Of a DNA stretch of 64,000 bases, positions 1-64,000 are shown in pieces. The DNA lies in assembly GCF_035084215.1 (NCBI RefSeq), contig NC_090333.1, positions 78,678,001 to 78,742,000 of the forward strand. The letters run 5' to 3'. How positions within the stretch are numbered: position 1 is the stretch's first letter; each line of letters opens with the position of its first letter. The translations under genes and the position numbers were made by a program. This DNA comes from Heptranchias perlo (lineage: Eukaryota). Under the pieces are notes generated by a model. The model made no database searches, was not told where the DNA came from, and saw only the letters and a list, made by a program, of their open reading frames with translations.

Positions 1-289
1 ATACTGTACATCGCATTTACATGGCTTTAGTTCTGACACCTCCATTCAAGTTGATGTAAACCCTTAGCCACAGAAAATATAATTGATTTCAGTGATGTAG
101 CCGTTATACACGATATTAAATGTGTACCGAAAAGACAGCATTGATGTACCATGTTATTGATTTGTTTTCTGGTCTAACCGACAGTTACGCATTCTGTCTT
201 TCTCCCTATCGAGACAAAAGAGCTCTTTGAAGCATATGACTATCCAAATCTAATTGCTAGATTGCATTGGTCCATCTATTTGGGGGGCG

Positions 290-950
290 GGGGGAAGAGG
301 GGGGAAACAAACCTGAAATTTCTTCTTGCTTGAAGTGAGGGTGGGTGGAGGGGGGAGGTCAGAGGAGGTTGTATGTGGTGGAGAGGAGTTGAGATTGTCT
401 TTGCCCTACAATATGATCCTGGAATAGTAGGAGATTTTGACTGCAAAGAGGATATTGATTGAGGTAATGGAGACAGTTCTGATATTGGGCAACCAAACTG
501 GTCATGAGCTATGTGTGCTTCGTTATGCGGCCCTCCAATTTGAAGTCTTGAAGATGGCTGTTCTGCCACTGTAAGGGTGGGAAACGATCTGACTGGGATG
601 AGGGCATTGAAGGTAGAGGTGAGGCAGTTGATCAGGTCAGTGGAAACACTGATTTCATAACTGGTGGTGAATCAGGTGAAGACAGTCAGCGGCTCGGGTG
701 CTTGGGGTCAGCCTCTTTTTCTCCCCGGGACACAAAATAAATATAGAAAGGTTAAAGGCAGGTGATGAGGAAGTTGTCGGAAATGACCTTGCACGTTATC
801 AAAACCTTGGAGATGCAGAAGCCTCAAGATTTACTGTGTGGCCTTTGAGGTGGCCTGGAGAGTTTGTGCTGAGTGAAGTTGGCTGAGGACAGGAGTGCAG
901 AGAAGTCGGGGGCGAGAGGGCAAACTGAGTTTAGCCAATTTCATTGTCTC
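290..950 (-). mobile_element. Highly decayed L2-like LINE ORF2 fragment
   Basis: The minus strand is pyrimidine-rich and translates to L2-like endonuclease/linker text (e.g. STDLINCLTSTFNALIPSQIVS). It has many stops and approximate boundaries. Confidence 0.4.
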
Positions 951-1689
951 CCAGACTGGTTTATGGGTTGGTTAATAATACTAATGGTTGTTTCAGACTT
1001 GTTTGTGTATATGTCTTGGACTTGGACTTTAAGGATTTGATCTATTTCCTGGCTTAAACTGTAACTGTATAGATGTCCAGTAAAAATTTTGTATTTGCTG
1101 TGTGTTTGTAAGTATGTATTTAGATGATATGTCCTTATATTCACCTTGTTTATGATTCATTAGATTAATGTTTATATAATGTAGATACTAAAGTTATAAA
1201 ATCTGTCAAATTATGTACATTAATAATTACATTATAGATAATGGGAAAAATTATGGCACCATTACAGAGTAAATTGAAATCATAAGTTAATATCTTAATG
1301 CTAATTTAGAATGTAAAATGTTCAAATTTTTCATAAATTATTCCTGATTTTGCTTGTTCCAATGTGTAAATGTTAACATAAAGAGCGAGCAGATATTTAG
1401 TGTTTGCAGTGATGCTTCCATTGTAGCAGCTTGGGGTTCAGTTATACTACAGCTATTAGTCTAAGACCAGTATTTACAGAGGGTGATGCTGAGCTGAGTT
1501 CAACAATAGAAGAACTCATGTGCTTGGATGTGTGCACGTGTAGAAAGGCTTGCCAATCGCAGCACCAGGCATTCCTTAGAATGTGTGCTTGGATGTGCGC
1601 ACGAATACTTGGATGTGTGTACAGAGCTGCGTCTTCCAGACAGATAATTCTTAATCAGGTGGGATTGTCCACTTACTCCTAATGTTAAA

Positions 1690-2290
1690 GATTGAAAACT
1701 ATGAAGCCCCTAGATGACTTCACGTTGGGCTGGAGTTATTCTGCATTTGGTACTAACTCCAGGTGACGGAGCATTCCATTGGTTGTGGGGCTGCTTAGCC
1801 TGCTGTTTTTGGCGTTCATCATGCGGGTTGCTCTGTCCAAATTGGCACCTCATTCTAAAGTATGCCTGGAGCTGCACTTGGCAAGCCTTTCTACCCACCG
1901 CATTGGGCCAGGATTGGTCTCTTGGCTTGATGGTGATCAAGGAATGAGGGGTGTGCTGGCCTGTGAGCTTGTGGTGTTATAAAATTCTGCTACTGATGGT
2001 CAACAGTGCCTCATGGATGCCTAGTTTTAGGATGCAAGACCTGTACTGTAGTCTATCCCACTTAGTATGATTGAGGTTGTCCCCAGGGTGGAGACAAGAC
2101 TTTGCTTTCACAAGAACTATGCAGTGGTCATTTTTATTAATGCTGTTGTGGACATACATGTCTGCAACAGGTAGGTTGGTGAGGACAAGGTCAAATAAGT
2201 TACTTCCTAGTTTTGGTTCCCTTACCAACTGATACAGATCTAGTCTGGTCCTGCCACTACTGTTGAAGCCCAAGTCCACATTCTATCATT
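1690..2290 (-). mobile_element. Decayed fragment of the family-B LINE (same family as 56935-60020), endonuclease C-terminus/linker
   Basis: ORFs 1977-2279 (EPKLGSNLFDLVLTNLPVAD) and 1710-1940 (KPRDQSWPN..RKACQ) match the peptides EPTRGKNLLDLVLTNLPVAN and KPGDQPWFNEECRRACQ in the copy at 58516-59271. Confidence 0.85.
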
Positions 2291-2334
2291 TCTCTACTCA
2301 GTTTCTTCAACACCATCTTGTGCTAGGTCTGTTC

Positions 2335-2715
2335 ACCTAGCGCCCGCATTCTCACTGACTGTGTAATGATTTTCAAAATCTCCTTGTCTTCAAACTCCTC
2401 CATGACCTTGTGACACACCACCTCTGCAGGCCTCTGGCTGTGCATCCCATCTTGCACCCTTCACTCATCTGCGTGTCCCCTCCTCTCTCCCACTCCATCA
2501 CCACGGTGTCAGAGCCTTAAGCTGCCATGTTCCCTGCAACCTGAAATCTCTTGCTTACACCTATCTGTCTAGCTACATCTCTGTACTCTTTCAAATGCCT
2601 CCTGAAAACCAACCTCTTTGATCATGTTTGCAGTCACTTTTCCTGACTCATTGCCCTAATACCTGGTTAGTATCCACTGCCCCTTCCATACTTTTAAAGT
2701 TTCTATATAAGTTTT
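2335..2715 (+). mobile_element. Decayed L2-type 3' end
   Basis: Contains 'ttcaaaatctccttgtcttcaaactcctccatgaccttg...cctcctgaaaaccaacctctttgatc', similar to better copies at 11215-11530 and 25745-26085. Confidence 0.6.
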
Positions 2716-3221
2716 TTTTTGTTGTATAATGTCCTGTATTCAGTGTATAATTTCACAGAACATTGCTCACTTAATTAATAAAAACAGGAAAAGCCAAAAG
2801 CAGCAGTTCCTGAGTATGTTGATAATCCATCAGCAACGACAACTCCTGTCATTGTACTGCTCAGCTGTGCAGAACTGTGGCAGGGATAATTTAATTTAGC
2901 CTACAAATTTCCATGCAATATTACTAAATTGATGTATAAAAAAATAAGTTTGCCATATCATCATAAGATAATAATGAAGGCTTACAATTTGAACAAAATT
3001 ATTCAGGAATTTGCATTATGAAGAACATCATTTGATTGGCCATGTGCTGCAAAGCTCCAAGGGGCAAAGGGTTCAACCATCATTAACCACAAGTGTGTTA
3101 CAGCATTGAGCACTTAGCTATCAATTTTTCCAGTTTGGGTTTCTGTTGGTTTTCATTTTCTGCTACAAACCTCTTGCTGCCACTAATTTTTTTTTTCTCC
3201 TGCTCCTTTTATTACGTTAAG

Positions 3222-3257
3222 ACTGCTTTCTTGAATGGGAGTGAGGGGAGAACAGAG
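3222..3257 (+). CDS. Candidate 36-nt exon of an unidentified host gene (phase 0 TAFLNGSEGRTE; phase 2 x-LLS*; phase 1 x-CFLEWE*)
   Basis: Branch-like CACTAAT at 3181, a long T/C tract, acceptor AAG at 3219-3221 and a strong donor GAG|gtatgt at 3258. It lies in unique sequence. The reading phase cannot be fixed from this window. Confidence 0.6.
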
Positions 3258-3392
3258 GTATGTCCGTTTTGTTTCTTTTCTGACTACCATGTTATAAAAG
3301 GTGGCACAGTTTTGTAATCATTTATCCCATTTATATCTGAGCTGCAAACTTACATTTGTTGTAATTCACTAATATAATTTTTATTTTATCAG

Positions 3393-3525
3393 GCTAATGG
3401 TCATGACTCCTCTGACCTTGCTTTCTCCCAAACCCAAGTATACTGTCCGACAAGCTGTTCCCCCTCCCTGCGTTGTCACTGTGCTGAAATCCAAACTCAA
3501 AAGCATAGTTTCCCACTCTAACTGA
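3393..3525 (+). CDS. Candidate alternative exon (phase 2 x-LMVMTPLTLLSPKPKYTVRQAVPPPCVVTVLKSKLKSIVSHSN*; or a 45-nt phase 0 ANGHDSSDLAFSQTQ to a weak donor at 3438)
   Basis: CACTAAT at about 3367, then tttttattttatcAG acceptor, 135 nt after the donor at 3258. The 3' boundary is uncertain. Confidence 0.35.
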
Positions 3526-4239
3526 TTGGAACTTCTCACCTTTCTCAGTCATCCGTTCCTCTTATAATCTGTAGGCTTTTTAAACCAAATATTGATGTCA
3601 CTTACTACTACTTGAATTACCTCATCTTCTCTCGAATTGTTTTTAGCATTTTTGGTGCTCTGCATTTATGGGCCTTTGTACCTCACCTATCATTCTTATT
3701 ATTTTCTTAAAAAAAGGCAATCAGGAGTTAATTTACTTTGGTCAGATTTTGCAGCCAAATAGGCTGCTTCCTCCACATGACTTTCTTTGAGGCTGTAAAG
3801 ATGGAGATTCAGATCAGGTATAAACTTCCTGTAAATTTAACTTGAAGTTCAACAGTCACTGCATCTACATGTGCCTCTAACTGATTTGGGCAGCTCTCCG
3901 TATGAACTGGGGTGGAATGGTGCAGACGGATAATTGGATTATGTTTGAGTATCATCCTAACTCCTAACTGCATCCTGTCTCATAGGCCATGATATAAGTA
4001 GGATGCTGAGAGAGGTCCTGTGGGTGCATTGCAGGGAGGTGCAAGTCTGTCCTCAATCTATGGGGTTTCACATGCAATTACTATAGAAGAATTGGGGAGT
4101 GAAATTACCATACCATCATGGTCCTAAATTGAGAAGTTAGTTTTTCCTGGAACACGGTTACAGTACTGTACACCTCACTAATTTTTGAAAAAAATCATTG
4201 CCATTGTTTTATTTTGACAATGCATAGATTTCTTTTTTA

Positions 4240-4700
4240 TTATTATTCATTCTCTGGATGTGGGCATTGCTGGCAAGGCCGGCATTTATTCCCCATCCCT
4301 AGTTGCCCTTGAGATGGTGGTGGTGGGACGCCTTCTTGAACAGCTACAATCCGTCTGGTGAAGGTCCTCCCACAGTGCTGTTGGGTGGGAAGTTAAGGAT
4401 TTTGACTCGATGACAATGAAGGAATAGTGATATATGTCCAAGTCAGGATGGTGTGTGACTTAGCGGGAAATTTGGAGGTGATGGCGTTCCCATGCACCTG
4501 CTGCCCGAAGAAGCCATGGCAAGTTGCTGCAACGCATCCTGTAGATAGTACACACTACAGCCTCAGTATGCGGATGGTGGAGGGAATGGATGTTCAGGGT
4601 GGTGGATGGGCTACTGATCAAGCGGACTGCTTTGTTCTGGATGGTGTTGAGCTTCTTGAGTGTTGTTGGAGCTATACCTATCCAGGGAAGCGGAGAGTAA
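4240..4700 (-). mobile_element. Family-B LINE 3' fragment with internal deletion
   Basis: Begins with the family tail 'ttcattctctggatgtgggcattgctggcaaggccggcatttatt..ccatccctagttgcccttgag', as at 20825, 35995 and 56940. Confidence 0.9.
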
Positions 4701-5145
4701 AGAAAGAACTTATGTTTATATAGCGTCTTTCATGACCAAAGCGCTTTACAGTTAATGAAATATTTTTGAAGTGTAGTTACTGTTGCAATGTAGAAAATGC
4801 GTCAGCCAATTTACCCCCACAGCAAGCTCCTAAAAACAGGAATGAAATAAATGACCAGATAATCTGTTTTTAGGTGTTGGTTGAGTGGATAAATATTGGC
4901 CAGGACACCAGGTAGAACTCCCCCGCTCTTCTTTGAAATAGTGCCATGTGATCTTTTACATCTCCTGAGGGGGCAGATGGGGCCTCGGTTTAACGTCTCA
5001 TCTGAAAGACGGCAACCCCGACAATGCCGCACTCCCTCAATGCTGCACTGGAGTGTCAGTCTCGATCTTGTGCTCAAGTCTCTGGAGCGGGACTTAACCC
5101 ACAACCGTCTGACTCAGATGCGAGAGTGCCAACGACTGAGTCACA
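4701..5145 (-). mobile_element. Full-length tRNA-derived Deu-domain SINE (SacSINE1/AmnSINE1-like) with L2-type tail
   Basis: The minus strand reads tRNA-like head (gactcagtcgttggcactctcgcatctgagtcagacggttgtgggttaagtcc), Deu-like core (tttcagatgagacgttaaaccgaggcccc..aaaagatcacatggcactatttcaaagaagagc..ggtgtcctggccaat) and tail gctatataaacataagttctttcttt. The family name is from memory. Confidence 0.85.
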
Positions 5146-6119
5146 TCTGAATTTCATCACACTCGTGACTTGTGCCTTGATGGAAATATATTTTCAAAAA
5201 CACTTCCCTTCACTTGAGACTGAGTGTACGGCTAAATGGAAAATGTGAAATCGATCTTCCTGAAGGTTTGTATGTATGGGCTCCATCGAAACCTTATTGA
5301 AAAAAGTACTGGCAGTCTTGAGCCAGCCAGTGGCATACCTGTGGAGCAGGTGGAGGCTGACTTTACAGGGCGAATTCCAAAAGAGTTAATCATTGTTTGT
5401 ATTTTTTCTGTTGTATATGCAGCAAAGTAGCAAAATGTTTCAGAATTACAGCAGTCTTTTTTTTTCTCTCTAACAAGTTAAATGGGAAATATCACGCCTG
5501 GCCCACATGTCCAATATTAGTACATAGATGAAACCACACTTCAGCAACCACTGTTGTGCAGCTTCGGGACTGATGAGTTACATTATGCTATCTTTAAAAA
5601 GTACAGAAAATGTCAATCGAGTGCTCTCCCAATTAGTGGTGTTCTATGGGTGTGATTTGGAAAATTTGCCACCTACGCAGTTTTCTGATGTGAATTGTCG
5701 TGTCAAAGCAGTCAACAAACCAATCTTTAATAAAAGGGGTAGCCATGGAGGGACATCTCTCCTTCGTTGGCCCTGGGGCAGGAGCGTCTAATTCCTGAGG
5801 ATGGGGGCCTGTTTTTTCTCACAGGACTCTTGTTGACTTTCCAACAGTTGGGTAGACTGGAGCCTGCTTAAATTGAGTCTCTTGCTCAAGAAGTTACATA
5901 TATAGGGACTTCTTGATGGTTAGAGGTCTCCCTGGTTAAATCTCTAACACCTAACCACTGGGCTATCTAATGGTTGGAAGTCATGATTTCTCTTTTCTGA
6001 AACAGCATCCAGTGGTCCACTGTATCCTCTGATGCTTGAAGATTCATTTTAGTCCCTTTTATTTCACAGTGATACCACCATTGGCAGCTCCAATTGTGGC
6101 AACAGTTTTTGGCCTCCTT

Positions 6120-6315
6120 GAAACTCTCTACCTTCACCACTGAATCTGTTCTGCTTTCTAGCCACTGTCTTGGGCTGAATCAGACTGTTGGCAACCTTGG
6201 AATTCTATTTGACCCTGGGCTGAGCTTCCGACCCCATATTCTCTCCATCACAAAGACCGTCTACTTCCACCTTGTGACATCACTTCCGCCCCTACCTCAG
6301 CCCACAATTCCATAA
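6120..6315 (+). mobile_element. L2 ORF2 fragment
   Basis: Translates to LNQTVGNLGILFDPGLSFRPHILSITKTVYFHL, a typical L2 post-RT motif. Confidence 0.8.
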
Positions 6316-6689
6316 TTCAAAAAAAATACTAATAGTCAGATTGTTGATGGTATTAAATAAACTGGATTTAATTTGTGAATTTCTGTTTCTTGTCATGAGC
6401 AGTAACCTCCCCCTCTTCTCTTTCTACCCCACCACCCCCTTTTGACTATGCAGCCACAGTCAGTGATCAGGGTATTTCTTACAAATTTGGAAAGAAACAG
6501 TTCCCATGGACACACCATGCAAGCCATGACCTCAGGTCATAGTAGTTTTTACTTCTTCAATTATCGGGGTCCATGTACAAGTTATGACAGTGGGTCAATA
6601 TTCGTGCTGTTGGGGATTAGCTGTTTTAATTCAAGGATGACTTCCATACAGAAATATTTAAATGCTGAGGTGCTACAATGGGGTGCTGT

Positions 6690-6945
6690 GCCCTTGGTTT
6701 GGATGAGGGGAAAATATCAGCAATGCTTGTCACCCGATGCAGTCCAATGATCCCTGCTGGAACAAATGCATGTGTGGACTTCAGGTCAGAATATGTTGGG
6801 GCTGTGATGCCCTATGACTGAATAGCCTTCTGACGCTCACTGTCTAAGCTCACTTGTGAAGAATGGCCACTGGGTGCCTTGGAACTGTACTCTAGAAAGG
6901 ATCGGCGTCTTTAGGAGAGAAGGAGAGAAAATTAGGGAGCGGAGA
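6690..6945 (+). mobile_element. 3' part of an old SINE (family C, AmnSINE2-like)
   Basis: 'ctgtgatgccct..gaatagcc..gacgctcactgtctaagctcac..gaagaatggccact..ggagagaaggagagaaaatt' is shared with copies at 24060, 28735 and 37310. Confidence 0.65.
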
Positions 6946-7903
6946 GGGAGGAAGTACAATATATAGTTATAGTGTACTGATGCAATATGTATATTGTTAG
7001 TTGGGAAGCAGCCAATTCTCAGTTTTGGTACTGGATCCCTGTGTAAGTTGCAGTATTACACTCTGAAATGCATAATGGTAGCTGGAGGTTAAGGTTAATA
7101 GGACACTGTCTTTCTTTAAAAGCAGCTGTTTATGTGGTTCGAGGTTGGCACGGGGTTCCTCTTCTCCTCTCTGCTCTAAGCAGCTCCTTCCTGTTTCTCC
7201 CAGCTCTGAGGTGCGGATAAAGCACGAATGACCTAGCTTCCAGGCGGGCTTACGCTTACTGCATGACCTTTTTTTGGTCTATTTATCAGATATGCTTCAA
7301 TTCCTTCACTTGGGGCGCTGTATATATTGGGCAAAATATCAATTTTAGCTGCAATTCATACTCTAATCTTACATGCCCGCCCCCTTTACATTACGGAGCT
7401 GTGTCCAGCAGAAGCAGTTTTATAATCTCCTAGATGATGTGCGATCCAGAATCCACCCTATTTATATTCCAGAGCAATTCCACCGCACTGGTGAGAACAA
7501 ACACCTCTGAATGCAATCCTTTATTAACGGTAAGGCCATGAGACCTTCCCCATTGACTGGGGAAGATCAGCACAGGTTCGTAACGGGAGAATGGCATTGC
7601 TAGCCTGAATGGGAAGGTCTGAACACTCAAACCTGCCAATAGACAGGAAAAATGGCATTGCCCATTGCCAGTTTGCATTTGCCACATGTGGCATCAATGT
7701 TGCCAGAGAAGCTTGGGGGAAAACCACATCCTTTTTAGTTAGTGTTTCAGTCATCTGGAAGCAGTGACACTGCTTGGTGAATGGTCGAAAAATGTGTCCC
7801 TGTTTGCCGTCTACTAAAGTTTGAGTTTATATTTTTAACACTTCCTGCTTTGGCTTACTTTTCTTGGCAGGTTATTTTTATATCTATCTATTTGTTTCTA
7901 CAG

Positions 7904-8014
7904 TCTCCTTTTCTAAATGGACCACAGGCTTTTCTCTCATTTTGTTTAGCCTCTCCCAGAAGATTGTGTGACTGAGTGGGGAGGGGGAACTAAAAGGACA
8001 GTGTTCTAAGAAAA
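7904..8014 (+). CDS. Candidate stop-containing exon resembling the 3222 exon (phase 0 SPFLNGPQAFLSFCLASPRRLCD*; phase 2 x-LLF*)
   Basis: Acceptor tttgtttctacAG at 7902-7903, an alternative acceptor at 7869-7870 and a possible donor AAA|gtgagg at 8015. The first 24 nt align with 3222-3245. Confidence 0.4.
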
Positions 8015-8734
8015 GTGAGGACAGAAGGAATTGGGCGTCAACTAACGAAAGGATTGGCACAAATATTTAGTAGCTTGCTTTAATTAGCAGTGAATGATTA
8101 AAACCTGTGTTTACAACAAAAGATTAAATTAGAGGATCTTACACTTGCATCTCAGGGGGTTGTGTTTGAATCTAGCCAGAAGAGATGGGTTCCAAATGCC
8201 CTCTAGGTACTCAAAGGATCCTAAATTAAATTAGTCTGAGCATCTCAAGCCAGTTTCCCCTACGTGAATTCATAACACTTACAGCTGTGATTTCTCAATA
8301 GCCCACTGGAGTGCAAGTTTGTAGCAAGCACATCACTAATGCACACAAAATCAAATTGTTATTATGTGGTATTTACTATAGATTTTGAGATTAGAAAATA
8401 TGTTTGGCAGGGTACCCAGTTTATTTCATGAGGGAGAAGGTTCTAATAATTTACAAATAGAGTTAAACATATTTTGTTTATACAGTGAATGAGAAGAATA
8501 ATTTGAGTCTTAGTGATTTTTGTTTTTAGTTCCTCTCCTGGCCTCTCACAGAAACTGCATGATCACTGGGCAGGAGGACACATTGGGAATTCTTTTCTCC
8601 AGGCATCTGCCAGTGGTGCGCCCGAGCTGGTGCATGTATAAGAACAAGCTGAGATAAATACCCTTTAATATATCTCTCCTTTTCCATGTGGAAACCTCTG
8701 GCCTCCACTTGTCCCCATCTAACACGGCATGGTC

Positions 8735-9047
8735 GAAGTCAGGAGCTTGCCATAGGGTGAGTTACTAAGATTAGGAGTATCTCGTACAGTAAATAGCCTC
8801 GATCAAGAATTCACCATGTTGCAAATTGCCAAGATCAGGGCCAGTCATGTGATGAGTTGCTGAGTTCAAGAGCTGTGCTGAGATCAGCTCCATCGGGTGG
8901 CAAATCACTGAGATTAGGACCCTGTTATGCCAAGAATCATCGGAAGCTTGAGTGTTGAATTACTGAGATCAGGAGCCTGGCATGCAGGGAATTGCTGAGT
9001 TCAGGAACTCGACTGAGATTAAGAGCTCAGTGTCTGGGAAATTCTAA
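8735..9047 (+). repeat. Degenerate ~31-bp minisatellite (about 10 units)
   Basis: Recurring core g/a-a-a/g-ttgctgagatcaggagc (e.g. gagttactaagattaggag, aaattgccaagatcaggg, gaattactgagatcaggagc, gaattgctgagttcaggaac). Confidence 0.7.
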
Positions 9048-9065
9048 GTGCGAACCTATGTCCCC

Positions 9066-10670
9066 GTGGGTAAACTAATGGGTCTAAAGGTTGACAAGTC
9101 CCCTGGACCTGATGGCTTGCATCCGAGGGTCTTAAAGGAAGTGGCTACAGAGATAGTGCATGCATTGGTTGTAATCTTCCAGAATTCACTAGATTCTGGA
9201 AAGGTCCCAGCGGATTGGAAAACCGCAAACGTAACACCCCTATTCAAGAAGGGAGTAAGACAGAAAGCAGGTAACTCTAGACCAGTTGTCCTAACATCTG
9301 TCATTGGGAAAATGCTAGAATCCATTATTAAGGACGTAGTAGCAGGACATTTGGAGACTCATAATACAATCAAGGAGAGTCAACATGGTTTTATGAAGGG
9401 GAAATCATGTCTGACAAATTTATTAGAGTTCTTTGAGGAAGTAACGGTCATGGTGAATATAGGGGAACCAATGGATGCAGTATATTTGGACTTCCAAAAG
9501 GCATTCGATAAGGTGCCACATAAAAGATTACTGCACAAGATAAGAGCTCATGGTGTTGGAGGTAATATATTGGCTTGGATAGAGGATTGGCTAACTAACA
9601 GAAAACAAAGGATCAGGATAAAAGGGTCATTTTCAAAATGGCAATCTGTAACTAGTGGGGTGCCGCAGGGCTCAGTGCTGGGGCCTCAACTATTTACAAT
9701 ATATATCAATGACTTGGATGAAGGAACAGAGTGTCTTGTGGCCAAATTTGCTGATGATCCAAAGATAGGTGGAAAAGCAAGTTGTGATGAGGACACAGTG
9801 ACTGCAAGGGGATATTGACAGGTTCAGCGAATGGGCAAAAATTTGGCAGATGGAATATAATGTGGGAAAATGTGAAGTCATCCACTTTGGGAGGAAAAAT
9901 AAAAAAGCAAAATATTATTTGAATGGAGAAATACTACAAAATGCTGCGGCACAGAGGGATCTGGGTGTCCTCGTACATGAAACACAAAAAGTCAACATAC
10001 AGGTGCAGCAGGTAATCCGGAAGGCAAACGGAATATTGGCCTTTATTTATAGGGGGTTGGAGTATAAAAGCAGGGAAGTCATGCTACAGCTGTACAGGAT
10101 GCTGGAGTACTACATACAGTTCTGGTGCCCTTATTTAAGGAAGGACATACTTGCATTGGAGGCAGTTTAGAACAGGTTCACTAGGTTGATTCCAGGTATG
10201 GAAGGGTTGTCTTATGAGGAAAGATTGAACAGGTTGGGTCTATACTCATTGGAGTTTAGAAGAATGAGAGGAGATCTTATTGAAACATACAAGATTATGA
10301 GGGGACTTGATAGGGTAGATTCTGAGAGGATGTTACCCCTCATGGGGGGAATCTAAAACTAGGGGGCATAGTCTCAGAATAAGGAGCCGCCCGTTTAAGA
10401 TGGAAATGAGGAGGAATTTCTTCTCCCAGAGGGTCGTGATCGTTGGAATTCTTTACCCAAAAAAGCTGTGGAGGCTGAGTCATTGAATACATTCAAGGCT
10501 GAGTTAGACAAATTTTTGATCAGCAAGGGAGTCAAAGGATATGGGGAAAGGGCGGGAAAGTGGAGTTGAGGTAAAAATCAGATCAGCCATGATCTCATTG
10601 AATGGCGGAGCAGGCTCGAGGGGCCGAATGGCCTACTCCTGCTCCTATCTCTTATGGTCTATGGTCTTAT
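9066..10670 (+). mobile_element. 5'-truncated CR1 LINE (RT domain plus 3' UTR), frameshifted
   Basis: ORF 9048-9818 has [38 protein letters not shown] and KFADD. The C-terminus continues in 9850-10560, followed by the 3' hairpin gggccgaatggcct and tail cttatggtctatggtctt. Confidence 0.97.
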
Positions 10671-11214
10671 AATCATTGAGGTGCTGTGTATTTGAGTTCC
10701 CGTGCACTGTGCCATTATTGGGGAATTTATCATAAGAACGGTAGCAGTGATGTCATCTGAGTTTAACCTCTCCTCCCATGCTGAAATTGGTTTCAGTGGG
10801 ATGAAATTTCACTACATTGCCCCCCCCCCCCGCCCTCCCCACATACTGTTCTCACAACCGCTCATCAATATTTAGCCTCCATGAAAAAATTTAATTCCAG
10901 CTACAATGTCGTCATAGCATACGATTTACATTTGTATTGTGCTTGAGTGTGCTGGCATCCTTATCTGACTGGATTCATCAAAACAGCTGCTGTATAATTT
11001 TATTTTGCAACAGCTAATCGGTACTTGCTGTAACGTGTTAGTTGGGATGCAGCCAAATATTGTGTGATGTGTTTTGGTATAATAGCAGAGGACAGCTGAA
11101 ATGTAGGATTTAGTCGAACAAAGCATCGTTTTTGCCTCGTATCTGGAATCAATCTAGATTCTATCTTTTAAAGTCTGCTGCATGTTAACCATTAAAAGTA
11201 CAGCTTGTTTAGGT

Positions 11215-12030
11215 GGTTATCATCGCTGACTTACATTGGCTCCTGGTACTGCATTGCCTCAATTTAAAAATTCTCATCCTTGTTTTCAAATCCCTCCAAG
11301 GCCTTGCCCCTTCCTATCCCTGTTGCCTCTTCCAGCCCTACAATTCTCTGAGATCTTTGCGCTCTTGCACATCCCCAATTTTAATCGCTTCACCACTGGC
11401 GGCCATGGCTTCAGCTGCCTAAGCCCTAAGGTCTGGAATTCCTTCCCTAAACCTCTCCACCTCTCTTCCTTTTAAGACGCTCCTTAAAACCTACCTCTTT
11501 GACCCTGACCTAATATCGCCTTATGTGGCTCCGCCATTCAATGAGATCATAGCTGATCTGATTTTTACCTCAACTCCACTTTCCCGTCCTTTCCCCATAT
11601 CCTTTGACTCCCCTTGCTGATCAAAAATTTGTCTAACTCAGCCTTGAATGTATTCAATGACTCAGCCTCCACAGCTTTTTGGGATAAAGAATTCCAAAGA
11701 TCATGACCCTCTGGGAGAAGAAATTCCTCCTCATTTCCATCTTAAACGGGCGACCCCTTATTCTGAGACTACGCCCCCTAGTTTTAGATTCCCCCATGAG
11801 GGGTAACATCCTCTCAGCATCTATCCTATCAAGTCCCCAATAATGGCACAGTGCACTGGAATTCAAATACACAGCACCGCAACGATTATAAGACCATAGA
11901 CCAGAGACCATAAGAGATAGGAGCAGGAGTAGGCCATTCGGCCCCTCAAATTTTGTTTGATAGCGCTGCTGTGAAGCACCTTGGGACGTTTTACTACGTT
12001 AAAGGTGCTATATAAATGCAAGTTGTTGTT
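11215..12030 (+). mobile_element. L2-type 3' end interrupted by a templated insertion at 11528-11947
   Basis: Translates to ADLHWLLV..LKILILVFKSLQGLAPSY. The tail aaaggtgctatataaatgcaagttgttgtt resumes after the insert. The uninterrupted junction is seen in the copy at 26041-26085. Confidence 0.9.
11528..11947 (-). repeat. Inverted, circularly permuted copy of 10301-10724 (CR1 3' end plus unique flank)
   Basis: 11528-11838 is the reverse complement of 10301-10611 and 11834-11947 is the reverse complement of 10618-10724. The two parts overlap at TCCCC (GGGGA in the source). Confidence 0.93.
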
Positions 12031-12130
12031 ATAGATTTCACATATTTAAAATTGCGGGACGTTTTACTACGTTAAAGGTGCTATATAAATGCAAGTTGTT
12101 GTTATAGATTTCACATATTTAAAATTGCGG
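11983..12130 (+). repeat. Perfect 73-bp tandem duplication
   Basis: gggacgttttactacg...catatttaaaattgc occurs at 11983-12055 and again at 12056-12128, with GG microhomology. Confidence 0.95.
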
Positions 12131-12644
12131 CACAGTGCACCCTAGCTCCAGCAGGCTGTGTTGTATGATGGGGCGGAGGTTTGTAATAATTATTGGCTGT
12201 GCAGAGAACTGCTGACTTTTAAACCATGACGTTGTGGTGAGTGCCCAGTTCTGATGAAGGCTATTCCTCCAAATTTTAAAAACGTTCCCTTTTAGATGCA
12301 TTTTGTTCTGCTGTGCATGTCCAGGGTTTTCTCACTTTTTGAAAAAATCTCCGGTTGCCAGCACCGTCAATTTTCTTCTTCACCTCTGTCTTCTACAGCC
12401 TACTGCTCACAAACCTGTTTGCAATGCTATGTTTTCTCATCTTATCCAGAGAGAGCAGCGCCTGTGCATCGCTCTCCGCCCTTTCATTTTTAAAGCAGAG
12501 TGCTGGTCACAATGGGCTCGCTGTATGATATGGCGATCCACTGTGTGGTGGACAGGGTTCCCATGTTTAGTTCACCAAAACCAGTTCCAGTGACACATTT
12601 GTAGGCCTGTATGTCCAAGTGTTGGATCATTTATAGCATTAAGT

Positions 12645-12692
12645 CAACAGCTAATCGGTACTTGCTGTAACGTGTTAGTTGGGATGCAGCCA
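12645..12692 (+). repeat. Exact 48-bp direct copy of 11008-11055
   Basis: caacagctaatcggtacttgctgtaacgtgttagttgggatgcagcca occurs twice, 1637 bp apart, with unrelated flanks. Confidence 0.95.
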
Positions 12693-12779
12693 GAGCTTGA
12701 TGTCTGCTGTACTTCTGTAATATAAAACATTACCGGATGAAAAGTGTAATTCATTTAAGTTGGTTATCAGTTCTACAAA

Positions 12780-13115
12780 TGATGTTTTCACTTGTGGGGA
12801 AGACCAAAACTCGGGGCCATAAATTCAAGATAATCACCAATAAATCCAATAAGGAATTCAGGAGAAACTTCATTACTCAGAGAGTGGTTAGAATGTGGAA
12901 CTCGCTACCACGTGGTGTGGTTGAGGCAAATAGCATGGATGCATTTAAGGGGAAGCTAGATAACCACATGAGGGAAAAAGGAATCGAAGGATATGTTGAT
13001 TAGGGTGAGATAAAGTAAGGTGGGAGGAGGCTTGTGTGGAGCATAAATGCTGGAATCGACCTGTTGGGCCGAATGGCCTGTTTCTGTGCTGTAAATACAG
13101 TGTAATGTAAAACTA
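12780..13115 (+). mobile_element. CR1 3' fragment
   Basis: Translates to TRGHKFKI..RRNFITQRVVRMWNSLP, followed by the gggccgaatggcct hairpin. Confidence 0.92.
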
Positions 13116-14344
13116 TGTAAATTCAATCCCTGTCCCTAATCATTTTTATGGAATTCTGTATTGTGCATTGTTTTTCAGTTTGTGCCCCATTCCCTCCATT
13201 GTAAATACTAACCAACCTGTTATTCATCAGTTTGTGCCTAGTTCATGCAATATCATTCTCTAGGATCTCTAAGCAGTCTCGACCTGTCATTTCAGTGTGA
13301 CTATGAATGTGCATTTTTCTCTGCAGCGCACTTACAACTGTGTTGTTGTAAGAACTGCTGCTTTCTTTACATAAAACACATTGAAGCATAAAGAAAACAA
13401 GTTCACCATTATTCTTTCTGTTCTTAATTGATCACATTTGTTTGGTGCCTGACCATAATGAAATGCTTTTCAAACGCACTAAAATTGACATTAAGCACAG
13501 TAACTGATACGCTGCAATTTAATACTATTTTTTGTTTGAAGTAGCTTTTATTTGTTGAGGGGATTGCTGTCTTTGTGCTTTGTATAAGTTTGTCAGTAGC
13601 TCTTGAGCACTAGGTTCTAATTTTTGGGGCGATAAGATTTCAAAGTACTTTTTGATACCTATAATCAGGGATTGGTTTGATAAAAATCGGATCTTGGGAG
13701 TTGAGCAGGCGAAAGGTCATGTCTTTTCTCATGGATTTTCATTATTTAAATTTTGCCAGTTTTAATTGCAAGTTAGGTCCTTTGAAAACTGAGCTTGGCA
13801 GTCGAGAGTTATTAATAAATGGACAACGGCTCTGGGCATAATGATGAGTGGAATTCCACTGGCACCTGTTCTGGATGCCCTGCTATTTACACCCTGAACA
13901 ATGAGAGCACAATACTCCCAATAGTCCACTGACAACATCAAGCTATGTGACCAGGTGAGCAGTGTAAGGAGCTTTCCAGTATTCACCAGGAAAGTATTCC
14001 TTAGTCACTCCAGCACCATTGCAGTCTTCAACTTTAAGCTTTTCTAAGTAAACCCTTTGTGATTGTGAGTGCTGGCTTGTCTCCTCTCCGTGTGGGTGAC
14101 CTGTGAGTGATAGACATCTGTGTGCAGACTTCCCACTAATGGCTAGACATGATCTAATGGTGGAGTTGAGGTTGAAGATCCACCATGATCTTAATGAATG
14201 GCGGAGCAGGCTCAAGGGGTAGTATGGCCTACTCCTGCTCCTATTTCTTATGTTCTTATATAGTGGCTTTTTAGGTTTTCAAATTATGTTAATTTGAAGC
14301 TGCTTCTTATGTTAAACCAAGAACTTTGTCATTTGTTACGAGAT

Positions 14345-14424
14345 AGAAAGAAAGGCTTCCATTTATATAGTGCCTTTCATGACCTCAGGACATCCCAAAG
14401 CGCTTTACAGCCAATGAAGTACTT
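14345..14424 (-). mobile_element. Deu-SINE 3' tail, truncated by an inverted local duplication
   Basis: agaaagaaaggcttccatttatatagtgcctttcatgacctcaggacatcccaaagcgctttacagccaatgaagtactt matches the tail of the SINEs at 4701 and 41905. Confidence 0.85.
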
Positions 14425-14663
14425 GGCATTAGAGAGCAGTTGGTAATAAATGGACAAGTGGAATTCCACTCATTATGCCCAGAGCCGTTGTCCATTCATT
14501 ACCAACTCTACTGCTCTCTACTGCCAAGCTCAGCTTTCAAAGGATCGAACTTGCAATTAAAACTGGCAAAATTTGAATAATGAAAATCCATGAAAAAAGA
14601 CATGAACATTTGCCTGCTCGCCTCCTAAGATCCGATTTTTATCAGTCCAATCCCTGATTATAG
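14422..14663 (-). repeat. Inverted ~205-bp copy of 13659-13860 with a fold-back leader
   Basis: 14457-14663 is approximately the reverse complement of 13659-13860. 14422-14457 is a same-strand copy of about 13794-13826 and pairs with 14488-14528. Confidence 0.92.
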
Positions 14664-14864
14664 AACATAAATTCATTCCAACTTTTGTTTTCTTACAAAT
14701 AAAATTTGACTGTGAATCTTTTATTTAAATAAAATGCATTTGTTGGAACCTCGACAGGTAGGTTTTGGTCTCTGGCCCTTCACCTCTGGAAACTAGGTTC
14801 AAATTCAGCCTGGAGATGGGGCTGAAAGTTGTCTTTGTATGCTTGGCTGTAAGTATCCACTTGG

Positions 14865-15268
14865 CTCAGTCGAAGTCTTATCTCAGAGTTTAGAGGATTG
14901 TGGATTCAGCCCCACTTCAATACATGAACATACAATGCAGGCTGACTCTCCAGTGCAGTACTGAGTGACATGTAAAACCGGTGCCTTGTCTGCCTATTCT
15001 AGTAGTTCAGGTGAATATCAAGAACCAAGGCACTCCTCAAAGATAAGCATGACGTTCTCCTGGTTTCCCAGCCAACATTCCTCCCTCAACCACCGCCATC
15101 AAAAACAGATTAACTGGTCATTCATTTCATTAATAGTTGTGGGATCTTGCTGTGTGAAAGATGTTTGCTGCTTTTGCCTGCATTACAACAGTCACTACTT
15201 CAGAGTCATTGTATTCAAGCATTTTGAGATGTGACAAAGGGCTATATAAATGCAAGACTTCTTTCCTT
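14865..15268 (+). mobile_element. Decayed Deu-domain SINE
   Basis: Contains aggctgactctccagtgcagtactgag...aaacagattaactggtcattc...gctatataaatgcaagacttctttc. Confidence 0.8.
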
Positions 15269-15856
15269 TATGTTTTATTTTCTTGCCTCAAAAAATTCTA
15301 AGACTTTTTCCTGATTAAATTCGGTGTGACTGTTACGCACTCCATTTTTGGCCATCACCATTCCCCCGTTACACTTCTAGGTGGCACATTGATAGGACTC
15401 CCAATGTTAAGTGGACAATTAGCTGGCATGGGTCCCAGTTATGCCAGCAGCTATATTGACTGTAAAACGGTGGAGTTGTAGAACTTTGCATGTCGCCCAC
15501 CACAGCTACTTCAGCCTCCTTTCAGGTAAGTTCAGAAAATATATATATTTTTCTAGCTCTTCCCACCCAACTTCAGGTCCTCAGATAAGTTTTAAAAAAA
15601 AGAATTATCTGTCAATTAAATGTATTCTTACCTGCTCACATTTTCCCCTCCGGCCCACCTTTGGCGAATTTCACCTTTGGGCCTCCGGCTCAGTTGCCAC
15701 TCTCCACTGGGCCTCCCATCTCCCAACTGCTGCTATTTTAACCCACTTGCTTCCTTGTTTTCTCCCGCTGCGATTTAGAAAATGGGCCCCAGGTGCTCTT
15801 CCATCTGCCTCTCTCCAACCTGCTCCCTCTTTCCGCTCTGCTCCTTCATATTGGGT

Positions 15857-15968
15857 TCTAATCTGTGCCTCATTTAATGAATGCTACGGAATTCCTTACT
15901 GTTTTCTGTACTGCCCTCTAATCTGTGCCTCATTCAGTGAATGCCACGGAATTCCTTACTGTTTTCTG
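15857..15968 (+). repeat. Two-unit tandem duplication, 60-bp period
   Basis: tctaatctgtgcctcatt(t/c)a(a/g)tgaatgc(t/c)acggaattccttactgttttctg starts at 15857 and at 15917. Confidence 0.9.
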
Positions 15969-16597
15969 GGCCCTTCTGCCAGTTCTCAAGCCCCACTCCT
16001 TCCTCTGCTGCACTCAGCCTTTCAGTCCCACTCGCTTTTCTGTTATGTTCCTGGCCCTTCTGTCCTGCATCCAGCTGCTCCCACTCAAAGCTGTGCTCCC
16101 TCTTCTCTGCTGCCAGCCCTTCTTCACCATTGCCCGCATCTGAAGAATACATTTAAAAAGACCTTTGATGCATTGGACAAGGTTTAGGGAGGATTGGCGA
16201 GCATGACTCTGCGGTTCAAAATATTACTTTCACTTGGAAGATTTTACCTGTGACATTTCTGCTTCGGGAAATAAGAGTTGGTTGTACCAGACTCAATGGG
16301 ATGAATGGCCTTTCCTCCTTCCACACTTTATTGCTAGCAAAACAAAAAAAATAACAAAACTTGCCGAACATTAAATGAAGCATTAAAGGGGATTGAGGGT
16401 GGGTGCGGGGGTGGGAAGAGAATTAAACATTCTGAACACTTTCAAACAGGGATAATGTGATTTCTGTTTGATCTGAGCTGCTGCTCTGTACGTTGCTGCA
16501 CACTAATTGCTGACTCTCCATGTATATTTTTTTCAATAGTTCACATTTGTATTTCTTTTTCTCCTCCAATTTTCTACCCTCCCTTCATATTCCAAAG

Positions 16598-16638
16598 TGG
16601 TCGACGCTCTTAACTGAAGCAAGCTAAGAGGGAGCGTG
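16598..16638 (+). CDS. Candidate 41-nt cassette exon with a stop in all three frames (WSTLLTEAS* / x-VDALN* / x-GRRS*)
   Basis: About 50-nt AG-free pyrimidine tract, CACTAAT at 16501, acceptor AAG at 16595-16597 and donor GTG|gtgaga. It retains CpGs and lies in unique sequence. Confidence 0.5.
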
Positions 16639-17589
16639 GTGAGAAGAGAGGCATTCCCTTTTAAATAAATCTGCACGATCCATTTTAGATCTGAATACTT
16701 AAAATATTTTAAACAACCACAGCCTCTCACTTCCTCTCCTGACCTTCCTGCTCATTTTCTTGCAGTTTATTTTTGCTAGCCTTTGCAGCTCTGAAGCCTG
16801 TGTTACCAAGTAAAATAACGATCCAAAACTATGTACAGATTATTGGGAGACTTTTGAGCGAATCTATATTTAGGCTGGTGCTGGTAAAAGTATTCATTTT
16901 GTTTCAAAAAAATAATTATTTGGCTTTCACTCTTTCACTCGTTGTAATGTGCTGTATGGGGGGAGCAAAGGGAAAGGTCTGCGATAGGGTGGAGGGCAGG
17001 AGTGATTATCAACTCCTTGCAACTTGTAGGCACATCACGAGTGGGAGGGGTCTCAGAGACACGGTGTTCAGAATAGACACATCAGAAAGGGGCATTATTT
17101 TCATGAGGTATATTAAGCAGAATGGGGGTATTCGAGGCATTGGGGAATGTATAAGGATGCATCAAATGAAGTGGGGCTGCCAATCGGAGGTGAGGAGTGG
17201 ATGGGAAAAAATCATCAGTCAATAACGTGGTGTATTAATTGTATTGGTGTATTAGTGAATTAAATCCCTGGGTTCAGTTGTTGGATTCTGTTATTATTCC
17301 TCTTGGGATACATACACGACACCTCTCAGTAGCAGTGCAAGTAAAGGCAGGATTGCCTCCCTGAGCTTCATCTGTCAAGATGGGAAGAATAGGTAATTGC
17401 TTCCATTTTAAAAAATTATTTGTCAGTTAAGAAACAATTGATCATGTTGTGTTTTTGCTGCACTTTTTATGTTTGTTTCAGGTTTTTAATATTTTGTATG
17501 GCTTTGCTGTTTACTAGTATCCAGTGTCTTAAATATCATCTGAGTCCATTCATTTAGTGTTGTAGTTTTGTGTCTGATCTATGTTTCAG

Positions 17590-17610
17590 ATGAAGATATT
17601 GTTGATGACG
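17590..17610 (+). CDS. Candidate 21-nt microexon (phase 0 MKILLMT; phase 1 DEDIVDD; phase 2 immediate stop)
   Basis: tgtttcAG|ATGAAGATATTGTTGATGACG|gtaacg in repeat-free, T-rich sequence. Confidence 0.4.
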
Positions 17611-18209
17611 GTAACGTTCCCTCAACTTCCTCAGATTATAACTGCACCCGTGTAATATGTTTATTGAGTATAAGCTTTGTGAATGTTACTGCTTGGCCAC
17701 TGCAATGGTTTCTTCCATTCCTGTGCCATCACCTCGAGCGTGATCCAAGGTGCTCTCCTTGTCATCCTCCCGTTCCTCATCTATGTACTACCTCTTGGCA
17801 ACATTATCTGTAGCAAGAGGTCACCTTCCATATTGATGTCAAGACACCCAACTTTACCAGCACAACTGTTGTCATTCTGTCTGTCTGACATCAAGCCATG
17901 GACAAGCTCAACATTGGCAGGTGTGAAGCACCCACGGCCAGAAACTTTACATCTTACCCCATCAGTTCCTTATGAATTGAAGAAACTATATTGGAATTTG
18001 CTGATGACAGAGTGGCTGGGGAAGGGATATGGCCAATTGTGACAAGGTCTGTGAAGGACTGCAGGAGGACATAAATAGACCAGAAGGGTGGGAAATAGGT
18101 GGCAGATACAGTTCTTTGTAGAAAAATGTGAACCGATGCACTGTAGAAGCAAGAATAGGGAAAGAAAATAAATCTTGTTTGGTAAGATTTTAAGTGAAGT
18201 AAGATTTTA

Positions 18210-18450
18210 AATGGAGCCAAGGGACATTGGTGAGTAGCTACACAGGTCATTAAAAGTAGCAGCTCTAGTGAATGAGGCCATAAAAAATAATCGAATCCAT
18301 AGTTTGTTGTTTAGAAGTGTAAAATACAAAAGGAGGTGATGTTGAACTTGTACAAGTCCTTGGTTAGGCTGCAGTTGGAGTATTGTGTATAATTTTGGAC
18401 TCTTCTCCTCATCACCATTATATGGATGATATAAATGTAATAGAAAAAGT
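18210..18450 (+). mobile_element. Decayed CR1 ORF2 fragment
   Basis: aggaggtgatgttgaacttgtacaagtccttggttaggctgcagttggagtattgtgta encodes EVMLNLYKSLVRLQLEYCV. Confidence 0.75.
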
Positions 18451-19106
18451 GTAGTGTGGAAACGTACAGCCTGTGGGCCAAGTTGGGTCCGTGGAACCAT
18501 TTTATCGAGCCTGTGGTCAGGGGACCCCCGTGCAAGGCTGCAAGACTTCATTCTGACTGAGGCCGAAACACTGAGGACCAAGCTAACCTGGTGAGCGGAT
18601 CTTTGTGATTGACAATCAAATCAACCAATCGTAAAGCGGCGGAGCTGACGTTGCTTGACTAGGCGCCAATCAGCGATGCGGGGAGAAACGCGCAATGCGC
18701 TAGGTTGAAATAAAGCTGTTCACTCTGGCCCCAGGGCCGTGCCTGGAGCTCAAATGCAGGCGGTCAGTAAGGCCAGCGCTTTAGAAAGAGCCAGAGATTT
18801 CCTCGGCTCACTGGGTGCACAGAGAACAGCAGCAGCTGGGCCCAAGGCTCCCGCATTGTGGGAGTCAGAGATGCAGCAACACCCTGAGCATCAGTCCCTT
18901 CAGACCGACCACAGAGTCCGACTTCAACAATTGTGACCCGGCTTCTTAAACACAAACGATTGCATGAGTCAGGAGTTCGGGCTACTCATCATTGCCCCAT
19001 GGAGATTTCAGTAACCGGCCAAAGATTTGTTGCAACTGATCTTTCCATTCTGGTCCAGAAAAATGTAGGGGCCCCCAAACCAAACCTTTGCAGGGGACCC
19101 CTGCAA
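18450..19106. mobile_element. Probable decayed non-autonomous hAT-like DNA transposon with CpG-rich core
   Basis: hAT-like subterminal text (acagcctgtgggccaagttgggtccgtgg..ttttatcgagcctgtgg). CAGGGGACCCCC at 18518 and ...GGGGACCCCTG ending at 19103 resemble Charlie-type termini. No 8-bp TSD was found. Confidence 0.45.
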
Positions 19107-19579
19107 GACACTGAAACTCATGTCATTAAAGTTTAATTCCACCTTGTATAAACATTCATGTATTTACTCAAGTATTCAATAGGCAAAACTTGTTTTTCAA
19201 CATAAGCATAATACTTGATGGATTTGCTTGCAGCAGAGCAACCACACAATTGCTTTCCAAAACCTGTGTGTGTGGTGTGTGTGTGTGTGTGTGTGTGAAT
19301 AAAGCAAAGCAGCTAATTGTCTACCAAAGAAATACCATAGCAGTAAGTATATTTACACTATCCATGATTCAGTAATTTAAGCTGTGTTTACCCGCCATAG
19401 GCATGAATTGAATGTATTCATTAGAATAATCATCAGAGAAAGAAAATTAAGTTGCAGAAAGCCATTTAAAAACCTGGTATTATGGAAATTATTCTAAAAG
19501 TAAAATCTAAGCATAAGTAACAATATGATTTACCTTGATTTCTGTTTTTAATAACCTTGGCTCAATGTGGCCTGTGCCA

Positions 19580-19762
19580 AGTCATTGTCGCTGGGCCAAA
19601 ATCCTGGAACTCCCTACTTAACTGCATTTTGGGAGCACCTTCACCATATGGGCTGCAATAATTCAAGAAAGCTCACCATTACCGTCTCAAGGGCAACTAG
19701 GGATGGGCAATAAATGCAGGCCTTGTCAGAGACGCCCACATCCTGAGAAATAATAAAATAAA
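19580..19762 (+). mobile_element. Family-B LINE 3' tail
   Basis: caaaatcctggaactcccta...caagggcaactagggatgggcaataaatgc...gcccacatcctgagaaataataaaataaaa is the reverse complement of the family tail. Confidence 0.85.
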
Positions 19763-19819
19763 AGTGCGACACAATCGGATCAGGCCCACCATATAAAATG
19801 AACTTGACACCTCTGCTCG

Positions 19820-20258
19820 AGGATGGTAGCAGGGATGAGGGGTCACAGTTATGAAGAGACTTGAAAAGGTGGGGCTTTTCTCACCAGAGCCGAGAAGGTT
19901 AAGGGGTGACCTGATGGAGGTGTTCAAACTGGTAAAGGGTTATTGAGAGATAAATAGTAATGGCTTGTCACTGGTTGGTGTCACAATAACAAGGCAGCAC
20001 AAATGCAAGATCATCACAAAACAAATTTAAAAAGATTTTGGAAAAAATCTCTTGACACAGAGAGTGGTTTAAATCTGCAATTCCCTGTTGTAAACTGTTG
20101 TTGAAGCAGAGTCCATAAATTCTTCTAGAAGAGAATTAGACAGTTGCTTGGGTGCCGGGAAGCAAGTAGGGAAGTGGGATTGGACTCGGTGGTTGGTGGA
20201 GAAAAACCTGCAGGGCCAAATGGTCCGATTCTGTGCTGTCACTTTCTATGATTGTATG
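19820..20258 (+). mobile_element. Decayed CR1 3' fragment
   Basis: Contains aggttaaggggtgacctgatggaggtgttcaaa...cacagagagtggtt...gggccaaatggtc...tttctatgattgtatg. Confidence 0.8.
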
Positions 20259-20819
20259 CAAAACAACCTGAGCATGTGCCTAGAGATGGTGCTGAGCTCG
20301 TGTAAATCTGTTTCACATTATCAATTGTTTGAGCTGATGGCAGCAAGAGAATTACATGTGAATGATTGCAAAATTAGTCAGATAATTAAAAAAAAAACTT
20401 CTGCCGTTGCAAGTCAAATATTTAAGAAATGATACTATCTCCAAGTTTCCACTGTGACCTGAATTTAAGGGTCGTATGGTATTACTCACGTGAGATTGTG
20501 CAAGATATATTGAAGATATGAAACTGGGTAGAGATAGAACTTCTGAAATTAATCCACATCTAACTCGTGTTTGAGACTGGTGCGTTGTAAAATTTTCTTC
20601 TTAATAGGACTAATTGAATGGGACCAGAAACCTATTGATTAAATTTATTTGTTTTACCTCCCAAAAGAAAAGCTTGTCCTCTGTGACCTATAGCCTTTCC
20701 TGAATGACCTTTCCCTTCTAAGGTGATTTTGCATTTGCTTTTATTTCTTTTTTTCTTTTTTCCCTCCCCCTCCCCCGCCCCCGCCCCCGCCACCCTTCTG
20801 GTTGAGCAAGCAAGTTGGT

Positions 20820-22290
20820 TTTTTTTCATTTGTTCATGGGATGTTGGCGTCGCTGGCAAGGCCAGCATTTATTGCCCATCCCTAATTGCCCTTGAGAAGG
20901 TGGTGGTGAGCCGCTGCAGTCCGTGTGGTGAAGGTTCTCCCACAGTGCTGTTAGGAAGGGAGTTCCAGGATTTTGATCCAGCAAGGATGAAGGAACGGCG
21001 ATATATTTCCAAGTCGGGATGGTGTGTGACTTGGAGGGGAACGTGTAGGTGGTGTTATTCCCATGTGCTTGCCGCCCTTGTCCTTCTAGGTGGTAGAGGT
21101 CGCGGGTTTGGGAGGTGCTGTCGAAGAAGCCTTGGCGAGTTGCTGCAGTGCATCCTGTGGATGGTACACACTGCAGCCACTGTGCGCCGGTGGTGGAGGG
21201 AGTGAATGTTTCGGGTGGTGGATTGGGTGCCAATCAAGTGGGCTGCTTTGTCCTGGATGGTGTCAAGCTTCTTGAGTGTTGTTGGAGCTGCACTCATCCA
21301 GGCAAGTGGAGAGTATTCCATCACACTCCTGACTTGTGCCTTGTAGATGATGGAAAGGCTTTGGCGAGTCAGGAGGTGAGTCACTTGCCACAGAATACCC
21401 AACCTCTGATCTGCTCTTGTAGCCACAGTATTTATGTGGCTGGTCCAGTTAAGTTTCTGGTCAATGGTGACCCCCAGGATGTTGATGGTGGGGGATTCGG
21501 CGATGGTAATGCCGTTGAATGTCATGGGGAGGTGGTTAGACTCTCTCTTGTTGGAGATGGTCGTTGCCTGGCGCTTGTCTGGCGTGAATGTTACTTGCCA
21601 CTTATCAGCCCAAGTCTGGATGTTGTCCAGGTCTTGCTACATGCGGGCACGGACTGCTTCATTATCTGAGGGATTGCAAATGGAACTGAACACTGTGCAA
21701 TCATCAGCGAACATCCCCATTTCTGACCTTATGATGGAGAGAAGGTCATTGATGAAGCAGCTGAAGATGGTTGGGCCTAGCACACTGCCCTGAGGAACTT
21801 CTGCAGCAATGATCTGGGGCTGAGATGATTGGCCTCCAATTTTCCTTTGTGCTAGGTATGACTCCAGCCACTGGAGAGTTTTCCCCTTGTTTCCCATTGA
21901 CTTCAATTTTACTAGGGCTCCTTGGTGCCACACTCGGTCAAATGCTGCCTTGATGTCAAGGGCAGTCACTCTCGCCTCACCTCTGGAATTGAGCTCTTTT
22001 GTCGATGATTGGACCAAGGCTGTAACGAGGTCTGGAGCAGAGTGGTCCTGGCAGAACCCAAACTGAGCATCGGTGAGCAGGTTATTGGTGAGTAAGTGCC
22101 ACTTGATAGCACTGGCGACGACACCTTCCATCACCTTGCTGATGATTGAGAGCAGACTGATGGGGCGGTAATTGGCCGGATTGGATTTGTTCTGCTTTTT
22201 GTGGACAGGACATACTTGGGTAATTTTCCACATTGTTGGGTAGATGCCAGTGTTGTCGCTGTACTGGAACAGTTTGGCTCTAGGTGCACA
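20820..22290 (-). mobile_element. 5'-truncated family-B LINE (RT domain plus 3' end)
   Basis: ORF 21637-22305 has [31 protein letters not shown] and MFADD. ORF 21055-21525 encodes the C-terminal domain. Confidence 0.97.
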
Positions 22291-23289
22291 AGCACAAGGT
22301 TGCACTTTGCACCACTCCCAATGGCAGGGCCGAGACTAGGGATTCTCCCGTGGAAGTTACAAACGTGAGTCTGCGTCCTGCGGGTCTGTGGAGACAAGAT
22401 GGCAAACCAGCACAGCCTCCTACTTCTAGTCAAATACCTAATTTATTGTCTGCTCTTTGTAATGCTCTACAACTCTGGCCACAATTGCTTGGGGTTATTC
22501 AGCGATCGTCCTCTTGGCCACTATTCAGGAAAGACACCAGGAGTTTTGCTGCCAGTTCTGAGGTGGGAGGGGCATTATCCCTAGACAGTCTGTAAACCTC
22601 GTGTCGGGAAGTTTCCTCCATTTCCACCCCCCACCCCCCCGAACATTTTCTCTTGTGATAGACTGGGCTTTTCAAACATGATTTTCTCATTTAAACTGCC
22701 TGGCAACAATTTTTGTAAGCTGTCCAAAATCTGCATCTTTCACGTTCTACCTTGATTTGACGATTAACCCAGTTTGTTGTGAGTTGCATCTTGGAATTTG
22801 CTTGGAAGTCCCACTACATATTCAGTTTGTCGGAAGATGGGAAATATCATGTGCTCAACCAGATTCATTTATACTTGAATAAAGTCCAGGTTATAGCATA
22901 GCACTTGAGGCAGCCAGCTCAGAAGAACAGGGGTTAAAGCAACTGGTGGATCTCCATTGCTGGACACTCCAGAAAGCCATTCACTTTAAAGATGTGTATG
23001 AATTTGTTTTGTCCACTGGCAGCAGAACCACAGCTTCAACCTTCTTGGGTGTGATGTACCAGCAATTTTATCATACCTAAGCTGCTAGACCAGGAAACCT
23101 TTGTGATTTTGCTAACAGTCCATGTTGCTCCTCCTCTGTCAATGACGTGACTCTGTCCTGGACAGCATATTACCCTGAATAATGAAAGGTGTCTGGAAAG
23201 TGCAATCTTTTGTTTCTTAGATTATTTCTACTTGAAATTTTGAGGCTATGGGTTTAAGGTCAAGAGTTAATTTGTTAGCCTTATCTAAG

Positions 23290-23620
23290 TTATGAAGAAT
23301 GGCTCAAGCGATTAACTTTATTTTTTACTTTAGAAAGGAATAGTGAGAGGAGACATGATGCAGGTTTTTAAACTAGTGAAAGATACAGATATGATTGAAG
23401 GAGGCCAGTTATTTAAGTCAGGCAATGTGCATGGGACTGAAGGACACAAGTATAAAATTCATAAACCTCAAGGTAAGGCTGGAGATTAGAAACAAAAAAA
23501 GTTGTTGGGGATATGGAGATTACCAAAAAAGGCATGTGTGACCTCTGAAAAGGAGCTGGATCGATATTTGTTACGAGGGATTGAGGATTATGAAGGTAAT
23601 AGGACAGCTTCCAGAGGAGA
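23290..23620 (+). mobile_element. Very decayed CR1 3' fragment
   Basis: Contains agttatgaagaatggct...agtgagaggagacatgatgcaggtttttaaa...ggactgaaggacacaagtataaa...aaggagctggatcgatatttg. Confidence 0.6.
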
Positions 23621-24039
23621 TAGGGGAGAGAACTCGGTGTTCCATAAAGCAGAAGATCAACAGGAGATATCCACAATAGTATAATTGTGCATGGAGCCAT
23701 TGACTAGCCACAAGTCATTTTCTCACTCCAAACTCACCTTGTTTGGCGTTTGCATACAGCAGCTCTGACACTATTTATTTCGCCAAAAATTATATCTAAA
23801 TTTCACTTGTCTCCAAAAATCATCATGCTTTTCATCGTTGAGATGTCATTTGTTTATTATTTATGAAATAAATGAAGAAAAAAAGCCTAATCGGAGCCAC
23901 CCTAATGCTCATATAATAAGTAGGGTGCATGTTATTTCTGACCCCGAAAGCTTTGCTTAGCTGGCCAGAAACCAGATTTTAATGGAAAGTGACCTGTCAC
24001 CGTATCCACGTTTCTCGTCCATGTGGAGTATTTCTTTGT

Positions 24040-24372
24040 AAACCATCGGGTAAATGTACAGCCAGGTGTGGTACTGGACCGCACGGACCTGGAAGCCCCT
24101 AAGTTCAGTTTCCAGTCTGTGCTAAGTTAGCTAATCTTAGCTGGGGCAATGACTACAGTCGGCTTGCTGGAAAGCGCAAGTATATGAACGCTGGGAGATG
24201 ACTGGTTCGAGCTCGGCTGTTGTGCCTCCCAGGATTGGCCTGTTAACACTCACTTGCCAGACTCTTGTGAAGATAAGGACTTTGTGTGAGGCACTAGAGG
24301 CATGCTGATGTCCCTGGAATCACACTCTGGTATAAGCCACTGCCTTCACTGGAGGAGGGGTAAAGGAAGAAG
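24040..24372 (+). mobile_element. Old SINE (family C, AmnSINE2-like)
   Basis: tRNA-like head, then ctgtgctaagttagctaatcttagctgggg...gagctcggctgttgtgcc...acactcact...gccttcactggaggagggg. Related copies lie at 28735-29040, 37310-37565, 44745-44950 and 48640-48800. Confidence 0.6.
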
Positions 24373-25744
24373 TTAAGCAGACTTTTAAAACTGAGAGAGG
24401 ATGAGTGGACAAGTGTCAGATCCATTACAGTAAGGTGCTTCACATAGCCAGGCTGCATTTTCACCCTTGGTGAGTTAACTTAGAGTGCTCCTTCAACACT
24501 CAGCAACTAATTGGCTTCCTTTTCTTAAAATTATATTTGCTGTTGATCAATCATGATTATCCTTTGTGCTTCACAGAGCTTAAAAAGGCTGCAGTTTACA
24601 GCACATCTTGATGGTGGCGCTCCTGTAATCTTGGAAATTTTAACCAATGCCATCTTTCGAAACAATGTTGGCACCATTTCAGAGAGCTTGCCAACAGGTG
24701 ATAAAAAGTTGTGGAAAGGCACATGTTGTTCTCCACACGGCCGCCCAAAAGTGTAGAGAGAAGGGGAAAAAAAATCATGACTCAGGAGCAAGTGTGTGCC
24801 TGTTACTTTCTCTATAATGCAGAACTGGTTAAACTTTTTGCCATAATAGCTTTTGTAATTTTGAAGTAAAAGAACTAAATGCAGTGACGAAAATGGAAGT
24901 AGAAAATAACCTGGAAAAGGCTGCATTTGAGATGGGTTTTAGGAAGTAATCCCCTTTCACAGTAGTTGAATTGCACATGTCCCGCACATATTAAAAGCTG
25001 CACAGAACAGTGTCCCATTGTTTCTTTTTCAAGTTGCAATTGTTGCTTGATTAACTCTTAGCTGGATTCTTTGTGGAGTGAATGTAATTTGAAGCGGACC
25101 AAATTTATTAATGGAGAACAAGTAGCACTATTTTTGCTCATGGAATGGGTGGTGCAGCGGGTCAGACAGTGACCTCTGGGATCCAGGTCCAAATCCATCC
25201 CAGATAGCAGGATGGAAGTCTCCTCTGGTGACTTGAAGAGTCACACCTGAGACGTGTTTTGATAGTCTTAATCCAGTTCCTGCTGAGTTTATGGCCCCCA
25301 GCACAAAACCGCCCTGATTCAGCACGTGTCGGTATACTTAGTCCAAGTGGCTTTAGGATGACTGCTGTGGGAAATGGAAAAAGGCCCGACTGGGTAGCAT
25401 GGGGGCACTCCACCGAAGTCTAATCTGAGGTACATTATTGGAGCAGAGCAGAGAGCACTTTTCTAAACCTGACCTGGTGTGCCTGATGCTAACACTGGGT
25501 GCCCGAAATGGAAAGTGTTCCCTTTTCTCCTACATGAACATCTTGAAGCCAAGCAATTCAGTTCTATTTGTGCTTACACTCGGTTGTCCTCAAGTTTGTG
25601 AGCCTGCTGTTTTGGAAAGGGCTGCTTTTAACACAGTTGCCTTGTTATTCGATAAATCATAAATAGAACACCTGTTACTATGAGCGATTTGAGCTGTATA
25701 CAAATTAATGTGGCTTTAAACTATGTGTGGCCCCATGGTACGCA

Positions 25745-26088
25745 CCTATACTCCGATTTAAAAATTCTCATCCATGTGTTCAAATCCCTCCAAGGCCACG
25801 CCCGTCTCTAACTCTAATCTCCTCCAGCCCTACAACCCTCCAAGAATTCTGTGTTCCTCCAATTCTGGCCTCTTGTGCATCCTCGATTTCCTGCGCCCCA
25901 CCATTGGCGGCCGTACCTTCAGTTGTCTAGGCCCGAATCTCTGGAATTCCCTCCCTAAACCTCTCTGCCTCTTTACGTCTCTCCTTTTTAAGATGCTCCT
26001 TTAAAACCTGCCTCTTTGAGCAAGCTCTTGGTCACATGACCTAATATCTCCTTAAGTGGCTCAGTGTCAAATTTTGTGAGATAACCGC
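25745..26088 (+). mobile_element. L2-type 3' end
   Basis: Translates to LQPYNPPRILCSSNSGLL..RPTIGGRTFSCLGPNLWNSLP. It is followed by a Deu-SINE 5' fragment at about 26100-26240. Confidence 0.88.
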
Positions 26089-26686
26089 TAGTTTCCAACG
26101 TGTCAGCTTGGTTCAGCTGCAGTCGCTGCTCAGTCGGAATGTTGTGGGTTCAAGTCCCAATACAGACGTGAGCACATAAACTAAGCTGGCACTTCAGGGC
26201 AGTGTACTTGGAAAGTGCTGCACTGTCACCTGTGCCATTTTTTTTGTGTGGATCCTGCAGAAATAGAAAGAAAGGATCCACAGGAAGGATGCAGACTCGC
26301 TGCCAACGGCTCCTGGAGTAGGAGAGCGTATGTCTCAAATTCCACTTTATGGTATTCAGCATTACAAATTTACATGAGGTTACTTGTGAAGATTTTTGTG
26401 TGGTGAAAAATGAGTGTATTGAAAACTGTAATGGAAAATTCAGAATTCATTGGGTTGACCTTAATGACTCTGGTGAAATTGTGTGAGTTTGTGTCGAGAT
26501 AGTAACCGTGAAGGAATGTTTTTCACCCTGTAAAAATTCCATCCCTCCCTTTCCCCCCATCAATCTTAGTGTATACTTTGCTTGTAGATAACTTAACTAA
26601 ATGTTGTGCATCTAAAACCTGATGAAATGTTGTGGTTTAAACTGTAGAGTGAAAGCCAAGAGGTCAGTCAATTGCCCCATGCTTGA

Positions 26687-26700
26687 CTGCCCTCTGCTGG
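26687..26700 (-). promoter_or_regulatory. CTCF core motif
   Basis: The minus strand reads CCAGCAGAGGGCAG, matching the CCASYAGRKGGCRS consensus, in non-repeat DNA. Sequence match only. Confidence 0.45.
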
Positions 26701-27027
26701 CTAGAATCGGCATTTCTAACTTATGGAGGACATGTGAATCATAGATAGTGATTGGTGTGATATGATTCACCGGTAGTTCCAAGAAATTACATTAACTGGA
26801 ACATCCTTTTTTTTGATTCTGTCTGTATAATTACATGTGACTATTTCAGCTTAAATGCCAAATGTTGATAACATCAATATTGCTCGGAACTGGTTGAGAA
26901 TATTTCCTTCGTCAGAGAACGGGCATCTCTACTGACATTAATTCAGCTTCCTAGAGTTATGGCCTGCTAGTGTCTCTACCTGTCTGCCCAATGATGTTAT
27001 TTGCATTTATCCTGTACCTGGAGCAAG

Positions 27028-27360
27028 CCTGTGACTCAGTGGCAGCATTCCCACCTCTTAAGTCAGAAGGTGCAGAGTACGAACCCTGTTCCAGACAGTC
27101 TCTGCAAGCGGCTCTGAATTCTGGATTGACACCCAGTAGGTGTGGGTGGCTCCCCCTCATCGTAAGGGTTGTAGGAGTCCATAAAACCCTCTTGCCGTAT
27201 AGGACCGACCACCCTATGGGCTGGTATAAAGATGGTTACGGCCATGGAAGGAGCGTTCATGTCGCGGCCTGCCAGACTGTTAAATCAGCCTGCGACTCCT
27301 TCCATTGCTTCACAATATTCTCGAAGGGCAGAGGGCGAAGATACGAAAACAACAACAACG
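27028..27360 (+). mobile_element. Putative tRNA-headed SINE with (AAC)n tail
   Basis: Head gtgactcagtggcagcattcccacctcttaagtcagaaggtgcagagtacgaaccc, a CpG-retaining body and the end gaaaacaacaacaac. Confidence 0.45.
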
Positions 27361-27484
27361 TCCTAATACCAGAGCTGTCAACATTGGGCAAATATTAGTA
27401 ATGGTATTTATAATTGAAAAGAGGAAGACAAGTTGCAAACCCCATTGAAACACATGGAACTGGGTTTATTTTTGAGTGAGTTAA

Positions 27485-28325
27485 CACCAACAGTTTGTAT
27501 TTATATCGCGTCATTAACATTGAGAAACGTCCTCAGGTGCATCACACATATGTAAGGAAAAACATGCACTTAGCCAAAGAATGAAAAATTGGGAGGGTTG
27601 ACCAAGAGTTTGGCTGGATTGGTGGGTTTTTCGGAGGTGAAGGAAATGAAGAGGTTTAGGAAGGGAATTCTAGATCATTGGGCCAGGTGGCTGGAAGCTC
27701 GGCTACTAATGATGGGGTGAAGAGAGGAGGGAGCAGAAGACGCTGGAATTTGTGGAATAGAGAGCTCTGTGGGGGGGTCGGGGGGGGTGGTCGAGGAGGA
27801 GAGTTATATGGCTGGAGGAGATTACAGAGATTGTGAGTGACGAGGCCATGGATGGATTATACGAAAGTGAGAATTTTAAATTTGAGAGCTAGGGGATGGG
27901 GAACCAATATTCAGCAAAAGCAGGTGTGATGGGCAAGTGGGACGTGGTGTGGGACAGAAGCAGAGTTTTGGATGTGCTGAGATTTATAGAGGATGGAGAA
28001 TGGGAAGCCGGTCAGGACGGCATTGGAGTAATCAAGTCAGTAGGTGACAGAGGCATAAATGAGGGTTTCTGTGATAGATGGGCTGAGGTAGGGGCAGAAA
28101 TGGGCATTGTTATGTAGGCGGGCTTTGTGATGGGGAGGATATGGGGCTGGTAATTCAGCTTGGTGTTGATTAGGATTTTAAATTTCTGAACTCTCTGGTT
28201 TAGCCTAAGACGGCGACCAGGGAGGAGATTATATTCAGTGGTGAGCATGTGGAGTTTGTGGCGGGGCCGAAGACCATGGCTTCGGTCTTCCCAGTGATTA
28301 GCTGGAAGAAATTACTGCTCATCAA
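27485..28325 (-). mobile_element. Decayed L2 LINE 3' fragment
   Basis: Tail caacagtttgtatttatatcgcg. The minus strand encodes NTKLNYQPHILPITKPAY and 'aatcactgggaagaccgaagccatgg' (KTEAM). Confidence 0.8.
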
Positions 28326-30489
28326 AGTAGCTTCCATTAAACCAAAATAAATTAATCTCATTCCAAATAAGTGATGGATTTGTGTATATAGCCACTAATT
28401 TTGGTAATGCCATTAGTTCTGCAACCTTCTGAGGTTTTGGTATGGTGACCGATTCAGTAATGGGTCTGGCTGCAGTTGATTGGGAAGACGGGGCTGCAGT
28501 GTCTTCAGCCTGCCCATGTGGAAGATCGCAGTCCTGATTGCTGCTTTGTTTACAAGTATATTTGTGAGTTAATTTCATGGCTCTTCCTCTTTTCAAAAAG
28601 AAAATGGATACTCCGAGATGAAGGGCCAAGGTCCATTGTGCTCAACATCACCAAGGCTGAAAAGAGTAGCAGAGAAGATGGGCCAAGTTAAGCAGTTGTG
28701 GTCGAGTGATGTCGAGCTTGGGTTTTAAAAGCAGAATGTAACTCGGCCGTACAGATGAAGAAAGTCGCCGCATTGATCCCTGCTCTGTTCTACTCAGTTT
28801 GCTGACTTCATCAGTGCATTACAGCTAATTTGAACTCCTTGGGCGAGGGACGGAGAAATGGCGGGGGGGGTTGAGAAATCATCCAGGGTATCGAGCTCGG
28901 CTGTGATGCCTGCCGATGCTCACACATGAATAATGACCCCCCCCCCCCACCCCCAGGTGAATTACTGGCAGGCAGCTAGTGGCCAAAAAACCATATGCTA
29001 GCATGAATTAGCACCATCAGATGAGGAGAGAAATAAACCGGAGGCGGAAAAGTAAGAGCTCTAAAACACAGTTGCATTGTTAAACCTTTTACAGTTCACA
29101 TGCTCTGGTCTGAAGTATGTTGTACAAATAATAGAGACTTGCAGAACTGCATTCATATTCACACAGATCTGCAATCATTTTAAACTATCTGGATACTGCT
29201 TCCCAAGCCTCCTGCGTGCACCTTCCTATGGATGTGTTCCAGTCGCTGAATACAATTCATTGGGGATTAGCGTCTCTCAATCTGACTGAAATCCAGAGCT
29301 CCCCTTTATATTTAGTCTAATGCCAGCAGTCATCTGACCTGTCTCTCGTTGATTTATCTCATTTCAGTCCTTATCTCCTGCGCGTGAGGAGGCAAATTGC
29401 AGAGCGATTCCTTCATCGTCACCTGCTTGCAGTAAGCCAAGCACCAGAGTCTAGCCTTGCTGCAGTCACTTCCACTTAAATCAGAAATCTGCTGAAGTGT
29501 AAAAAGAGCAAAAAGTGTCCCTATCTACAATTTTTGGCCTCGTTGCAGCAATCCAGTCTATTCCACTTGTGTCACTCTCTGATAACTACTGTCATTTATC
29601 AGCTTTATGGCACTGACTGTAACAATGTGTGTTCTGGATATGAACTTGCAATGCTCTACAGGCCAGACAGGAAGGGAGTGTTTGGTAGAATGCACTAACT
29701 CTAGCCAGCTGCACTTTGTGGTGTCTCAGTGAAAGGATGTGACACTGTTTCTAAGAATCCTTTTAAGGGTGAAGGAACCCACAATAACTTTTATTTGTAC
29801 ATAGGCAGCAAAAAGTGAAGCCACTTCTGCACCCCGTGACGACAAATCTTGCTCATCACGAAGGCTTTCTATCCGCTCAAATGCTCCTTTTTGACGACTT
29901 TGGAATTCCCTTCCTCCAATTCCCCTCCCATGCTTCTGAAATATCCCCCCTTCCCCTCCGTGCTGCCGGTATCGCACTGCCCTTCTATCTCTGTCTGACA
30001 GCCACCCGTTCCCTTCTCTAGGGGCATCTCGTTTTCTGACTCCCCCTTCCCCCAACTTGGAAAGCCTCCCACATCCCATTTTAAAACTACTCCATCACTG
30101 CTGCTTTTCTTGCACTCACCATCACAAGAAGTGCGTTAGGGGGTTGGAAGAACTGTTCAAAATATATGCATAGAAAATTCCAATAAGTGAGCCCCTCCAA
30201 AAATGACCTCTTCACCACTGTTACTATCCGTGCCTCTATCTGTATATTTGATAACTCAAGTTACTGTTCTTCCTACGTAGTCACTATGATATTTGTGGAA
30301 TGTCGACTAAAATGCTGCAAATTCAACATTGCTGTATAGTTTCAACATTTCTTCAGCTGTGCTTAATAAGATTAGCAGCTGCATAAATATGTTATGAAAT
30401 TCTGTTGCGGGATTTTCTCTAATTAATGAACAAAATGGAGTGGCAAGCCACTTACCCATTATGGTAGTTTTTTTTTGAAAAAAAGAAAC

Positions 30490-30655
30490 TGCAAATAACA
30501 GAAAGTTGGAATAAAAACAGAAAGTCCTGGAAATTCGCAGCAGCTCGTGAGTTTTAATGAAGGTTTTCCAACTGAAACATGAACCTGCCTTTTCTCTTTT
30601 CAGATGCTGGCAGATCTGCTGTGTATTTCCAGCACTTTCTGTCTCTCTATTTCAA
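30490..30655. mobile_element. Decayed Penelope-derived inverted (hairpin) element
   Basis: aataaaaacagaaagtcctggaaat pairs with atttccagcactttctgtctctctatt. There is an eroded hammerhead-like ttaatgaagg...tgaaac inside. Confidence 0.65.
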
Positions 30656-31449
30656 GGGCTGTAGCTTGTCTCCGTCTCCCTCCTCCCCTCTCTGCTTGTC
30701 TTGGGAGGATGAAACTGCGGATGTAGATGGTGTGATGTGAAAAAGAACAGAACCTTTGTGGGGGAGGAGAGCCAAGTGCAGTAGATCCACTGTTTTTTTT
30801 TTGTGGAACACTCTAAGGAATTCGGGGAAGCAGGATGGATTTATAAACACGCAGGATGGATTTTTAGCATTGGCGGAGGGAGAATGTACATGTTAAGTGT
30901 CGGTCACTTGTGATAAGATAAATAAGATTTATCGAAATATCACAGTACGTAGTGTCAGAGTTGTTGGAGCACTTGGATAAAGTGCTCAGAAGGTGCTAAC
31001 CGAAAATGACTAACGCAGTTACTGCTTTAAAATACTTGAAAATCCTGCCGATTGTATTAATGTTCGAGGATTCATCGCTCCTCTGAACAGGGCAGTTCGA
31101 GTTCAGTTGTGGTGCTTCTGTGAGATGTCTACCTGAGAATTCTCACCATCTTCTGCAAGAATCCACAGAAAATAGCATGTTGGTTAGTGACCCCTCTGTC
31201 TGTCCACTTCCCCTTGGGTGTTTTTTTAACCTTATTTTTTGGTAAATTTTATGCTGTCCAAGTTGAGGGGCGTTTGCGCTGGGGAAATGGAACACTTTCC
31301 GCTTTAGGCATCTGGTGTAAGCACTGAGTGGTGAACTATAGCATGGTTTGAGAAATCCAAGTGCAGTGCATAGCTCCGCTCCCTCTACAGCAGAGCACCC
31401 CGTTGTAGTAGTACGATGTTTCCATTTCCCACCCCATTCATCCTCTGGT

Positions 31450-31650
31450 CTTCCAAAGTGAGTTGGCTGATTTGTGCCAGTTTCATGCACTTTGGGGGCT
31501 GGATTGAGATGATCCGCACTCATTTCATGTGGCATCCTTACAGCCAGCAGGCAGAGGAAACTTCGATTCTGGAAGTCCGGACTGGATTTGAACCCAGGTC
31601 TCCGAGGTAAAGGGGACAGTGTTTAACCCATTCTATCACTCGGTCTTCCG
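31450..31650 (-). mobile_element. LF-SINE-like tRNA SINE fragment
   Basis: The minus strand reads cctttacctcggagacctgggttcaaatccagtcc...ggctgtaaggatgccacatgaaatgagt...tctcaatccag. Related heads lie at about 8140, 14770 and 25145. The family name is from memory. Confidence 0.55.
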
Positions 31651-32599
31651 CTTCTCCTCATACTCGGCAAAACTTTGCTGCCCTGTTCAGCACACCCAAC
31701 GCCTGTGTTTTGAGTGCCCCTGCAAATCCCATCCCAGTAGACCCTGGCGGAGGAGAGTCAGAAGTAAAAGTTTCCAGGTTTACTGATGAGTCCTGTAGGC
31801 CGTGGGCTCGAGTCCCAGTATTCCTTGACATCTGAACCAGTTTGTGTTATGTTTCAGTGTCTGATACAAGCTACGGTTTCCCACAGCAAAACTTCCCTCT
31901 GGCTCCCTGAGTATAGAAGGACTTATTGTCTTGAAGCTGAGACGTAGTCAGTGGTTCACTAATTTACCCTTCCAGCTGAAGGAGGCTGCTTAGAGGCCAG
32001 AACCCATGTCGGAGATCAGATGTCACACACAAATTTGAAACACGGACTTAACCTTCTTCCTGCCTCCTACTGCCAAACTTATAATTTTACAATCCGTAAA
32101 GTGCATGATCATTTGTGGCTTGAAGAACAAAAATCAGGATGAATAATTCATGTTAAGAGTGAAATCCCAGCATGTTTTGAGAGTGGGCGGATATGTACAA
32201 CATGCTATGGGGTCCAGGCGTGACCGAAATCTGGCCTCTCCAAGCTGTCAGATGATGGTTTCCCTGGGTAAAAATATCGCTTCCTCATTTCGCCCATGTG
32301 CCAGATGCTTAATATTGTACTGTGTATGTCACATTCTGTACTTATGTGAGTTAGTCATTAGCAGTAGATGTGTGAACGATTCCTATATTCTGCTTGTCGT
32401 TATCCCCAAGCTGTTCTGTTTAAATGGGTGATTCATTCAATCACTTCTGGCAGTTAGTTTCTAGGTTAGTGAACTATTCGTTTATACAATGCGCTTCAAT
32501 GCAGGAGAATGTCTTCGAGCACTTTGGTAATGTGATGGACAAATGAGGCGTGGGGAATGGAGAGCTTAGGATGGGGCAAGAAAGGCATAGTCTAAGAGG

Positions 32600-33015
32600 A
32601 GAGTTTGGAGGGGGTTGTTCAAAGCAGGGAGGGCGGATGGAACTAGTTAGAAAATTCCACAGGGTAGGTATGTAGTGTTGAACGAGCAGCTGTCGATTGT
32701 GGAGAGAGAGAGAGCAGTGAGGAGAATTCCAGCATTAGAGGGGAGGGTGTGCGCACGGACGTAGGGCAGGAAGAGATCACGGAGGCATCGTGGGGCGAGG
32801 CCATGGAGGGATTTGAAAACGAGGACTGGAATTTTGAAATGGACCTGCTGAAATGGGGCACAGCGTCTGGAGCTTGGAGAGGTGAGAGGTGATGTAGGTG
32901 AGGATGTGGGCTGTAAAGTTATCAATGAGTTGAAGCTTGTGAGAGGTTGATGTAAGAGGACAGCTATGAGGCCTGCTGAAGAATTCCAGCCTTGAGGTGC
33001 CGAAGACATGAACTT
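32600..33015 (-). mobile_element. Decayed L2 3' fragment
   Basis: ORF 32647-33009 contains QVHFKIPVLVFKSLHGLAPRCLRDL. Confidence 0.8.
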
Positions 33016-35989
33016 TGACTTTTGGTGGCAGATGTGGGGGTGGGGGTGGGGGGGGGGGGGGTGGTTGGAATTAAAAGTTGATTCCAGCTAAGTGGTTTTG
33101 AAGCTCCAACAGGGAAAGTGGGAGAGTTGGGAGGATGTAAGTTTGGCCCACAGCTTCAGTTCAGCTCCTTCCACTGGGTTGCACAGAGCAGACAGCTCTG
33201 TGTACAGGTCATGGCTTCACCTTGGGGGGGGGGGCGAGTGGGGAGAGGAAATCAGCTGGGGGTGTTGTCACCTCATTGCCTCATGGGAAGCCAGGCAAAG
33301 AGAGCATTGGCAGAGGTCTGGAAAGCAGCCTGCTCATTGGCCCTCTTAGCAGCAGGCGCGCAGGACCTTGAAATAAAGGGGTGGGAGGAGGGGGTCTTTT
33401 CTCTGGAAAAGAATAAAACATGGGTCCATTTCAAATGTGACATGTACCAAGCAGCCGCAGGATTTTTTTTGCATGTTTAAGTCAGTTGTTTGAGATGACA
33501 CAGCAGTTGAAGTATTTGGAAGGTCAGCAGCTCATAGAGAATGTGGTGAATGGAACCCAGGTGGAAAATTGAACTGGTCTTACACACGTAGTTCTTAAAT
33601 GTGACATAAGCATCAAACAACTTTAAGATATTATTCTGTTGTTCGTCAGCCACGTACAAATCTAATTACAGCAGTGTGATGAACTTCATTGTAAAGGGAG
33701 TGTCCCCGCCTAGTGGCAGGGAATAAGTTCTGCAGGAAGTAAGGTATTAACAGATAATATTTAACATTTCTCTTCACTGCGTTTCTTGCATTTTTGATTT
33801 ATCGTACTCTGGCTGGTTGGCTACCAGAGCTGGAACATGCTTGGTCTGACCCCTGGAAGTGGAGTGCATCTGATCCAGCATGCTAGGCGCAGGGAGACCT
33901 AATTGGGGGAGGGGGGAGAGGAAGAACTCTGTCCTTTATATTCCCAATTGGAAACAGTTAACAATTGTTTGCTGGGGAAGGCTTGCTGGATAATGCACTA
34001 GGCTATGAAAAATCTGAAACGTGCTCATTACCATCCAGCAGAATTGCTCTAGCTCAGATTTATAAGACACCAGTCCTTGTTGCAGTTGTCTGTGTGATTG
34101 GATGCTGTCATTAGGATACCAGATTTATACAAAAGAAAAATAGGGATAACCTCTTAAAATGAGGGTTTCTTTGTTGTTTTCCTAGTATTGCACTACATTC
34201 GTTGTAATCCCAGAAAACAAATGTTGCATTAATATCTGGTATGATGTGCCTTGTGCAGTCATACCAGTGTAGAGCTTATGGCTTATACCCAGTCGTTCAC
34301 AGCCACCTGAACACAACAGTTATTATATCTTACCTGTTGCTCCCTGCGATTTCCGAAGGCGCTCTAAACAAATTATGTGTAGTGTAGAACCCGCAGTATA
34401 TTTTCTGTGTTTCACTTAATGTATCTTCTCACTTGCTCTTTTCAGCTTTAGTGTTATTCTGACAATGGGCTTTGGCTCTTCACCTAGTTTTATCAGTAAT
34501 TAAAAACATTGGAAACATTACTAAATTGAACTAAACTTGCTTCAGACTGAGATTGATTTGTGTGTGTAATATAGTATTGCTGCACAGTGTAATCCCCATA
34601 ATCTGCCACAGTGAATGCCACTCTCTCTGCGTGCACTGGTTTTAATTGCTGGCAGGTGTCAGAATATGCCATCTTTATTGGCTGATTCATCAAGTGATAT
34701 ACTTGAGAGGAAGATAGTTAATGTCTCAACAATATTGCCTGTGACACACAAGGCTTCTTTTAGCACAAATACATTGCCATGACTGCTCAGCTTTAGTTTG
34801 GTTTTCAGCTCAGTTTCAGTCTCTGGTATGCACACTCTGACTCTGAGCAGGAATATTGCCTTACCCACATACAAACATCATATTGGGAAGTATGTGAAAG
34901 GCAGTTTCCTCCTGAGGTCTTGCAGATTATTTGACTGTGTAAAAAAAAATGCTCTGAAGAAGATATTTTAATGCTTTGGACACTGATTTTTACCTTGGTA
35001 GAAATATTTAGAAAACAATCACCAGTAACTTGCTTATTTCTGCTTTTGTGTAATTAATCTTGTGAATAAATTTGACTTGTGTTTAGCTTGTATGAAACTG
35101 TTTGTAGCGTGGTATTTACTGCCTTTTATAGTGGACAGGAGAGCATGGTGGGCATCCCACATGGTCACCAGTGTGACATACTGTAGTTAGGGGTAACCGT
35201 TGAGCCCATGGCATCCTATCTCTCTCATAGCACACACAAGGGTGCAGATTTCGGCTCATAGGGGACTTACAGAAATTGTGCTGTGAACGTTTGCTAAGTT
35301 TTGGAAATGAGCCTGAATCATAACAGGTGATGGCACATAAAGTAGGATAAATATCAGTCGCACATCGAACAAAGTTTAAACTAACTTACCGTGGTTTAGC
35401 TTCTGATTGCTACCATGAGCTGAACAATTCCAATAAAAAGCCAATATTATTGAAAAGCCTGTTTTCAGAGGGGCACCAAACATCGGCAGCTGAAGAAGGA
35501 GCTTCTCCATCACTAGGAACTGTGGTAGTAAAAGTGAAGTTCAGGAGCTAAGAAACGTGCCAGCCAAACTGACCCCTGCCTGCTTCAGGTTTTCTCCTCC
35601 TTCTGTCGTTTTTGGGTAGGGTATGAGCATAACTGGCATCTTAACTCCTCTAAATGTTAGTGGAAACAGGCTAAATTTTTTTTAAAACATTGCACGTGGC
35701 AACAGGCCACTTACACAAAAGCTGGTGCATACACTGTTTATAACCGTTTTATATTTGAACCTGGCCTGTCTCAAAGTAGGAGGAGTCAAGTTGTTCCAAA
35801 GCCAGTTTTATTATGAGAAGGGCATGAGCAGGTGGGTGGGTCAGTTTGTGGGAGATGCTGTTTTCTCCAGACTGTTGGTGAAAGTGTCTTACATCACAAA
35901 CATGGCAGTGTGAGGAGCAGGAGAGCGTAGCAATGTAAAACTGGAAATTCTGGTAACAGCAGGTTTAAAAAAAAAACTCTGCATTTTTT

Positions 35990-36692
35990 AAATTCATTCA
36001 TGGGATGTGGGCGTCGCTGGCGAGGCCAGCATTTATTGCCCATCCCTAATTGCCCTTGAGAAGGTGGTGGTGAGCTGCCTTCTTGAACCGCCTGCAGTCC
36101 ATGTGGTGAAGGTTCTCCCACAGTGCTGTTAGGAAGGGAGTTCCAGGATTTTGACCCAGCAACAATGAAGGAACGGCGATATATTTCCAAGTCGGGATGG
36201 TGTGTGACTTGGAGGGGAACGTGCAGGTGGTAATGTTCCCATGTGCTTGCTGTCCTTGTCCTTCTCCTTCTCGGTGGTAGAGGTCGTGGGTTTGGGAGGT
36301 GCTGTCGAAGAAGCCTTGGCGAGTTGCTGCAGTGCATCCTGTGGATGGTACACACTGCAGCCACAGTGCGCCTGTGTGAAGGGAGTGAATGTTTCGGGTG
36401 GTGGATGGGGTGCCAATCAAGCAGGCTGCTTTGTCCTGGATGGTGTTGAGCTTCTTGAGTGTTGTTGGAGCTGTACTCATCCAGGCAAGTGGAGAGTATT
36501 CCATCACACTCCTGACTTGTGCCTTGTAGATGGTGGAAAGGCTTTGGGGAGTCAGGAGGTGAGTCACTCGCTGCATAATATCCAGCCTCTGACCTGCTCT
36601 TGTAGCCACAGTATTTATATGGCTGGTCCAGTTAAATTTCTGGTCAATGGTGACCCCCAGGATGTTGATGGTGGGGGATTTGGCGATGGTAA
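35990..36692 (-). mobile_element. Family-B LINE 3' fragment
   Basis: Translates to SPTINILGVTIDQKFNWTSHINTVATRAGQRL...YKAQVRSVMEYS. It is nearly identical to 20820-21510. Confidence 0.96.
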
Positions 36693-37569
36693 GGCATTTA
36701 TCAGACTTAGTGCAAGATAGTCCAAATGCTTTTGGGTATCTGTCTGTTAATGTGGCAATTTTTCTGTCAAACCTGCAGGAATATGGAAGACTTTGTAACC
36801 TGGGTGGACTCTTCAAAGATCAAGCAGCATGTAATGGAGTACAATGAAGAGGTATTTTTAACAACTTGCTTGACAATCTATTGCATGTTTTTTTTCTTGA
36901 TTGACTTGTGCCCGTGGAGATTTGTTACCCGTAACAGCCTGTCATAGGACAGGGTAGCAGTACTGCTCAGTTACTATATGTATGTATGTATATGCGCACG
37001 CACACGCACGTACTCACATTTAGTAGCCACATTGTTCTAATGGAAAATGCAGAGTTAAAATTTAAGTATAGATCCCCTTCGACCCCTTAGCTGTTGTCTG
37101 CTCTGATGGTGAGATCTGCCCCAGGTGGATTTTAGTTTTCTAATTTAACATGACACTTGAAGCGAGCGCATTGCGGACTATGTCACAAGTCACTCCGATG
37201 CTATAATGTATTCATGATTACCAGTATAAGTCTGACTCCTTGGCTGGAGCTGGACACCTGGCCTGCCAGCTGGAAATGACGACTTGCACAGGATGATGTA
37301 GAAAGAGGCGCAGTGGCTTAAAGCATGCCTGCTGTGGAATGTAGTCATACAGACCAGGGAGGTGTCACAGTGAAACAGTGTACCATATTTACTTAGCTGA
37401 GGTCAAGGAGGGCAGTGGTGGCTTCTATGTCCCTGGTTTGAGGATGGGACAAAACAACAAGCGTTTCCACTCCTGAGCACTGTTCCCTGCTGTGTGTGTG
37501 GTTGTTGGATGAGGACAGGATTGTGCTCAACTGTGATGCTTCCTGCTGTTGAATAGCCAGCTGACTCTT

Positions 37570-49416: not shown

Positions 49417-49919
49417 TCAGCAACATAACAATCAAGAAGTCACTGACGAAAATTTACTTGAACTGCAGCAGCAGCTTTCAACTTGAATCAACCCATGCAA
49501 CCTGGATCTTGAAATGTGAAAATGACCAGAGAGACAGACAAATGGAAGTTGTTGCAAAGTACCTCCGGTTGATCCGGGACACCGTTTTATCAGTAGACCT
49601 TTCTCCACTTCACAGAAAAAAAGTAATCTGAAATTCCTGAAAAGTAAATATGTAAGAGTGATTCTAAAACACAGCAATTATAAAGACTGCCCTATGCATA
49701 AGGACATTGCATGTTAGGGCACTGTCCTACATAATAAAAAGTGCACAAGGTTCAGACCCCTGGGATAGATGGAACGTATTGAATTGGATTGAAGACTGGC
49801 TAATTTGAAAGGAAGCAATAAATAGTATTAAATGGGAAGACATCTGGCTGGGAGTCGGTTGTTAATGGTGTGCGCCAGGAATCAGCATCAGAACCATTGA
49901 TGTTCATCATTTTTTATGT

Positions 49920-50125
49920 ATTTATTCTTGGGATGTTGGCAACACTGGCAAGGCAGTATTTATTGTCCATCCCTAGTTACCCTGAGGGCATTAAGAGTCA
50001 ACCACATAGTGTGGGACTGGAGTCACATGTAGGCCAGACCGGGTAGGGGTGACAGGCTCCTTTCCCTGAAAGATGTTAGTGATCATTAGTTTAATGACCA
50101 TCTGGCAGCTTTCCTGGTCATTTTC
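49920..50125 (-). mobile_element. Short non-autonomous relative of the family-B LINE (5' leader joined directly to 3' tail)
   Basis: 49925-49986 matches the LINE tail (56945-57008) and 49985-50080 matches the LINE leader (59925-60020), with no ORF2 between. Confidence 0.8.
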
Positions 50126-50139
50126 TGGTACTAGCCCAC

Positions 50140-50640
50140 AAATCACAGAACGGAAAGAGGCCATTCATCTTATGATGGTATTCTTTCTTCAGCTGGAGCT
50201 ATCCAGTGTAATCTTGCTTCCCTGCTCTTTCCCAGTATCCTTTTATATTCTTCCTTTACAAATATTTATCCTTTTCCACTTTAAATGATGTTAACAGTCT
50301 GCTTCAACAGCCATTATTGTTGAAGCATTCTATGTTCTAACAATTCTTTGTGAGATTAAAAAAAAATTCGATATTCCCCCTTCATTCTTCCAATGAAAAA
50401 TGCCCCAATTCTTTGTAACTAAAACATCATTCCTCGTATCACTCTAGTGAATCTTTGCTGTCCCCTTTTCCTGGCTCTAATATCCTTCCTATAATTGGGC
50501 GTCCAGTACTGCACACAATACTCCAGCTGTGGCCTAACCAATGTCTTGTACAAATTCAACGTCACTTCATTGCTTTTATATTCAATACCCCTGTGTACAA
50601 AACGCAGAATCTCATTTGTCTTTTTTTATGGTCTTTGCCT
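50140..50640 (-). mobile_element. Decayed CR1 3' fragment
   Basis: cagtactgcacacaatactccagctgtggcctaaccaatgtcttgtacaa is the reverse of LYKTLVRPQLEYCVQ. Confidence 0.75.
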
Positions 50641-51029
50641 GGATCTGTAAACCTTGTCAGTGGCAAAGGTCTCAAAGTTATACTGCGCCAGTAGCAGTTC
50701 ATTGCTTAGTTTATTTTTACAAGTGTGAAAGACACACAGTTCACGAGTGGGAGTGAGTTAAGAGCTCGCTGTCATGCGGAGTCAATCCAGTTAATATTTA
50801 CTCTATAAATATTAAAAGATTGATGCAAACAAATTCTTAAATTGCAAAATTTTATTGATTTTTTTTTTTGTGTGTGCGCAGAGTAAGACCAATTTTGGTT
50901 CCCCTGACGACGTATCAGGATCTCTTGAATTTCGCTCTGGTGACATCTGTGCATGGAGAGCAACTCAGCTCTGCCAGATCAATTGGGCAGTTGGCCCATC
51001 AAATGGGATTCAAAGGTTATAGAGATATA

Positions 51030-51418
51030 GGATGTAATTTTAAATGTGGGTGAAGGTGTAAATCGGGCGATATCAAATTAGACGCTTGTTATACATGCCG
51101 CCTGATCATTATACATGCCGCCTGATCATCACGCAACCGCGCCTGATCATCACGCAACCGCGCCTGATCATCACGCAACCGCGCCTGATCATCACGCAAC
51201 CGCGCCTGATCATCACGCAACCGCGCCTGATCATCACGCAACCGCGCCTGATCATCACACATCCTGACTTATTACACACCCCGCCCGATTATTACACACC
51301 CCGCCTGATTTTCCTTTCCATTGAAGTCAGTGGAAGGATATATCAGGAACAGATGTATAATGGGCAGTCAATTTGATATTGCCTGTACTACACTATCACC
51401 AAAAGTTAAAATAACCCT
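51030..51418. mobile_element. Palindromic MITE (same family as 61882-62061) with internal minisatellite expansion
   Basis: Arms taattttaaatgtgggtga..gggcgatatcaaatt..ttatacat and atgtataa..aatttgatattgcct..tcaccaaaagttaaaata, with centre ttccattgaagtcagtggaa. Confidence 0.8.
51089..51310 (+). repeat. 21-bp minisatellite (CGCCTGATCATCACGCAACCG) x6 plus a partial unit, flanked by diverged 20-bp units
   Basis: Perfect units run 51119-51244, with flanking units ttatacatgccgcctgatca x2 and ttattacacaccccgcc(c/t)ga x2. Confidence 0.95.
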
Positions 51419-51469
51419 CTATATCTTTTTAATTCCATTTGATGGGCCAGGTGGCCAATTGACCTCGAC

Positions 51470-51715
51470 CATTCAAAATCCGACGTTCGTGATTAGACTG
51501 GATAGGTGGATGAAAGAAAAGGGGATGACGGGATATGGGAAGAGGGTAGGTAAAGGTGATTAGATCTATTTGCTCGCATGCAGGGTAAATGCTGACACGG
51601 ACTGGTTGGGCCGAATGGCCCGTGTCCGTGTTGTAACTTCTATGTATTACCCCCATAAGTGTGTGTAGCAGGGCTCAATGGGCCGAAAGGTCTACTCCTG
51701 ATCCAATGTTCTTCT
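51470..51715 (+). mobile_element. CR1 3' tail fragments
   Basis: Contains attcaaaatccgac..ctggataggtggatgaaagaaaaggggatgacgggatatggg...ttgggccgaatggcccgtgtccgtgttgtaacttctatg, with a second tail at 51668-51715. Confidence 0.75.
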
Positions 51716-51839
51716 TAAAATAGAAATTGTTCCATAATTCTTAAGCTTTACAAAGGGAAATATCTGCACACGAAATGGCTTTGGCCCTGCAGGTTAGAGG
51801 TGCAGATCAAAAGGGAAAAAAACAAACTGCTGCTGCTCT

Positions 51840-52032
51840 AAATTGAAATAAAATATACTACAGGTCCACCAGCAGCAGTGGAGAGAAAAGAGAGGTTAAT
51901 GTCTTGGATGTGGACCCTTCATCTGGGTCATGATGAACGAGCCACAGCTGAAACCTTGACCCTTGACATCGTACCTTAACCGATACTACCAGACCTGCTG
52001 CGTATTTTCAGCATTTTCTGTTTTTATTGCCG
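51840..52032. mobile_element. Decayed Penelope-derived hairpin element
   Basis: Reads aaataaaa..caggtccaccagcagcagtggagagaaa...cccttcatc / atgatgaacg..ctgaaac...cagacctgctgcgtattttcagcattttctgtttttatt. Confidence 0.6.
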
Positions 52033-52382
52033 GTTCGGAGTAGCACAGGAGCAGCTTTTTTTGTTCAGTGTTTCTCTCACTGTCATCCAGCTCCAGTGAT
52101 AAAGGGAGCAGAAATTCCTGGCCGGGGGTGGGGGCGCGGGGAGGAGGGCGGTGGGAGATAATTTCAAACAGTACAAGATACACAGTTACCCCAATATTTG
52201 AATGCGTGTTTTTATATTAACTGTTCCTGCCAGCTTTCTTTCACATCAACAAAATGATGGGGAAATTCCCCTTAATCCACTGTCCCATTCAAGGTCTCTC
52301 AGCAGTGGAACTTCACCATCTCTGGTCAGCGGGAGTGCCTGCACAGAATGTCTGCTCACAGGACAACCTCCAACCAGCGATG

Positions 52383-52682
52383 TAAGAAAGACAAGACAGA
52401 CCTTGTACAACGCCTTTCACAACATTAGGACGCCCCAAAACGCTTCACAGCTAATTAAGTACTTTTGGATTGTAGTTACTGGTGTAACGTAGGGAAATGC
52501 AGCAGCGAATTTGCACACAATAAGGTCCCACAAATAGGAATGAGATTAATGACCAGACAATCTGTTTTGAGATGCTGGTTGAGCGATAGACATTGGCCAG
52601 GACACCAGGAGAACTCCCCCTGCTCTTCTTCAAATAATGCTACCTGAGAGGGCAGACTCTTTTTGACATCTCGACTGAAAAA
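52383..52682 (-). mobile_element. Deu-domain SINE, 5'-incomplete
   Basis: Colinear with 4701-5005. Confidence 0.82.
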
Positions 52683-52761
52683 CATTCCAGTGGGTATAAT
52701 CTTGTTCTACTGGTAGCTGGTTGTGACCAGTCAATCCTTTCCTTCAGTCCTCAGCACCTTA

Positions 52762-53713
52762 TTCATAGAATCATAGAAGTTTACAACACGGAAACAGGCC
52801 CTTCGGCCCAACATGTCCATGTCGCCCAGTTTATACCACTAAGCTAGTCCCAATTGCCTGCACTTGGCCCATATCCCTCTATACCCATCTTACCCATGTA
52901 ACTGTCCAAATGCTTTTTAAAAGACAAAATTGTACCCGCCTCTACTACTGCCTCTGGCAGCTCGTTCCAGACACTCACCACCCTTTGAGTGGAAAAATTG
53001 CCCCTCTGGACCCTTTTGTATCTCTCCCCTCTCACCTTAAATCTATGTCCCCTCGTTATAGACTCCCCTACCTTTGGGAAAAGATTTTGACTATCTACCT
53101 TATCTATGCCCCTCATTATTTTATAGACTTCTATAAGATCACCCCTAAACCTCCTACTCTCCAGGGAAAAAAGTCCCAGTCTATCTAACCTCTCCCTATA
53201 AGTCAAACCATCAAGTCCCGGTAGCATCCTAGTAAATCTTTTCTGCACGCTTTCTAGTTTAATAATATCCTTTCAAAAGTAGGGTGACCAGAACTGTACA
53301 CAGTATTCCAAGTGTGGCCTTACTAATGTCTTGTACAACTTCAACAAGACATCCCAACTCCTGTATTCAATGTTCTGACCAATGAAACCAAGCATGCTGA
53401 ATGCCTTCTTCACCACCCTATCCACCTGTGACTCCACTTTCAAGGAGCTATGAACCTGTACTCCTAGATCTCTTTGTTCTATAACTCTCCCCAACGCCCT
53501 ACCATTAACGGAGTAGGTCCTGGCCCGATTCGATCTACCAAAATGCATCACCTCACATTTATCTAAATTAAACTCCATCTGCCATTCATCGGCCCACTGG
53601 CCCAATTTATCAAGATCCCGTTGCAATCCTAGATAACCTTCTTCACTGTCCACAATGCCACCAATCTTGGTGTCATCTGCAAACTTACTAACCATGCCTC
53701 CTAAATTCTCATC
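52762..53713 (-). mobile_element. Young 5'-truncated CR1 LINE
   Basis: ORFs 53273-53695 (SKFADDTKIGG..LYKTLVRPHLEYC) and 52844-53248, with tail catagaatcatagaa. Confidence 0.97.
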
Positions 53714-53934
53714 GTGGTGGTAGCAACCAAGGATCCAGCAAGGATGTCAGATCATGAACATCTGAGCATTGCAGATCTGACTTATGATATGCCATCAACC
53801 AGACCGCTTAAGGGAATGAGTGACAGCACTGAGCCCGAGTTGATACCTGCAGCGTAAGGGTTTTTTTTACTGTTTCTCGGGCCTATTATAGGTCAGCCAG
53901 TTATGTTTTTCCTGAGCTGCCCTGCCCGCTATGC

Positions 53935-54884
53935 GGTTGTGAATCGCTTTCCCCTTCCTGATTCTGAGCTGAGGACTTATCGGGCGGTAACAAGGACAGA
54001 CGAACAGACCAGTGGATTGGTACAAGGAAAACCAATGTTTATTAATAAGAAAACTAAAACTACAAGGTAAACAGTATTATACAGAAGATAAAAAGAAATC
54101 GCTATGGATGCAATACAGTCTTACACTTAACGGGGTGGAAGAAACGGACACATCGAGGGAAAATTCTAAAATCACAATTTTAGCAATACCCCTTTAACTC
54201 CCACCCTCACACCTAGCGAGGTTGTCTTGTGGCGGCCAGAAAATTAATGCTCACCGGTGAAACAGATGAAAAGGCCTGGCCCCTGTGCCCTGCTGCTGCC
54301 GTCGACATGTGGTTGCGAGGTTTACCGGATGGCCTTCCTTCTTAGTTGCTAGCAGGCAGACAGGACACTGGGCCAAGAGGCGAAGAGAAGAGAGAGAGAG
54401 ATACTGGGAAGCCCCAGTTATATCCTCCCGGTATCCGGTTTTTTTCGTGCCTCATCAGCTTGCTCCATTGTTCGATTTGAGCACGAAAACGTAAGACAAA
54501 GGACTCCAATCTCTGGCCCATTTACATTAATGGCCGGTACCTGTACTGATCTGTTCCATAACTGCTTTCCATTGTTCCGAATGTTCCTTAATGGTCTATC
54601 TTTTGTCCTGGGATTTCTCCTGCTCGAATTTTGATGTGTAGGCCGGCAATGTTGATGGCTTGCCTCAGGGCGTAAATGCAACTGCATTGTTCAGAGACAA
54701 TCCAATTTCAAATGCTGCAGGCCCTTGGCCATGTGTCTGACCGCAGCCATTTTGAAAGACCCTGGATTTTTTTAAAACACAGTCGCACCAGGGTTTCTTT
54801 AATAACTCCAATAAATCTTCGGGGAGGGGGGGGGACATGTGAAATTTTGCGAATCCCTTCAGCAGCAAACCCAAATTCATAACA
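53935..54884 (-). mobile_element. Probable solo LTR (~950 bp)
   Basis: The minus strand starts TGTTATGAAT, has TATA-like ATATAA (54418-54423), donor CCG|gtgagc (about 54250-54258) and AATAAA (54038-54043). Terminal inverted repeat gttgtgaat/attcataac, CpG-rich. No clean TSD, and the left boundary is uncertain. Confidence 0.5.
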
Positions 54885-56934
54885 TTGTCTTTTTTTGCTT
54901 GTCTCTTTGGGCTCCAAGATGATGTTGCTTGTGATGGGAAACGGCAACTGCCAACTCTCTGAGGCAATCTCTGAAAAGAAGAAGAATGAATGGACTTGCT
55001 TTTCTAAAATGTCCTATCACATTCTCGTAACTTTCCAAAGCATTTTTGCAGTGCAGTCATTGCTCTGCACATTACACGCAATCCAATATCAGGTCCACAG
55101 TACTCTGAGGCATTGTTGATGATTGACCTTAATCAGCCTTACTCATTAATGGGATGGGTGTACCTGCCACTTGGGGGGAGGGGGGGGTTCAGGGGGGGGG
55201 TGGAATTATTTCTGCTCCACATAACCCTGCAAGCTAATGTCCTAATGCTCAGGGTGGTCTGAGCTGGATAAACAGCAGGTACCTTACCAGTGCTCTCTGT
55301 GGGTGTTTAGCTGTTTAAACTCCAGCAGTAACCTCTGGACACGCTTGGGGGGGGGGCTTCCTCAGCTTTAGTGCTTGCCAACTTGCACCTTTGTTCTTTG
55401 GCCTTGTGTAAGTGGGCTGTGTGCTTACAGGGGCAGAGATCCATTCTATACGCCCACAGATCTATTCTATACTTCCAGCACTTCCAATCATCCAGCTCAA
55501 CACGCAGATCTGATCAGCACTCCGCGTTCTCTTCCAGCTTTCCCAGGAAATGCCAGAAAAGTTTTACATCTTCAAATCACATTTGTGACACACAGGCCAC
55601 TATTGCAAAGGACCGGGATTGTATAAGCTGTGAAAATGCTGCATGACAGATTTTTTTTTTAATTTCCATGTTGTCGTATTCTAGAGCAATCAATCAACAG
55701 CATTTGGCCAAGAGGTGAAAATTTAAATTGTTATCAATTTTTGTCCTTTTATGTTGTGAAGTTGGGCAGTTTAATGTACAGAGCGGGGCTGCAGTAGATC
55801 GACTTTTACACTCTAGGTGGAGCCAGAAGCACGATAAACACAAGCAATTTATTTGGTCAAAGCACAGTGAATCACTGCTGCTCTCCCCCTTCCCCTCCCC
55901 TCCCCCCAGCACATGCAATAAACAATGCAACACTGCAATTGTAATCCCATATAGCTATACACACACACACACACACACACACCCTGTCTATACACCACGG
56001 ATTGAACATTGGCTTTAAATGCAAGTGATGTGAATGTACTGCCAATAAGAATGGATTGGTCATACAGTCGCTACCCAAACAGTTTAGGACTGGCAATCTA
56101 GTTTCTCAGTGGGCTTCCTGGAAGATTAAGATGTAAAGTTGATCTACTGTAGCTCTCCCCCCTCAGTACATTACAATGCCCAGATGGTTGTTGCTTTACA
56201 ATGTAATACGCAAAACCACTGCTCATAAAATAACTGTTTTATCCCCACTTTTGTTTTGGACTCTGGAGTTTGGGGAGTCTGTAGTTCTGGAGCCATCTTG
56301 GCATCACACCATTATCCCAGAGATAATGATGCTTTTCTCTCATATTCTGACCTTCTGTTCAGCATAGCTTGTGATTGTCTGCTGCAGATTTGAAATTCAC
56401 GGGCTTTGTCATGTTTGACATCCCATGCAGCCTCCTTGACATAAATCATGAACACAAATCAGCCAGGGATCTGCCAAGACCTGGTTTCGGACTTGGTAAG
56501 AGATGGGAGCCCCAGTTGATAGTGGAGCAAGGATTAGCATTTGGACTTGCATTCCTTGTACTCTGTTGTTGTTGGGGAGTTGGCTTATGTGTGACTTGAG
56601 TTTTGCCTTGGTCTGTTTGGGTCAATATCCTAGTATTTCAGGGACTTCTAATTCTACTCAGGTCTTACTGTGTTGTTGTGATGAGGCCAGAAGAGGGTAC
56701 ATTTGAAACCCCAGCCTAATGAAACCACTGCTGGCCCTTTATCAAAAAGGCTTCTCCAGTGTTCGTCACCATTTGATGATTGTCGGAGACCCAAGGACTG
56801 ATATTGCAAGGCTTTGATCCCAGTGTGGAGTTTCACTAGATGCATGTGCAGGTCGCAGAATGGGCACCTATAGTATTAAGTAATCAGTCTATGACCCAGA
56901 CTCTGTGCCAAGGGTAGAGCATCACAATATTTTT

Positions 56935-59900
56935 TTTTATTCGTTCATGGGATGTGGGTGTCACTGGCGAGGCCGGCATTTATTGCCCATCCCTAATTGC
57001 CCTTGAGAAGGTGGTGATGAGCCGCCTTCTTGAACCGCTGCAGTCCGTGTGGTGAAGATTCTCCCGCAGTGCTGTTAGGAAGGGAGTTCCAGGATTTTGA
57101 CCCAGCGACGATGAAGGAACGGTGATATATTTCCAAGTCGGGATGGTGTGTGACTTGAAGGGGAACGTGCAGGTGGTGTTGTTAACATGTGCCTGCTGCT
57201 CTTGTCCTTCTAGATGGTAGAGGTTGCGGGTTTGGGAGGAGCTGTCGAAGAAGCCTTGGCGAGTTGCTGCAGTGCATTTTGTGGATGGTGCACACTGCAG
57301 CCACTGTGCGCCGGTGGTGAAGGGAGTGAATGTTAAGGGTGGTGGATGGGGTGCCAATCAAGCGGGCTGCTTTGTCCTGGATGGTGTCGAGCTTCTTGAG
57401 TGTTGTTGGAGCTGCACTCATCCAAGCGAGTGGAGAGTATTCCATCACACTCCTGACTTGTGCCTTGTAGATGGTGGAAAGGCTATGGGGAGTCAGGATG
57501 TGAGTCACTCGCTGCAGAATACCCAGCCTCTAACTTGCTCTTGTAGCCACAGTATTTAAATAGCTGGTCCAGTTAAGTTTCTGGTCAATGGTGACCCCCA
57601 GGATGTTGCTGGTGGGGGATTCGGCGATGGTAATGCCGTTGAATGTCAAGGGGAGGTGGTTAGACTCTCTTGTTGGCACTTATCTGGCGCGAATGTTACT
57701 TGTCACTTATGAGCCCAAGCCTGGATGTTGTCCAGGTCTTGCTGCATGCGGGCTCGGACTGCTTCATTATTTGAGGGGTTGCGAATGGAACTGAAGACTG
57801 TGCAATCATCAGCGAACATCCCCATTTCTGACCTTATGATGGAGGGAAGGTCATTGATGAAGCAGCTAAAGATGGTTGGGCCTAGGACACTGCCCTGAGG
57901 AACTCCTGCAGCAATGCCCTGGGGCTGAGATGATTGGCCTCCAACAACCACTACCATCTTCCTTTGTGCTAGGTATGACTCCAGCCACTGGAGAGTTTTC
58001 CCCCCGATTCCCATGGACTTCAATTTTACTAGGGCTCCTTGGTGCCACACTCGGTCAAATGCTGCCTTGATGTCAAGGGCAGTCACTCTCACCTCACCTC
58101 TGGAATTCAGTTCTTTTGTCCATGTTTGGACCAAGGCTGTAATGGAGTCTGGAGCCGAGTGGTCCTGGCGGAACCCAAACTGAGCATCGGTGAGCAGGTT
58201 ATTGGTGAGTAAGTGCCGCTTGATAGCACTGTCGATGACACCTTCCATCACTTTGCTGATGATTGAGAGTAGACTGATGGGGCGGTAATTGGCCAGATTG
58301 GATTTGTCCTGCTTTTTGTGGACAGGACATACCTGGGCAATTTTCCACATTGTCGGGTAGATGCCAGTGTTGTAGCTGTACTGGAACAGCTTGGCTAGAG
58401 GTGCAGCTGGTTCTGGAGCACAAGTCTTCAGCACTACAGCCGGGATGTTGTCGGGGCCCACAGCCTTTGCTGTATCCAGTGCACTCAGCCGTTTTTTGAT
58501 ATCACGTGGAGTGAATCAAATTGGCTGAAGACTGGCTTCTATGATGGTGGGGATATCAGGAGGAGGCCGAGATGGATCATCTAGTCGGCACTTCTGGCTG
58601 AAGATGGTTGCAAACGCTTCAGCCTTGTCTTTTGCACTCACGTGCTGGACTCCGCCATTATTGAGAATGGGGATGTTTGCAGAGCCTCCTCCTCCCATTA
58701 GTTGTTTAATTGTCCACCACCATTCACGACTGGATGTGGCAGAACTGCAGAGCTTTGATCTGATCCGTTGATTGTGGAATCGCTTAGCTCTGTCGATAGC
58801 ATGTTGCTTCCGTCGTTTAGCATGCATGTAGTCCTGAGTTGTAGCTTCACCAGGTTGGCACCTCATTTTTAGGTACGCCTGGTGCTGCTCCTGGCATGCT
58901 CTTCTACACTCCTCATTGAACCAGGGTTGATCCCCTGGTTTGTTGGTAATGGTAGAATGAGGAATATGCCAGGCCATGAGTTTACAGATTGTGCTGGAAT
59001 ACAATTCTGCTGCTGCTGATGGCCCACAGTGCCTCATGGATGCCCCGTTTTGTGCTGCTAGATCTGTTCTGAATCTATCCTATTTAGCACGGTGGTAGTG
59101 CCACACAACACGTTGGATGGTGTCCTCAGTGCGAAGATGGGACTTCATCTCCACAAGGACCGTGCGGTGGTCACTCCTACCAATACTGTCATGGACAGAT
59201 GCATTTGCGACAGGTAGATTGGTGAGGACGAGGTCAAGTAAGTTTTTCCCTCGTGTTGGTTCGCTCACCACCTGCCGCAGGCCCAGTCTAGCAGCTATGT
59301 CCTTCAGGATTCGGCCAGCTCAGTCAGCAGTGGTGCTACCGAGCCACTCTTGGTGATGGACTTTGAAGTCCCCCACCCAGAGTACATTTTGTGCCCTTGC
59401 TACCCTCAGTGCTTCCTCCCAAGTGGTGTTCAACATGGAGGAGGACTGATTCATCAGCTGAGGGAGGGCGGTCGGTGGTAATCAGCAGGAGGTTTCCTTG
59501 CCCATGTTTGACCTGATGCCATGAGATTTCATGGGTTCCAGAGTCAATGTTGAGGACTCCCAGGGCCACTCCCTCCTGACTGTATATCACTGTACCGCCA
59601 CCTCTGGTGGGTCCGTCCTGCCGGTGGGACAGGACATACCCAGGGATGGTGATGGAAGAGTCTGGGACGTTGGCTGAAAGGTATGATTCTGTGAGTATGG
59701 CTATGTCAGGCTGTTGCTTGACTAGTCTGTGGGACAGCTCTCCCAATTTTGGCACAAGTCCCCAGATGTTCGTGAGGAGGACTTTGCAGGGCCGACTGGG
59801 CTTGGTTTGCCGTTGTCGTGTCTGGTGCCTAGTGGTCCGATGCCGGGTGGTCCATCCGGTTTTATTCTTATTATGACTTTTCGTAGCGAGATTTTACAAC

Positions 59901-60020
59901 TGAGTGGCTTGCTCGGCCATTTCAGAGGGCAATTAAGAATCAACCACATTGCTGTAGGTCTGGAGTCACATATAGGCCAGACCGGTTGAGGACGGCAGGT
60001 TTCCTTCCCAAAGGACATCA
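56935..60020 (-). mobile_element. Family-B LINE with nearly complete but disabled ORF2 (AP endonuclease plus RT)
   Basis: APE motifs PDIAILTESYL and PTRGKNLLDLVLTN..GRSDH; linker PWFNEEC; RT motifs [38 protein letters not shown] and MFADD; several frameshifts/stops. Confidence 0.97.
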
Positions 60021-61881
60021 GATGGAGGAGATGTTTAAAGTTCAAGTGTTCAGTTCCTACAAGTCGTCCTGTGGACTGTTCAGGGCATTTGTTTATTGAC
60101 CAAGCAGTCTGCAACAGCATCGTGTAGAGTGCAACAGAGGGGAATGTGTATGTGTGATTAGCAATCTATCCCGTTCAACAACAGGCTAACAGATTTGACC
60201 GTCCTTCGGGGAAATCTGAAAATAAGTATCAACGGGCTCTTCTGATGCCTGTAGTGTGAGTGAATGGGCTCTGTTGGCATTGTCGATGGTAAGAGTTGAA
60301 CTTGAAAGAGGACTGATGAAAGAAATATAAAATTTAAAAGTAGTCATGTAATGCAACGCAAGTTACAGATGTGCAAAATTTGACTGGAAGAAAGCATGAA
60401 ATAGAAAAAAAGAGCAATTGACCCATCTACCCCATTCCTTTCACAGACTATGTGCAATTCACTCCAGTCAACTCATTTACTATCCTGAGGAAAGGTTCTG
60501 CCAGGTTTCTTTCCCAAATGTAAACCAAACTCTGCATTTTCCAACACAAGTTTAACATAGTGGTAATCACTTGTAACTAGTAAACCAAAAACATCAATTT
60601 TGGCAGTTTTTAAGAGGATGAATCACAGCTAATATGTCACTGGGGAAGAATGGGGGACCTTTATTCTGTATTTAAACCATGTTTTCTCTGACCAGGGAGT
60701 ACTTGTTAACATTTGCTCCTTGAAATTGGGCTTTTTAAAACAGGTGAGCACCTCAGTTGAAGCAGCAGACCAAGGAAGTTTGTTTGAACATAATGTATTG
60801 GTACACTGATATTCAAAAAGACCAATTTCGAGGCATTGCTGCAGAAACAGAAGCAAGTAAATGCATGACACGAAGTTTGGTTCAATTTGAATCGATTTCA
60901 TTGCTTGCTCCCACAAGAGAAATGTAACATAAAACATTTAGGGTTAAGGCCAATTGGGAGGAGATGTGAGGAAATACCTGAAGGTCTTGGATAGCTTTCC
61001 CCTTCATTGTATATTTATAATAACAGGAAGATAAAGAAACAATTGTTGTATTTTCACATTGTTTAAAAGAAAAGGGTGGTTAACATGAATCAAAATAAAT
61101 GTAAAATAACAGCATAAATATCAAATATTTTGTTTAAATTCTGTGAAAGATGCAAAAGTAATCGTCACTCCAATATTAAGATGTACAAGAAAGCATTTTA
61201 ATGCATTTGCTTATTTTTAGAATTTGCAAGAAAGTGTCCATCAGAGCTTGGAAGAGGACATCACAAAGGATCTCCTATAACTTCTCACCATGGATCTTGT
61301 AGCTGTCAGCCGCAGTGGGATATGATTGTACCACAGCTCCAACAGTCTACACCAACTAGCCTTTGAAGGGCTCGGGGTAGCTCTGAATATGCTCTGGTGA
61401 TTAGGATGTTTGGCAATGGGCATTAGGAAGCCATGTCCTTTGATGGTGCAAAGAGACTTTGGCACATTCAAGGGCGGGTTTGGATAAACCCTCTAGTAGT
61501 ATCCCAGAGCTGTGAAGAGGAGGTATGTTCGATTCTGACCAAAGTGGTGAGCAAATTAATTACTGAGCCAATTTGCTTTGTCAGCAGTCCCAGGCCAAAT
61601 TGAATAATAAGCTATATTGTCATGTGAAATCAGGCTGCACAGCTTCAGTGATGTTCCGAATAGCCCATTTCAGTAAACTCTCCAATTTATATAGTGAAGT
61701 CCACAGATAGGTGTATGGGTGTCTAAGGGAGCTTGCCAAAGGTGTGAAGTCCTCATACACTTTGTTAGGCCATTTACCTGTTTGGATCTAAGATCCCTCA
61801 TCTTCGGGGCTGTGTGGTGCTCCCCTTTGCCAGATTCCAGTTGATTGAGTTTTCATCCTCATCTTCTGAATTTACTGGCAG

Positions 61882-62061
61882 TAATTTTGACTTTGGGCAA
61901 TAGTGTGTAAGACTGGTGATATTGGATCAGCCGCCCGTTATACATCTCTCCCCATTTTCATTTCTATTGAAATCAAAATGGAAATGAAAATCAGGAGAGA
62001 TGTATAATGGGCGGCTGATCCGATATTGCCCGTTTTCCACTATCACCCAAAGTCCAAATTA
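61882..62061. mobile_element. Palindromic MITE (~180 bp)
   Basis: The whole element is an imperfect inverted repeat: taattttgactttggg..atattggatcagccgcccgttatacatctctcc..attttcatttc / gaaatgaaaat..ggagagatgtataatgggcggctgatccgatat..cccaaagtccaaatta. Confidence 0.88.
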
Positions 62062-62277
62062 ACCACACTGTGTCTTTATAATGAAGACTTAAAGAATATG
62101 GAGCTCTGAAAGACAATTTTGCTTTGGACCATCCATGAACTTAAGATTTTTTTTTAACATTAAAACTTTACCTGAAGACAATCAATAATTAACTTAATTA
62201 ACTCATGCATAGGAATGAATTGTACAATACTTGTGTTACGCATCAGATTGGCAATGCTTTGCTAAGTATCATCCAGT

Positions 62278-64000
62278 CTACAGCACAGAAATAGGCCATT
62301 CGGCCCAACTGGTTTATGCCGGCGTTTATGCTGCACATGAGCCCCTTCCCTCCCTACGTCATCTAACCCTATCAGCATACCCTTCTATTCCTTTCTCCCT
62401 CGTGCTTATCTAGCTTCCCTTCAAATGCACCTTAACTACTCCTTATGGTAGCAAGTTTCAATTTTTACCACTCTCTGGGTAAAGAATTTTCTCCTGAATT
62501 CCCTATTAGATTTATTAGCGACCATCTTATATTTATGACCTCTAGTTTTGGACTCCCCCACAAGTGGCAACACGTTCTCTATGTCTACCCAATCCATCTC
62601 CTTTTTATAATATGGAGACCGGAACTGTGCACAGTGCTCCAAGTGTGGTCTAACCAAGGTTCTCTACAAGTTTAGCATAACTTCTTTGCTTTTCAATTCT
62701 ATCCCTCTAGAGTTGAACCCTAGTGCTTGGTTTGACTTTTTTATGGCCTTATTAATCTGCGTCGTTACTTTTAGATTTGTGTATCTGTACCCCGAGATCC
62801 CTTTGCTCCTCTACTCCATTTAGACTCTTACTATCCAAGCAGTATGTGGCCTCCTTATTTTTCCTACCAAAATGAACCCCTTACAATTATCAATATTGAA
62901 ATTCATTTGCCAATTACACAGCCATTCTGCAAGTTTACTAATGTCTTCTTGCGTTTTGATGTATTCTTTGTATTAACTACCCCCCAATTTGGTATCCGCA
63001 AATTTTGAAATTGTACTTCCGATTCCTGAATCCAAATTGTTAATGCAAATTGTGACCAACAGTGGTCCCAGCACCGATCCCTGTGGAACACCACTTCCCA
63101 GCTTTTGTCAGTCCGAATAGCTACCCTTAACCCCTACTCTCTGTTTTCTGTTTTGTAGACAGTACGGTATCCATTCTGTTACCTGTCTCATGACTCCACA
63201 TGCTCTGACCTTAATCATGAGTCTACAATGCGGTACCTTATCGAAGACCTTTTGAAAATCCAAATATATTACATCTACTGCATTACCCTTGTCTACTCTT
63301 TCTGTTACTTCAAAGAATTCAATAAGTTGGTCAAGCTTGATTTTCCCTTCTGAAGTCCATGCTGACTAGCCTTTATTATATTTTCATTTTCTAGATATTT
63401 TTCTATTACATCTTTGAGTAAAGATTCCATTATCTTTCCTAGCACCGAAGATAAGCTAACTGGTCTATAGTTCCCCGGACTTGTTCTATTTCCCTTTTTA
63501 AATATAGCAATAACATTAGCTGTCCACCAGTCCCCTGGCAGTATTCCCTTTTCTAATGAATTTTTCTATATATGTAATTATGCCTCTGCTATCTCTTCCC
63601 TAACTTTTAATATGCGCGGATGCAATCCATCCAGACCAGAGGTTTTATCCTCTCTAAGTATGATTAGTTTATCAATTATCTCCCCCCTTTCTATCTTAAA
63701 TATATACCTTTTTTGAGCTCTTTTTCTAATGTCATGCCCACCGTGTTAGTCTCCCTGGTAAATACTGAGGCAAATTAACTATTCAATATTTCTGCCATTT
63801 CGCTGTCATTACCTGTGAGTTTATCTTGTGCATCCCTTAGTGGCCATAACCCTATCGTGATTTTTCTTTTATTATTTATGTGTCTGTAGAATACTTTACT
63901 ATTTCTTTTTATAGTCCTTGATAATTTAATTTCGTAGTTCTTCTTTGCTTTCCTAATTGTTTTTTTTTACTTTTTTCCTAACCTCTTTGTATTCCCTTTT
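62278..64000 (-). mobile_element. Older CR1 LINE running off the window end, with internal deletion
   Basis: Tail aggccattcggcccaac; reverse motifs [21 protein letters not shown] (63065-63095), YLDFQK (63250-63270), NYRPVSL (63455-63475) and DGLHPR (about 63615-63632). Confidence 0.93.

Follow-up and report, generated by a model that had tools for sequence, protein, structure and literature searches.

A 420-bp local inverted copy with swapped block order beside a LINE of Heptranchias perlo, and its possible origin by fold-back repair

A 420-bp insert in the Heptranchias perlo window (the whole 64,000-nucleotide stretch analyzed here, to which all positions refer) is a complex, two-segment local inverted copy of the neighboring DNA at 10301-10724. 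Alignment to the donor showed the insert, at 11528-11947, to be the reverse complement of 10301-10611 plus 10618-10724 with the order of the two blocks swapped, exactly the inverted permuted arrangement proposed in a preliminary description of this DNA. Read on the + strand, the locus runs LINE body, A, 6 nt, B, 803-bp spacer, A inverted, B inverted, and remainder of the host repeat (Table 1). The copy lies apart from its donor and is non-tandem; as it consists of two segments and not of one continuous copied stretch, it is not a simple local inverted duplication. At not quite an even chance, on our reading of the joins, it was made by one germ-line break repair in which fold-back copying was combined with one re-priming step. 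The copy is most likely a neutral scar with no apparent function.

Table 1. Features of the donor, the copy, and the host repeat
Feature	Position	Strand	Basis or remarks
5'-truncated non-LTR retrotransposon (LINE), 3' end = donor	9060..10670	+	RVT_1, related copies, microsatellite tail
Donor segment A, 3' part of the LINE	10301..10611	+	begins GGGGA, finishes GAGC
6 nt missing from the copy	10612..10617	+	overlaps 5' arm (10607-10614) of a predicted 3'-UTR stem-loop
Donor segment B	10618..10724	+	LINE tail 10618-10670, then 54-nt genome-unique flank 10671-10724 with terminal GGGGA
Spacer between donor and copy, 803 bp	10725..11527	+	unique DNA, then left part of host repeat, ~11262-11527
Copy of A	11528..11838	-	GCTC common to left join and host repeat (11528-11531)
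Internal junction, end of B to start of A via a single GGGGA	11834..11838	-	sequence comparison
Copy of B	11834..11947	-	TC common to right join and host repeat (11946-11947)
Right part of host repeat, presumably an L2-like tail	11946..12055	+	4 target nt lost, no target-site duplication

The donor LINE, which we take to be CR1-like (the host repeat is presumably L2-like), was recognized from an RVT_1 profile match in frame 9048-9815 (E=2.2e-25), from 91-95% identity to other copies across 0.7-1.6 kb, and from an 8-nt microsatellite tail; its 5' edge at 9060 is approximate, other copies aligning from 9069. Where did the two segments come from? For B the answer is clear. In the 3.25-Gb genome the flank (10660-10730) matches only the donor and the copy (11828-11898), all eight candidates having been scored, and the internal junction is spanned at this locus only among 40 candidates scored out of 591. 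Because the flank within B is genome-unique, its donor is this locus. The preliminary description had drawn the same conclusion for the entire insert; it holds for B but does not extend to A, where 28 other LINE copies outscore the local donor against the insert. Other LINE copies reach 95-97% identity to the donor. In A, donor and insert have in common one rare allele (T at 10308; 1/23, and 10/78 over all three copy sets) and two subfamily alleles with frequencies of ~40% in 23 copies selected on upstream sequence. These alleles, together with the 6-nt adjacency of the segments, make a local origin of A likely, though not proven. The 23 upstream-selected copies, from which 6 near-identical array copies had been dropped, served as the yardstick; sets of copies chosen by similarity to the source or to the insert are biased. 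A second shared minority allele, an extra G at 10344-10349, proved to be an alignment artefact, the donor having 6 G and the insert 5 G like the family. The possibility that flank and permuted order recur genome-wide as part of a CR1 subfamily consensus, which the preliminary description had named as fatal to its reading, was rejected: the flank occurs at donor and copy only, and the junction, among the candidates scored, at this locus only.

The three joins show microhomologies of 4 (GCTC), 5 (GGGGA), and 2 (TC) nt. For three random joins, a summed microhomology of at least 11 nt has P=3.5e-4. Each donor end bears GGGGA, of which the copy keeps one; beyond it the ends stay alike, though imperfectly, to 9/11 nt. 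The outer ends of the copy lie 6 nt apart in the donor, and under random ends a gap of 6 nt or less has P ~0.01-0.03. Six donor nt are absent from the copy and 4 nt were lost from the target. The empty target site was deduced from paralogous host-repeat copies, not from an orthologous locus: 4 nt separate the GCTC and TC words in 15/15 copies found by a motif search that recovered 15 of the 29 copies, and likewise in the host-repeat copy near 26055 of the window. On the microhomologies, the losses, the missing target-site duplication, and the LINE tail lying inside the insert, the preliminary description was accurate. The joins have at least 2 nt of microhomology within 15 nt of the ends, as in the polymerase-theta pathway. 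An origin as a retrocopy, 3' transduction, or circRNA pseudogene was rejected, there being no target-site duplication, an internal LINE tail, and no GT donor; a back-splice GT...AG was sought at the internal junction in every register on both strands, and the GT donor is absent.

Across 417 aligned bases, 15 substitutions (3.6%) separate donor and copy. The copy of A has 11 substitutions and 2 one-base indels relative to its donor (312 aligned columns), and that of B (11834-11947) has 4 substitutions and one 7-nt indel in the tail. Within the LINE part, comparison with the family assigns 5 substitutions and 1 indel to the donor only, and 6 substitutions (all transitions) and 1 indel to the insert only. 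Donor and copy have thus each drifted from the family on their own, which indicates that the copy is old and not an assembly echo. In the same part there is 1 shared change vs 13 unshared, giving a shared fraction of LINE age of 0.13 and at most 0.46; the copying event hence fell early in the residence of the donor LINE, in its first 13% or at most its first 46%. The ortholog of spacer positions 10925-11298 in organism C is ~87% identical, from which the event is probably younger than the split from that organism. Structure, microhomologies, losses, uniqueness, relative age, and the background class described below are established.

The route that we favor would start with a double-strand break inside the host repeat between 11531 and 11946. 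The left end would be resected by at least 1.2 kb, leaving the top strand single-stranded, and its 3' end GCTC would fold back on its own strand at 10608-10611 and be extended by 311 nt to 10301. The new end would then release and re-anneal, on the same strand, through GGGGA at 10720-10724; synthesis would continue until it met the duplex made by the first extension, and would be trimmed to 10618. Finally the new strand would unwind and be joined through TC to the right break end, and gap filling would leave the donor intact. During re-annealing and the second synthesis the new strand would wrap a 419-bp loop, circular in shape yet tethered to the chromosome, and this would be why the product resembles an opened circle. 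The six steps, the enzymes, and the germ-line setting are what we infer from the product, including the collision, for which no precedent was found.

Fold-back copying would account in one event for the position in cis, the inversion, the 6-nt adjacency, the intact donor, and the microhomology at three joins. It can produce inverted copies only, and re-priming at GGGGA followed by collision with its own duplex would leave the 6-nt gap. A loop of 916 nt is needed here, with 311+107 nt copied, and the far smaller scale of the yeast precedent (PMC11724301) counts against the model. The re-annealing step requires bending a 311-bp duplex, and its feasibility was judged from the stiffness of DNA. 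In this one event the presumed priming joins have 4 and 5 (or 9/11) nt vs 2 nt at the capture join, the same direction as in yeast fold-backs and mouse local inverted inserts. Two further published points count against the model: extensive resection suppressed fold-back events in yeast (PMC11724301), and gap-free tiling has been argued to be incompatible with random template switching (PMC12807874), an objection that the proposed collision would answer. Junction sequence alone cannot separate the models, and the route is unprovable from a single product.

Are such copies common in this genome? Six blocks totaling 1.464 Mb were scanned, of which 778 kb remained after repeat masking; arrays of at least 2.5 units (75,789 bases) were masked as well. 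Inverted pairs scoring at least 60 bits numbered 0, 2, 2, 7, 0, and 1 in spacer bins of <100, 100-300, 300-500, 500-700, 700-1000, and 1000-2000 bp, with 0 at 2-20 kb and 1 beyond 20 kb. Twelve strong inverted pairs in 1.46 Mb thus have a spacer below 2 kb, and 7 of these lie at 500-700 bp. Direct pairs in the same bins numbered 5, 2, 2, 1, 0, and 5, and then 5, 3, 0, and 0. With the threshold lowered to 40 bits, 3 more inverted pairs have spacers of 700-844. Six inverted pairs were compared with the whole genome, and 5 proved unique (spacers 549, 596, 605, 625, and 654); the other, with spacer 503, turned out to be a repeat family and was dropped. The pairs with spacers 148, 401, 536, and 691 and all weak pairs stood outside this comparison. 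Pairs were counted unpolarized, with neither the inserted arm nor the ancestral orientation of the spacer assigned. One further inverted pair, a candidate with spacer 536, came from an independent set of 113 loci. Local inverted copies thus seem to occur about once per 120-150 kb in the sample, which extrapolates to the order of 10^4 genome-wide, and fold-back copying fits this background. One local inverted copy lies 3 kb from this event and also has two segments: at 14422-14663, a degraded direct piece of ~13795-13827 precedes an inverted copy of 13860 to 13659, both from one donor, a combination that no circle could yield. The 803-bp spacer of this event exceeds the 500-700 bp peak. None of 90 non-repeat frames of at least 75 aa matches Pfam (80 of 170 frames were repeat-covered and excluded, and short exons could be missed), so that no host gene was detected.

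A scan of the same 1.464 Mb for swapped order, of the kind that the preliminary description had proposed genome-wide, returned 16 rows. This event accounts for 2 of them, and in the other 14 repeat is paired with repeat and no base is unique; this event was the only permuted local copy with unique sequence in the sample.

The main rival, which we consider rather unlikely, takes up the circle of the preliminary description: a true 419-bp circle, closed at GGGGA, that was either cut at 10612-10617 and end-joined nearby or copied once round by a break end. As part of this rival, the source of the circle could have been the sister chromatid, the homologous one, or a loop formed by slippage. Much of the structure agrees with this. 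An exact B-A order whose ends lie 6 nt from each other is accepted as the signature of a circle (PMC7450558), and the copy shows the features by which cSDPs are recognized, namely swapped order, donor ends joined inside the copy, microhomology or short indels only, and a non-tandem position. The outer joins look as if two breaks had exchanged ends reciprocally after trimming of 6 and 4 nt to the nearest microhomology. The size is slightly over the 100-400 bp of microDNA, GGGGA stands at both ends, and the level of microDNA depends on microhomology joining (PMC9527254); moreover, germ-line double cuts do yield circles (10.1101/2020.06.23.168138). Order, size, and terminal microhomology thus roughly fit, but the 803-bp proximity and the inversion are unexplained. 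A free circle would land within 1 kb of its origin about once in a million times in 3.25 Gb, so that coupling to the same repair is needed, and the inverted orientation is an even chance. The donor is continuous with other LINE copies and carries no matching excision deletion, although a lost sister chromatid would not be visible. In mouse testis 15/15 ectopic inserts were non-permuted and were interpreted as never circularized (10.1101/2020.06.23.168138), known circle-type duplications span 22-3918 kb and lie at least 0.09 Mb apart (PMC7450558), and the scanned blocks, which have very low power in trans, gave no distant permuted copy with unique sequence.

What swapped order shows is only that the donor ends were joined and that the copy ends were neighbors, and several routes can meet this. 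The signature is not specific to a circle, since the three junctions would look alike after re-priming, fragment capture, or duplication with inversion and a flip. What chiefly separates the circle from the template-switch reading is whether the loop ever came free. Template switching had also been offered in the preliminary description, as an alternative to the circle; with local inverted copies so common we judge it the better option, in the conditional form given above.

Capture of fragments would be another way to the same junctions: two adjacent pieces, A and B, freed near the break and joined into it in swapped order. We regard this as unlikely. Within this reading the pieces might derive from gap-filling synthesis on a resected end or from several close cuts on another chromatid. 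The 6-nt gap is near the size of an RNA primer, which counts for fragment capture, and both pieces are bottom-strand, matching fill-in on a top-strand overhang. There is precedent in short insertions (median 184 bp; 113/126 within 10 kb of the broken end) that tile their origin and are chained by microhomology (PMC12807874), and in double cuts that free pieces which insert locally and inverted (10.1101/2020.06.23.168138). Both tiles must however reach one junction, where only one in four pairings gives like orientation with swapped order, and they end 803 bp short of the break, whereas the tiles of the precedent mostly adjoin the broken end; that precedent, moreover, is chromothripsis in cell lines and tumors (PMC12807874).

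A stepwise history is quite improbable. It would begin with a tandem duplication of 419 bp; a balanced inversion would follow, running from 10612-10617 of the first copy into the host repeat, and recombination between the inverted A arms would finally flip the middle back. The junctions correspond exactly to one tandem-duplication join and two balanced-inversion joins, small tandem duplications are present nearby, and inverted arms of 311 bp could recombine. But three events in one place are required, the inversion breakpoint must hit the duplicated 419 bp, and a similar route was rejected on parsimony in PMC7450558.

It is also highly improbable that the copy was made during insertion of the LINE, a second 3' end having primed in the LINE RNA at 10608-10611 and synthesis having jumped to the new 3' junction, by reverse transcriptase or, in a variant of this reading, by repair synthesis. 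The single shared change indicates a copy of almost the same age as the LINE; the cDNA strand corresponds to the + strand of the insert; and internal priming by the opposite break end has been shown for L1 (PMC12807874, Fig. 1d legend). The opening point also lies at the predicted 3'-UTR stem-loop, but the fold there is no better than shuffles (z -1.1) and carries no weight as evidence. By a rough estimate, such early timing is about equally likely under a uniform date. B requires a finished tail-flank junction, the break lies 860 bp from that junction, there is no target-site duplication, and neither 93 other repeat loci nor the 113 loci yielded a conspicuous local copy of this tail-plus-flank kind.

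An assembly artefact is scarcely credible, both copies carrying changes of their own vs the family and 6/6 insert-only substitutions being transitions; what could be cited for it is that organism A contigs (runs X1/X3; exact or near-exact in unique parts) leave 11829-11891 without coverage at 99% likeness and that no listed contig piece bridges any of the three junctions. A coverage hole proves nothing in assembled contigs, which, we infer, tend to drop short low-depth links between high-copy repeats. Six of 24 listed sequence runs were aligned (X1, X3, X6, and X10 at 85%; X1, X3, X5, and X12 at 99%). All were assembled contigs and were swamped by repeat copies, and they speak neither for nor against the junctions; the contigs of relatives break inside repeats and yielded no outgroup empty site. 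X1/X3 are possibly the same sample as the window, and so not independent of it.

As one neutral non-coding scar the event has little importance; it is of use as a test case. A swapped order is routinely accepted as proving a circle, and here a fold-back loop, tiles, or a stepwise route would give the same sub-kilobase junctions. Re-entry of small circles into the germ-line genome has been described as largely unexplored (10.1101/2022.06.22.497135). Though this is rather unlikely, the insert may be what remains of a true 419-bp microDNA circle of the germ line, one closed at GGGGA and recaptured at a break 0.8 kb from its birthplace. If so, it would be ~50 times smaller than the smallest circle-type duplication of PMC7450558, and a microDNA would have been made and re-fixed in one repair event, by the same route as the inverted copies with 500-700 bp spacers. 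The 500-700 bp peak of those ordinary copies is a better lead than this event: in it, germ-line repair would have left the mark of a physical length, that of the resection tract or of the loop, and a word-matching literature search found no report of it. The genome seems to preserve such events, and a count by orientation, distance, and size would bear on circle re-entry.

Circle-type duplications, in which A-B/C-D becomes B-A/D-C, comprise the human cSDPs and the cattle KIT, tilapia vasa, and yeast cases cited with them (PMC7450558). Like cSDPs, the present copy has its blocks in swapped order, joins the two donor ends internally, and has its own ends at sites that are neighbors in the donor; its joins show nothing beyond microhomology and short losses, the donor is intact, and the breakpoints fall in unrelated repeats. 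Unlike them, it is 419 bp vs 22-3918 kb long, with microhomology of 2-5 nt vs 1-2 nt, and it lies 0.8 kb from its donor vs at least 0.09 Mb or on other chromosomes. A word-matching search of the literature, with most subscription papers outside it, turned up no permuted copy below a kilobase that had become fixed next to its donor. In cartilaginous fishes, structural-variant breakpoints are enriched in GC-rich 5-mers, TCCCC among them (PMC13320814); TCCCC is also the word at the internal junction here, which is suggestive only.

Closer in scale are human local inverted duplications (277 events, median 284 bp, mostly with 1-15 bp microhomology; PMC12350158) and multi-switch templated insertions, which are common human germ-line variants (33/103 and 26/99; PMC8421209). 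The present event is like these in size, inversion, donor distance below 2 kb, microhomology, and more than one switch; it differs from those in the excerpted passages in that two segments lie end to end across the donor and were copied in swapped order. Local n-jumps have been defined in tumors (PMC7025897). Templated insertions made by polymerase theta (TINS) are 3-30 bp with a template within ~30 bp (PMC7165422), whereas here 420 bp were copied from 803 bp away; the preliminary suggestion of such an insertion fits the joins, but the copying step is too large for it.

Breakage-replication/fusion tiled insertions (PMC12807874) are similar in adjacent origin, tiny gap, and microhomology chaining near a break, but those tiles have random strand and many junctions in a shattered chromosome, unlike the two tiles at one clean site here. 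In mice, germ-line local inverted inserts (n=12, 16-709 bp) have a median microhomology of 5 vs 0 at their two ends, and meiotic hotspot double cuts also form circles and tandem duplications (10.1101/2020.06.23.168138). The hotspot products share the 1-2 kb scale, the local inverted inserts, and the asymmetric microhomology; unlike the present insert, they sit in ~2 kb deletions, the ectopic ones are non-permuted, and they come mostly from Atm-null mice. With yeast fold-back insertions (PMC11724301) the proposed steps are shared: microhomology fold-back, extension, unwinding, and capture with shorter microhomology. The yeast cases have a 41-nt loop and 5-34 bp copies, unlike the 916-nt loop, the 418 nt copied, and the second priming proposed here. 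The event thus behaves like a local inverted templated insertion while bearing the signature of a circle-type duplication.

Spacers (the DNA between the two arms of a copy pair) of 500-700 bp accounted for 7 of the 13 strong local inverted copies of unique DNA found in the sampled blocks of the genome assembly (contigs C1, C3, C5, C9, C14 and C24), and none of the 13 had a spacer of 2-20 kb. The arms were 60-900 bp long with 85-99.6% identity, and five of the six inverted pairs checked against the genome were genome-unique. The pile-up at 500-700 bp may reflect how far ends are resected or how large a loop forms; alternatively, it may have arisen because short-spacer pairs were lost. On C9, the window's contig, the overlapping L107 repeats look like a putative very recent element whose terminal repeats are split or inverted.

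Coordinates of the features discussed (window coordinates unless a locus, L, is named)
Feature	Coordinates	Details
Inverted pair	1540-1894	44 bp, 89%, spacer 267
Predicted LINE 3'-UTR stem-loop	10607-10646	
Tail units of the donor LINE	10655-10670	
Direct copies	11008-11055 / 12645-12692	48 bp, exact, 1.6 kb apart; only these two sites in genome
Tandem duplication of host-repeat tail	11983-12128	73 bp, perfect
Inverted copy	13659-13860 / 14422-14663	87% identity, spacer 596, genome-unique
Near-tandem duplication	15857-15968	52 bp, 94%
L107 repeats	G000:C9, window coordinates 85772-90626	935-bp inverted + 881-bp direct, each 100% identical
Example inverted copies, G000 blocks	L185:3443-4170; L196:750-1592; L197:7892-8809; L236:7265-9692	
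Inverted copy outside block set	L052:1809-2469	listed with 500-700 bp spacer group

The opening point of the permuted inverted copy falls at the 5' arm of the stem-loop, inside a short quasi-palindrome; the folding z-score of the stem-loop is only -1.1. The tails of both donor and insert contain a 7-nt unit, and the insert's tail is longer by one unit. Units of the LINE family are 8 nt, and a 7-nt unit occurred in none of the 59 other LINE tails listed.

Contigs from runs X1/X3 of organism A break at the 48-bp copies, consistent with a true repeat. Organism C, a more distant relative, carries an ortholog of the left copy, so the right one is the insert. The 73-bp duplication should also cause a break, yet one X1/X3 contig is continuous over 12081-12674; this duplication may be heterozygous, may have been removed when the contigs were cleaned, or may be an error of assembly.

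The inverted copy at 14422-14663 is preceded by a short, degraded piece copied from its donor in direct orientation; together they form another multi-segment templated insertion, lying 3 kb from the permuted one. Counting the near-tandem duplication and the 44-bp inverted pair, window 1.5-16 kb holds five of the eight local duplications in the list from 464 kb of C9, a hint that this interval is a break-prone patch.
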